Source: Escherichia coli (GTDB lineage: Bacteria; Pseudomonadota; Gammaproteobacteria; Enterobacterales; Enterobacteriaceae). From it: 64,000 nt of DNA. A program made the translations under genes and the position numbers. Positions 1 to 64,000 of this stretch are shown here, piece after piece. The notes below the pieces were generated by a model that did not search any database, was not told the DNA's origin, and saw nothing but the letters and a program-made list of their open reading frames with translations. The stretch is taken from the NCBI RefSeq assembly GCF_003790525.1, contig NZ_CP033635.1; one strand, 5' to 3'. The first letter of the stretch is position 1; every line of letters begins with the position of its first letter.

Positions 1-498
1 AAAGCGTATGTGGTGGGCGAAGGCGCACTGATTCATGAACTGTACAAAGCCGGTTTCACTATTACCGATGTGAACCCTGATTTTGTGATTGTTGGCGAAA
101 CGCGTTCCTACAACTGGGACATGATGCATAAAGCAGCCTATTTCGTCGCTAACGGTGCACGCTTTATCGCCACCAACCCGGACACCCACGGGCGCGGTTT
201 TTATCCGGCCTGTGGCGCGTTGTGTGCAGGCATCGAAAAAATCTCCGGACGTAAACCGTTCTATGTTGGTAAGCCGAGTCCGTGGATCATCCGCGCAGCA
301 TTAAACAAAATGCAGGCGCATTCGGAAGAAACGGTGATTGTCGGCGATAACTTGCGCACCGACATTCTGGCGGGCTTCCAGGCGGGTCTGGAGACGATTC
401 TGGTGCTTTCTGGTGTTTCATCGCTCGACGATATCGACAGTATGCCGTTCCGCCCAAGCTGGATTTACCCGTCGGTCGCTGAAATCGACGTTATCTGA
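1..498 (+). CDS. umpH: UMP phosphatase, HAD superfamily (5'-truncated by window edge; C-terminal ~165 aa)
   Basis: ORF in frame from nt 1 to stop at 496-498; translation matches recalled NagD/UmpH C-terminus and sits upstream of asnB as in E. coli. Confidence 0.85.
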   Translation, partial: KAYVVGEGALIHELYKAGFTITDVNPDFVIVGETRSYNWDMMHKAAYFVANGARFIATNPDTHGRGFYPACGALCAGIEKISGRKPFYVGKPSPWIIRAALNKMQAHSEETVIVGDNLRTDILAGFQAGLETILVLSGVSSLDDIDSMPFRPSWIYPSVAEIDVI

Positions 499-754
499 AT
501 AGCAACCACGCCTCAGGGCGTGGTTTCTTATTTTTAGCCATCATTAAAATCATCCTATTCAATAAAACCCGCCCAAAATTATCGATCCATCAATAAATAC
601 GTCACCACACCCTATCCTTTTTCACAAATCAGCAATCGCCATTACGTTTTTTATTTTTCCACCGCCAAATCGCTTGCGCACAGTGCTGCTTTGCGGCATT
701 TTTTTAAACAAGCAAACACAACAAGCAACAAATACCAGGTTAACGGAGAAGGTT

Positions 755-2419
755 ATGTGTTCAATTTTTGGCGTATTCGATATCAAAACAGACGCAGTTG
801 AGCTGCGGAAGAAAGCCCTCGAGCTGTCACGCCTGATGCGTCATCGTGGCCCGGACTGGTCCGGTATTTATGCCAGCGATAACGCCATTCTCGCTCACGA
901 ACGTCTGTCAATTGTTGACGTTAACGCAGGGGCGCAACCTCTCTACAACCAACAAAAAACCCACGTACTGGCGGTAAACGGTGAAATCTACAACCACCAG
1001 GCACTGCGCGCCGAATATGGCGATCGTTATCAGTTCCAGACCGGATCTGACTGCGAAGTGATCCTCGCGCTGTATCAGGAAAAAGGGCCGGAATTTCTTG
1101 ACGACTTGCAGGGCATGTTTGCCTTTGCCCTGTACGACAGCGAAAAAGATGCCTACCTGATTGGTCGCGACCATCTGGGGATCATCCCACTGTATATGGG
1201 CTATGACGAACATGGTCAGCTGTATGTGGCCTCAGAAATGAAAGCCCTGGTGCCGGTATGCCGCACGATTAAAGAGTTCCCGGCGGGGAGCTATTTGTGG
1301 AGTCAGGACGGCGAAATCCGTTCTTATTATCATCGCGACTGGTTCGACTACGATGCGGTGAAAGATAACGTGACCGACAAAAACGAGCTGCGTCAGGCAC
1401 TGGAAGATTCCGTTAAAAGCCATCTGATGTCTGATGTGCCTTACGGTGTGCTGCTATCTGGTGGCCTGGATTCCTCAATCATTTCCGCTATCACCAAGAA
1501 ATACGCCGCCCGTCGCGTGGAAGATCAGGAACGCTCTGAAGCCTGGTGGCCGCAGCTGCACTCCTTTGCTGTAGGTCTGCCGGGTTCACCGGATCTGAAG
1601 GCAGCCCAGGAAGTGGCAAACCATCTGGGCACTGTGCATCATGAAATTCACTTCACTGTACAGGAAGGTCTGGACGCCATCCGCGACGTGATTTACCACA
1701 TCGAAACCTATGACGTGACGACAATCCGCGCTTCAACACCGATGTATTTAATGTCGCGTAAGATCAAGGCGATGGGCATTAAAATGGTGCTGTCCGGTGA
1801 AGGATCTGATGAAGTGTTTGGCGGTTATCTTTACTTCCACAAAGCGCCGAATGCCAAAGAACTGCATGAAGAGACGGTGCGTAAACTGCTGGCCCTGCAT
1901 ATGTATGACTGCGCGCGTGCCAACAAAGCGATGTCAGCCTGGGGCGTGGAAGCACGCGTTCCGTTCCTCGACAAAAAATTCCTCGACGTGGCGATGCGCA
2001 TTAACCCACAGGATAAAATGTGCGGTAACGGCAAAATGGAAAAACACATCCTGCGTGAATGTTTTGAAGCGTATCTGCCCGCAAGCGTGGCCTGGCGGCA
2101 GAAAGAGCAGTTCTCCGATGGCGTCGGTTACAGTTGGATCGACACCCTGAAAGAAGTGGCGGCGCAGCAGGTTTCTGATCAACAGCTGGAAACTGCCCGC
2201 TTCCGCTTCCCGTACAACACACCGACCTCAAAAGAAGCGTATCTGTACCGGGAGATCTTTGAAGAACTGTTCCCGCTTCCGAGCGCCGCTGAGTGCGTGC
2301 CGGGCGGTCCTTCCGTCGCGTGTTCTTCCGCTAAAGCGATTGAGTGGGATGAAGCGTTCAAGAAAATGGACGATCCGTCTGGTCGCGCGGTTGGTGTTCA
2401 CCAGTCGGCATATAAATAA
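755..2419 (+). CDS. asnB: asparagine synthetase B (glutamine-hydrolysing), 554 aa
   Basis: ATG at 755 preceded by GGAGAA (745-750); N-terminus MCSIFGVFDIK with catalytic Cys2; the ORF-track start at 674 is an upstream in-frame extension. Confidence 0.95.
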   Translation: MCSIFGVFDIKTDAVELRKKALELSRLMRHRGPDWSGIYASDNAILAHERLSIVDVNAGAQPLYNQQKTHVLAVNGEIYNHQALRAEYGDRYQFQTGSDCEVILALYQEKGPEFLDDLQGMFAFALYDSEKDAYLIGRDHLGIIPLYMGYDEHGQLYVASEMKALVPVCRTIKEFPAGSYLWSQDGEIRSYYHRDWFDYDAVKDNVTDKNELRQALEDSVKSHLMSDVPYGVLLSGGLDSSIISAITKKYAARRVEDQERSEAWWPQLHSFAVGLPGSPDLKAAQEVANHLGTVHHEIHFTVQEGLDAIRDVIYHIETYDVTTIRASTPMYLMSRKIKAMGIKMVLSGEGSDEVFGGYLYFHKAPNAKELHEETVRKLLALHMYDCARANKAMSAWGVEARVPFLDKKFLDVAMRINPQDKMCGNGKMEKHILRECFEAYLPASVAWRQKEQFSDGVGYSWIDTLKEVAAQQVSDQQLETARFRFPYNTPTSKEAYLYREIFEELFPLPSAAECVPGGPSVACSSAKAIEWDEAFKKMDDPSGRAVGVHQSAYK

Positions 2420-2432
2420 GACGTATAATATT

Positions 2433-2460
2433 GCCCCGGAGAAATCCGGGGCAATTTCAG
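2433..2460 (+). terminator. hairpin downstream of asnB (gccccgg-agaaat-ccggggc) followed by a weak T-run
   Basis: inverted repeat 2433-2452 read directly; T-tract is weak. Confidence 0.4.
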
Positions 2461-2730
2461 TTACTGGGGCGCTTGTTGATTCTGATATGCAGTAAGGAAA
2501 TGTTCCGGGTTTGCCACATCGCTGTTTGACAACTCATTACTGTAGGCCAGTATTTCATAGATTAATTTCCCACCACTATTGTTGAATTCCGAATTTCATC
2601 CTGTATGACAAAAGAATGGCTGTAGGGTGGGGAAAAAACACAAAGTAAACAATAATTGACGAATATAGCGCCACGCTGTTCGCAACCTAACCAAACAGTC
2701 ACTTTCGAGCAATTTTCCTTGAAAAAGAGG

Positions 2731-2760
2731 TTGACGCTGCAAGGCTCTATACGCATAATG
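2731..2760 (+). promoter_or_regulatory. candidate sigma70 promoter of the tRNA operon (TTGACG -35, 17-bp spacer, CATAAT -10, GC-rich discriminator gcgccccgc)
   Basis: motifs read in sequence ~40 bp upstream of the first tRNA; GC-rich discriminator is typical of stringently controlled stable-RNA promoters. Confidence 0.55.
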
Positions 2761-2799
2761 CGCCCCGCAACGCCGATAAGGTATCGCGAAAAAAAAGAT

Positions 2800-2876
2800 G
2801 GCTACGTAGCTCAGTTGGTTAGAGCACATCACTCATAATGATGGGGTCACAGGTTCGAATCCCGTCGTAGCCACCA
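2800..2876 (+). tRNA. metT: tRNA-Met (elongator, anticodon CAT)
   Basis: 77-nt sequence GGCTACGTAGCTCAGTTGGTTAGAGCACATCACTCATAATGATGG...GTAGCCACCA with encoded CCA. Confidence 0.97.
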
Positions 2877-2884
2877 TCTTTTTT

Positions 2885-2969
2885 GCGGGAGTGGCGAAAT
2901 TGGTAGACGCACCAGATTTAGGTTCTGGCGCCGCAAGGTGTGCGAGTTCAAGTCTCGCCTCCCGCACCA
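2885..2969 (+). tRNA. leuW: tRNA-Leu (anticodon TAG), long variable arm
   Basis: 85-nt sequence GCGGGAGTGGCGAAATTGGTAGACGCACCAGATTTAGGTTCTGG...CCCGCACCA. Confidence 0.96.
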
Positions 2970-2992
2970 TTCACCAGAAAGCGTTGTACGGA

Positions 2993-3067
2993 TGGGGTAT
3001 CGCCAAGCGGTAAGGCACCGGTTTTTGATACCGGCATTCCCTGGTTCGAATCCAGGTACCCCAGCCA
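2993..3067 (+). tRNA. glnU: tRNA-Gln (anticodon TTG)
   Basis: 75-nt TGGGGTATCGCCAAGCGGTAAGGCACCGGTTTTTGATACCGG...CCCCAGCCA. Confidence 0.96.
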
Positions 3068-3101
3068 TCTTCTTCGAGTAAGCGGTTCACCGCCCGGTTA
3101 T

Positions 3102-3176
3102 TGGGGTATCGCCAAGCGGTAAGGCACCGGTTTTTGATACCGGCATTCCCTGGTTCGAATCCAGGTACCCCAGCCA
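3102..3176 (+). tRNA. glnW: tRNA-Gln (anticodon TTG), second copy
   Basis: same 75-nt sequence as 2993-3067. Confidence 0.96.
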
Positions 3177-3191
3177 TCGAAGAAACAATCT

Positions 3192-3268
3192 GGCTACGTA
3201 GCTCAGTTGGTTAGAGCACATCACTCATAATGATGGGGTCACAGGTTCGAATCCCGTCGTAGCCACCA
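3192..3268 (+). tRNA. metU: tRNA-Met (elongator, anticodon CAT), second copy
   Basis: same 77-nt sequence as 2800-2876. Confidence 0.96.
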
Positions 3269-3316
3269 AATTCTGAATGTGTCGAATATGTTCGGCAAAT
3301 TCAAAAACCAATTTGT

Positions 3317-3391
3317 TGGGGTATCGCCAAGCGGTAAGGCACCGGATTCTGATTCCGGCATTCCGAGGTTCGAATCCTCGTACCCCAGCCA
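3317..3391 (+). tRNA. glnV: tRNA-Gln (anticodon CTG)
   Basis: 75-nt TGGGGTATCGCCAAGCGGTAAGGCACCGGATTCTGATTCCGG...CCCCAGCCA; anticodon is wild-type CTG (not the supE amber-suppressor CTA). Confidence 0.96.
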
Positions 3392-3428
3392 ATTTATTCA
3401 AGACACTTACCTTGTAAGTGCACCCAGT

Positions 3429-3503
3429 TGGGGTATCGCCAAGCGGTAAGGCACCGGATTCTGATTCCGGCATTCCGAGGTTCGAATCCTCGTACCCCAG
3501 CCA
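3429..3503 (+). tRNA. glnX: tRNA-Gln (anticodon CTG), second copy
   Basis: same 75-nt sequence as 3317-3391. Confidence 0.96.
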
Positions 3504-3507
3504 CATT

Positions 3508-3540
3508 AAAAAAGCTCGCTTCGGCGAGCTTTTTGCTTTT
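3508..3540 (+). terminator. rho-independent terminator of the tRNA operon (agctcgc-ttcg-gcgagct + TTTTTGCTTTT)
   Basis: perfect 7-bp stem with tetraloop directly followed by T-run, 5 nt after the last tRNA. Confidence 0.85.
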
Positions 3541-3718
3541 CTGCGTATATTCAATGTCGAATGCGATGTTGATACAGCTAATTTGAATTTGGCCCACGGT
3601 TCAGGGCAAACCAGCCTGGAAGCACACTCAGGCGCGGTTTTCCCCCTCACCCTAACCCTCACCCGAGGGGCGAGGGGACCGTCCGCACGCTTTTGTAGCT
3701 TTGGTATCAACCGTTACG

Positions 3719-4894
3719 CTACAACCCTAACGCATATTTCAGCGCCTGACGTTTCAACACGCCAGCACGCTCCGCCGCCATTAATCCGAGATTACGCATA
3801 AAACGCAGTGGTGGCAGATTATTGCTGAATCCGGCATAAAACAGATCCATACCGCTTTGCATAATGAAGTTATCCGCCATGCGCCGCATCTGGTAACGCT
3901 TGAGCACAGGATAACTGGCCCACGCTTCGCCGTAGCTGCGGGCGTTCACCAGAACGTCAATCAGGGCATCGACATCACGATAACCAAGATTCACCCCCTG
4001 CCCCGCCAGCGGATGGATGGTATGCGCGGCATCTCCCACCAGTGCCAATCCCGGCTGAACATACTGCAACGCATGGCGACGTGTCAGCGGAAACGCCCCC
4101 GCGGCAAGCGGTGTCACGTAACCCAGACGCGACGGGAAATGCTTCGCGATTTCCGCCTGTAGCTGCGCCATATTCATATTCTGCAACTGGCGAATGCGCG
4201 CCGGAGAGTCATACCACACCAGCGATGCCCAGTTATCAAACAACGGCAGAAACGCACGCGGTCCGTCCGGGGTAAATTGCTGCCAGGTGCTATCGCCGGG
4301 ATCGTTCTCGCACTGTACGCTAATCAACATACACGACTGTGCATACTGCCAGGCATGAACGCCAATTCCCGCCATCTGCCGCACCTGCGAATTTGCGCCG
4401 TCGGCACCAATCACCAGCTTCGCGCGGATCGTTTCACCGCCCTTCAGTTCCAGCTCCTGAAGATCATTATGGCGATGCAGCGCAATCAGCGAGCCTGGCA
4501 CACGTAACGTTACTTTCGGATGCGCTTCCAGCGCCTGCCACAGCGCCTGTTGCAGGACAGTGTTTTCCACCATGTAGCCAAGCAACGGTAGCTTAAGTTC
4601 AGCGGCGTCAAACACCACATGCGCCGTTTCCCACTCCCACGTTTCCAGTCTGCGGTAAGGATGGCAACGCATAGCCTGTACTGCATCCCAGACCCCTAAC
4701 CCTTTAAGCAATGATACCGAAGCCGCACTAATCGCCGAGATCCGCACGTCCGGCTGGCTGTCAGCGACAAACGGTGCAGGTTGGGCATGTTCGATAACCA
4801 TTACCGAAAATCCGTGCTGAGCCAGTCCCAGCGCCAGTGCGCCGCCGACCATTCCTCCGCCGACAATGGCAATTTCCGTTGGTTGATTTGTCAT
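3719..4894 (-). CDS. ubiF: 2-octaprenyl-3-methyl-6-methoxy-1,4-benzoquinol hydroxylase (FAD monooxygenase), 391 aa
   Basis: N-terminal Rossmann motif IAIVGGGMVGGALALGL; ORF may start two codons upstream at 4900 (ATGACCATG). Confidence 0.93.
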   Translation of the reverse strand: MTNQPTEIAIVGGGMVGGALALGLAQHGFSVMVIEHAQPAPFVADSQPDVRISAISAASVSLLKGLGVWDAVQAMRCHPYRRLETWEWETAHVVFDAAELKLPLLGYMVENTVLQQALWQALEAHPKVTLRVPGSLIALHRHNDLQELELKGGETIRAKLVIGADGANSQVRQMAGIGVHAWQYAQSCMLISVQCENDPGDSTWQQFTPDGPRAFLPLFDNWASLVWYDSPARIRQLQNMNMAQLQAEIAKHFPSRLGYVTPLAAGAFPLTRRHALQYVQPGLALVGDAAHTIHPLAGQGVNLGYRDVDALIDVLVNARSYGEAWASYPVLKRYQMRRMADNFIMQSGMDLFYAGFSNNLPPLRFMRNLGLMAAERAGVLKRQALKYALGL

Positions 4895-5039
4895 GGTCAA
4901 TCATCCTGTTAGCAATATGCTTTAAGTTTACAGGATTTTTACCCCCAAGGGCTGATAACGCTCATACTGGTCACAACGGCAGCAAAGCATTACACTATGC
5001 GCCCTGCATTCCTGGCTACTATTTCGCAAGAGCAAGTCG

Positions 5040-6464
5040 ATGACCAAAAAACTCCATATTAAAACCTGGGGCTGTCAGATGAACGAGTACGATTCATCGA
5101 AGATGGCCGATCTGCTGGATGCCACCCACGGCTATCAACTGACCGATGTGGCGGAAGAAGCGGATGTGCTGCTGCTGAACACCTGCTCAATCCGCGAGAA
5201 GGCTCAGGAAAAAGTCTTCCATCAGTTGGGTCGCTGGAAACTGTTAAAAGAGAAGAATCCAGACCTGATTATCGGCGTCGGCGGCTGCGTGGCATCGCAA
5301 GAAGGCGAGCACATTCGCCAGCGCGCCCACTATGTCGATATTATTTTTGGGCCGCAAACGCTGCACCGTCTGCCGGAGATGATCAACTCCGTGCGCGGCG
5401 ACCGCAGCCCGGTTGTAGATATCAGCTTCCCGGAAATCGAGAAGTTTGACCGTCTGCCGGAACCGCGCGCCGAAGGGCCGACCGCGTTTGTCTCCATCAT
5501 GGAAGGCTGCAATAAATATTGCACCTACTGCGTAGTGCCTTACACCCGTGGTGAAGAGGTAAGCCGTCCGTCCGACGATATTCTGTTTGAAATTGCCCAG
5601 CTTGCGGCTCAGGGCGTGCGTGAAGTCAACCTGCTCGGTCAGAACGTGAACGCCTGGCGTGGTGAGAACTACGACGGCACCACCGGATCGTTTGCCGACC
5701 TGCTGCGTCTGGTTGCGGCGATCGACGGGATCGATCGTATTCGCTTTACCACCAGCCATCCGATCGAATTCACCGACGATATCATCGAAGTGTACCGCGA
5801 CACGCCGGAGCTGGTGAGTTTCCTGCATCTGCCGGTACAGAGCGGTTCCGATCGCATTCTGAACCTGATGGGACGTACCCATACAGCGCTGGAGTACAAA
5901 GCGATCATCCGTAAACTGCGTGCGGCGCGTCCGGATATTCAGATCAGTTCTGACTTCATCGTTGGCTTCCCTGGCGAAACCACCGAAGACTTCGAGAAAA
6001 CGATGAAGCTGATTGCCGACGTCAATTTCGACATGAGCTACAGCTTTATCTTCTCTGCACGTCCGGGTACGCCAGCCGCCGATATGGTTGATGATGTTCC
6101 GGAAGAAGAGAAGAAGCAGCGTCTGTATATTCTGCAAGAACGTATTAATCAGCAAGCGATGGCATGGAGCCGCCGGATGCTCGGCACCACCCAGCGTATT
6201 CTGGTAGAAGGTACATCGCGTAAGAGCATCATGGAGCTTTCCGGTCGCACTGAAAATAACCGCGTGGTCAACTTTGAAGGCACGCCAGATATGATCGGTA
6301 AATTCGTCGATGTAGAAATTACCGACGTCTACCCGAACTCTCTGCGCGGTAAAGTGGTGCGTACTGAAGATGAAATGGGTCTGCGCGTGGCAGAAACGCC
6401 GGAATCGGTGATTGCCCGTACCCGCAAAGAAAACGACCTTGGCGTGGGTTATTATCAGCCGTAA
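5040..6464 (+). CDS. miaB: tRNA-i6A37 methylthiotransferase (radical SAM), 474 aa
   Basis: N-terminus [19 protein letters not shown] plus radical-SAM CNKYCTYC motif. Confidence 0.95.
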
Positions 6465-6616
6465 TTCTCAGGCCCGCCGTTCCGGTGGGCCTTGTTTTTT
6501 CTCTCTTTATCCCCATCTTTATCGCAATGCTTGCGCCTTTTTCCTGTGGCGTGAATAATTTCCTTATAGGCCGGTGAATGTTCAGCTTCCGGCGGCATAC
6601 AGATAAGAGGAACGGT

Positions 6617-7657
6617 TTGAACATAGACACTCGCGAAATCACCCTGGAGCCAGCAGACAATGCGCGTCTGTTGAGCCTGTGCGGCCCGTTTGATGACAAC
6701 ATCAAGCAGCTCGAACGCCGTCTCGGCATCGAGATCAATCGCCGCGATAACCACTTTAAACTGACCGGCCGTCCGATTTGCGTCACCGCTGCGGCAGACA
6801 TTCTGCGTAGCCTGTATGTCGATACTGCCCCGATGCGTGGTCAGATTCAGGATATCGAACCGGAACAGATCCACCTTGCGATTAAAGAAGCGCGGGTACT
6901 GGAGCAAAGCGCGGAGAGCGTGCCGGAGTACGGCAAAGCGGTCAATATCAAAACCAAACGCGGCGTAATCAAGCCGCGTACGCCAAACCAGGCGCAGTAC
7001 ATCGCCAATATTCTCGACCATGACATCACCTTCGGCGTTGGCCCGGCGGGTACGGGTAAAACCTACCTGGCAGTGGCTGCGGCAGTTGATGCCCTGGAGC
7101 GTCAGGAAATTCGCCGTATTCTGCTGACTCGTCCGGCGGTAGAAGCCGGTGAGAAACTGGGCTTCCTGCCTGGCGATTTAAGCCAGAAAGTAGACCCGTA
7201 TTTGCGCCCACTGTACGACGCGCTGTTTGAAATGCTGGGCTTTGAGAAAGTCGAGAAACTGATTGAGCGCAACGTTATTGAAGTCGCGCCGCTGGCCTAT
7301 ATGCGTGGTCGTACGCTGAACGACGCGTTTATCATTCTCGATGAGAGCCAGAACACTACCATCGAACAGATGAAGATGTTCCTGACCCGTATCGGTTTTA
7401 ACTCAAAAGCGGTTATCACCGGCGACGTCACGCAGATCGACTTGCCGCGTAATACTAAATCAGGCTTACGTCACGCTATCGAAGTGTTAGCCGATGTCGA
7501 AGAGATCAGCTTTAACTTCTTCCACAGCGAAGACGTGGTTCGTCACCCGGTGGTGGCGCGTATCGTTAACGCTTATGAAGCCTGGGAAGAAGCAGAACAA
7601 AAACGTAAAGCGGCGCTGGCAGCAGAACGCAAGCGCGAAGAACAGGAACAAAAATGA
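6617..7657 (+). CDS. ybeZ: PhoH-like ATPase, 346 aa, TTG start
   Basis: TTG at 6617 with AAGAGG 6 nt upstream; Walker [11 protein letters not shown]; ORF-track start at 6578 is an upstream extension. Confidence 0.9.
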
Positions 7658-8121
7658 GTCAGGTGATCCTCGATTTACAACTGGCATGTGAAGATAATTC
7701 CGGGTTACCGGAAGAGAGCCAGTTTCAGACATGGCTGAATGCGGTGATCCCGCAGTTTCAGGAAGAATCGGAAGTGACTATTCGCGTGGTCGATACCGCC
7801 GAAAGCCACAGTCTGAATCTGACCTATCGCGGTAAGGATAAGCCGACCAACGTGCTCTCCTTCCCGTTTGAAGTGCCGCCTGGCATGGAAATGTCGCTAC
7901 TGGGCGATCTGGTTATCTGCCGTCAGGTGGTTGAGAAGGAAGCTCAGGAGCAAGGCAAACCACTGGAGGCGCACTGGGCGCATATGGTGGTGCACGGCAG
8001 TCTGCATTTGTTAGGTTACGATCACATCGAAGATGACGAAGCAGAAGAAATGGAAGCCATCGAAACAGAGATTATGCTTGCTCTGGGCTATGAGGATCCG
8101 TACATTGCCGAGAAAGAATAA
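7654..8121 (+). CDS. ybeY: endoribonuclease YbeY (16S rRNA 3'-end maturation), 155 aa
   Basis: ATGA overlap with ybeZ stop; metal-binding [11 protein letters not shown] motif. Confidence 0.95.
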
Positions 8122-8210
8122 TTTGCCAGGCATTTGACTGGCAGACGTCCCCGCCGTTGGTGATTAACGACGGCGTTTTGATTAACTAACATGAGAACCC
8201 ATACGACGCC

Positions 8211-9089
8211 ATGAGCGACGACAATTCACACAGTAGTGACACGATAAGCAACAAGAAGGGATTTTTCTCCCTGTTACTCAGCCAACTTTTCCACGGTGAA
8301 CCGAAAAACCGTGACGAACTGCTGGCGCTGATCCGTGATTCCGGGCAGAACGACCTTATCGACGAAGATACGCGCGATATGCTCGAAGGGGTGATGGACA
8401 TCGCAGACCAACGCGTCCGCGACATCATGATCCCCCGCTCCCAGATGATTACCCTGAAACGCAACCAGACGCTGGACGAATGCCTTGATGTCATCATTGA
8501 GTCCGCCCACTCACGTTTCCCGGTGATTAGCGAAGACAAAGATCACATTGAAGGGATTCTGATGGCGAAAGACTTGCTGCCGTTTATGCGCAGCGATGCT
8601 GAAGCCTTCAGCATGGACAAAGTGTTACGTCAGGCGGTTGTCGTTCCTGAAAGTAAGCGCGTAGACCGGATGCTGAAAGAGTTTCGCTCTCAGCGTTACC
8701 ACATGGCGATCGTCATTGACGAATTCGGTGGAGTTTCCGGTCTGGTGACCATTGAAGACATCCTGGAACTGATTGTTGGTGAGATTGAAGACGAGTATGA
8801 CGAAGAAGATGATATCGACTTCCGTCAGCTGAGTCGTCATACCTGGACCGTGCGCGCACTGGCTTCTATTGAAGACTTCAACGAAGCGTTCGGCACCCAC
8901 TTTAGCGATGAAGAGGTTGACACTATCGGTGGTCTGGTGATGCAGGCATTTGGGCATCTTCCGGCGCGTGGCGAAACCATCGACATCGACGGTTACCAGT
9001 TCAAAGTGGCGATGGCCGACAGTCGGCGTATTATTCAGGTTCATGTCAAAATCCCGGATGACTCACCCCAGCCGAAGCTGGATGAATAA
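8211..9089 (+). CDS. corC: CorC/YbeX magnesium-cobalt efflux accessory protein (CBS-pair + CorC_HlyC), 292 aa
   Basis: translation matches recalled CorC; conserved position after ybeY. Confidence 0.93.
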
Positions 9090-9113
9090 AACCGAAACTG
9101 GATAGATAACTAC

Positions 9114-10652
9114 ATGGCTTTTGCCTCATTAATTGAACGCCAGCGCATTCGCCTGCTGCTGGCGTTATTATTCGGTGCCTGCGGAACGCTGGCCTTCTCT
9201 CCTTACGACGTCTGGCCTGCGGCGATTATTTCGCTGATGGGGCTTCAGGCGTTGACCTTTAACCGCCGTCCACTCCAGTCTGCCGCTATTGGCTTTTGCT
9301 GGGGATTTGGCCTCTTTGGCAGCGGTATTAACTGGGTCTATGTCAGCATCGCGACCTTTGGCGGAATGCCTGGCCCGGTTAACATCTTCCTGGTGGTACT
9401 GCTGGCGGCGTATTTGTCGCTGTATACCGGACTGTTTGCTGGCGTGCTGTCGCGTCTGTGGCCGAAAACCACCTGGCTGCGCGTGGCGATTGCCGCCCCT
9501 GCTCTCTGGCAAGTGACCGAGTTTCTGCGCGGTTGGGTACTAACAGGCTTCCCGTGGTTACAGTTCGGCTATAGCCAGATTGATGGCCCGTTAAAAGGGC
9601 TGGCACCGCTAATGGGCGTGGAAGCCATTAACTTCCTGCTTATGATGGTTAGCGGCCTGCTGGCACTGGCGTTAGTCAAACGCAACTGGCGTCCGCTGGT
9701 GGTGGCCGTCGTGCTGTTTGCCCTACCCTTCCCGCTGCGTTACATCCAGTGGTTTACCCCGCAACCGGAGAAAACCATTCAGGTTTCGATGGTTCAGGGC
9801 GATATTCCGCAATCGCTGAAATGGGACGGAGACCAGCTACTTAATACGCTGAAGATTTACTACAACGCAACGGCACCGCTGATGGGCAAATCATCGTTGA
9901 TTATCTGGCCGGAGTCGGCGATAACCGATCTGGAAATTAATCAGCAACCGTTCCTCAAAGCACTGGACGGTGAGTTGCGCGATAAAGGTAGCTCGCTGGT
10001 AACCGGGATTGTCGACGCGCGTCTCAATAAGCAGAACCGCTACGATACCTACAACACCATCATCACACTGGGTAAAGGTGCACCGTACAGCTACGAATCA
10101 GCCGATCGCTATAACAAAAACCATCTGGTGCCGTTTGGCGAGTTTGTCCCGCTCGAGTCGATTCTGCGTCCGTTAGCACCGTTCTTTGATCTGCCGATGT
10201 CGTCGTTCAGCCGTGGGCCATATATCCAGCCGCCGCTGTCGGTAAATGGTATTGAGCTTACTGCGGCTATTTGCTACGAGATCATTCTCGGCGAGCAAGT
10301 GCGCGATAACTTCCGCCCGGATACCGACTATCTGCTGACTATCTCCAACGATGCGTGGTTTGGTAAGTCTATTGGTCCATGGCAGCACTTCCAGATGGCG
10401 CGAATGCGTGCGTTGGAGCTGGCGCGCCCACTGTTGCGCAGCACCAACAACGGCATTACGGCGGTGATTGGCCCGCAGGGTGAGATTCAGGCGATGATCC
10501 CGCAGTTCACCCGCGAGGTGTTAACCACTAATGTGACGCCGACCACCGGACTCACACCGTATGCACGTACCGGCAACTGGCCGCTGTGGGTACTGACGGC
10601 ATTGTTTGGTTTTGCCGCTGTGTTGATGAGTCTGCGTCAACGACGTAAATAA
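9114..10652 (+). CDS. lnt: apolipoprotein N-acyltransferase, 512 aa
   Basis: multi-TM N-terminus plus CN-hydrolase domain; matches recalled Lnt. Confidence 0.95.
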
Positions 10653-11048
10653 TCCCTTCTTATCGTGCCGGAATACATCCCGTATTTCGGCACGCTCGCC
10701 GGATGTGGCATCAGTGCGTTATCCGGATGACAAAATTCCCCTATCCAACTTTGGCACATCTATTGCTTTGTTATACAAGGCAAAGCTTGAACCCGCATCA
10801 GTACAACCCGGTTGCACCACAGCAATCCACCGGTAGCACCAAAAGAGTGCATTTTAAGAATTTTGCTTCGGAATGGTGCGGCGCATCTCGCAAAAACAAA
10901 CAATAAAACATCAATATCTTTACATTTAGCCAAACTAAATGTTACCTAACAAACACAACACTGCACAATAAAGTTGCAGATGATAACAACACAAACACTC
11001 ACAACGGGTATCCATGCGTTCTTAACGCAGAAGATAAAGGAGTTGGAT

Positions 11049-11957
11049 ATGCAATTACGTAAACCTGCCACAGCAATCCTGGCCCTGGCGCTTTCCGCAG
11101 GACTGGCACAGGCAGATGACGCCGCCCCGGCAGCAGGCAGTACGCTGGACAAAATCGCCAAAAACGGTGTGATTGTCGTCGGTCACCGTGAATCTTCAGT
11201 ACCTTTCTCTTATTACGACAATCAGCAAAAAGTGGTGGGTTACTCGCAGGATTACTCCAACGCCATTGTTGAAGCAGTGAAAAAGAAACTCAACAAACCG
11301 GACTTGCAGGTGAAATTGATTCCGATCACCTCACAAAACCGTATTCCGCTGCTGCAAAACGGCACTTTCGATTTTGAATGTGGTTCTACCACCAACAACG
11401 TCGAACGCCAAAAACAGGCGGCTTTCTCCGACACTATTTTCGTGGTCGGTACGCGCCTGCTGACAAAAAAAGGCGGCGATATTAAAGATTTTGCCGATCT
11501 GAAAGACAAAGCCGTCGTAGTCACTTCCGGCACCACCTCTGAAGTTTTGCTCAACAAACTGAATGAAGAGCAAAAAATGAACATGCGCATCATCAGCGCC
11601 AAAGATCACGGTGACTCTTTCCGTACCCTGGAAAGCGGTCGTGCCGTTGCCTTTATGATGGATGATGCTCTGCTGGCTGGTGAACGTGCGAAAGCGAAGA
11701 AACCAGACAACTGGGAAATCGTCGGCAAGCCGCAGTCTCAGGAAGCCTACGGTTGCATGTTGCGTAAAGACGATCCGCAGTTCAAAAAGCTGATGGATGA
11801 CACTATCGCTCAGGTGCAGACCTCCGGTGAAGCGGAAAAATGGTTTGATAAATGGTTCAAAAACCCAATTCCGCCGAAAAACCTGAACATGAATTTCGAA
11901 CTGTCGGACGAAATGAAAGCACTGTTCAAAGAACCGAATGACAAGGCACTGAACTAA
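11049..11957 (+). CDS. gltI: glutamate/aspartate ABC transporter periplasmic binding protein, 302 aa
   Basis: ATG at 11049 preceded by AAGGAG; signal peptide MQLRKPATAILALALSAGLAQA; ORF-track start at 10974 is an upstream extension. Confidence 0.93.
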   Translation: MQLRKPATAILALALSAGLAQADDAAPAAGSTLDKIAKNGVIVVGHRESSVPFSYYDNQQKVVGYSQDYSNAIVEAVKKKLNKPDLQVKLIPITSQNRIPLLQNGTFDFECGSTTNNVERQKQAAFSDTIFVVGTRLLTKKGGDIKDFADLKDKAVVVTSGTTSEVLLNKLNEEQKMNMRIISAKDHGDSFRTLESGRAVAFMMDDALLAGERAKAKKPDNWEIVGKPQSQEAYGCMLRKDDPQFKKLMDDTIAQVQTSGEAEKWFDKWFKNPIPPKNLNMNFELSDEMKALFKEPNDKALN

Positions 11958-12114
11958 TTACAAGAACCAGGGGCGGAAATTCCAGCCCTCTCGATTGTTA
12001 CGTAGCACGGACAGACTATACGCCTGATGGTCGTTCCCCATCGGGCCTGAAAACCGCAATACGCTGGGTAACAATCTTCGAGGGTAGCAGTTAACGCTGC
12101 TACCCTCTTTTTTC
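11958..12114 (+). ncRNA. sroC: SroC-type sRNA region (gltI-gltJ spacer ending at an intrinsic terminator)
   Basis: location between gltI stop and gltJ start with terminator hairpin 12080-12107 and T-run; SroC is known to derive from this spacer; exact 5' end not determinable here. Confidence 0.55.
12080..12114 (+). terminator. intrinsic terminator/attenuator within the glt operon (gagggtagcag-ttaa-cgctgctaccctc + TTTTTT)
   Basis: 11-bp perfect stem plus T-run read directly. Confidence 0.8.
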
Positions 12115-12126
12115 TGGAGTAGATTT

Positions 12127-12867
12127 ATGTCTATAGACTGGAACTGGGGTATTTTTTTACAACAAGCCCCGTTCGGCAACACCACCTATCTTGGTTGGAT
12201 CTGGAGTGGTTTTCAGGTGACGATCGCTTTGTCGATCTGCGCCTGGATTATCGCTTTCCTCGTCGGTTCATTTTTCGGCATTTTACGTACCGTTCCAAAC
12301 CGTTTTCTCTCCGGTCTGGGTACGTTGTATGTCGAACTGTTCCGCAACGTGCCGTTGATTGTGCAATTCTTTACCTGGTATCTGGTGATCCCGGAGCTGT
12401 TGCCGGAGAAAATCGGCATGTGGTTTAAGGCCGAGCTGGATCCCAATATTCAGTTTTTCCTTTCATCCATGCTCTGCCTGGGGCTGTTTACCGCCGCCCG
12501 TGTTTGCGAACAGGTACGCGCCGCGATTCAGTCGTTGCCGCGTGGGCAAAAGAATGCCGCGCTGGCAATGGGTCTGACGCTACCGCAGGCTTACCGCTAT
12601 GTACTGCTGCCTAATGCTTATCGCGTTATCGTCCCGCCGATGACCTCCGAGATGATGAACCTGGTGAAAAACTCCGCCATCGCCTCGACTATCGGTCTGG
12701 TAGATATGGCGGCGCAGGCGGGTAAATTGCTCGATTACTCAGCTCATGCCTGGGAGTCGTTTACCGCCATTACGCTTGCGTATGTGTTGATTAACGCGGT
12801 TATCATGCTGGTAATGACGCTGGTTGAACGTAAAGTTCGCCTGCCCGGCAACATGGGGGGCAAATAA
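12127..12867 (+). CDS. gltJ: glutamate/aspartate ABC transporter permease, 246 aa
   Basis: ATG 12127 with GGAG upstream; polytopic membrane protein. Confidence 0.93.
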
Positions 12868-13541
12868 TGTACGAGTTTGACTGGAGTTCCATAGTTCCTT
12901 CCCTGCCATATCTGCTCGACGGGCTGGTGATCACCCTGAAAATCACCGTCACGGCAGTCGTGATTGGTATTTTGTGGGGCACCATGCTGGCGGTGATGCG
13001 CTTGTCCAGCTTTGCGCCCGTAGCGTGGTTTGCCAAAGCCTACGTTAACGTATTCCGCTCGATTCCTTTAGTTATGGTTTTGCTGTGGTTTTACCTGATT
13101 GTGCCGGGTTTTCTGCAAAACGTGCTGGGATTATCGCCAAAAAATGATATCCGTTTAATCTCGGCGATGGTGGCGTTTTCGATGTTTGAAGCGGCCTACT
13201 ATTCAGAGATTATCCGTGCCGGTATTCAAAGTATTTCCCGTGGTCAGTCGAGCGCCGCGCTGGCGTTGGGGATGAATCACTGGCAGTCGATGAAACTGAT
13301 TATTCTGCCGCAGGCGTTCCGCGCGATGGTGCCGCTGCTGCTCACTCAGGGCATCGTACTGTTCCAGGATACCTCACTGGTGTATGTGTTATCTCTGGCC
13401 GATTTCTTCCGTACCGCCTCAACCATTGGTGAGCGTGATGGTACGCAGGTCGAGATGATCCTGTTTGCCGGGTTTGTTTATTTCGTTATTAGCCTTAGCG
13501 CATCGTTGTTGGTCAGCTACTTGAAAAGAAGGACAGCATAA
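12867..13541 (+). CDS. gltK: glutamate/aspartate ABC transporter permease, 224 aa
   Basis: TAATG overlap with gltJ; permease fold. Confidence 0.93.
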
Positions 13542-14266
13542 TGATTACCCTGAAAAATGTTTCAAAATGGTATGGTCACTTTCAGGTGCTGACCGACTGC
13601 TCAACCGAAGTGAAAAAAGGCGAAGTGGTGGTGGTTTGCGGCCCGTCTGGTTCCGGCAAATCAACGCTGATTAAAACCGTCAACGGCCTCGAACCGGTGC
13701 AGCAAGGTGAAATCACCGTCGATGGCATCGTGGTTAATGATAAGAAAACCGATCTGGCAAAGCTGCGTTCCCGCGTCGGGATGGTGTTTCAGCATTTCGA
13801 GCTGTTCCCCCATCTGTCGATTATCGAAAACCTGACCCTGGCGCAGGTGAAAGTGCTTAAACGCAATAAAGCGCCGGCTCGTGAAAAAGCATTGAAATTG
13901 CTGGAGCGCGTCGGGCTTTCCGCACATGCCAATAAGTTTCCGGCGCAGCTTTCCGGCGGCCAGCAGCAGCGAGTGGCGATCGCTCGCGCATTGTGCATGG
14001 ATCCTATTGCCATGCTGTTCGACGAACCAACGTCGGCGCTGGATCCGGAGATGATCAACGAAGTGCTGGACGTGATGGTCGAACTGGCGAACGAAGGAAT
14101 GACGATGATGGTGGTGACCCACGAAATGGGCTTTGCCCGTAAAGTGGCGAATCGGGTGATCTTTATGGACGAGGGTAAAATTGTCGAAGACTCGCCGAAA
14201 GACGCTTTCTTCGATGATCCGAAATCGGACCGCGCAAAAGACTTCCTCGCGAAAATCCTGCATTAA
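13541..14266 (+). CDS. gltL: glutamate/aspartate ABC transporter ATP-binding protein, 241 aa
   Basis: TAATG overlap with gltK; Walker [10 protein letters not shown], signature [15 protein letters not shown]. Confidence 0.95.
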
Positions 14267-14273
14267 TCACTCT

Positions 14274-14297
14274 GGCGCGCATACCCAAGTGCGCGCC
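14274..14297 (+). terminator. GC-rich hairpin downstream of gltL (ggcgcgc...gcgcgcc), weak T-tract
   Basis: inverted repeat read directly; no strong U-run. Confidence 0.3.
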
Positions 14298-14383
14298 ATC
14301 TCACGCTTTATCGTTTCGCTCCTCGTATCTGTTACATCCTGGCGGTACCCTTGTCGCAAAGAAGCACACAACAAGGAGCAACA

Positions 14384-15319
14384 ATGGCACTGCCAATTCT
14401 GTTAGATTGCGACCCAGGTCATGACGACGCTATCGCAATCGTTCTCGCCCTCGCCTCACCAGAGCTTGATGTCAAAGCAATTACGTCTTCCGCCGGAAAC
14501 CAGACACCAGAAAAAACCTTACGCAATGTTCTGTGTATGCTGACCTTGCTTAATCGCACCGATATTCCGGTAGCAAGCGGTGCGGTAAAACCATTAATGC
14601 GTGATTTGATTATCGCGGACAATGTGCACGGCGAAAGCGGTCTCGACGGCCCGGCATTACCGGAACCGACGTTCGCACCGCAAAACTGTACGGCGGTGGA
14701 GCTGATGGCGAAAACGCTGTGTGAAAGTGAGGAACCTGTCACCATTGTTTCTACCGGACCGCAAACTAACGTTGCCTTGCTGCTCAATAGCCACCCGGAA
14801 CTGCATAGCAAAATTGCCCGTATCGTGATTATGGGCGGCGCAATGGGGCTTGGTAACTGGACGCCTGCGGCTGAATTTAATATTTACGTTGACCCGGAAG
14901 CGGCAGAAATTGTCTTCCAGTCAGGGATCCCGGTGGTGATGGCCGGTCTGGATGTTACTCACAAAGCACAAATTCACGTTGAGGACACCGAGCGTTTCCG
15001 CGCCATTGGCAACCCTGTTTCAACCATTGTTGCCGAACTGCTGGATTTCTTCCTCGAATATCATAAAGACGAAAAATGGGGCTTTGTCGGCGCACCGCTG
15101 CATGACCCATGCACCATCGCCTGGCTGTTAAAACCGGAGTTGTTTACCACTGTTGAGCGCTGGGTTGGCGTGGAAACACAAGGGAAATATACCCAAGGTA
15201 TGACGGTTGTTGATTATTATTATCTGACTGGCAATAAACCGAATGCCACTGTAATGGTCGATGTTGATCGTCAGGGCTTTGTTGATTTACTGGCCGATCG
15301 TCTGAAATTTTACGCTTAA
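14384..15319 (+). CDS. rihA: pyrimidine-specific ribonucleoside hydrolase, 311 aa
   Basis: ATG 14384 with AAGGAG upstream; nucleoside hydrolase DCDPGHDD motif. Confidence 0.93.
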
Positions 15320-15402
15320 CACACGTCATTGATTAAGATCACCACGCGTTACCTGGGTGGTCTTAATCTGTTTATCTCTTTTTCTTTCAAGATATAAATG
15401 CA

Positions 15403-17073
15403 ATGGATAATGCAGAACTCGCCATTGGTATCGATCTCGGTACTACCAATAGTTTAATTGCCGTCTGGAAAGACGGTGCCGCGCAATTAATTCCAAATAA
15501 GTTCGGTGAATATTTAACACCATCCATAATTAGCATGGATGAAAATAATCATATTTTAGTCGGAAAACCGGCTGTATCACGGCGTACTTCGCATCCGGAT
15601 AAAACGGCAGCGTTATTTAAACGTGCAATGGGCAGTAATACCAACTGGCGGTTAGGCAGCGACACATTTAACGCGCCAGAACTGTCCTCTTTGGTATTAC
15701 GCTCATTAAAAGAAGATGCCGAAGAATTTCTGCAACGTCCGATTAAAGATGTGGTGATCTCCGTTCCGGCTTATTTCAGCGATGAACAACGCAAGCATAC
15801 CCGTTTAGCAGCGGAGTTAGCCGGGTTAAATGCGGTACGCTTAATTAATGAACCCACAGCAGCTGCGATGGCATATGGCCTGCATACGCAACAAAATACC
15901 CGCTCGCTGGTTTTTGATCTCGGTGGCGGCACGTTTGACGTCACGGTGCTCGAATACGCCACGCCGGTGATTGAAGTTCACGCCTCCGCTGGCGACAACT
16001 TTCTTGGCGGCGAAGATTTTACTCATATGCTGGTGGATGAAGTTTTAAAACGCGCCGCAGTGGCTAAAAACATGCTCAACGAAAGTGAGCTGGCAGCCCT
16101 GTACACCAGCGTGGAAGCGGCAAAATGTAGCAATCAATTACCGCTGCAAATTAGCTGGCAGTATCAGGAAGAAACGCGTGAGTGCGAATTTTACGAGAAC
16201 GAACTGGAAGATTTGTGGTTGCCGCTGCTCAATCGCTTGCGAGTGCCGATTGAACAGGCGTTGCGCGATGCACGTCTGAAGCCAAGTCAAATCGACAGTC
16301 TGGTGCTGGTTGGCGGCGCATCACAAATGCCGCTGGTGCAGCGAATCGCCGTGCGTCTGTTTGGCAAATTACCGTATCAAAGTTACGATCCGAGCACCAT
16401 TGTCGCGCTGGGCGCAGCAATCCAGGCCGCCTGCCGCTTACGCAGTGAAGATATTGAAGAAGTGATCCTCACTGATATTTGCCCCTACTCCTTAGGTGTT
16501 GAAGTTAACCGCCAGGGCGTTTCCGGCATTTTCTCACCGATTATTGAACGAAATACCACTGTGCCGGTGTCGCGAGTAGAAACTTACTCGACCATGCACC
16601 CGGAGCAGGATTCAATAACGATTAATGTTTATCAGGGAGAAAATCACAAAGTTAAGAATAATATACTGGTTGAATCCTTTGATGTTCCGCTGAAGAAAAC
16701 CGGGGCTTATCAGTCTATTGATATTCGCTTTAGTTATGATATTAACGGATTGCTTGAAGTTGACGTGCTTCTGGAAGACGGCAGCGTTAAGTCCAGAGTC
16801 ATTAACCACAGCCCGGTAACGTTAAGTACCCAGCAAATTGAAGAGAGTCGGGCACGGTTATCCGCATTAAAAATTTATCCGCGCGATATGCTCATCAACC
16901 GTACCTTTAAAGCCAAACTGGAAGAGTTATGGGCGCGGGCGCTGGGTGACGAGCGAGAAGAGATTGGCCGGGTAATCACCGATTTTGATGCGGCGCTGCA
17001 ATCAAACGATATGGCCCGCGTCGATGAAGTTCGTCGACGGGCGAGCGATTATTTGGCCATTGAGATCCCTTAA
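15403..17073 (+). CDS. hscC: Hsp70-family chaperone HscC, 556 aa
   Basis: Hsp70 ATPase motifs IGIDLGTTNS and DLGGGTFD. Confidence 0.93.
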   Translation: MDNAELAIGIDLGTTNSLIAVWKDGAAQLIPNKFGEYLTPSIISMDENNHILVGKPAVSRRTSHPDKTAALFKRAMGSNTNWRLGSDTFNAPELSSLVLRSLKEDAEEFLQRPIKDVVISVPAYFSDEQRKHTRLAAELAGLNAVRLINEPTAAAMAYGLHTQQNTRSLVFDLGGGTFDVTVLEYATPVIEVHASAGDNFLGGEDFTHMLVDEVLKRAAVAKNMLNESELAALYTSVEAAKCSNQLPLQISWQYQEETRECEFYENELEDLWLPLLNRLRVPIEQALRDARLKPSQIDSLVLVGGASQMPLVQRIAVRLFGKLPYQSYDPSTIVALGAAIQAACRLRSEDIEEVILTDICPYSLGVEVNRQGVSGIFSPIIERNTTVPVSRVETYSTMHPEQDSITINVYQGENHKVKNNILVESFDVPLKKTGAYQSIDIRFSYDINGLLEVDVLLEDGSVKSRVINHSPVTLSTQQIEESRARLSALKIYPRDMLINRTFKAKLEELWARALGDEREEIGRVITDFDAALQSNDMARVDEVRRRASDYLAIEIP

Positions 17074-17075
17074 AC

Positions 17076-17183
<108 letters not shown>

Positions 17184-18635
17184 CTAACTGAACAACATCG
17201 CGATTTTACCGATCGCGTAACCTATCACCAGCACCGTTAAGCTGATTTTGATAATGCTGGTAATGCTCTGTGGTTTTTCATCCTCATCATTTTTTTCTTC
17301 GTGGTTTTCAGGTGTTGGCTCATCGACATCTTCATCCTCCGGCTCGAGTTTCACTTTCGTCAACAGCATCCGCGTGATAATGGCCTCTAATGGATGAGCA
17401 TCTCCACCTTCCAGCCTTGTATTAAGACGGGCCAGCATCTCTTGTTTCGGGAACGCTTCCAGCACAACCTGTTCCGCTACCCGATACAAATCCAGTAACG
17501 GTGAATCTTGTTCTGTCTCGCTACCGACTCTCGATTTCCACCATGCCCATGCTTTGCGCTTGAAGAATAACGACTCAATAAACGATTGACCTAACGGCGA
17601 TAATTTTCCGCTATGTAAAATTTCCGCCCATAACAGCCGCGTCCGGGCGCTCTCACCAGGAACATATTTCAACGGTTGACCTTGCGCATCTATCATGCTT
17701 CGCGCTTCGATAACCATCACTAATAACGCGAAATAATCCGGGCAATGACGCTTGCTCCACTGCAACAACAAATTATCAGCTTGTGTAGATGGGTAACTCT
17801 CCCGGTATGCGCAGAGATCGGCAAGCAGGCTTTCCCCCTCGCCACAGTACAACCGTTGCGCACACTGGTAATAACGGGCATCTTCGCTTTCTGGATTTTC
17901 TGCTTGCCACTGTTGGGCAACAGGAATAAGTTCCGCCATACCTGTTTTCACCGAGCTGTACCAGCGCAACAGTTTGCGATGTAACTTGACATCATCAGGA
18001 ATGAACCACGGACCTTCCATTGCCATAAACGCAGTGACATAGTCAGGATGGTAACGGCAGCAGCGTTCCAGCGCGAAGTAATACTCAACAGTCTGGTTCT
18101 GCAACGCGACGGGATATTCCAGAAGGCTAAGGAAATCGAAACAATCACCAGCCTGAATGGCCTCAAGAAAAGCCTCCCTTTCTTCCTCATCCATTCCTTC
18201 GCTGTCATTAAACGAATGCCAGTTCAAACGCTCTGCCAGCAAAGAAGCACAATTTAATGAAAGATATCGCGCTTCTATAGCGACTGCACACAGCGGCCAG
18301 CGTAATTGATCGACATCCTCCATGTTCCAGGTATTTAATTGCTGAATAAATTTCTGCCAGGCGGAGGGCTGAAAACGATCACTTTCAGAATCCAGTAATG
18401 CCCTGAATGCACGTAGTATTTCATGTTCAGCGGCGGCATCTTTTTCTTCATCATCTGCTTCCTCGACAGGATTTACCGCCAGTCGCAGCGCCTCTTCATA
18501 GGCCTGGCGTAATGCTTTAAACCCCTGCGGATCGGTTTCGGGATGACACAACGGTAAGCGAGCAAGATAAGCCTGGCGGATAATGTCTATTTGCGTCGTG
18601 CTTTCAATTTCGAGGATTTGCCAACATGTTTTCAT
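17184..18635 (-). CDS. djlC: J-domain-like co-chaperone of HscC, C-terminal membrane anchor, 483 aa
   Basis: N-terminal J-like segment with HPE at the HPD position; hydrophobic C-tail; start overlaps ybeU stop by 4 nt. Confidence 0.9.
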
Positions 18636-19339
18636 AGGTCGCTCACATCCTTAAGCGTTACCGGGCATTCAGGCTGGACAGTTAATGGCTGCCAGGGAAG
18701 CGTGGCATAGAAACGGTCGCTTCCCGCTGCCAGCTCTTCGAACATCCGACTCCCGGCGCTATCGTATTTGTACAGGGTTAGCGCCTCGCGTAGCGAAGCG
18801 TTGTCTTCGCACTGAGAAGATTGCCAGTAGAGACGCCCTAACGAATAGGCGGAAAAATAGTGCATCCAGCTGTGATAGTAATGGTGTGCTCGTATATAGA
18901 CGCGCGATTGCAGCCATAAACTCTCGTCTTCCGTCAGCCACTTGTTGAGCACACCAACCCGTGATAAAAAACCCATCCGCACATAATCCCAGGCTTTGAT
19001 TCCCCCTTCCCCACAACACATAGCGGTTTGGGCAACGAATTGGGTATAAATCAACCCTCTCTCCGAGCCGCCAGCAATTAATGCTTTCCACTCTTCAGGG
19101 GAAGAGCGATGCCATGTCAGATATAAGCCAGCTAAATCATTGGCATGACCATCATCGGTCATCTGATAAATAGTCTGAATTAAATCATCACGATTATTTA
19201 TTCCCCAGGATGATGAGAGATCGAATTCTTTTATCCCGGTATACATTTTTGGCGAGTCATGCGCGGGCTTGCAACCCTGATTAAGTATTTCCATGGGCGT
19301 AGAAAGCGCAAAAAGAAGATATTGTTCTTCCTTATTCAT
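18632..19339 (-). CDS. ybeU: DUF1266-family protein, 235 aa
   Basis: translation matches recalled YbeU; paralog of the ORF at 21429-22136. Confidence 0.88.
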
Positions 19340-19440
19340 TTGTTAATAATCCCTTATGTGCATTAACTGACTACTTTTTTATTATTGATGAGTATAAACT
19401 TGACGCTTTCAAAATAAAAAGAAAATCGAAGCATTCACTC

Positions 19441-19995
19441 ATGAATAAAAAATTAATGTATATATTCGCAATATTTATAGTTGCAGCAATAACCTGTATT
19501 AGCCAACCCAAGAAAACGACGTTGCGTGATAAAGCCATGGCGAATTATGCCTTTGATTATTTAAGCTCACCGGGCAGTCTTCCATTCACCACGGCAGCCA
19601 CGGAGCTTTCCGCGATTCATGGTCACTCAACGTCGCAATATCGCCTTGGAGAATTTTATCTTCATGGTAGCGACGGTAAACCACTGGATTATACACAGGC
19701 GAGATACTGGTATGAGCAATCAGCGGAACAGGAAAATCCACGCGCGCAAAGTAAACTGGGGTGGATCTACCTCAAAGGTCTGGGGGTCAAACCCGATACC
19801 CGTAAAGCAATTCTCTGGTATAAGGAAGCAGCTGAACAAGGGTATGCTCATGCTCAATATACTTTAGGTTTGATCTACAGAAACGGCTCAGGTATTAATG
19901 TTAACCATTATGAATCTCAAAAATGGTTAAAACTGGCCGCCAAACAACATTACAAAAACGCGGAAAGATTACTTGCCGGGCTTCCCGCACATTAA
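19441..19995 (+). CDS. ybeT: Sel1-repeat (TPR-like) protein with N-terminal signal/anchor, 184 aa
   Basis: repeated ~36-aa motifs such as AQ..LG..Y..G.GV and WY..AAEQG. Confidence 0.88.
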
Positions 19996-20004
19996 CGTCG
20001 ACTG

Positions 20005-21432
20005 TCACCCGAACAGATGGAGTATTTTCCCTATCAAACCGGCAAAGATAAAAATGTAGAAAATAATTTTGATGACGCCCAGGCAGCCCGGCCCACCATC
20101 GTCAACGGGCATCGACTGCGGTTGCGGCTCCGGTTCGACGGTTTGCTTCTCGGTAAAATTTGCCGCCTGAATTAATAATCGACGAATCATTAATGCTTCC
20201 AGTGGACAACGATCTTCTGCATCAAGGCGGCTGACGATCGGCATTAATGATTCTTCTGTCGGTTGGCTGGCCTGAACTAATTGTTTAGCAACTAAATATA
20301 ATGGCCATAAGGGATGTTCTGTATCACGCGTGAGTGAGATCCGCGGCTTACGTCCTTTGTGCAAAACCATCTCGACCAGAGAACGCCCCAGCGCAGAGAG
20401 TTTTTCATCACTGAGTATTTCGTATAAATGAAAACGCGTACGAGCGCTGTCACCAGGGACATAAAGTAGCGGTTTTCCCTGATCGTTAACCAGATCACGC
20501 GCTTCAATCATCATCACCACTAACGGGTAATAATCGACCCGATGCTGACGGCACCATTGCAACATTAAAGCATCCGCCTGGGTGGAGGGATACTCGCGCC
20601 AGTAGTCACAAAGTTCTGCCAGCAGGCTTTCGCCTTCTCCACAATAGACGCGTTGCGCGTATTCATAATAACGCGCATCTTCATTATCAGGTTCAGCTTC
20701 CCGCCACGACCGGGCGTAATCCAGAAGTTCGGGGATATCCAGACGGCTTGTGCTATACCAGCGGAGTAAATTTCTGTGCAAATTTGCATCATCGGGGATA
20801 ATCACTGCGCGATGTTGCGCTAAATACAATGTCAGCCATTCTGGATGCGATGACCAAATCCGAGCGAACATTTGGTAAAAATCAATGGTGTCATTTTGTA
20901 CGGCAACGGGCAGATGCAGAATGGTCTGGAAGTTAAAAACATTCCCCTTCGCAATGGCATATAAAAAGGATTCCAGTTCTTCTTCGTCTATTTCCCCGAC
21001 GTTTTCCTCCTGCAACCACCGCAATCTTTCTGCTAATAACACCACGCACTCGAAGGATAAATGGGCAGTGTTCATGGCTATTGTGCACAGCGACCAGCGT
21101 AATTCATCAATATCTTCCATCGAGCAATAATTTAATTGCTGAATGAATCGCTGCCAGGCAGAGGGCAGAAAACGTTCGCTATCAGAGGCGAGTAACGCAC
21201 GAAAGGCGAGCAGAATTTCATGTTCTGCAACTTCATGTTCTTCTGGTTGCCAAACAGATTTAGCAGGCGACTGCGCAATCCGTAGCGCGTCCTCATACGC
21301 CTGACGAAGTTGTTTAAAACCCTGCGGATCGGTTTCTGGATGAAAGGACGGTAACAGCGCCAGATAAGCGCGGCGGATAATATCGACGTCAGTCGTTTCC
21401 TCTATTTCGAGAATCTTCCAGCAATTTTTCAT
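20005..21432 (-). CDS. djlB: J-domain-like co-chaperone paralog, C-terminal membrane anchor, 475 aa
   Basis: paralog of djlC (~75% identity over the first 50 aa, by eye); HPE at the HPD position; hydrophobic C-tail. Confidence 0.9.
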
Positions 21433-22136
21433 AGGTCGCTCATATCCTTAAGCGTTTCCGGGCATGTGGGGTAGTCAGCCAGTGGTTGCCAGGGTAAGGT
21501 CGCGTAATATGCATCGTCACTGGCAAATAATTGATAAAACATATCATTGCCGGAATCGTCGTATTCTTTACGCGCTAAGAATTCACGTAATAAAGGCAGA
21601 TCATCATCCTCGGGAGACTGCCAATATTGCCGACCAAAGGTATAACCGGCAAAGTATTGCCGCCAGTGACTATAATAACGTAGAGCCCGTAGATGAATGC
21701 GCGACTGGATCCACAGGCTTTCTTCTTCACTCAACCAGTTATTAAGTACGCCCATTCGGCTTAAAAAACCCATCCGGACATAATCCCAGGCTTTAATTCC
21801 TCCCTCACCACAGCATTCGGCGGTGCTGGCGACAAATTGCGCATAAGCCTGACCTTGCTCATTTAATTCAGCAAGATAGTCACGCCATTCACATGGCGAA
21901 TAACGAAACCAGCAGTGATAAAACCCTGCCAACCGCGCGGCATGACCGTTATCAATCATTCGGTAAATTGTGCGCAGCAGGTCATCACGGTCATCAATTC
22001 TCCAGGAGGAAGAAAGGTCAAAAAAGCGTGTACCTAAATACATTTTGGGGGATGAATGCGAAGGTAAACAGCATTCATTGCGTATTTCCATCGGAGTGGA
22101 AAGTGCAAACAATATTTTTTGCGACTCCATGTCCAT
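21429..22136 (-). CDS. ybeR: DUF1266-family protein, 235 aa
   Basis: paralog of ybeU; start chosen at the ATG at 22136 with AAGGA 9 nt upstream (ORF extends in frame to 22163). Confidence 0.85.
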
Positions 22137-22299
22137 ATAATTCATCCTTAAATATTCATTCAATGAATATTAACCACGTTGCGAGGCTCATTTATTTATA
22201 CTTTTCTGACGCAACATAATACGCATAAAATAAGGCTTACGCAAAAATGGAACACATAAAAATATAATATGTTTTATATGCAACCATAAGGAAATGATA

Positions 22300-23277
22300 A
22301 TGATTTTTACGTCAAGTTGCTGCGATAATTTATCAATAGAAAAGATTGTTAAACGTGCTGAAAAAGGCGATAGCGAGGCTCAATATATTGTTGGGTTTTA
22401 TTATAATCGCGATAGCGCAATTGACTCTCCGGACGACGAAAAAGCCTTCTACTGGCTGAAGCTTGCCGCTGAACAAGGCCATTGTGAAGCACAATATTCC
22501 TTAGGGCGGAAATACTCCGAGGATAAAAGCCGTCATAAAGATAATGAGCAAGCCATCTTTTGGCTGAAAAAAGCTGCCCTACAAGGCCATACTTTCGCTT
22601 CCAACGCCCTTGGCTGGATACTGGATCGTGGAGAAGACCCCAACTATAAAGAAGCGGTTGCCTGGTATCAGATAGCCGCGGAGAGCGGAATGCCTTATGC
22701 GCAAAATAATCTTGGATGGATGTACAGAAATGGTAACGGAGTCGCACAAGACTATGCGCTGGCATTTTTCTGGTACAAACAAGCTGCATTACAAGGCCAT
22801 AGTTACGCGCAAGACAACCTGGCCGATCTCTATAAAGACGGAGAAGGCGTTGCTCAAAACAAGACACTCGCCGCATTCTGGTATTTGAAAAGCGCACAGC
22901 AGGGTAATCGGCATGCCCAGTTTCAAATTGCATGGGATTATAACGCTGGCGAAGGGGTGGACCAGGACTATAAGCAAGCGATGTACTGGTATCTGAAGGC
23001 TGCCGCTCAGGAAAGCGTCGGCGCTTACGTCAACATCGGTTATATGTATAAACATGGACAAGGCGTTGAGAAAGATTATCAGGCCGCCTTTGAATGGTTT
23101 ATGAAAGCCGCTGAATGCAATGACGCCACTGCCTGGTATAACCTGGCCATTATGTATCACTACGGAGAAGGAAGACCTGTCGATCTCCGACAGGCTCTCG
23201 ACCTGTATCGTAAAGTTCAGGCATCCGGTACCAGGGATGTCAGTCAAGAAATCCGTGAGATTGAAGATTTACTGTAA
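22300..23277 (+). CDS. ybeQ: Sel1-repeat protein, 325 aa
   Basis: seven or more Sel1-like repeats; start at ATG 22300 with AAGGA 7 nt upstream (alternative ATG at 22294). Confidence 0.88.
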   Translation: MIFTSSCCDNLSIEKIVKRAEKGDSEAQYIVGFYYNRDSAIDSPDDEKAFYWLKLAAEQGHCEAQYSLGRKYSEDKSRHKDNEQAIFWLKKAALQGHTFASNALGWILDRGEDPNYKEAVAWYQIAAESGMPYAQNNLGWMYRNGNGVAQDYALAFFWYKQAALQGHSYAQDNLADLYKDGEGVAQNKTLAAFWYLKSAQQGNRHAQFQIAWDYNAGEGVDQDYKQAMYWYLKAAAQESVGAYVNIGYMYKHGQGVEKDYQAAFEWFMKAAECNDATAWYNLAIMYHYGEGRPVDLRQALDLYRKVQASGTRDVSQEIREIEDLL

Positions 23278-23347
23278 GAGATAAAAACAAGGGCCGGGGA
23301 ATTTTATTCGGCCCATATTCTCTTTATTGCTGTGCGAAATCAGACCA

Positions 23348-23830
23348 TTAAGGCTCGAACGGGCGTCTCTGGAACTGGTCATGACCACATTTCGGGCATA
23401 GCGTCAGCACTTCCGGTGTGTAGATTGGGAGATGGAAATGACATTTCTCGCAGACCAGATTTCCCAGCCCTACCACTTCTCCGCTGTGATAAACCCCATG
23501 ATGATTGAGGTCCTGGAAAACTTCGCGCCATTCAAGCTGCGTTTTATCGGTGATGTCTGCCAGCTCCTGCCATAAGCTTTCTTTAATCACCCGCATAAAG
23601 ACGCTGTCAGATTCTTCTTTCAGGCTCTCTTCATAGCTCATGGCGAACTCTTCCAGGTCACGTCTGACAGCTCGCGTCAGCTCATCGACCTCGGTTCGCG
23701 TTAACTCCCCTGTTTTTATTACGCGCTCGCGCGCCTGCTCCACCAGTGCGTCGATATCACGTTCCCCATTACGCAGGCGTTCGCTCAGTGACGCGACCAG
23801 TTCACGGTAATATTGAGCAACCTTGTTCAT
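23348..23830 (-). CDS. ybeL: DUF1451 protein with C-terminal CxxC...CxxC zinc-ribbon, 160 aa
   Basis: translation matches recalled YbeL; CEKCHF...CPKCGH motif. Confidence 0.88.
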   Translation of the reverse strand: MNKVAQYYRELVASLSERLRNGERDIDALVEQARERVIKTGELTRTEVDELTRAVRRDLEEFAMSYEESLKEESDSVFMRVIKESLWQELADITDKTQLEWREVFQDLNHHGVYHSGEVVGLGNLVCEKCHFHLPIYTPEVLTLCPKCGHDQFQRRPFEP

Positions 23831-24064
23831 CGTTTCATCTCCCGGGTCGTTAACTGACTATAATAATAGACGTTCTTTGTTCCTTGCTTTGCTAATACGC
23901 CCACAAACTCTGTAAATTAATGTATGAATAATCCGGGCATCATTTCAACGTCGAGTGCGCGAAAGGCTGTTTTGACGCGGACGTTTGGGCTATGCTATGC
24001 GGATCTGAAAAACCACCTCAACGCTACATTTGTAGCCGTATTGAAAACAGGACCACTGGCTGCC

Positions 24065-26647
24065 ATGCAAGAGCAATACCGCCCGGAAGAGATAGAATCC
24101 AAAGTACAGCTTCATTGGGATGAGAAGCGCACATTTGAAGTAACCGAAGACGAGAGCAAAGAGAAGTATTACTGCCTGTCTATGCTTCCCTATCCTTCTG
24201 GTCGACTACACATGGGCCACGTACGTAACTACACCATCGGTGACGTGATCGCCCGCTACCAGCGTATGCTGGGCAAAAACGTCCTGCAGCCGATCGGCTG
24301 GGACGCGTTTGGTCTGCCTGCGGAAGGCGCGGCGGTGAAAAACAACACCGCTCCGGCACCGTGGACGTACGACAACATCGCATACATGAAAAACCAGCTC
24401 AAAATGCTGGGCTTTGGTTATGACTGGAGCCGCGAGCTGGCAACCTGTACGCCGGAATACTACCGTTGGGAACAGAAATTCTTCACCGAGCTGTATAAAA
24501 AAGGCCTGGTATATAAAAAGACTTCTGCGGTCAACTGGTGCCCGAACGACCAGACCGTACTGGCGAACGAACAAGTTATCGACGGCTGCTGCTGGCGCTG
24601 CGATACCAAAGTTGAACGTAAAGAGATCCCGCAGTGGTTTATCAAAATCACCGCTTACGCTGACGAGCTGCTTAACGATCTGGATAAACTGGATCACTGG
24701 CCAGACACCGTTAAAACCATGCAGCGTAACTGGATCGGTCGTTCCGAAGGCGTGGAAATCACCTTCAACGTTAACGACTATGACAACACGCTGACCGTTT
24801 ACACTACCCGTCCGGACACCTTTATGGGTTGTAGCTACCTGGCGGTAGCGGCGGGTCATCCGCTGGCGCAGAAAGCGGCGGAAAATAATCCTGAACTGGC
24901 GGCCTTTATTGACGAATGCCGTAACACCAAAGTTGCCGAAGCTGAAATGGCAACGATGGAGAAAAAAGGCGTCGATACTGGCTTTAAAGCGGTTCACCCA
25001 TTAACGGGCGAAGAAATTCCCGTTTGGGCAGCAAACTTCGTATTGATGGAGTACGGCACGGGCGCAGTTATGGCGGTTCCGGGTCACGACCAGCGCGACT
25101 ACGAGTTTGCCTCTAAATACGGCCTGAACATCAAACCGGTTATCCTGGCAGCTGACGGCTCTGAGCCAGATCTTTCTCAGCAAGCCCTGACTGAAAAAGG
25201 CGTTCTGTTCAACTCTGGCGAGTTCAACGGTCTTGACCATGAAGCGGCCTTCAACGCCATCGCCGATAAACTGACTGCGATGGGCGTTGGCGAGCGTAAA
25301 GTGAACTACCGCCTGCGCGACTGGGGTGTTTCCCGTCAACGTTACTGGGGCGCGCCAATTCCGATGGTAACGCTGGAAGACGGCACTGTGATGCCGACCC
25401 CGGACGACCAGCTGCCGGTGATCCTGCCGGAAGATGTGGTGATGGACGGTATTACCAGCCCGATTAAAGCAGATCCGGAGTGGGCAAAAACTACCGTTAA
25501 CGGTATGCCAGCGCTGCGTGAAACCGACACTTTCGACACCTTTATGGAGTCCTCCTGGTACTATGCGCGCTACACTTGCCCGGAGTACAAAGAAGGTATG
25601 CTGGATTCCAAAGCGGCTAACTACTGGCTGCCGGTGGATATCTACATTGGTGGTATCGAACACGCCATTATGCACCTGCTCTACTTCCGCTTCTTCCACA
25701 AACTGATGCGTGATGCAGGCATGGTGAACTCTGACGAACCAGCGAAACAGTTGCTGTGTCAGGGTATGGTGCTGGCAGATGCCTTCTACTATGTTGGCGA
25801 AAACGGCGAACGTAACTGGGTTTCCCCGGTTGATGCTATCGTTGAACGTGACGAGAAAGGCCGTATCGTGAAAGCGAAAGACGCGGCAGGTCATGAACTG
25901 GTTTATACCGGCATGAGCAAAATGTCCAAGTCGAAGAACAACGGTATCGACCCGCAGGTGATGGTTGAACGTTACGGCGCGGACACCGTTCGTCTGTTTA
26001 TGATGTTTGCTTCTCCGGCGGATATGACTCTCGAATGGCAGGAATCCGGCGTGGAAGGGGCTAACCGCTTCCTGAAACGTGTCTGGAAACTGGTGTACGA
26101 GCACACAGCAAAAGGTGATGTTGCGGCACTGAACGTTGATGCGCTGACTGAAGATCAGAAAGCGCTGCGTCGCGATGTGCATAAAACTATCGCTAAAGTG
26201 ACCGATGATATCGGCCGTCGTCAGACCTTCAACACCGCTATTGCGGCGATTATGGAGCTGATGAACAAACTGGCGAAAGCACCGACCGATAGCGAGCAGG
26301 ATCGCGCCCTGATGCAGGAAGCGCTGCTGGCGGTAATCCGTATGCTTAACCCGTTCACCCCACACATCTGCTTCACGCTGTGGCAGGAACTGAAAGGCGA
26401 AGGCGATATCGACAACGCGCCGTGGCCGGTTGCTGACGAAAAAGCGATGGTGGAAGACTCCACGCTGGTCGTGGTGCAGGTTAACGGTAAAGTCCGTGCA
26501 AAAATCACCGTTCCGGTGGACGCAACGGAAGAACAGGTTCGCGAACGTGCTGGCCAGGAACATCTGGTAGCAAAATATCTTGATGGCGTTACTGTACGTA
26601 AAGTGATTTACGTACCAGGTAAACTCCTCAATCTGGTCGTTGGCTAA
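24065..26647 (+). CDS. leuS: leucyl-tRNA synthetase, 860 aa
   Basis: class I HMGH motif ([15 protein letters not shown]) and KMSKS; start [11 protein letters not shown] at 24065; ORF-track start 23924 is an upstream extension. Confidence 0.96.
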
Positions 26648-26661
26648 GCGCGGGAGGAAGC

Positions 26662-27243
26662 GTGCGATATCTGGCAACATTGTTGTTATCTCTGGCGGTG
26701 TTAATCACCGCCGGGTGTGGCTGGCATCTGCGTGATACCACGCAGGTTCCTTCCACTATGAAGGTCATGATCCTGGACTCAGGCGATCCGAACGGGCCAT
26801 TAAGCCGTGCGGTGCGTAATCAGTTACGTCTGAATGGTGTCGAGTTGCTTGATAAAGAAACCACGCGTAAGGACGTTCCATCCCTGCGTTTGGGTAAAGT
26901 GAGCATCGCGAAAGATACCGCATCGGTATTCCGTAACGGTCAAACAGCAGAGTATCAGATGATCATGACGGTGAATGCGACCGTGTTGATCCCCGGCCGT
27001 GATATCTACCCGATTAGCGCCAAAGTCTTCCGTTCGTTCTTCGATAACCCGCAAATGGCGTTAGCGAAAGATAACGAACAAGACATGATCGTAAAAGAGA
27101 TGTACGACCGTGCTGCCGAACAGCTGATTCGTAAGCTGCCAAGCATCCGTGCTGCGGATATTCGTTCCGACGAAGAACAGACGTCGACCACAACGGATAC
27201 TCCGGCAACGCCTGCACGCGTCTCCACCACGCTGGGTAACTGA
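26662..27243 (+). CDS. lptE: LPS assembly lipoprotein LptE, 193 aa, GTG start
   Basis: GTG at 26662 after GGGAGG; lipobox LITAGC. Confidence 0.93.
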
Positions 27244-28274
27244 TGATTCGGTTGTACCCGGAACAACTCCGCGCGCAGCTCAATGAAGGGCTGCGCGCGG
27301 CGTATCTTTTACTTGGTAACGATCCTCTGTTATTGCAGGAAAGCCAGGACGCTGTTCGTCAGGTCGCTGCGGCACAAGGATTCGAAGAACACCACACTTT
27401 TTCCATTGATCCCAACACTGACTGGAATGCGATCTTTTCGTTATGCCAGGCTATGAGTCTGTTTGCCAGTCGACAAACGCTATTGCTGTTGTTACCAGAA
27501 AACGGACCGAATGCGGCGATCAATGAACAACTTCTCACACTCACCGGACTTCTGCATGACGACCTGCTGTTGATCGTCCGCGGTAATAAATTAAGCAAAG
27601 CGCAAGAAAATGCCGCCTGGTTTACTGCTCTTGCGAATCGCAGCGTGCAGGTGACCTGTCAGACACCGGAGCAGGCTCAGCTTCCCCGCTGGGTTGCTGC
27701 GCGTGCAAAACAGCTCAACTTAGAACTGGATGACGCTGCAAATCAGGTGCTCTGCTACTGTTATGAAGGTAACCTGCTGGCGCTGGCCCAGGCACTGGAG
27801 CGTTTATCGCTGCTCTGGCCAGACGGCAAACTGACATTACCGCGCGTTGAACAGGCGGTGAATGATGCCGCGCATTTCACCCCTTTTCATTGGGTTGATG
27901 CTTTGTTGATGGGAAAAAGTAAGCGCGCGTTGCATATTCTTCAGCAACTGCGTCTGGAAGGCAGCGAACCGGTTATTTTGTTGCGCACATTACAACGTGA
28001 ACTGTTGTTACTGGTTAACCTGAAACGCCAGTCTGCCCATATGCCACTGCGTGCATTGTTTGATAAGCATCGGGTATGGCAGAACCGCCGGGGCATGATG
28101 GGCGAGGCGTTAAATCGCTTAAGCCAGCCGCAGTTACGTCAGGCCGTGCAACTCCTGACACGAACGGAACTCACCCTCAAACAAGATTACGGTCAGTCAG
28201 TGTGGGCAGAGCTGGAAGGGTTATCTCTTCTGTTGTGCCATAAACCCCTGGCGGACGTATTTATCGACGGTTGA
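27243..28274 (+). CDS. holA: DNA polymerase III delta subunit, 343 aa
   Basis: TGATG overlap with lptE; matches recalled HolA. Confidence 0.93.
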
Positions 28275-28275
28275 T

Positions 28276-28917
28276 ATGAAATCTTTACAGGCTCTGTTTG
28301 GCGGCACCTTTGATCCGGTGCACTATGGTCATCTTAAACCCGTGGAAACGCTGGCGAATTTGATTGGTCTGACGCGGGTCACAATCATCCCTAATAATGT
28401 TCCTCCGCATCGTCCCCAGCCGGAAGCGAACAGCGTGCAGCGTAAACACATGCTTGAACTGGCGATTGCCGACAAGCCATTATTTACTCTTGATGAACGC
28501 GAGCTAAAGCGCAATGCCCCCTCTTACACTGCGCAAACACTGAAAGAGTGGCGGCAGGAACAAGGACCGGACGTGCCGCTGGCGTTTATTATTGGTCAGG
28601 ATTCATTGCTGACCTTTCCGACCTGGTACGAATACGAAACGATACTCGACAATGCACATTTGATCGTCTGTCGGCGTCCAGGTTACCCACTTGAAATGGC
28701 GCAACCGCAATACCAGCAATGGCTGGAAGATCATTTGACACATAACCCGGAAGATCTTCACCTTCAGCCTGCCGGTAAAATTTATCTGGCTGAAACGCCG
28801 TGGTTTAACATCTCGGCGACCATCATCCGCGAACGTTTGCAAAACGGTGAATCGTGTGAGGATTTATTGCCGGAACCGGTACTGACTTACATTAACCAAC
28901 AAGGCTTGTATCGCTGA
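28276..28917 (+). CDS. nadD: nicotinate-mononucleotide adenylyltransferase, 213 aa
   Basis: nucleotidyltransferase motif [11 protein letters not shown]. Confidence 0.95.
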
Positions 28918-28940
28918 TACCTGTCGTTACGGAGGGCATG

Positions 28941-29552
28941 ATGCGACTGTGGTTAATTCGTCATGGCGAAACGCAAGCGAATGTCGATGGTCTGTACAGC
29001 GGTCATGCGCCCACTCCCCTGACCGCACGCGGTATTGAGCAAGCGCAAAATCTGCATACGCTGCTACATGATGTTTCCTTTGACCTGGTTTTATGCAGTG
29101 AACTGGAACGGGCACAGCATACCGCGCGACGGGTTCTCAGTGATCGCCAGCTCCCCGTGCAAATCATCCCTGAACTCAACGAAATGTTTTTTGGCGACTG
29201 GGAGATGCGACATCATCGCGACCTCATGCAAGAAGATGCCGAAAACTATAGCGCGTGGTGCAATGACTGGCAGCATGCTATCCCCACGAACGGTGAAGGA
29301 TTTCAGGCATTTTCACAACGTGTGGAACGGTTTATCGCAAGGCTTAGTGAATTTCAGCACTATCAGAATATTTTAGTCGTCAGCCATCAGGGTGTACTGA
29401 GTCTGTTAATCGCTCGTTTAATTGGCATGCCTGCCGAGGCTATGTGGCATTTTCGCGTTGATCAAGGGTGTTGGAGCGCCATTGATATCAACCAAAAATT
29501 CGCGACGCTACGCGTCCTCAATAGCCGTGCCATCGGGGTCGAGAATGCATGA
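28941..29552 (+). CDS. cobC: histidine-phosphatase family enzyme (alpha-ribazole phosphatase), 203 aa
   Basis: RHG catalytic motif LIRHGETQAN; an in-frame ATG also exists one codon upstream (28938). Confidence 0.9.
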   Translation: MRLWLIRHGETQANVDGLYSGHAPTPLTARGIEQAQNLHTLLHDVSFDLVLCSELERAQHTARRVLSDRQLPVQIIPELNEMFFGDWEMRHHRDLMQEDAENYSAWCNDWQHAIPTNGEGFQAFSQRVERFIARLSEFQHYQNILVVSHQGVLSLLIARLIGMPAEAMWHFRVDQGCWSAIDINQKFATLRVLNSRAIGVENA

Positions 29553-29793
29553 CTTTTCTGTTTTTTTACGGGTAAGCCGCAACGACCATTGACAGCCCCG
29601 GGCAGGCTGATATTCTCCGCAGCCAGACTTTTTCCGCCAGACACGACTTTGTAGAAATTGTTTTACAAAAATGGCGATGCAATCTGCGGCGCGGGGTGGG
29701 ATGATAGCCCACTTTCGAAAGCCGATTCGGCGACAATTGTCCCGAAATCGCCTCTGGTTCAGGTATACTGACAGACCATTTTTATCTATTTGA

Positions 29794-30129
<336 letters not shown>

Positions 30130-30132
30130 TGC

Positions 30133-30600
30133 GTGAAGCTGCAACTTGTCGCCGTGGGAACGAAAATGCCGGACTGGGTACAAACCGGTTTTACCGAGTA
30201 CCTGCGTCGTTTTCCGAAAGATATGCCCTTCGAGCTGATTGAAATTCCGGCCGGAAAACGCGGCAAGAATGCGGACATCAAGCGCATACTCGACAAAGAG
30301 GGTGAGCAGATGTTGGCGGCCGCAGGCAAAAACCGCATTGTCACCCTCGATATTCCAGGCAAGCCCTGGGATACGCCGCAGTTAGCCGCTGAGCTGGAAC
30401 GCTGGAAGCTGGATGGTCGCGACGTCAGTCTACTGATTGGCGGGCCTGAAGGGTTGTCGCCTGCCTGTAAAGCGGCGGCTGAGCAGAGCTGGTCGCTGTC
30501 GGCGCTTACCCTCCCCCATCCGCTGGTTCGCGTGCTGGTCGCAGAGAGTCTGTACCGGGCGTGGAGCATCACCACCAACCATCCTTATCACCGTGAGTGA
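30133..30600 (+). CDS. rlmH: 23S rRNA (pseudouridine1915-N3) methyltransferase, 155 aa, GTG start
   Basis: SPOUT-family sequence; matches recalled RlmH. Confidence 0.92.
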
Positions 30601-30630
30601 TAAGGGAGCCTTGAGTAGAAAACGCAGCGG

Positions 30631-32532
30631 ATGAAACTACAGAACTCTTTTCGCGACTATACGGCAGAGTCCGCGCTGTTTGTGCGCCGGGCGCTGGTCG
30701 CCTTTTTGGGGATTTTGCTGCTGACCGGCGTGCTTATCGCCAACCTGTATAATCTGCAAATTGTTCGCTTTACCGACTACCAGACCCGCTCTAATGAAAA
30801 CCGCATTAAGCTGGTGCCTATCGCACCCAGCCGCGGCATTATCTACGACCGTAACGGTATCCCTCTGGCTCTCAACCGCACTATCTACCAGATAGAAATG
30901 ATGCCGGAGAAAGTCGATAACGTGCAGCAAACGCTGGACGCTTTGCGCAGCGTGGTTGATCTGACCGATGATGATATTGCTGCATTCCGAAAAGAGCGCG
31001 CACGTTCACACCGTTTCACCTCCATTCCGGTGAAAACTAACCTGACCGAAGTACAAGTAGCTCGCTTTGCCGTCAACCAGTACCGTTTTCCGGGTGTTGA
31101 AGTTAAAGGCTATAAACGTCGTTACTATCCTTACGGTTCGGCGTTGACCCACGTCATCGGCTATGTGTCGAAAATCAACGATAAAGACGTCGAACGCCTG
31201 AATAATGACGGCAAACTGGCCAACTATGCGGCAACGCATGATATCGGTAAGCTGGGCATTGAGCGTTACTATGAAGACGTGCTGCACGGTCAGACTGGTT
31301 ATGAAGAGGTTGAAGTTAACAACCGTGGGCGTGTTATCCGCCAGTTAAAAGAAGTACCACCGCAAGCCGGACACGATATTTACCTGACGCTGGATCTCAA
31401 ACTCCAGCAATATATTGAAACGCTGCTGGCGGGTAGCCGCGCAGCTGTGGTAGTCACCGATCCGCGTACAGGTGGGGTGCTGGCGCTGGTTTCCACGCCT
31501 AGTTATGACCCAAACCTGTTTGTTGACGGTATCTCCAGCAAAGATTATTCCGCCTTGCTGAACGACCCGAATACACCGCTGGTGAACCGCGCCACACAAG
31601 GGGTTTATCCTCCCGCGTCTACAGTTAAACCCTATGTGGCGGTTTCGGCATTGAGCGCCGGAGTGATCACGCGCAATACGACGCTGTTTGACCCAGGCTG
31701 GTGGCAACTGCCAGGTTCGGAAAAACGTTATCGTGACTGGAAAAAATGGGGCCACGGGCGTCTGAATGTCACAAGATCGCTGGAAGAATCTGCGGATACC
31801 TTCTTCTATCAGGTGGCCTACGATATGGGAATCGATCGCCTCTCCGAATGGATGGGTAAATTCGGTTATGGTCATTACACCGGTATCGACCTGGCGGAAG
31901 AACGTTCCGGCAACATGCCTACCCGCGAATGGAAACAGAAACGCTTTAAAAAACCGTGGTATCAGGGTGACACCATTCCGGTTGGTATCGGTCAGGGTTA
32001 CTGGACAGCGACCCCAATCCAGATGAGTAAGGCACTGATGATCCTGATTAATGACGGTATCGTGAAGGTTCCGCATTTGCTGATGAGCACCGCCGAAGAC
32101 GGCAAACAGGTGCCATGGGTACAACCGCATGAACCGCCCGTCGGCGATATTCATTCCGGTTACTGGGAGCTGGCAAAAGACGGTATGTACGGTGTTGCTA
32201 ACCGCCCTAACGGTACGGCGCATAAATACTTTGCCAGCGCACCGTACAAAATTGCAGCAAAATCCGGTACGGCTCAGGTCTTCGGCCTGAAAGCGAACGA
32301 AACCTATAATGCGCACAAAATTGCCGAGCGTTTACGTGACCACAAACTGATGACCGCCTTTGCGCCATACAACAATCCGCAAGTGGCTGTCGCCATGATT
32401 CTGGAGAACGGTGGCGCGGGTCCGGCGGTTGGTACGCTGATGCGCCAGATCCTCGACCACATTATGCTGGGTGATAACAACACCGATCTGCCTGCGGAAA
32501 ATCCAGCGGTTGCCGCAGCGGAGGACCATTAA
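30631..32532 (+). CDS. mrdA: penicillin-binding protein 2 (elongasome transpeptidase), 633 aa
   Basis: matches recalled PBP2; transpeptidase STVK motif present. Confidence 0.95.
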
Positions 32533-32534
32533 TC

Positions 32535-33647
32535 ATGACGGATAATCCGAATAAAAAAACATTCTGGGATAAAGTCCATCTCGATCCCACAATGCTGCTG
32601 ATCTTACTGGCATTGCTGGTTTACAGCGCCCTGGTTATCTGGAGCGCCAGCGGTCAGGATATTGGCATGATGGAGCGTAAAATCGGCCAGATTGCGATGG
32701 GTCTGGTCATCATGGTGGTGATGGCGCAAATTCCTCCACGCGTTTATGAAGGCTGGGCCCCCTATCTCTATATCATCTGTATTATTTTGCTGGTGGCGGT
32801 AGATGCTTTCGGTGCCATCTCTAAAGGCGCTCAACGCTGGCTGGACCTCGGTATTGTTCGTTTTCAACCGTCGGAAATTGCCAAGATAGCCGTACCACTG
32901 ATGGTTGCACGCTTTATCAACCGCGACGTTTGCCCACCTTCATTGAAGAATACAGCTATCGCGCTGGTGCTGATATTTATGCCCACGCTGCTGGTGGCTG
33001 CACAGCCTGACCTGGGAACATCAATCCTCGTTGCGCTTTCCGGCCTGTTTGTACTGTTCCTCTCTGGCCTTAGCTGGCGTCTGATTGGCGTCGCAGTAGT
33101 GCTGGTAGCGGCGTTCATTCCGATTCTGTGGTTCTTCCTGATGCATGATTACCAGCGCCAGCGCGTAATGATGCTCCTGGACCCGGAATCAGACCCACTC
33201 GGCGCGGGCTATCATATTATTCAATCTAAAATTGCTATTGGCTCCGGCGGATTACGCGGCAAAGGCTGGCTGCACGGTACTCAGTCACAGCTTGAATTTC
33301 TCCCCGAACGCCATACCGACTTTATCTTCGCGGTACTGGCGGAAGAGCTGGGATTAGTGGGCATTTTGATTCTGCTCGCTCTTTACATTCTGCTGATCAT
33401 GCGCGGGCTGTGGATAGCCGCCAGAGCGCAAACCACCTTTGGTCGCGTCATGGCTGGCGGCTTAATGCTGATATTATTCGTTTATGTCTTCGTAAATATT
33501 GGTATGGTAAGCGGTATTCTGCCGGTTGTAGGGGTTCCGCTCCCACTGGTCAGTTATGGAGGATCGGCGCTAATTGTGCTGATGGCTGGGTTCGGGATTG
33601 TAATGTCAATCCACACCCACAGGAAAATGTTGTCGAAAAGCGTGTAA
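32535..33647 (+). CDS. mrdB: SEDS-family peptidoglycan polymerase RodA, 370 aa
   Basis: polytopic membrane protein immediately downstream of mrdA. Confidence 0.95.
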
Positions 33648-33657
33648 GAGGTGCGCA

Positions 33658-34746
33658 ATGCGTAAGCAGTGGCTCGGGATCTGCATCGCGGCAGGAATGC
33701 TCGCGGCATGTACAAGCGATGATGGTCAGCAACAGACGGTAAGTGTACCGCAGCCTGCGGTATGTAACGGCCCCATAGTTGAAATTAGCGGGGCGGACCC
33801 GCGTTTCGAACCACTGAACGCGACGGCAAATCAGGATTACCAGCGCGACGGTAAAAGCTACAAAATCGTGCAGGATCCGTCTCGATTTAGCCAGGCGGGA
33901 CTGGCGGCAATCTATGATGCCGAACCCGGCAGTAACCTGACGGCCTCTGGCGAAGCTTTCGATCCGACACAGTTGACGGCGGCCCATCCAACGCTTCCGA
34001 TCCCCAGCTACGCCAGAATCACTAACCTGGCTAACGGGCGAATGATCGTGGTGCGCATTAATGATCGCGGTCCTTACGGCAACGACCGCGTTATTTCGCT
34101 TTCTCGCGCGGCAGCTGACCGTCTTAACACGTCAAACAACACCAAAGTTCGTATCGATCCGATTATTGTCGCCCAGGATGGTTCGCTTTCTGGTCCTGGT
34201 ATGGCCTGTACCACAGTTGCCAAACAGACTTACGCCCTGCCTGCACCTCCCGATTTAAGCGGCGGCGCAGGAACAAGTTCAGTGTCTGGCCCGCAGGGTG
34301 ACATTCTTCCGGTCAGTAATTCGACGCTAAAAAGCGAAGATCCGACTGGCGCGCCGGTAACCAGCAGCGGTTTCCTCGGCGCACCAACGACCTTAGCGCC
34401 TGGTGTTCTGGAAGGCAGCGAACCAACGCCTGCACCACAGCCCGTTGTTACAGCTCCGTCGACAACGCCTGCAACCTCGCCTGCAATGGTGACACCGCAA
34501 GCCGCCTCGCAAAGCGCCAGCGGCAACTTTATGGTGCAAGTCGGGGCCGTTAGCGATCAGGCTCGTGCGCAACAGTACCAACAGCAACTGGGACAGAAGT
34601 TCGGCGTCCCCGGTCGCGTAACTCAAAATGGCGCGGTCTGGCGGATCCAGCTTGGCCCATTCGCCAGCAAAGCCGAAGCCAGTACCTTGCAGCAACGTTT
34701 GCAAACCGAAGCCCAATTACAGTCATTTATTACCACCGCGCAGTAG
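33658..34746 (+). CDS. rlpA: septal-ring lytic transglycosylase lipoprotein RlpA (DPBB + SPOR domains), 362 aa
   Basis: lipobox LAAC, Pro/Ala/Thr-rich linker, C-terminal SPOR-like region. Confidence 0.93.
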   Translation: MRKQWLGICIAAGMLAACTSDDGQQQTVSVPQPAVCNGPIVEISGADPRFEPLNATANQDYQRDGKSYKIVQDPSRFSQAGLAAIYDAEPGSNLTASGEAFDPTQLTAAHPTLPIPSYARITNLANGRMIVVRINDRGPYGNDRVISLSRAAADRLNTSNNTKVRIDPIIVAQDGSLSGPGMACTTVAKQTYALPAPPDLSGGAGTSSVSGPQGDILPVSNSTLKSEDPTGAPVTSSGFLGAPTTLAPGVLEGSEPTPAPQPVVTAPSTTPATSPAMVTPQAASQSASGNFMVQVGAVSDQARAQQYQQQLGQKFGVPGRVTQNGAVWRIQLGPFASKAEASTLQQRLQTEAQLQSFITTAQ

Positions 34747-34885
34747 CGTAAAGCAGGCATCTGATGTGTCAATTTCTGTAAATGACGTTAACAAAGTCAC
34801 GCGGAAAGTCAGATGCCTGCCGGTAGTGCATTTGCTATAGTAGGGCACTTTTTTTAATTCCATCACGGATGTCGTAGTTCAGACC

Positions 34886-36097
34886 ATGAATACCATTTTT
34901 TCCGCTCGTATCATGAAGCGCCTGGCGCTCACCACGGCTCTTTGCACAGCCTTTATCTCTGCTGCACATGCCGATGACCTGAATATCAAAACTATGATCC
35001 CGGGTGTACCGCAGATCGATGCGGAGTCCTACATCCTGATTGACTATAACTCCGGCAAAGTGCTCGCCGAACAGAACGCAGATGTCCGCCGCGATCCTGC
35101 CAGCCTGACCAAAATGATGACCAGTTACGTTATCGGCCAGGCAATGAAAGCCGGTAAATTTAAAGAAACTGATTTAGTCACTATCGGCAACGACGCATGG
35201 GCCACCGGTAACCCGGTGTTTAAAGGTTCTTCACTGATGTTCCTCAAACCGGGCATGCAGGTTCCGGTTTCTCAGCTAATCCGCGGTATTAACCTGCAAT
35301 CGGGTAACGATGCTTGTGTCGCCATGGCCGATTTTGCCGCTGGTAGCCAGGACGCTTTTGTTGGCTTGATGAACAGCTACGTTAACGCACTGGGCCTGAA
35401 AAATACCCACTTCCAGACGGTACATGGTCTGGATGCTGATGGTCAGTACAGCTCCGCGCGAGATATGGCGCTGATCGGCCAGGCGTTGATCCGTGACGTA
35501 CCGAATGAATACTCGATCTATAAAGAAAAAGAATTTACGTTTAACGGTATTCGCCAGCTGAACCGTAACGGCCTGTTATGGGATAACAGCCTGAATGTCG
35601 ACGGCATCAAAACCGGACACACTGACAAAGCAGGTTACAACCTTGTTGCTTCTGCGACTGAAGGCCAGATGCGCTTGATCTCTGCGGTGATGGGCGGACG
35701 TACTTTTAAAGGCCGTGAAGCCGAAAGTAAAAAACTGCTAACCTGGGGCTTCCGTTTCTTCGAAACCGTTAACCCACTGAAAGTAGGTAAAGAGTTCGCC
35801 TCTGAACCGGTTTGGTTTGGTGATTCTGATCGCGCTTCGTTAGGTGTTGATAAAGACGTGTATCTGACCATTCCGCGTGGCCGCATGAAAGATCTGAAAG
35901 CCAGCTATGTGCTGAACAGCAGTGAATTGCATGCGCCGCTGCAAAAGAATCAGGTCGTCGGTACTATCAACTTCCAGCTTGATGGCAAAACGATCGAACA
36001 ACGCCCGCTGGTTGTGCTGCAAGAAATCCCGGAAGGCAACTTCTTCGGCAAAATCATTGATTACATTAAATTAATGTTCCATCACTGGTTTGGTTAA
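34886..36097 (+). CDS. dacA: D-alanyl-D-alanine carboxypeptidase PBP5, 403 aa
   Basis: SxxK active site (SLTKMMT) and SGN motif. Confidence 0.95.
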
Positions 36098-36153
36098 AAA
36101 TCGAACACTTGAAAGTGTAATTTCCGTCCCCATATACTAAGCATCAGTAAAAA

Positions 36154-36183
36154 ACTCCCGCCTTCTGGCGGGAGTTGCTATTT
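36154..36183 (+). terminator. hairpin after dacA (actcccgcc-ttct-ggcgggagt) followed by T-containing tail
   Basis: 9-bp stem read directly; T-run is interrupted. Confidence 0.5.
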
Positions 36184-36206
36184 AATTACGTTACGCCGGA
36201 GCTGAC

Positions 36207-36470
36207 ATGAAAACCAAACTTAACGAACTGCTTGAATTCCCTACTCCTTTTACTTACAAAGTTATGGGGCAGGCGTTACCTGAGCTGGTTGATCAGGTGG
36301 TTGAAGTGGTACAGCGCCATGCGCCAGGTGACTACACCCCAACGGTAAAACCAAGCAGCAAAGGCAACTACCACTCGGTATCTATCACTATCAACGCGAC
36401 TCATATCGAGCAGGTTGAAACACTGTATGAAGAACTGGGCAAAATCGATATTGTCCGCATGGTTCTGTAA
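36207..36470 (+). CDS. ybeD: UPF0250 protein YbeD, 87 aa
   Basis: full-length match to recalled YbeD; upstream of lipB. Confidence 0.93.
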
Positions 36471-36570
36471 CTCGCTTCTCCGTTACCCGGCTCCTGGTCG
36501 GGTAACTCCCCTCTCCTCGCTGTGATATACTTTTCCCCCACTTTTACTCATTCTCCACGGAGATGCCGTT

Positions 36571-37212
36571 TTGTATCAGGATAAAATTCTTGTCCGCCAG
36601 CTCGGTCTTCAGCCTTACGAGCCAATCTCCCTGGCTATGCATGAATTCACCGATACCCGCGATGAAAGTACCCTTGATGAAATCTGGCTGGTCGAGCACT
36701 ATCCGGTATTTACCCAAGGGCAGGCAGGAAAAGCGGAGCACATTTTAATGCCGGGTGATATTCCGGTGATTCAGAGCGATCGCGGTGGGCAGGTGACTTA
36801 TCACGGGCCGGGGCAACAGGTGATGTATGTGTTGCTTAACCTGAAACGCCGTAAACTCGGTGTGCGTGAACTGGTGACCTTGCTTGAGCAAACAGTGGTG
36901 AATACCCTGGCTGAACTGGGTATAGAAGCGCATCCTCGGGCTGACGCGCCTGGTGTCTATGTCGGGGAAAAGAAAATTTGCTCACTGGGTTTACGTATTC
37001 GACGCGGTTGTTCATTCCACGGTCTGGCATTAAACGTCAATATGGATCTTTCACCATTTTTACGTATTAATCCTTGTGGGTATGCCGGAATGGAAATGGC
37101 TAAAATATCACAATGGAAACCCGAAGCGACGACTAATAATATTGCACCGCGTTTACTGGAAAATATTTTAGCGCTACTAAACAATCCTGACTTCGAATAT
37201 ATTACCGCTTAA
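36571..37212 (+). CDS. lipB: octanoyltransferase LipB, 213 aa, TTG start
   Basis: TTG at 36571; matches recalled LipB. Confidence 0.92.
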
Positions 37213-37471
37213 TTGCATACATCAATGGCCCAATTTACACTGGGTCATTACTCATAATACCTGCTAATGCTTTACATCTCCTTCGCGTTTGTATATTTTC
37301 TTTATCACTAGCAGAAATGCGATGCTACGCCTTGCTCCGTAACTCACCCCATTGATTAACTTATTGAAATAGTTGATTATGGTGAGCAAAAGCGTTCCGT
37401 TCCAATTAGACATAAGATTATTGTAATTTTTTTTAATATTATTTTTCCATGAATAAAATTGGAGTAAGTGC

Positions 37472-38425
37472 GTGGATAGTAATAATCAAATTGAAACCTG
37501 TTTAAGCAGAAAGTCGTCAGAAGGTAAACCACAAATATTTACAACCTTACGAAATATTGATCTTAACCTTCTGACTATTTTTGAAGCTGTATATGTACAT
37601 AAAGGGATCGTTAATGCAGCGAAAGTGCTTAATCTGACACCCTCGGCAATCAGTCAGTCTATTCAGAAACTGCGCGTTATATTCCCTGACCCATTGTTTA
37701 TTCGCAAAGGCCAGGGTGTCACTCCTACCGCATTTGCGATGCATCTACATGAGTATATCAGTCAGGGCCTTGAGTCCATTCTTGGCGCGCTGGATATCGA
37801 AGGAAGCTATGATAAGCAACGAACGATAACTATTGCGACCACCCCCTCGGTCGGAGCCCTGGTCCTTCCTGTCATCTATCGGGCGATTAAATCTCACTAT
37901 CCGCAGCTTTTACTGCGCAACCCACCCACCAGCGACGCGGAAAACCAACTCAGTCAGTTTCAAACCGATCTCATCATCGATAACATGTTTTGCACCAATC
38001 GTACGGTGCAACATCATGTTCTGTTCACCGACAATATGGTGTTAATTTGCCGTGAGGGAAATCCACTACTCTCTTTAGAAGATGACAGAGAGACTATCGA
38101 CAACGCTGCGCATATACTCCTGTTACCGGAAGGGCAAAATTTCAGCGGTCTGCGGCAGAGAGTTCAAGAGATGTTTCCGGACCGGCAAATCAGTTTCACC
38201 AGCTACAACATTTTGACAATCGCTGCACTGGTTGCCAACAGTGACATGTTAGCGATTATTCCCAGCCGTTTTTATAACCTGTTTAGCCGTTGTTGGCCGC
38301 TAGAAAAACTGCCTTTTCCGTCCTTAAATGAGGAGCAAATAGATTTCTCTATCCACTACAACAAATTCAGCCTGCGTGATCCCATCCTGCACGGGGTAAT
38401 AGATGTTATCCGGAATGCATTTTGA
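37472..38425 (+). CDS. ybeF: LysR-family transcriptional regulator, 317 aa, GTG start
   Basis: N-terminal HTH (LNLLTIFEAVYVHKGIVNAAKVLNLTPSAISQSIQKLR); AT-rich coding sequence. Confidence 0.88.
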   Translation: MDSNNQIETCLSRKSSEGKPQIFTTLRNIDLNLLTIFEAVYVHKGIVNAAKVLNLTPSAISQSIQKLRVIFPDPLFIRKGQGVTPTAFAMHLHEYISQGLESILGALDIEGSYDKQRTITIATTPSVGALVLPVIYRAIKSHYPQLLLRNPPTSDAENQLSQFQTDLIIDNMFCTNRTVQHHVLFTDNMVLICREGNPLLSLEDDRETIDNAAHILLLPEGQNFSGLRQRVQEMFPDRQISFTSYNILTIAALVANSDMLAIIPSRFYNLFSRCWPLEKLPFPSLNEEQIDFSIHYNKFSLRDPILHGVIDVIRNAF

Positions 38426-38633
38426 AAAAGTATTGTTACAGCCAGATCACAGCGAAGAACGAAAAAATGGCACAATCCAACAACAATTTTACATTTTCGC
38501 GACCGCTTTGGCTGCTTTCAGGTCCGTTTCAATGATATACTGCCAGTCGTTAATTCAAAAATAGTTGATAATTACAACAATCTATTGAATTGAAACGCTT
38601 TCCTTCGTAATTCGCAACTGGAACACGCACGCT

Positions 38634-39599
38634 ATGAGTAAACCCATTGTGATGGAACGCGGTGTTAAATACCGCGATGCCGATAAGATGGCCCTTATCC
38701 CGGTTAAAAACGTGGCAACAGAGCGCGAAGCCCTGCTGCGCAAGCCGGAATGGATGAAAATCAAGCTTCCAGCGGACTCTACACGTATCCAGGGCATCAA
38801 AGCCGCAATGCGCAAAAATGGCCTGCATTCTGTCTGCGAGGAAGCCTCCTGCCCTAACCTGGCGGAATGCTTCAACCACGGCACAGCAACTTTTATGATC
38901 CTCGGCGCTATTTGTACCCGCCGTTGTCCGTTCTGTGACGTTGCCCACGGTCGCCCGGTAGCTCCGGATGCCAATGAACCAGTGAAACTGGCGCAGACCA
39001 TTGCCGATATGGCGCTGCGTTATGTGGTTATCACCTCCGTTGACCGTGATGACCTGCGCGATGGCGGTGCCCAACACTTTGCGGATTGCATTACTGCCAT
39101 TCGGGAAAAAAGCCCGCAAATCAAAATTGAAACTCTGGTGCCGGATTTCCGCGGTCGTATGGATCGTGCTCTGGATATTCTGACCGCCACACCACCAGAT
39201 GTGTTCAACCATAACCTGGAAAACGTACCGCGTATTTACCGTCAGGTACGGCCTGGTGCAGATTACAACTGGTCGCTGAAGCTGCTGGAACGCTTTAAAG
39301 AAGCGCATCCGGAAATCCCGACCAAGTCTGGTCTGATGGTGGGTCTGGGTGAAACCAATGAAGAAATTATTGAGGTAATGCGCGACCTGCGCCGTCATGG
39401 TGTGACGATGTTAACGCTGGGGCAATATTTGCAGCCAAGCCGCCATCACCTGCCGGTTCAACGTTACGTTAGCCCGGATGAGTTCGACGAAATGAAAGCC
39501 GAAGCGCTGGCGATGGGCTTTACCCATGCTGCATGCGGTCCGTTTGTCCGCTCGTCTTACCACGCCGATTTGCAGGCGAAAGGGATGGAAGTTAAGTAA
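38634..39599 (+). CDS. lipA: lipoyl synthase (radical SAM), 321 aa
   Basis: Cys clusters [12 protein letters not shown] and CTRRCPFC. Confidence 0.96.
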
Positions 39600-39630
39600 T
39601 CCTGTAATAATTACTTACATCTGTCTGATA

Positions 39631-39660
39631 AAAAACCCGCTTTTTGAAGCGGGTTTTTTG
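39631..39660. terminator. bidirectional intrinsic terminator between convergent lipA and tatE (AAAAAACCCGCTTTTTGAAGCGGGTTTTTT)
   Basis: stem flanked by A-run and T-run, functional in both directions. Confidence 0.8.
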
Positions 39661-39699
39661 TATCGAACAAGATATTGAGGGAGCGTCCTGCTCGCCACG

Positions 39700-39903
39700 T
39701 CACTCTTTATGAGAGAGCTTTTCAGCCTGAAGATCAACGTCTGCGCCTTTTTTCGCCGCAGCATCGTCATCATTCATCGCCTTCTTGAACCCTTTAATGG
39801 CCGCTCCAAGGTCTCCGCCCAGCGTACGTAACTTCTTAGTCCCAAACAGCAGAACGACCAGCGCCGCAACTACCAGCAGTTTGGTAATACTAATCTCACC
39901 CAT
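39700..39903 (-). CDS. tatE: twin-arginine translocase subunit TatE, 67 aa
   Basis: full-length match to recalled TatE ([33 protein letters not shown]). Confidence 0.95.
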
Positions 39904-40031
39904 AGATACCTTCTTGACATATAACCGGCAACAGAACGCGCCTTAAAAACCAGAGAATATTAACGGTCATTCGACGCGCGCACACAATAGCAATCTGTAA
40001 CAAGGTGAATCAAGCGCCGAGTAAAAAAACA

Positions 40032-40826
40032 TCATAATAATTGCGGCGGCGCAAAGCGACGGTTGTTTAAGACGGGCAGTTGCGCGCGCACCTGACGCAC
40101 ACGTTCGGGCGTCACTTCCGCCATAATGAGTGCAGGCATTTCTGACGCTGCCGCAATGGTGACGCCAAAGGGATCTATAATCCGGCTTTGCCCGATATTT
40201 TTGTTCCCGCACTCCCCCGCCGCCACCATATAACAGGTGGTATCCAGCGCACGAGCGGCAAGCAACGTTGACCAGTGATGCTCTTTGAGCGGCCCACGAA
40301 CCCAGGCAGCAGGAAGTACCAGGATTTCAGCTCCCTGTAATGCCTGTGCCAGCGCCAGCTCTGGAAAGCGTAAGTCATAACAGGTCATCAGACCGACCTT
40401 CATCCCTTCCACCTCCAGTAACGGAGCTATTTCATTACCAGCATCAACATGGCGTGATTCCTGAATGGCAAATGCATCATAGAGATGAAGTTTGGCATAA
40501 CGGGCGACGATGTTTCCTGCCTGTAGCGCCACCAGCATATTCCATGCGCGCCCCGGCGTTGAAGGAACATGAATCGTCAGAATTGTCGTCATCATGTTAC
40601 GTTTACTTTCTCGACGTAAACGTCCGAGGAATTCGCCTTCCAGCAGCTGTGCTGATTTAACCGATAGATCTGCATCATGATCATCACGCGCCAACAATGC
40701 TTCCGGCAGGACAAACAGCGAAACGTCGTTTTCCGCCGCCTGCGCCATCAACGAGGCACAAATCTCAGCGTTCTTTTCCCACACAGATGTCACAGCAAAC
40801 TGTCCTGCGGCAACCAGCATTGCCAC
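40032..40826 (-). CDS. ybeM: CN-hydrolase (nitrilase-superfamily) amidase, uninterrupted ORF of 262-264 aa
   Basis: Glu/Lys/Cys catalytic context visible ([22 protein letters not shown]); no frameshift or stop. Confidence 0.85.
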
Positions 40827-40915
40827 CTCCTCCTGTCAGAGTCGTAAAATTCGCCAACGGCGATTATTCGGCGTTACACTTATCACTCATACAAATCAAA
40901 TAGCAGGATTTTGCA

Positions 40916-41299
40916 GTGTTACAACTTCTTTTAGCAGTTTTTATAGGCGGTGGTACGGGAAGCGTGGCGAGATGGCTGTTAAGTATGCGATTTAACCCGC
41001 TGCATCAGGCGATTCCGTTGGGGACGCTGGCAGCCAACCTGATTGGGGCATTCATCATAGGAATGGGATTCGCCTGGTTCAGCAGGATGACGAACATTGA
41101 TCCCGTGTGGAAAGTATTAATCACCACCGGATTTTGTGGCGGTCTAACAACCTTCTCAACATTTTCGGCAGAAGTGGTGTTTTTGTTACAAGAGGGTCGC
41201 TTTGGCTGGGCATTACTGAACGTTTTCGTCAACCTTCTGGGGTCTTTTGCCATGACCGCACTGGCTTTCTGGCTGTTTTCGGCCTCAACCGCACACTAA
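40916..41299 (+). CDS. crcB: fluoride channel CrcB/Fluc, 127 aa, GTG start
   Basis: full-length match to recalled CrcB; four TM segments. Confidence 0.93.
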
Positions 41300-41302
41300 A
41301 GA

Positions 41303-41337
41303 CCAAAAAAAACCCGCTGATTAAGCGGGTTTTGAAT
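41303..41337. terminator. bidirectional intrinsic terminator between convergent crcB and cspE (AAAAAAACCCGCTGATTAAGCGGGTTTT)
   Basis: stem with A-run and T-run on opposite sides. Confidence 0.75.
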
Positions 41338-41352
41338 TCTTGCTGACGTATC

Positions 41353-41562
41353 TTACAGAGCGATTACGTTTGCAGCAGAAGGGCCTTTGGCACCGTTAGT
41401 GATTTCGAACTCTACGCGCTGACCTTCAGCAAGAGTTTTAAAACCATTAGTCTGGATTGCAGAGAAGTGTACGAACACGTCTTTGCTGCCGTCTTCCGGA
41501 GTAATGAAACCGAATCCTTTGGACTCATTAAACCACTTAACGTTACCTTTAATCTTAGACAT
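41353..41562 (-). CDS. cspE: cold-shock-domain protein CspE, 69 aa
   Basis: [37 protein letters not shown] with RNP motifs; ORF-track upstream extension to 41646 rejected. Confidence 0.95.
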
Positions 41563-41736
41563 CAAAATTACCTTTACATGAAAAATAGACACAAATGCTG
41601 TGTCGGTTACCAGTACACCAATTGTGGTACGCTTTGTCCAGTGCAACTTTACTAAAAAGTGATAAAAGTCGCGTTATTTTTGATGTTAATTATTTTAGTG
41701 GTTGATTTTAAAGAATTTACTAAAACTTCATTTGTC

Positions 41737-42297
41737 TCAAAACTGAAAGCGCATCCAGGCAAAGTACACATTGCCATTGTTGTAGGTACCCGGAATGTAG
41801 GTCATCTGAAACGTCGCGGGGCCATACCCCACAGAGGCCAATGGCAGTAGAACCGGGAGAGGGATGTAATTCCAGTTATCGCGTGCCGTTACGCCAGCGG
41901 TGAATCCCAGGCCTAAATGAAAATTTTCATCTGCCAGCGGTCGCCAGGTACTTTCCCATCCGTATCCGGCAATCGGTTCCCATTTGTTCCACGAGTCCTT
42001 AAATGCCATGGCATACAGGCCATGCCAGTTTCCTTTTTCGTCCCAACGCGACTGACCAAAACCGCCACCCCACGGTCGCTCGTTATAGCGATCGGTTTTT
42101 TCTTTGTCATAGGCAAAACGCGCATGCCAGGTGATGGCAGGAATATATAAATCATAATGTTCTGGCTGTTGCCAGGTTTGTGCAATATTTTCTCTAAACG
42201 TTGTCATCCACTCATCAGCGTTAGCAAAAACTTTACCAACACTGATTAACTGAATAAAAACAAAGAAAAATATAGTGACATATTTACTCACGTTCAT
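41737..42297 (-). CDS. pagP: lipid A palmitoyltransferase PagP (outer-membrane beta-barrel), 186 aa
   Basis: matches recalled PagP incl. signal peptide. Confidence 0.95.
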
Positions 42298-42885
42298 TTG
42301 TGACCATTAAACATTTATCAAAAATCTACTACTAGCATAGCAAAGCTACAATTAACATAACCTTAATAGCCCCAACATAAAAAATAATCTGAATAGCTGC
42401 TCTATTTATTTCCGCTTGTTTAAGTTAAATATTTCCGCACATCGATTAAAGATGATGCGTCGTTTTCTGCGATGGGAATAGTCAAAAAAGAAAAACCAAG
42501 TCTTTTTTGATGACAAAATGCAATCAAGGAAAAATTATTTTATTTTTTAACGAGATACAACAATCATCTTAACGAAGTATATAATATATATCGTCAACCC
42601 ATGCTCATATTAGATTATTTTTTGAGCGCATGGCCGCAGCTAACACCATTGCAATTAACAAATTTGCATCAATCCACCATCAATTTACACACATTATTAT
42701 GTGATATTTGCCAACCGCTAAATATGCGTTTTGTTATCTACGTATAAAAACAGCAACTTCAATGTCTTAATGGCAGTTTTTCTTGATTTTAATCAGCATT
42801 CACCGCCAATTTATTGGGCATATTTTTTCCTTAGTTTTTAGGAATTTTTTATTATTTACTTTGGGGCCTGGAGACAGGAAAAATT
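42298..42885. promoter_or_regulatory. 588-bp AT-rich divergent control region between pagP and dcuC
   Basis: long non-coding AT-rich tract with no credible ORF; contains a tgtttaagttaaat motif (42417-42430) resembling a PhoP half-site pair (weak). Confidence 0.45.
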
Positions 42886-44271
42886 ATGCTGACATTCATT
42901 GAACTCCTTATTGGGGTTGTGGTTATTGTGGGTGTAGCTCGCTACATCATTAAAGGGTATTCCGCCACTGGCGTGTTATTTGTCGGTGGCCTGTTATTGC
43001 TGATTATCAGTGCCATTATGGGGCACAAAGTGTTACCGTCCAGCCAGGCTTCAACAGGCTACAGCGCCACGGATATCGTTGAATACGTTAAAATATTGCT
43101 AATGAGCCGCGGCGGCGACCTCGGCATGATGATTATGATGCTGTGTGGCTTTGCCGCTTACATGACCCATATCGGCGCGAATGATATGGTGGTCAAGCTG
43201 GCGTCAAAACCATTGCAGTATATTAACTCCCCTTACCTGCTGATGATTGCCGCCTATTTTGTCGCCTGTCTGATGTCTCTGGCCGTCTCTTCCGCAACCG
43301 GTCTGGGTGTTTTGCTGATGGCAACCCTGTTTCCGGTGATGGTAAACGTTGGTATCAGCCGTGGTGCAGCTGCTGCTATTTGTGCCTCCCCGGCGGCGAT
43401 TATTCTCGCACCGACTTCAGGGGATGTGGTGCTGGCGGCGCAGGCTTCCGAAATGTCGCTGATTGACTTCGCCTTCAAAACGACGCTGCCTATCTCAATT
43501 GCTGCAATTATCGGCATGGCGATCGCCCACTTCTTCTGGCAACGTTATCTGGATAAAAAAGAGCACATCTCTCATGAAATGTTAGATGTCAGTGAAATCA
43601 CCACTACTGCTCCTGCGTTTTATGCCATTTTGCCGTTCACGCCGATCATCGGAGTGCTGATTTTTGACGGCAAATGGGGTCCGCAATTACACATCATCAC
43701 TATTCTGGTGATTTGTATGCTGATTGCCTCCATTCTGGAGTTCATCCGCAGCTTTAATACCCAGAAAGTTTTCTCTGGTCTGGAAGTGGCTTATCGCGGG
43801 ATGGCCGATGCGTTTGCTAACGTGGTGATGCTGCTGGTTGCCGCTGGGGTATTCGCTCAGGGGCTTAGCACCATCGGCTTTATTCAAAGTCTGATTTCTA
43901 TCGCCACCTCGTTTGGTTCGGCGAGTATCATCCTGATGCTGGTATTAGTGATCCTGACAATGCTGGCGGCAGTCACGACCGGTTCAGGCAATGCGCCGTT
44001 TTATGCGTTTGTTGAGATGATCCCGAAACTGGCGCACTCTTCCGGCATTAACCCGGCGTATTTGACTATCCCAATGCTGCAGGCGTCAAACCTCGGCCGT
44101 ACCCTGTCACCCGTTTCTGGCGTAGTCGTTGCGGTTGCCGGGATGGCGAAAATCTCACCATTTGAAGTCGTAAAACGCACCTCGGTGCCGGTGCTTGTTG
44201 GGCTGGTGATTGTTATCGTTGCTACAGAGCTGATGGTGCCAGGAACGGCAGCCGCGGTCACAGGCAAGTAA
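42886..44271 (+). CDS. dcuC: anaerobic C4-dicarboxylate transporter DcuC, 461 aa
   Basis: polytopic membrane protein; matches recalled DcuC. Confidence 0.93.
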   Translation: MLTFIELLIGVVVIVGVARYIIKGYSATGVLFVGGLLLLIISAIMGHKVLPSSQASTGYSATDIVEYVKILLMSRGGDLGMMIMMLCGFAAYMTHIGANDMVVKLASKPLQYINSPYLLMIAAYFVACLMSLAVSSATGLGVLLMATLFPVMVNVGISRGAAAAICASPAAIILAPTSGDVVLAAQASEMSLIDFAFKTTLPISIAAIIGMAIAHFFWQRYLDKKEHISHEMLDVSEITTTAPAFYAILPFTPIIGVLIFDGKWGPQLHIITILVICMLIASILEFIRSFNTQKVFSGLEVAYRGMADAFANVVMLLVAAGVFAQGLSTIGFIQSLISIATSFGSASIILMLVLVILTMLAAVTTGSGNAPFYAFVEMIPKLAHSSGINPAYLTIPMLQASNLGRTLSPVSGVVVAVAGMAKISPFEVVKRTSVPVLVGLVIVIVATELMVPGTAAAVTGK

Positions 44272-44279
44272 ATAGTCAT

Positions 44280-44308
44280 GCCGGAGGCAAGTTTCCTCCG
44301 GCTTTATC
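44280..44308. terminator. hairpin between convergent dcuC and dpiA (gccggagg-caagttt-cctccggc)
   Basis: 8-bp stem followed by T-rich TTTATCA. Confidence 0.55.
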
Positions 44309-44311
44309 ATG

Positions 44312-44992
44312 TCACCCACTGTGGTATATGCGTTGCGGTCTGCCAACTTTGCCGTGAACAATTTCAGCAATAATCAGATGGCGGCTGGCGCAATATTCAA
44401 GATAACGTCTGGCAGTGGTGCGGCTGATAGTCAGTGCCTGCGCCACCGTTTCTGCCGTATGTTGCACACCAGGCTCTTTAAACAGTTTTCGCACTGCGTT
44501 TAGCGTCAAGGGGTCAATGCCGGTCGGCAGTTCGTCTTTGGGTTCACCGCGAGCATAGGCATTAAACATCTCATCAATTTGCTTCTGGCTGGCGCTATCA
44601 ATACTTTCCAGCATATGTTTACGCTGGCGGAAACGGGTTAGCGTTTGCCCCAGCCGTTCATAGGCAATGGGCTTAATGAGATAATCAAATACACCACAAC
44701 GTACGGCTTCAGACACCGTTTCCATATCGCTGGCTGCAGTGGTAAACACCACGTCGCCGGGATAATGCGCCTGCACCAGTTCATGCAGTAAATTAATCCC
44801 TCTACCGTCAGGAAGATAGTTATCGAGCAAGATTAGCCCCGGCTTAAAACGCTCGATCATCATTCGGGCCTGCGCCAGGTTTCCCGCCAGTAATATCTGA
44901 CTGAATCCGGGAATGTGACGAATATATTCCGCATGCATCTCTGCCAGCGGCGTTTCGTCCTCAACGATCAATAGGGTTAATGGAGCTGTCAT
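44312..44992 (-). CDS. dpiA: two-component response regulator DpiA (CitB), 226 aa
   Basis: receiver domain with phospho-acceptor context LILLDNYLPDG; C-terminal HTH. Confidence 0.93.
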   Translation of the reverse strand: MTAPLTLLIVEDETPLAEMHAEYIRHIPGFSQILLAGNLAQARMMIERFKPGLILLDNYLPDGRGINLLHELVQAHYPGDVVFTTAASDMETVSEAVRCGVFDYLIKPIAYERLGQTLTRFRQRKHMLESIDSASQKQIDEMFNAYARGEPKDELPTGIDPLTLNAVRKLFKEPGVQHTAETVAQALTISRTTARRYLEYCASRHLIIAEIVHGKVGRPQRIYHSG

Positions 44993-46619
44993 TAGGTTTC
45001 ACTTTCGGAATATAGATTGAAAATAAGGTACCGCAGGGATCATTATCTTCGAGAGTGATAACACCACCGCAGCGCGTTACGTAGCTGGCAATCAAGTACA
45101 ACCCAATGCCATGTTCGCCGGGCTCGTCAGCACGCGTACTGACACCCTGCTCAAATATTTTGTCTCGTAGAGACTCTGGAACGCCGCAGCCCTGATCGGC
45201 GACTTCAATCACCACATCATCGCCTTCATCGCTGAGGAATAATTCAACGATCTTGTTTCCTTCATCGCTACGTAGGCTGGCTTCGAAGGCGTTATCAAGT
45301 AAATTGCCAACAATGGCTGCAAACTCGGTGCTGTCCAGTCCTGGCGGCAGTTGCGAAAGCTGACTTCCGGGGACGATGACCATTTTTAGCCCCAGTTCGC
45401 GGGCGCGCTGCACTTTACCAAAAAGCAGCCCCGCCACCTGGCGATCGGCAAACGCCTCGCGCAGGCTATCAATAAGCTGTTGCTGGGCCTGAGACTCCCC
45501 CTGCACCATCGCCAGCACGCGATCATACTCTTTCATCTGCAACAGACCATTGAGCGTCGACATCCAATTGAGATGCTCGTGTCGCAATGTGCGCAGGCTC
45601 TCGACGTATTGTTTAATTTGCGTCAGTTGCGCATTGAGGGTGGATATTTCGTCTTTACTACGAAAGCTGATAATGGCCCCCAGCAAATCATCACCAGAAC
45701 GAATAGCTTCCCGGTTGGCAATAACGCTCAGACCGTTAAAGTTCGCCACCACATCCTGACGTTTTTCATCAATCTGTTCGGTAAAGAAATCGGCGGGCCT
45801 GACCACTTCAGCAATGGGTTTACCCAACCATTGCCGTCCGGGGGAACTCAGACCCAGCATCTTTCTTGCGTTACGATTGATGGCGGTAATGTAACCATGC
45901 GGATCCACCGCAATGAGCCCTTCATAAACCGAACTAAACAGCGCCTCTTGCTGACGGACCACGCGTGCGATTTGCTTTGGCTCCATGCCCATCATCTGCC
46001 GACGGATATGCGCGGCCAGGAACCACGATAGCAACATCAGAATCCCTAACAGCACGACAAACACGCCAGCCATCGGTAATAAAAACTCAGCCCGCCAGCT
46101 ATCGATTTTACTCACCAGGTAGCCAATCGACACCACGCCGATGACTTTTCCATCGTCATCAAAGATTGGCGTTTTGGCACGCATCGCCATGCCAATTGAC
46201 CCTTTCCCGGTGATGAAGTAGCTCTCCCCTTTCTCCAGCGCGCCCGGTTTGGTGAACTGCATAGGATAACCAATTTTCTCCGGATTAGGATGGTAAAGAC
46301 GAATCGAGTGCCGATCGCCAATCACCACATAATCGAAATCAGTATCTCTTTGTAATTTGTCAGCGATGGTCGCCAGCCTCTTGTAGTCACGCGTTTTCAC
46401 TGCGCTGATGATACTGTCATTAGAAGCAATAATTTTTGCCTGATTCATTGCCATGTCGCGCACATGAAGCGTTAAATAGTCCTCAAAACTGGCTGTAAAA
46501 TATTGCGCCAGGGCTGCAATGACAAATATTGAGAACACCAGAATCAGCAAAAAGATACGCAGCGGAAATGCCAGTCTTTGGAAAAATGCAAACTGTTTAT
46601 TCTCGTTAAGCTGCAACAT
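44961..46619 (-). CDS. dpiB: sensor histidine kinase DpiB (CitA family), 552 aa
   Basis: two TM segments flanking a periplasmic domain, HATPase motifs; start at MLQLNENKQFAFF; 3' end overlaps dpiA by 32 nt. Confidence 0.92.
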   Translation of the reverse strand: MLQLNENKQFAFFQRLAFPLRIFLLILVFSIFVIAALAQYFTASFEDYLTLHVRDMAMNQAKIIASNDSIISAVKTRDYKRLATIADKLQRDTDFDYVVIGDRHSIRLYHPNPEKIGYPMQFTKPGALEKGESYFITGKGSIGMAMRAKTPIFDDDGKVIGVVSIGYLVSKIDSWRAEFLLPMAGVFVVLLGILMLLSWFLAAHIRRQMMGMEPKQIARVVRQQEALFSSVYEGLIAVDPHGYITAINRNARKMLGLSSPGRQWLGKPIAEVVRPADFFTEQIDEKRQDVVANFNGLSVIANREAIRSGDDLLGAIISFRSKDEISTLNAQLTQIKQYVESLRTLRHEHLNWMSTLNGLLQMKEYDRVLAMVQGESQAQQQLIDSLREAFADRQVAGLLFGKVQRARELGLKMVIVPGSQLSQLPPGLDSTEFAAIVGNLLDNAFEASLRSDEGNKIVELFLSDEGDDVVIEVADQGCGVPESLRDKIFEQGVSTRADEPGEHGIGLYLIASYVTRCGGVITLEDNDPCGTLFSIYIPKVKPNDSSINPIDR

Positions 46620-46997
46620 TGTTTTCCTTGCGGGTTGTCCCGAGCCTCTTTGACGGATGTAATTAAAATGTTGAATCAAAATACATAGATATTAAATATG
46701 ATCGTGGCAAATTTTATTCATTAAATCAATTAAATCACTTAAACCTGCGGGTCATTTCGTAATTACATTAGTTAAAAAACTTAAAACCATTAAATAAATA
46801 AAAAACCACTAACTCTATGTGAAATAAATCAAAATTTCACGCCGAAATACTCCTTAGGATGTATAGCGAAAGGAGAAAAAGATATATCTCGATCACCCCC
46901 TTTCTCCCAAGTGAAAATAAAAGGTTATCAGTTTGCAACATCGAACAACATTCGTTGCAAATCGATAACAACATGCACCTTCAGGATACTATTTATT
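46620..46997. promoter_or_regulatory. divergent AT-rich control region of dpiBA and citCDEFXG-citT
   Basis: 378-bp AT-rich non-coding spacer between divergent operons; DpiA and CRP sites are expected from literature but were not motif-verified. Confidence 0.5.
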
Positions 46998-48056
46998 ATG
47001 TTCGGCAATGATATTTTCACCCGTGTAAAACGTTCAGAAAATAAAAAAATGGCGGAAATCGCCCAATTCCTGCATGAAAATGATTTGAGCGTTGACACCA
47101 CAGTCGAAGTATTTATTACCGTAACCCGCGATGAAAAGCTTATCGCGTGCGGTGGAATTGCCGGAAATATTATTAAATGCGTTGCTATCAGTGAATCCGT
47201 TCGCGGTGAAGGACTGACGCTGACATTAGCCACTGAATTGATAAACCTCGCCTATGAGCGGCACAGCACGCATCTGTTTATTTATACCAAAACCGAATAC
47301 GAGGCGCTGTTCCGCCAGTGCGGTTTTTCCACGCTGACCAGTGTACCCGGCGTGATGGTGCTGATGGAAAACAGCGCCACGCGACTGAAACGCTATGCCG
47401 AATCGCTGAAAAAATTTCGTCATCCAGGGAACAAGATTGGCTGCATTGTGATGAACGCCAATCCCTTTACGAATGGTCACCGTTATCTGATTCAACAGGC
47501 TGCAGCACAGTGCGACTGGTTGCATCTGTTTTTAGTTAAAGAAGATTCTTCACGCTTTCCCTATGAAGACCGGCTGGATCTGGTGTTAAAAGGCACCGCC
47601 GATATTCCACGCCTGACTGTGCATCGCGGCTCCGAATACATCATCTCCCGCGCTACGTTCCCTTGCTACTTCATTAAAGAACAGAGCGTCATTAACCATT
47701 GTTACACCGAAATTGATCTGAAGATTTTCCGTCAGTACCTCGCTCCCGCGCTGGGTGTAACTCACCGCTTTGTCGGTACTGAACCCTTTTGTCGTGTTAC
47801 CGCCCAGTACAACCAGGATATGCGCTACTGGCTGGAAACGCCGACTATCTCCGCACCGCCCATCGAACTGGTTGAAATTGAGCGGCTGCGTTACCAGGAG
47901 ATGCCGATATCCGCTTCCCGGGTACGTCAACTGCTGGCGAAAAACGATCTCACGGCTATCGCGCCGCTGGTCCCTGCAGTCACGCTGCATTATTTGCAGA
48001 ACCTGCTTGAGCACTCCCGCCAGGACGCGGCAGCTCGTCAAAAGACCCCCGCATGA
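46998..48056 (+). CDS. citC: [citrate (pro-3S)-lyase] ligase, 352 aa
   Basis: start MFGNDIFTRV at ATG 46998; ORF-track start 46911 is an upstream extension. Confidence 0.93.
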   Translation: MFGNDIFTRVKRSENKKMAEIAQFLHENDLSVDTTVEVFITVTRDEKLIACGGIAGNIIKCVAISESVRGEGLTLTLATELINLAYERHSTHLFIYTKTEYEALFRQCGFSTLTSVPGVMVLMENSATRLKRYAESLKKFRHPGNKIGCIVMNANPFTNGHRYLIQQAAAQCDWLHLFLVKEDSSRFPYEDRLDLVLKGTADIPRLTVHRGSEYIISRATFPCYFIKEQSVINHCYTEIDLKIFRQYLAPALGVTHRFVGTEPFCRVTAQYNQDMRYWLETPTISAPPIELVEIERLRYQEMPISASRVRQLLAKNDLTAIAPLVPAVTLHYLQNLLEHSRQDAAARQKTPA

Positions 48057-48070
48057 GAAACAGGTGAAAA

Positions 48071-48367
48071 ATGAAAATAAACCAGCCCGCCGTTGCAGGC
48101 ACCCTTGAGTCTGGGGATGTGATGATACGCATCGCCCCACTCGATACGCAGGATATCGACCTGCAAATCAACAGCAGCGTTGAGAAACAGTTTGGCGATG
48201 CAATTCGCACCACCATTCTGGACGTTCTCGCCCGCTACAACGTGCGCGGCGTACAGCTGAATGTCGATGACAAAGGCGCACTGGACTGCATTTTACGTGC
48301 ACGACTGGAAGCCCTGCTGGCACGCGCCAGCGGTATCCCGGCTCTGCCATGGGAGGATTGCCAATGA
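48071..48367 (+). CDS. citD: citrate lyase acyl carrier protein (gamma subunit), 98 aa
   Basis: full-length match to recalled CitD. Confidence 0.95.
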
Positions 48368-49272
48368 TTTCCGCTTCGCTGCAACAACGTAAAACTCGCA
48401 CCCGCCGCAGCATGCTGTTTGTGCCAGGTGCCAATGCCGCGATGGTCAGCAACTCATTCATCTACCCGGCTGATGCCCTGATGTTTGACCTCGAAGACTC
48501 CGTGGCATTGCGTGAAAAAGACACCGCCCGCCGCATGGTTTACCACGCGCTGCAACATCCGCTGTATCGCGATATTGAAACCATTGTGCGTGTAAACGCG
48601 CTGGATTCCGAATGGGGTGTTAACGACCTGGAAGCCGTCGTTCGCGGTGGTGCGGACGTTGTGCGTCTGCCGAAAACCGATACCGCTCAGGATGTTCTGG
48701 ATATCGAAAAAGAGATCCTGCGCATCGAAAAAGCCTGTGGTCGTGAACCCGGCAGCACCGGCCTGCTGGCAGCGATTGAATCTCCGCTGGGCATTACCCG
48801 CGCAGTGGAAATCGCTCACGCTTCCGAGCGTTTGATCGGTATCGCCCTCGGTGCAGAAGACTATGTGCGCAACCTGCGTACAGAACGCTCCCCGGAAGGA
48901 ACTGAACTGCTGTTCGCACGCTGCTCCATTTTGCAGGCCGCGCGCTCTGCGGGTATTCAGGCGTTCGATACCGTCTATTCCGACGCTAACAACGAAGCCG
49001 GATTCCTGCAAGAAGCCGCCCACATCAAACAGCTGGGCTTTGACGGCAAATCGCTGATCAACCCGCGTCAGATTGATCTGCTGCACAACCTCTACGCACC
49101 GACTCAGAAAGAAGTGGATCACGCCCGCCGCGTCGTAGAAGCCGCTGAAGCCGCCGCTCGCGAAGGCCTCGGCGTGGTTTCCCTGAACGGCAAGATGGTG
49201 GACGGTCCGGTTATCGATCGCGCCCGTCTGGTGCTCTCCCGTGCAGAACTTTCCGGCATCCGCGAAGAATAA
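48364..49272 (+). CDS. citE: citrate lyase beta subunit (citryl-ACP lyase), 302 aa
   Basis: ATGA overlap with citD; start [10 protein letters not shown]. Confidence 0.93.
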
Positions 49273-49282
49273 GGCAATCAAA

Positions 49283-50815
49283 ATGACGCAGAAAATTGAA
49301 CAATCTCAACGACAAGAACGGGTAGCGGCCTGGAATCGTCGCGCTGAATGCGATCTTGCCGCTTTCCAGAACTCGCCAAAGCAAACCTACCAGGCTGAAA
49401 AAGCGCGCGATCGCAAACTGTGCGCCAACCTGGAAGAAGCGATTCGTCGCTCTGGTTTACAGGACGGTATGACGGTTTCCTTCCATCACGCTTTCCGTGG
49501 CGGTGACCTGACCGTCAATATGGTGATGGACGTCATCGCGAAGATGGGCTTTAAAAACCTGACTCTGGCCTCCAGCTCCCTGAGTGATTGCCATGCGCCG
49601 CTGGTAGAACACATTCGCCGGGGCGTGGTTACCCGCATTTATACCTCTGGCCTGCGCGGTCCACTGGCGGAAGAAATCTCCCGTGGTCTGCTGGCGGAAC
49701 CGGTGCAAATCCACTCTCACGGCGGACGTGTGCATCTGGTACAGAGCGGCGAACTGAATATCGATGTGGCTTTCCTCGGCGTCCCGTCCTGTGATGAATT
49801 CGGTAATGCCAACGGCTACTCCGGTAAAGCCTGCTGCGGCTCCCTCGGCTATGCAATGGTTGATGCCGACAACGCAAAACAGGTCGTGATGCTTACCGAA
49901 GAACTGCTGCCTTATCCGCATAATCCGGCAAGCATTGAGCAAGATCAGGTTGATCTGATCGTCAAAGTTGATCGCGTTGGCGATGCTGCAAAAATCGGCG
50001 CTGGTGCTACCCGTATGACCACTAACCCGCGCGAACTGCTTATTGCCCGTAGCGCTGCGGATGTGATTGTTAACTCTGGCTACTTCAAAGAAGGTTTCTC
50101 CATGCAGACCGGCACCGGCGGCGCTTCGCTGGCGGTAACCCGTTTCCTGGAAGACAAAATGCGTAGCCGCGATATTCGCGCCGACTTCGCCCTCGGCGGT
50201 ATTACCGCAACGATGGTTGATCTGCACGAAAAAGGTTTGATCCGCAAACTGCTGGATGTGCAGAGCTTTGACAGCCACGCTGCGCAATCGCTGGCCCGTA
50301 ACCCCAATCACATCGAAATCAGCGCCAACCAGTACGCTAACTGGGGTTCGAAAGGTGCATCGGTTGATCGTCTCGACGTGGTGGTACTGAGCGCGCTGGA
50401 AATTGACACCCAGTTCAACGTTAACGTGCTGACCGGCTCTGACGGCGTACTGCGTGGCGCTTCCGGTGGTCACTGCGATACCGCGATTGCCTCTGCACTT
50501 TCCATCATCGTCGCACCGCTGGTACGCGGTCGTATTCCGACTCTGGTGGATAACGTGCTGACCTGCATCACCCCGGGCTCCAGTGTCGATATTCTGGTCA
50601 CAGACCACGGTATCGCAGTTAACCCGGCACGTCCGGAACTGGCAGAACGTCTGCAGGAAGCGGGCATTAAAGTGGTTTCCATTGAGTGGCTGCGTGAACG
50701 TGCGCGTCTGCTGACCGGTGAACCACAGCCGATTGAATTCACCGACCGCGTCGTTGCCGTTGTGCGTTACCGCGATGGCTCGGTGATCGATGTTGTGCAT
50801 CAGGTGAAGGAATAA
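49283..50815 (+). CDS. citF: citrate lyase alpha subunit (citrate CoA-transferase), 510 aa
   Basis: ATG 49283 with AAGG upstream; start MTQKIEQSQRQ. Confidence 0.93.
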   Translation: MTQKIEQSQRQERVAAWNRRAECDLAAFQNSPKQTYQAEKARDRKLCANLEEAIRRSGLQDGMTVSFHHAFRGGDLTVNMVMDVIAKMGFKNLTLASSSLSDCHAPLVEHIRRGVVTRIYTSGLRGPLAEEISRGLLAEPVQIHSHGGRVHLVQSGELNIDVAFLGVPSCDEFGNANGYSGKACCGSLGYAMVDADNAKQVVMLTEELLPYPHNPASIEQDQVDLIVKVDRVGDAAKIGAGATRMTTNPRELLIARSAADVIVNSGYFKEGFSMQTGTGGASLAVTRFLEDKMRSRDIRADFALGGITATMVDLHEKGLIRKLLDVQSFDSHAAQSLARNPNHIEISANQYANWGSKGASVDRLDVVVLSALEIDTQFNVNVLTGSDGVLRGASGGHCDTAIASALSIIVAPLVRGRIPTLVDNVLTCITPGSSVDILVTDHGIAVNPARPELAERLQEAGIKVVSIEWLRERARLLTGEPQPIEFTDRVVAVVRYRDGSVIDVVHQVKE

Positions 50816-50818
50816 GCC

Positions 50819-52223
<1,405 letters not shown>

Positions 52224-52272
52224 TAATTTAAGCACTTGATAAAATTGGAATATTAATTGTCGGAGAACCCGT

Positions 52273-53736
52273 ATGTCTTTAGCAAAAGATAATATATGGA
52301 AATTATTGGCGCCCCTGGTGGTGATGGGTGTCATGTTTCTTATCCCTGTACCTGACGGTATGCCGCCGCAGGCGTGGCATTACTTTGCAGTGTTTGTGGC
52401 AATGATTGTCGGCATGATCCTCGAGCCAATTCCGGCAACGGCGATCAGTTTTATTGCGGTTACTATTTGCGTTATTGGCAGTAATTACCTGCTCTTTGAT
52501 GCCAAAGAATTAGCTGACCCAGCGTTTAATGCGCAAAAACAGGCGCTGAAATGGGGGCTGGCAGGTTTCTCCAGCACCACCGTCTGGCTGGTGTTTGGCG
52601 CATTTATTTTTGCGCTGGGCTATGAAGTCACCGGTCTGGGCCGTCGTATCGCCCTTTTCCTGGTGAAATTCATGGGTAAACGCACGCTGACGCTGGGTTA
52701 CGCGATTGTCATTATCGACATTCTGCTGGCACCGTTTACACCGTCCAACACCGCGCGTACCGGGGGTACGGTTTTTCCGGTCATTAAAAACCTGCCGCCG
52801 CTGTTTAAATCATTCCCGAACGATCCGTCCGCGCGTCGTATTGGCGGCTATTTGATGTGGATGATGGTCATTAGTACCAGTCTGAGTTCGTCCATGTTTG
52901 TCACCGGTGCGGCACCAAACGTGCTGGGTCTGGAGTTCGTCAGCAAAATCGCAGGGATCCAGATTAGCTGGCTGCAATGGTTCCTGAGCTTCCTGCCGGT
53001 CGGTATTATTTTGCTGATCGTTGCTCCGTGGCTCTCCTATGTGCTGTACAAGCCGGAAGTGACTCACAGTGCCGAAGTGGCAGCATGGGCCGGTGATGAA
53101 CTGAAAACGATGGGTGCATTGAGCCGTAAAGAGTGGACCCTGATAGGTCTGGTGCTGCTGAGCTTAGGCTTATGGGTATTCGGCGGCGAAATGATCGACG
53201 CCACGGCGGTAGGTCTGCTGGCGGTTTCGCTGATGCTGGCCCTGCACGTTGTACCGTGGAAAGACATTACCCGCTACAACAGCGCCTGGAACACACTGGT
53301 CAACCTGGCAACGCTGGTTGTTATGGCGAACGGTTTGACCCGCTCTGGTTTTATCGACTGGTTCGCTAGCACCATGAGCACGCACCTGGAAGGCTTCTCA
53401 CCGAACGCAACGGTAATTGTACTGGTTCTGGTGTTCTACTTTGCACACTACCTGTTTGCCAGCCTGTCTGCGCACACCGCAACCATGCTGCCGGTTATTC
53501 TGGCCGTCGGTAAAGGTATTCCGGGCGTACCAATGGAACAACTGTGTATCCTGCTGGTGCTGTCTATCGGTATCATGGGCTGTCTGACGCCGTATGCAAC
53601 CGGTCCTGGGGTGATTATTTACGGCTGTGGCTATGTGAAATCAAAAGATTACTGGCGTCTTGGCGCAATCTTCGGGGTGATTTACATCTCTATGCTGCTG
53701 TTGGTTGGCTGGCCGATTCTCGCCATGTGGAACTAA
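52273..53736 (+). CDS. citT: citrate:succinate antiporter (DASS family), 487 aa
   Basis: matches recalled CitT; polytopic membrane protein. Confidence 0.95.
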   Translation: MSLAKDNIWKLLAPLVVMGVMFLIPVPDGMPPQAWHYFAVFVAMIVGMILEPIPATAISFIAVTICVIGSNYLLFDAKELADPAFNAQKQALKWGLAGFSSTTVWLVFGAFIFALGYEVTGLGRRIALFLVKFMGKRTLTLGYAIVIIDILLAPFTPSNTARTGGTVFPVIKNLPPLFKSFPNDPSARRIGGYLMWMMVISTSLSSSMFVTGAAPNVLGLEFVSKIAGIQISWLQWFLSFLPVGIILLIVAPWLSYVLYKPEVTHSAEVAAWAGDELKTMGALSRKEWTLIGLVLLSLGLWVFGGEMIDATAVGLLAVSLMLALHVVPWKDITRYNSAWNTLVNLATLVVMANGLTRSGFIDWFASTMSTHLEGFSPNATVIVLVLVFYFAHYLFASLSAHTATMLPVILAVGKGIPGVPMEQLCILLVLSIGIMGCLTPYATGPGVIIYGCGYVKSKDYWRLGAIFGVIYISMLLLVGWPILAMWN

Positions 53737-53767
53737 TACGTTCGCCAAACGCTGAATAAATCATCAC

Positions 53768-53803
53768 GCCCGCCAGGTAAGCCCACCTGGCGGGCTTTTT
53801 TAT
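53768..53803 (+). terminator. intrinsic terminator after citT (gcccgccaggt-aagccc-acctggcgggc + TTTTTTAT)
   Basis: 11-bp stem and T-run. Confidence 0.8.
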
Positions 53804-53849
53804 GATTTAATAGATAGTATTCAGTATATGTATGAGTTCCACACCCATT

Positions 53850-54656
53850 ATGAAAGCATTCTGGCGTAACGCCGCGTTGCTCGCGGTTTCTCTGCTTCCC
53901 TTCTCTTCTGCCAACGCCGTGGCGTTGCAGGCAAAACAGTATGGCGATTTTGATCGCTATGTCCTGGCCCTCTCCTGGCAAACCGGATTTTGCCAGAGTC
54001 AACACGATCGAAATCGTAACGAACGAGATGAATGTCGCCTGCAAACCGAAACGACCAACAAAGCTGATTTTCTGACCGTACATGGTCTGTGGCCAGGATT
54101 GCCTAAATCGGTTGCTGCCCGTGGTGTTGATGAACGCCGCTGGATGCGCTTCGGTTGCGCTACTCGCCCAATCCCGAATCTACCAGAAGCGCGCGCCAGC
54201 CGAATGTGTTCATCTCCGGAAACCGGGTTATCGCTGGAAACGGCCGCTAAACTAAGTGAAGTCATGCCAGGAGCTGGCGGACGTTCCTGCCTGGAACGCT
54301 ACGAATATGCCAAACACGGTGCCTGCTTTGGTTTTGATCCAGACGCATACTTCGGCACGATGGTACGCCTGAATCAAGAAATTAAAGAGAACGAAGCCGG
54401 AAAATTCCTTGCGGATAACTACGGTAAAACAGTGAGCCGCCGTGACTTTGATGCCGCCTTTGCCAAAAGCTGGGGAAAAGAGAACGTGAAAGCAGTTAAG
54501 CTAACGTGCCAGGGTAACCCTGCGTATTTGACTGAAATTCAGATCTCGATCAAAGCTGACGCCATCAACGCTCCGCTTTCTGCCAACTCATTCTTGCCAC
54601 AACCACACCCAGGCAACTGTGGCAAAACCTTTGTGATTGATAAAGCAGGTTATTAA
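53850..54656 (+). CDS. rna: periplasmic ribonuclease I (T2 family), 268 aa
   Basis: signal peptide MKAFWRNAALLAVSLLPFSSANA; T2 active-site motifs HGLWP and KHGAC. Confidence 0.93.
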   Translation: MKAFWRNAALLAVSLLPFSSANAVALQAKQYGDFDRYVLALSWQTGFCQSQHDRNRNERDECRLQTETTNKADFLTVHGLWPGLPKSVAARGVDERRWMRFGCATRPIPNLPEARASRMCSSPETGLSLETAAKLSEVMPGAGGRSCLERYEYAKHGACFGFDPDAYFGTMVRLNQEIKENEAGKFLADNYGKTVSRRDFDAAFAKSWGKENVKAVKLTCQGNPAYLTEIQISIKADAINAPLSANSFLPQPHPGNCGKTFVIDKAGY

Positions 54657-54885
54657 TCCTCTGATTTACAAAACACGCTAATTCGTCTTCCATAAACCAT
54701 GACGATTAAGATTTATACATAATGCGCTACATTGAGGAATTCCCTGAATGTGACGCAAATCACTTCAAAGAGTGAGCAACAGTCAGTATCATCATGTGAG
54801 TTAAACCCTCGCCGCCTGACGGTGAGGGTTTTCTTTTGGGTATGTTTATCTGCGACACTCGCAGTACCGACGACATGGAGTAAAA

Positions 54886-55296
54886 ATGTCCAGACCAACT
54901 ATCATCATTAACGACCTGGATGCCGAACGCATCGATATTCTGCTGGAGCAACCCGCCTATGCTGGTTTGCCAATCGCCGACGCGTTAAACGCAGAGTTGG
55001 ATCGCGCCCAAATGTGTTCGCCAGAAGAGATGCCACACGACGTGGTGACAATGAACAGCCGGGTTAAATTCCGCAATCTTAGCGATGGCGAAGTGCGTGT
55101 GCGCACGCTGGTGTATCCGGCAAAAATGACCGACAGCAATACTCAGCTTTCCGTTATGGCTCCGGTAGGTGCCGCACTGCTGGGGCTGCGCGTTGGCGAT
55201 TCCATTCACTGGGAACTGCCGGGCGGCGTTGCAACCCACCTTGAAGTGCTGGAACTCGAATACCAGCCAGAAGCTGCTGGCGATTACCTGCTTTAA
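54886..55296 (+). CDS. rnk: regulator of nucleoside diphosphate kinase (GreA/GreB-like C-terminal domain), 136 aa
   Basis: full-length match to recalled Rnk. Confidence 0.93.
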
Positions 55297-55330
55297 TCCC
55301 ATCTGCACAAGCGATAACTCGCTTTGCCCA

Positions 55331-55356
55331 GAGGATGCACTCGCATCCTCTTTCCG
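55331..55356 (+). terminator. hairpin after rnk (gaggatgc-actc-gcatcctc + TTTCC)
   Basis: perfect 8-bp stem, short T-run. Confidence 0.5.
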
Positions 55357-55438
55357 CTCAAATATCAACCAGATTTATCATTTTGCTCTTAAGCGCAGCA
55401 TTCTAATCTGAACTGGTTATTCATCTGCGGAACCTCAT

Positions 55439-55528
55439 ATGAGCGAAGCTCTCGGTATCACTGCATTTTATATATTCATAGCAGCAATTATTGTTGCTGC
55501 AGTGCTATACCTTGAACAACGCTGGTAG
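55439..55528 (+). CDS. candidate small hydrophobic protein, 29 aa (MSEALGITAFYIFIAAIIVAAVLYLEQRW)
   Basis: ATG...TAG ORF below the ORF-track cutoff; single predicted TM helix; weak Shine-Dalgarno (gcggaa); lies between rnk terminator and uspG promoter. Confidence 0.3.
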   Translation: MSEALGITAFYIFIAAIIVAAVLYLEQRW

Positions 55529-55651
55529 CGCCTGGTTTTATTTATTTTCCAGCTCAATAGCAAATTCAGATCAAATCAGCCTCGCAAATCATAGATTCAT
55601 AACCAATAATGTGCTGTTATGTATACATGCAAAAACAAGGAGAGAATGCTT

Positions 55652-56080
55652 ATGTACAAAACAATCATCATGCCAGTGGATGTTTTCGAAATGGAATTGA
55701 GCGACAAAGCGGTTCGCCACGCTGAATTCCTCGCCCAGGATGACGGAGTTATTCATCTACTTCACGTACTACCGGGGTCAGCCAGCCTGAGCCTGCACCG
55801 TTTTGCCGCTGATGTACGTCGTTTTGAAGAGCATCTGCAACATGAAGCAGAAGAACGTCTGCAAACGATGGTCAGCCACTTCACCATCGATCCTTCCCGC
55901 ATTAAGCAACATGTCCGTTTTGGTAGTGTGCGGGATGAAGTTAACGAGTTAGCGAAAGAACTTGATGCAGATGTAGTAGTGATTGGTTCGCGTAACCCAT
56001 CAATTTCAACTCATCTGTTGGGTTCTAACGCCTCGAGCGTGATCCGCCACGCCAATTTGCCGGTGCTGGTTGTGCGTTAA
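55652..56080 (+). CDS. uspG: universal stress protein G, 142 aa
   Basis: ATG 55652 with AAGGAGA 8 nt upstream; matches recalled UspG. Confidence 0.93.
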
Positions 56081-56099
56081 TTGCCAGAATAAGTATCCC

Positions 56100-56133
56100 G
56101 CCCTGCCCGGAGCCATCCCTGCAGGGCTTTTTA
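56100..56133 (+). terminator. uspG terminator hairpin (gccctgc...gcagggc + TTTTT)
   Basis: inverted repeat with T-run. Confidence 0.55.
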
Positions 56134-56140
56134 ATGCAAT

Positions 56141-56170
56141 AAAAAAGCCGCCAGGTTTGACCCCGGCGGC
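56141..56170 (-). terminator. ahpF terminator (minus-strand read: gccgccggggtcaaacctggcggc + TTTTTT)
   Basis: stem-loop with T-run on the minus strand. Confidence 0.65.
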
Positions 56171-56200
56171 TAAGCAATTGCAGGTGAATCTTACTTCTTC

Positions 56201-57766
56201 TTATGCAGTTTTGGTGCGAATCAGGTAGTCAAAAGCACTCAGAGAGGCTTTGGCACCTTCGCCAGTAGCGATGATGATCTGCTTGTACGGAACCGTCGTA
56301 CAGTCACCCGCTGCGAACACGCCTTTGACGTTGGTTTCGCATTTCGCATCAATGATAATCTCGCCCATGCGGTTACGTTCGACTGCGCCTTCCAGCCAGT
56401 TGGTGTTCGGCAGCAGACCAATCTGGACGAAAATACCGGCCAGTTCGATGTTGTGAATATCGCCGCTGACACGATCGCGATATTCCAGACCTACGACTTT
56501 GCTACCGTCGCCTTTCACTTCCGTGGTTTGCGCATTCAGAATAATGTCGACGTTTTTCAGGCTGCGCAGTTTGTCCTGCAGAACCTGGTCGGCTTTCATT
56601 TCTGGCGCAAATTCCAGCAGCGTTACGTGCTCAACGATACCCGCCAGGTCAATTGCCGCTTCCACGCCGGAGTTACCGCCGCCGATAACCGCTACGCGTT
56701 TGCCTTTAAACAGCGGGCCGTCGCAGTGCGGGCAGTAGGTCACGCCTTTGGTGCGATACTGATCTTCGCCAGGAACGTTCATGTTGCGCCATTTTGCACC
56801 GGTCGCCACGATAATGCTGCGTGCTTTCAGTACCGCGCCAGAAGCTGTTTCAATCTGATGCAGGCCGCCTTCAACCGCTGCCGGGATCAGTTTGCTCGCG
56901 CTCTGGCTGTCGATCACATCAACGTCGTATTCATCAACATGAACTTTCAGCGCACCTGCCAGTTTCTGGCCTTCGGTCTTCGGTACAGAAATGTAGTTTT
57001 CGATATCAACGGTATCGAGGATCTGACCACCAAAACGTTCGCCCATCAGACCGGTACGGATGCCTTTACGTGCGGAGTAAATTGCTGCCGCTGCACCCGC
57101 CGGGCCGGAACCAACGATTAATACGTCATAAGCATCACGCTTGTTCAGCTCTTCTGCCGCACGTTTTTCCGCACCCGTATCAATTTTGGCAACGATTTCA
57201 GTCAACGTCATGCGGCCCTGACCAAACTCTTTCCCGTTTACGAACACTGCCGGAACGCCCATCACGTTGCGATCGGTGATTTCGTTCTGGAAGGTGCCGC
57301 CGTCAATTGCAGTGTGCTTGATGCGCGGGTTCAGTACGCTCATCAGGTTCAGCGCCTGCACCACGTCCGGGCAGTTGTGGCAAGAGAGCGAGTAATAGGT
57401 TTCGAATTCAAAATCACCGTCAATATGGCGAATCTGCTCCAGCAGAGACTGCGCTTCTTTCGACGGATGACCACCGGTCCACAGCAACGCCAGTACCAGC
57501 GAGGTGAACTCGTGGCCCAGCGGGGAGCCTGCAAAACGTGGTCCCTGGTTGGAACCTGGGTTGGTGATCAGGAAAGACGGCTTACGCACTGGCAAGCTGT
57601 TATCTTCTTTAAAGGTGACTTTGTCTGACAGTTCTGCGATTTCAGCCAACAGTTCCTTGATTTCTGCCGATTTAGCGCTGTCATCCAGCGTGGCAATTAA
57701 CTCAACAGGCTTGGTCAATTTCTCAAGGTAAGCCTTGAGTTGAGTTTTCATATTTGTGTCGAGCAT
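56201..57766 (-). CDS. ahpF: alkyl hydroperoxide reductase subunit F (NADH:peroxiredoxin oxidoreductase), 521 aa
   Basis: start [11 protein letters not shown]; redox CxxC motifs CHNC and CPHC; FAD/NAD Rossmann motifs. Confidence 0.95.
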
Positions 57767-57846
57767 GTTTATCTCCTGGGCTTTAAACATCATCATGCAA
57801 GCGGCCTCTGCGGCTACCTGGATGCAGCTTGCATCATGGTGCGGGG

Positions 57847-57878
57847 AAGAAAATCGGGTGCCGCAGCACCCGATTAAT
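57847..57878 (-). terminator. hairpin between ahpC and ahpF (minus read: aatcgggtgctgcggcacccgatt + TTTCTTC), likely partial terminator
   Basis: stem-loop and T-rich tail seen on the minus strand. Confidence 0.5.
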
Positions 57879-57894
57879 TACGCGATTGCGGAAC

Positions 57895-58458
57895 TTAGAT
57901 TTTACCAACCAGGTCCAGAGACGGAGCCAGAGTTGCTTCACCTTCTTTCCATTTAGCCGGGCAAACTTCACCTGGGTGAGAAGCTACGTACTGTGCTGCT
58001 TTGATTTTACGCAGCAGGTCAGACGCGTCACGGCCAATGCCTTCAGCGGTAACTTCGATTGCCTGGATGATACCCTGCGGGTCAACAACGAAGGTCGCAC
58101 GGTCAGCCAGACCTTCATCTTCACGCATGTTGTCGAAGTTACGGGTCAGGGCGCCAGTCGGGTCGCCGATCATCGCATATTTGATTTTAGCGATGGTTTC
58201 AGAGCTGCTGTGCCATGCTTTGTGGGTGAAGTGAGTATCGGTAGATACTGCGTATACGTCTACGCCCAGTTTCTGCAGTTCTTCGTAATGGTCAGCAACG
58301 TCACCCAGTTCGGTCGGGCATACGAAAGTAAAGTCAGCCGGGTAGAAGAAGAAGACGCTCCAGCGGCCTTCGGTATCTTTTTCGGTGATTTCGATGAATT
58401 CGCCGTTTTTGAATGCCTGGTTTTTAAAAGGTTTAATTTTGGTGTTAATCAAGGACAT
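57895..58458 (-). CDS. ahpC: alkyl hydroperoxide reductase subunit C (2-Cys peroxiredoxin), 187 aa
   Basis: peroxidatic Cys in FTFVCPTEL and resolving Cys in EVCPAKW. Confidence 0.96.
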
Positions 58459-58829
58459 CTATACTTCCTCCGTGTTTTCGATGAGATGTAAGGTAACCAA
58501 TTTTTGCCGATTCGGCTAATGCGTTTCCATTATCAAATCGATAAGTTTTACCTTACAACCTTCGTAAGACAACTTTGTGAACTTTGCACCGCCAGCGGCG
58601 ATAAAAAGTAAAATGGCCCCCTTTCCAGGTGACCGTGTAATCTGAACTACCCTTTGGTATCTTCAGCGCCTGCCTGCAGGCTGAGGTGTTGCCCTTACAA
58701 ATGCAACAACGACGTGGATTACAACACCCTCATAAACAAAGGGCAATCACCTGATCTAAGCTCTTACCTATGACAGTGATAGGTTATGCCTTTTACCCGA
58801 CTTTTGCACTGACTGAAAAGGACAAATTA
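58459..58829. promoter_or_regulatory. divergent ahpC / dsbG control region (OxyR-regulated per literature)
   Basis: 371-bp non-coding spacer between divergent genes; OxyR site expected from established knowledge, not motif-confirmed. Confidence 0.5.
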
Positions 58830-59576
58830 ATGTTAAAAAAGATACTTTTACTGGCTCTGCTTCCTGCAATCGCCTTCGCAGAGGAACTTCCTGCCCCAGT
58901 AAAAGCGATTGAAAAACAGGGCATTACAATCATCAAAACGTTCGATGCTCCCGGAGGAATGAAAGGTTATCTCGGCAAGTATCAGGATATGGGCGTCACC
59001 ATCTACCTGACTCCAGATGGTAAGCACGCTATCTCCGGTTACATGTACAACGAGAAAGGTGAAAACCTGAGTAACACACTTATCGAAAAAGAAATTTACG
59101 CACCCGCCGGACGCGAAATGTGGCAACGGATGGAACAATCCCACTGGCTCCTCGACGGTAAAAAAGACGCGCCGGTCATTGTCTACGTCTTCGCCGATCC
59201 GTTCTGCCCATATTGTAAACAGTTCTGGCAGCAGGCTCGCCCGTGGGTAGATTCTGGCAAAGTGCAATTAAGAACATTGTTGGTTGGCGTTATCAAGCCA
59301 GAAAGCCCGGCGACAGCAGCGGCAATTCTTGCCTCCAAAGATCCCGCAAAAACCTGGCAAGAATATGAAGCCTCTGGTGGCAAGCTTAAGCTAAACGTGC
59401 CTGCAAACGTAAGTACAGAGCAAATGAAAGTGTTAAGCGATAACGAGAAACTGATGGACGATCTGGGGGCAAATGTCACGCCAGCTATCTATTACATGAG
59501 TAAGGAAAATACACTGCAACAGGCCGTGGGGTTGCCCGATCAGAAAACGCTTAATATCATTATGGGGAATAAATAA
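58830..59576 (+). CDS. dsbG: periplasmic thiol:disulfide oxidoreductase DsbG, 248 aa
   Basis: ATG 58830 with AAGGA 7 nt upstream; signal peptide [17 protein letters not shown]; CPYC active site; in-frame upstream extension to 58770 exists. Confidence 0.92.
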
Positions 59577-59581
59577 AAGAT

Positions 59582-59640
59582 AATTCATGGATGGTTGAAA
59601 TATATTCCTGCTTTTCAACCATCCTAAAAAAGCATGAATT
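59582..59640. repeat. nested inverted repeat downstream of dsbG (aattcatg / ggatggttgaaa ... tttcaaccatcc / catgaatt)
   Basis: 12-bp inner stem and 8-bp outer stem read directly; followed by A-run rather than T-run. Confidence 0.45.
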
Positions 59641-59780
59641 GCTCGTAACCCACCTGACAGCTATGCTATTTTAGAAAATCTTAATCCAAAGTTAAGCAGA
59701 AAAACATAACACATATAAATACAACAACATTATTGATCAAGTGAATGATTTATGGAAGAGACAATACAACGGAGTATGTT

Positions 59781-60683
59781 ATGGCTAATCTTTATGATCT
59801 AAAAAAATTTGACCTCAATTTACTGGTTATATTTGAATGTATTTATCAACATCTCAGCATTAGTAAAGCGGCAGAATCATTATATATAACGCCCTCTGCT
59901 GTTAGTCAGTCGTTACAACGTTTACGTGCGCAATTTAATGACCCGTTATTCATTCGCTCAGGGAAAGGTATCGCGCCGACTACAACAGGGTTAAACCTGC
60001 ATCACCATCTTGAGAAAAATCTCAGAGGCCTTGAACAAACGATCAATATCGTTAATAAGTCTGAACTAAAGAAAAATTTTATTATCTACGGTCCTCAGCT
60101 TATTTCTTGTACTAATAACAACATGCTAATCCGCTGTCTTAGACAAGATACTTCAATCGATATAGAATGCCATGACATACTGCTTTCAGCTGAAAATGCC
60201 GAAGAACTGTTGGTTCAACGCAAAACTGACCTGGCAATTACACTACAACCAGTAATTAGCCGCTCTGTCATCTGCATGCCGTTACATACTATTCGCAATT
60301 CTCTTATATGTAGCAACAGACATCCTCGTATTACCGATACCAGTAACTATGAACAAATTATCGCCGAAGAATTCACCCTGTTGATATCTAAATCAGCAGG
60401 GATTGACGAAATTCAAATGGACATAGATGAACGTTTTATGAACCGTAAAGTTTCATTTCGCAGTTCTTCTTTGATGACTATAATTAATAGTATTTCTGTT
60501 ACTGACTTATTAGGCATTGTGCCCACCGAACTGTACAATTTACATCGTGACTTTTTGAAGTTAAAAGAAATAAAACTGGAACAACCTCTTCCTGCGGTTA
60601 AACTTTATATTTCCTATAACAAGGCTTCGTTGAACAACCTTGTCTTCTCCCGATTCATAGATCGTTTAAATGATAGCTTCTGA
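59781..60683 (+). CDS. ybdO: LysR-family transcriptional regulator, 300 aa
   Basis: N-terminal HTH (LNLLVIFECIYQHLSISKAAESLYITPSAVSQSLQRLR); strongly AT-rich coding sequence. Confidence 0.88.
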   Translation: MANLYDLKKFDLNLLVIFECIYQHLSISKAAESLYITPSAVSQSLQRLRAQFNDPLFIRSGKGIAPTTTGLNLHHHLEKNLRGLEQTINIVNKSELKKNFIIYGPQLISCTNNNMLIRCLRQDTSIDIECHDILLSAENAEELLVQRKTDLAITLQPVISRSVICMPLHTIRNSLICSNRHPRITDTSNYEQIIAEEFTLLISKSAGIDEIQMDIDERFMNRKVSFRSSSLMTIINSISVTDLLGIVPTELYNLHRDFLKLKEIKLEQPLPAVKLYISYNKASLNNLVFSRFIDRLNDSF

Positions 60684-60829
60684 TTCATTACCACTGACAA
60701 ATAATATATTACGCATCAATTAATTCATTATGTGAATATAAAATAATGTGCTCTATCTTGCTTCGTTTATCCTATAATTAGCGGATTCATCTCACGAGTC
60801 ACCCCGTAACGTTCAGAGAGCGTTTTTAG

Positions 60830-62050
60830 ATGTCTATTTATAAAATCCCGCTTCCACTGAATATTCTGGAAGCTGCAAAAGAACGTATTACCTGGACACT
60901 TAATACCCTACCCCGTATCTGTGTTTCTTTTTCGGGTGGTAAAGATTCCGGATTAATGCTGCATCTGACCGCCGAAATTGCCCGACAAATGGGCAAAAAA
61001 ATCTGCGTTTTGTTTATCGACTGGGAAGCGCAGTTCTCATGCACTATTAACTATGTTCAGTCATTACGTGAGTTTTACGCCGATGTCATCGAAGAGTTTT
61101 ACTGGGTTGCGCTCCCGCTTACGACGCAAAATTCCCTTTCTCAATACCAACCCGAATGGCAGTGCTGGGAACCTGATGTCGAATGGGTACGTCAGCCCCC
61201 GCAAGATGCGATAACCGATCCTGACTTTTTCTCCTTTTACCAGCCTGGCATGACCTTCGAACAATTTGTGCGTGAGTTTGCCGAATGGTTTTCGCAAAAA
61301 CGTCCGGCGGCGATGATGATCGGCATCCGTGCGGATGAGTCCTACAACCGTTTTGTCGCCATCGCCAGTTTAAATAAACAACGTTTTGCCGATGATAAGC
61401 CCTGGACTACTGCCGCACCAGGCGGTCATAGCTGGTACATTTACCCCATCTACGACTGGAAAGTCGCTGATATCTGGACCTGGTATGCTAACCATCAACA
61501 GCTCTGTAACCCACTGTATAATATAATGTATCAGGCAGGCGTTCCTCTGCGTCATATGCGAATTTGCGAACCTTTTGGCCCGGAGCAACGGCAAGGATTA
61601 TGGCTCTATCACGTTATCGAACCGGATCGCTGGGCTGCTATGTGCGCACGAGTCAGCGGGGTAAAAAGTGGCGGCATTTACGCCGGACATGATAATCATT
61701 TTTATGGTCATCGGAAAATCCTCAAGCCAGAACATTTAGACTGGCAAGAATATGCATTATTGCTGCTCAATAGCATGCCGGAAAAAACAGCTGAGCATTA
61801 CCGCAATAAAATCGCCATTTATTTGCACTGGTATCAGAAAAAAGGCATCGAAGTTCCACAAACCCAGCAAGGGGACATTGGCGCGAAAGATATCCCCTCC
61901 TGGCGGCGAATATGCAAAGTTTTACTCAATAACGATTACTGGTGCCGGGCATTATCATTTAGTCCTACGAAAGCGAAGAACTATCAGCGTTATAACGAAC
62001 GGATAAAAGGAAAACGTCAGGAATGGGGGATACTATGCAACAACGATTAA
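60830..62050 (+). CDS. ybdN: PAPS-reductase-like / PP-loop ATP-pyrophosphatase family protein, 406 aa
   Basis: PP-loop SFSGGKDS near N-terminus; matches recalled YbdN. Confidence 0.9.
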   Translation: MSIYKIPLPLNILEAAKERITWTLNTLPRICVSFSGGKDSGLMLHLTAEIARQMGKKICVLFIDWEAQFSCTINYVQSLREFYADVIEEFYWVALPLTTQNSLSQYQPEWQCWEPDVEWVRQPPQDAITDPDFFSFYQPGMTFEQFVREFAEWFSQKRPAAMMIGIRADESYNRFVAIASLNKQRFADDKPWTTAAPGGHSWYIYPIYDWKVADIWTWYANHQQLCNPLYNIMYQAGVPLRHMRICEPFGPEQRQGLWLYHVIEPDRWAAMCARVSGVKSGGIYAGHDNHFYGHRKILKPEHLDWQEYALLLLNSMPEKTAEHYRNKIAIYLHWYQKKGIEVPQTQQGDIGAKDIPSWRRICKVLLNNDYWCRALSFSPTKAKNYQRYNERIKGKRQEWGILCNND

Positions 62051-62652
62051 CGCAGGATTTAACCCAATTTCTCGCCAGCTTGCCGGAAGATGATCGCATC
62101 AAAGCGATTAATGAAATCCGCATGGCGATCCATCAGGTTAGCCCCTTTCGTGAAGAGCCAGTGGATTGCGTTCTGTGGGTTAAAAACAGCCAACTTATGC
62201 CTAATGATTACAACCCAAACAACGTGGCACCACCCGAAAAAAAACTGCTGAAAAAATCCATTGAAATAGATGGTTTTACCCAACCCATTGTGGTCACGCA
62301 TACGGATAAAAATGCCCTGGAAATCGTGGATGGTTTTCACCGCCATGAAATTGGTAAAGGCTCATCATCGTTAAAATTACGCTTAAAAGGTTATTTGCCG
62401 GTGACCTGTCTGGAAGGTACGCGTAATCAACGCATCGCCGCAACTATTCGTCATAATCGCGCTCGTGGACGTCACCAAATCACTGCCATGTCAGAAATCG
62501 TCCGAGAACTCAGCCAGTTGGGATGGGACGATAATAAAATTGGCAAAGAGCTGGGAATGGACAGCGACGAAGTGTTGCGCCTGAAGCAAATTAACGGCCT
62601 GCAAGAGTTGTTTGCCGACCGTCAATTTTCCCGCGCCTGGACGGTTAAATAA
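62023..62652 (+). CDS. ybdM: ParB-like nuclease (ParB/Srx) domain protein, 209 aa
   Basis: DGFHRHE motif (DGxHR class); 28-nt overlap with ybdN. Confidence 0.9.
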   Translation: MGDTMQQRLTQDLTQFLASLPEDDRIKAINEIRMAIHQVSPFREEPVDCVLWVKNSQLMPNDYNPNNVAPPEKKLLKKSIEIDGFTQPIVVTHTDKNALEIVDGFHRHEIGKGSSSLKLRLKGYLPVTCLEGTRNQRIAATIRHNRARGRHQITAMSEIVRELSQLGWDDNKIGKELGMDSDEVLRLKQINGLQELFADRQFSRAWTVK

Positions 62653-63813
62653 CTAAAGCTGGCGCAGGCGTTCTGCTGCTGCCAGCAACGTCGATTCCTT
62701 CTTGGCAAAACAGAGACGAATCAGTTTATGTGGGAAGGGATCGGCGCAAAACACCGACAGCGGAATCGCCGCTACGCCGTGCTCCCGCGTCAGCCACTGG
62801 CAAAACTCAACATCATCCAGCGTAGATACGGCGCTGTAATCCACCAGCAAAAAGTATGTACCTTCGCACGGTAAAATCTCCAGCCGACTTTCATTTAAGG
62901 CATTCACCAGAATATCGCGCTTCTGGCGATAAAAGTCCGGTAACGCAAGATAATGCTCAGGTTCTGCACGTAGCATATCGGCAAGCGCCAACTGTGCCGG
63001 GGTATTCACCGAAAAGGTCAGATACTGATGCACTTTGCGGATCTCGGCGCTGATGGGCGCAGGTGCAACGCAATACCCCACTTTCCAGCCGGTCATATGA
63101 TAGGTCTTGCCAAACGATGACACCGCCACCGCTCGCTCACACAATTGCGGATGCGCCAGCACGCTGGCATGGCCCTGTTGTGAAAAATTGATGTGCTCGT
63201 AGACTTCATCGCTAATGACAAAAATCTCGTGCCCGGCAATCGCCTGCCACAGAGCGGAGAAATCAGCCTACTGCCAGACAGTTGCACTGGGGTTATGCGG
63301 GGTGTTGAGGATCACCAGTCGGGTGCGCTCGCTTAACAATGCGGCAAATTCCTGCCAGTCCACGCGAAAATGCGGTGGTTGCAGTGCAATACGTTTCACT
63401 ATTCCCCCCGAAAGCGCGATGGCGGGCGCGTAACTGTCATAGCTGGGATCAAAGCAAATCACTTCATCGCCATTGCGAACCAATGCAGTAATCGCTGCGT
63501 ATAGCGCTTCCGTCGCCCCTGCTGTTACGGTGATATCGCTGTCGGCATCTGGTTGATAGCCATACAGCCGTTCCGTTTTCTGAGCAATCGCCTCGCGTAA
63601 TGCCTGCACGCCGGTCATGGGTGCGTATTGGTTTGCCCCCTGGGCAACGTGGTACGCCAGCCGTTCCTGCAAATAGCGCGGACCATCAAAATCAGGAAAG
63701 CCTTGCGACAGGTTAATCGCCTGGTGTTGCTGCGCCAGTGCACTCATCTGGGTGAAAATAGTGGTGCCAAGTTGTGGAAGTTTGCTTTGTGGAATCAGAG
63801 GGTTATTTGTCAT
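62653..63813 (-). pseudogene. ybdL: methionine aminotransferase (PLP fold type I) interrupted by an in-frame TAG after codon 181
   Basis: N-terminal ORF 63268-63813 ends ...SATVWQ at a TAG (plus-strand CTA at 63268-63270); reading continues in the same frame ADFSALWQAIAGHEIF... into the C-terminal ORF 62653-63162 that carries the PLP-lysine motif SFGKTY. Confidence 0.85.
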
Positions 63814-63921
63814 TTTTATTGTGCCTGATGAAGTTGCGTGTTGAAGGCACTATAACACGATGCTAGTATTTGGCAATCAAGACGTTTAGATGTCTAAATA
63901 AAACAATAAGGACAACACAAC

Positions 63922-64000
63922 ATGCCTCACAATCCTATCCGCGTGGTCGTCGGCCCGGCTAACTACTTTTCACATCCCGGAAGTTTCAATCACCTGCACG
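63922..64000 (+). CDS. ybdH: iron-containing alcohol/hydroxycarboxylate dehydrogenase (3'-truncated by window edge)
   Basis: ATG 63922 with AAGGA upstream; N-terminus MPHNPIRVVVGPANYFSHPGSF; only 26 codons in window. Confidence 0.6.
   Translation, partial: MPHNPIRVVVGPANYFSHPGSFNHLH

Follow-up and report, generated by a model that had tools for sequence, protein, structure and literature searches.

In class I aminotransferases of fold type I, an Asp contacts the pyridine nitrogen of PLP, a Tyr contacts its O3' and a Lys forms the Schiff base with PLP, while substrate-binding residues are provided by the C-terminal small domain. YbdL of Escherichia coli, for which a crystal structure of 386 aa is available (PDB 1U08), is a fold type I enzyme of the kynurenine/glutamine aminotransferase subgroup. 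It has been described as a PLP aminotransferase that prefers methionine, histidine and phenylalanine keto-acid pairs, and also as a kynurenine aminotransferase (Dolzan et al. 2004, as cited in PMC9436414 and PMC11214133). Deletion of ybdL left growth unaffected, also when Met, His or Phe was the amine donor supplied to a glutamate auxotroph, since other transaminases substitute for the missing enzyme (PMC9436414). The ybdL gene at the end of the 64,000-nt stretch of E. coli DNA analysed here (the window) is collinear with 1U08 once codon 182 is restored to Gln, whereas the frame as it stands is cut after 181 codons by an amber codon. The reading proposed here, with a probability of about 0.85, is that this Q182* is a genuine, recent and strain-private nonsense pseudogene allele, which came from a spontaneous mutation, inactivates the gene and is nearly neutral.

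The ybdL frame and its amber codon

Codon 182 of ybdL is a TAG on the minus strand (63268-63270; CTA on the plus strand). Translation of 63813..62650 (minus strand) in one frame gives 386 codons with codon 182 as the sole internal stop and the natural stop at the end. The ORF listing contains this frame in two pieces, a 181-aa ORF (63268..63813, minus strand) with the C-terminus NPSATVWQ and a 169-aa ORF (62653..63162, minus strand). The whole frame, ybdL for methionine-oxo-acid transaminase (62653..63813, minus strand; 386 codons plus the natural stop), has 99.9% identity (one mismatch) to ybdL of 24 complete genomes, and the Gln182-restored protein aligns from 1-386 to 1-386 with 1U08 (E = 9.6e-261). 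Because the restored protein matches 1U08 end to end, the two pieces are one gene split by one stop and not two chance ORFs. A sequence-only reading of the window had described the frame as continuous across one TAG, which the 386-codon translation with its one internal stop bears out. The stretches that it had quoted for the sequence after the TAG and for the PLP-lysine region are both present, as the single-frame translation reads ADFSALWQAIAGHEIFVISDEVYEH downstream of codon 182 and later SFGKTYHMTGWKVGY, the second of these being included in the 169-aa ORF.

The amber codon (63268..63270, minus strand) replaces an ancestral CAG (Gln) through a C to T change at sense nt 544 (G to A at plus-strand position 63270). 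The N-terminal fragment (codons 1-181; 63271..63813, minus strand) keeps Asn174 and is without Asp202, Tyr205, Lys236 and the C-terminal small domain, the PLP roles of these residues being taken from family knowledge. On the other side of the stop, codons 183-386 and the natural stop (62653..63267, minus strand) form a presumably untranslated remnant, which is in frame and otherwise undamaged, with zero further differences from ybdL of strain SMS-3-5. This remnant includes the AAG codon of Lys236 (63106..63108, minus strand) within the SFGK motif, the putative Schiff-base lysine by homology with class I aminotransferases.

The gene order around the window ybdL is the same as in strains SMS-3-5, 2D and KFu014, with hcxA divergent upstream and ybdM convergent downstream. 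Precomputed PF00155 matches are recorded for both products of split ybdL genes on related contigs. As to membership in the ybdL family, the window copy has full-length collinear homology and does not have an uninterrupted ORF with Asp202, Tyr205 and Lys236; judging from its translation, the locus is the ybdL gene but is predicted to encode no functional class I PLP aminotransferase. The in-frame TAG is premature, with CAG at this position in 24 of the 24 nearest complete genomes, and by RefSeq conventions the window ybdL is a pseudogene with an internal stop.

Near relatives and the reality of the mutation

The window ybdL matches 5,419 of the 5,426 complete RefSeq E. coli genomes and is identical in none of them. 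The best 24 complete genomes, including SMS-3-5, 2D, KFu014 and XDL, have exactly one ybdL mismatch each, and all 24 genes are annotated as an intact 'methionine-oxo-acid transaminase'. Base by base, this mismatch is sense nt 544, a C in the relatives (CAG, Gln182) and a T in the window. The earlier proposal of a wild-type CAG and a single C-to-T change was thus correct, as SMS-3-5, 2D and KFu014 differ from the window ybdL only at nt 544. Alignment to reference ybdL genes agrees with it, those of the 24 nearest genomes being annotated as intact and having CAG at codon 182.

Over the whole 64-kb window, there are four substitutions and no indels relative to 2D (12896, 24394, 47217 and 63270) and four substitutions relative to KFu014 (13331, 24394, 47217 and 63270). 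The comparison with SMS-3-5 covers ~48.5 kb without an indel; 15452-42224 has 0 mismatches, and the only two in 42221-64000 are at 47217 and 63270. The source strain is, as far as these comparisons indicate, a very close relative of SMS-3-5, whose clade we take to be phylogroup F. 2D and KFu014 have one private SNP each in the same 64 kb, and the two private SNPs of the window therefore fit the real divergence of the clade.

The only private difference of the window from SMS-3-5, 2D and KFu014 other than the amber codon is a G to A change at 47217 (plus strand), which gives Ala74Thr at codon 74 of citC ([citrate (pro-3S)-lyase] ligase). Both private SNPs of the window are G:C to A:T and both are protein-altering. 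Additionally, pagP of SMS-3-5 is split by an IS5-like ISKpn26 (21704-22907 of L072, from NC_010498.1) and that of the window is uninterrupted (~42221-42224); the BLAST pieces at this junction overlap by 4 bp, consistent with a target-site duplication.

The T at 63270 could also be a sequencing or assembly consensus error, in which case the strain would truly have CAG and an intact ybdL; the sequence-only reading had named both a genuine mutation and an error. In favour of an error, the allele is unique among ~5,400 complete genomes, the window has just one other private difference from SMS-3-5, and no independent assembly of the same lineage with the TAG was found. Exact TAG-centred 61-mers, in the background of the window and in two others, had 0 matches at 100% among 4,066-5,207 comparable complete genomes, and a second assembly of the window's lineage carrying the TAG was not found, the two same-lineage contigs (L073 and L074) ending at nt 543 and being uninformative. 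A TAG 24-mer had 0 matches in the GTDB species-representative genomes and 0 matches in the JGI metagenome contigs, a collection without power for this search, in which the wild-type 24-mer has only 7 matches.

However, the window has zero indels, which argues against a noisy consensus, and its 2-4 substitutions relative to the three sister genomes over 48-64 kb are of the same order as their own private SNPs. Errors in long-read consensus tend to cluster at homopolymers and at Dam/Dcm motifs; the TAG site is a transition outside a homopolymer, it is not in a GATC and not in a Dcm CCWGG. Furthermore, some private nonsense SNPs are to be expected in a clone at this distance from its relatives. 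A consensus error is unlikely on these grounds, and the T at 63270 is, from the comparison with the sister genomes, very probably real in the organism. The allele is private to the strain.

Recurrence of Q182* and other natural ybdL loss alleles

When the exact 181-aa product was looked up in a large assembly collection, Q182* was also found on other contigs, which are L005 (ENA metagenome, ~70x coverage), L015 (72 kb) and L016 (52 kb) from Logan, L025 (45 kb) and L045 (55 kb). In each case the TAG sits on an otherwise intact ybdL; L045 is one base from the K-12 ybdL allele, and L015 is otherwise one mismatch from PM4-5 and E21845/O/A over 3.6 kb. The ybdL alleles of these contigs differ from that of the window by 45-61 substitutions, and the SNPs in the 45 nt flanking the TAG on each side are not the same. 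With no more than 3-6 nt between their ybdL sequences, L015, L016 and L045 were conservatively counted as one origin. The number of distinct haplotype backgrounds with Q182* is at least four and may be six. As the ybdL backgrounds around the TAG differ, Q182* arose independently at least four times. A single mutagenised strain as the source of the ~72.5-kb contigs with W180*, Q181* and Q182* was considered and rejected, their 24-56 substitutions of mixed type per 3.6 kb corresponding to natural diversity.

The same look-up returned many contigs without a stop. Among 30 contigs with 181-aa products, 26 merely end at nt 543-545 of ybdL (window 63269-63271; within L006-L034, L073 and L074), and these include a 23.7-kb contig and a 4.2-kb contig identical to the window's lineage; two contigs that are 100% identical to this lineage are among those ending at nt 543. 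An assembly break at the mutated base, from C/T polymorphism within the sample or a structural junction, was considered for these ends and rejected, as the prefix controls turned out to be invalid. The control products (176, 179, 180, 182-184 and 186 aa) are absent from the clustered protein collection. Products truncated at a contig end are mostly missing from that collection but are present in the gene-position index, and absence from the clustered collection does not mean that no contig ends there. The 183-aa prefix, for instance, is absent from the clustered collection and yet is found on 5 contigs by the gene-position index. Likewise, C-terminal partial products starting at residue 172 or 183 were not found in the clustered collection, which omits contig-end products. 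A modest excess of contig ends at nt 543 remains, in Logan and ENA and with several assemblers. It could come from the behaviour of assembly graphs in mixed samples, where a common SNP at nt 513 and k = 31 add up to 543; however, this would not account for the non-Logan assemblies.

Other codons of ybdL have been inactivated as well. A lineage with W180* (TGA) is represented by at least 15 contigs; Q181*, and a +1 frameshift in the C-run that precedes codon 176, were seen in two backgrounds; Q154* is in the complete genome HCM-25C-3, where it is annotated 'internal stop'; and contigs with Q87* and with Q145* were confirmed. Also, ybdL is 'frameshifted' in VE-T10 and N53 and has a large internal deletion in Eco_23-3571, and frameshift products of 65, 133, 137 and 239 aa are recorded, some of them on megabase-scale records. 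Records of ybdL loss alleles include L043, L050, L048, L044 and L047 from Logan, L038 (NZ_AP038238.1), L042 (NZ_CM176496.1), L088 and L096. In a set of 60 complete genomes taken at even steps along the similarity ranking, at least 4 have a disrupted gene, through an internal stop in one, frameshifts in two and a deletion in one; as 17 of the 60 were inspected and two of these were picked for their odd alignment lengths, this is a minimum and does not give a rate. Contig counts are not counts of nonsense alleles, since for the 86-aa and 144-aa products a true stop was present in only 1 of 10 contigs shown. A search of the literature for ybdL pseudogenes found nothing specific. In L035 (NZ_CP122620.1, ETEC4090), an in-frame tandem duplication of 24 nt is found right after codon 182 (nt ~547-594), with ADFAALWQ present twice; YbdL of ETEC4090 is thereby 394 aa long and is annotated as intact by RefSeq.

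In lacI, the classical amber hot spots are CAG to TAG changes at CCAGG Dcm sites. The base change in Q182* is the same, but codon 182 is without a Dcm site, its context being TGGCAG-C-AGGCT, that is GCAGG and not CCAGG. Deamination of 5-methylcytosine at a Dcm site therefore does not explain Q182*, and a Dcm hot spot was rejected for this codon. A templated mutation from a quasi-palindrome was likewise rejected, the stem having only 4 bp by eye. Two CAG codons of ybdL do lie in Dcm CCAGG, those of Q31 (~63721-63723, minus strand) and Q58 (~63640-63642, minus strand). Products that end before them (30 aa and 57 aa) are found on 120 and 274 contigs respectively, counts that include contig-end fragments, and also include annotated Shigella sonnei proteins and megabase-scale records. 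Q31 and Q58 are candidate 5-methylcytosine amber hot spots.

The recurrence of Q182* could also mean that the mutation is real and favoured, because C544 is a mutational hot spot or because loss of YbdL is adaptive. The number of backgrounds with Q182* is in line with this, W180* and Q181* being found in one lineage each in the same searches, and so are the TAG alleles that sit on otherwise intact genes, such as L015 and L045. However, the ascertainment was biased, as three 181-aa products were searched for specifically, and the one unbiased look-up, through the 199-aa downstream ORF, gave a ratio of lineages of 3 (Q182*) : 1 (Q181*) : 1 (W180*), which is not significant. E. coli assemblies number in the hundreds of thousands, so that any transition that is tolerated would be expected to recur, and truncations at most other stop-capable codons of ybdL are recorded too. 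The codon also has the wrong context for Dcm, as described above. A favoured mutation is accordingly regarded as quite improbable. That C544 in particular is a preferred target, with the same amber codon in at least four lineages through high mutability or a repeated advantage of YbdL loss, for example in the gut, is regarded as very improbable; were it true, the loss of ybdL would be adaptive and parallel across lineages. For the gene to serve as even a modest example of parallel gene loss, codon 182 would have to be hit more often than expected. No complete genome has Q182*, which indicates that the allele does not rise to high frequency.

Consequences and comparison with known ybdL alleles

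For the preferred reading, a genuine and private nonsense allele, the proposed course begins with a G:C to A:T transition (nt 544, plus-strand 63270), which would have turned the Gln182 CAG into an amber codon in an SMS-3-5-like strain of presumed phylogroup F; translation would then end after residue 181. In the restored sequence Asn174 stands in HNPS, Asp202 and Tyr205 in SDEVY and Lys236 in SFGK, with Lys244 following, and the codon of Lys236 is 54 codons downstream of the stop. The sequence-only reading had placed the stop upstream of the PLP lysine and predicted a ~181-aa fragment without it; both points stand, codon 182 preceding Lys236 in SFGK. Since Asp202, Tyr205, Lys236 and the C-terminal domain are all 3' of the stop, the 181-aa product, by the positions of these residues, cannot be an active enzyme, and the methionine, aromatic and kynurenine aminotransferase activity of YbdL would be lost in the strain. 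The first in-frame candidate for a restart is a GTG at 63162, which would give the 169-aa piece without half of the large domain. Besides 1U08, the nearest solved homologues of the restored YbdL include N-succinyldiaminopimelate aminotransferase, kynurenine aminotransferases I and III and glutamine aminotransferase.

A full-length YbdL would still be made if the TAG were decoded, either through an amber suppressor tRNA encoded outside the window or through programmed read-through of high efficiency. Suppression of the supE44 type (glnV CUG to CUA) would decode this TAG as Gln; in the window, however, the tRNA-Gln(CUG) genes keep their ctg anticodons. ARAGORN found four tRNA-Gln genes there, with the anticodons ttg, ttg, ctg and ctg, all wild type, and a tRNA-Gln with a CUA anticodon is not among the four tRNA-Gln genes of the 64-kb window. 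The two tRNA-Gln(CUG) genes, of the glnV/glnX type (3317-3391 and 3429-3503, plus strand), are identical to those of 2D and KFu014, and the window has no supE allele, as the earlier reading of these two genes had claimed. The window is only part of the genome, and a near-cognate tRNA-Gln reads UAG at low frequency, inserting the ancestral Gln, both of which leave some room for decoding. To our knowledge, E. coli has no pyrrolysine system and strong amber suppressors are rare in its natural isolates. The base after the TAG is a G. Every close relative has CAG, and as the TAG is not conserved among them, nothing suggests a maintained recoding signal; programmed recoding or read-through was rejected, the stop being absent from the close relatives and from the complete genomes tested by exact 61-mers. 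Decoding of the TAG into full-length enzyme is thus extremely improbable. Any activity left in the strain would have to come from the low level at which tRNA-Gln naturally misreads UAG, putting the wild-type residue back, and traces of wild-type YbdL from this misreading are conceivable.

The candidate promoter of ybdL (63849..63876, minus strand) is sigma-70-like by consensus match, with TTGCCA, a 16-nt spacer and TG-TATAGT (TGnTATAGT), and it is unchanged relative to the relatives. A new internal promoter created by TAGGCT was considered and rejected, as a consensus scan finds none there. The gene is monocistronic and ends back to back with the convergent ybdM, and no polarity on any downstream gene is therefore expected.

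As YbdL is metabolically redundant, the allele would be neutral or nearly so, which fits both the knockout data and the frequent natural pseudogenes. Repeated inactivation of ybdL in natural E. coli and Shigella is consistent with the lack of a knockout phenotype and indicates that the gene is dispensable in many niches. The appropriate annotation of ybdL in this strain is a single internal-stop pseudogene, not two aminotransferase genes, and YbdL should be left out of metabolic reconstructions of the strain; other transaminases back up its activities.

Compared with the other Q182* alleles, the window copy differs in its background, that of the SMS-3-5-like clade, and is found in no complete RefSeq genome or other assembly of its lineage. 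Compared with the other natural ybdL loss alleles of E. coli and Shigella, which RefSeq labels 'internal stop' or 'frameshifted', it affects the same gene with the same consequence. Q182* is an ordinary internal-stop pseudogene allele of a well-characterised dispensable gene, and alleles of this kind are already known.
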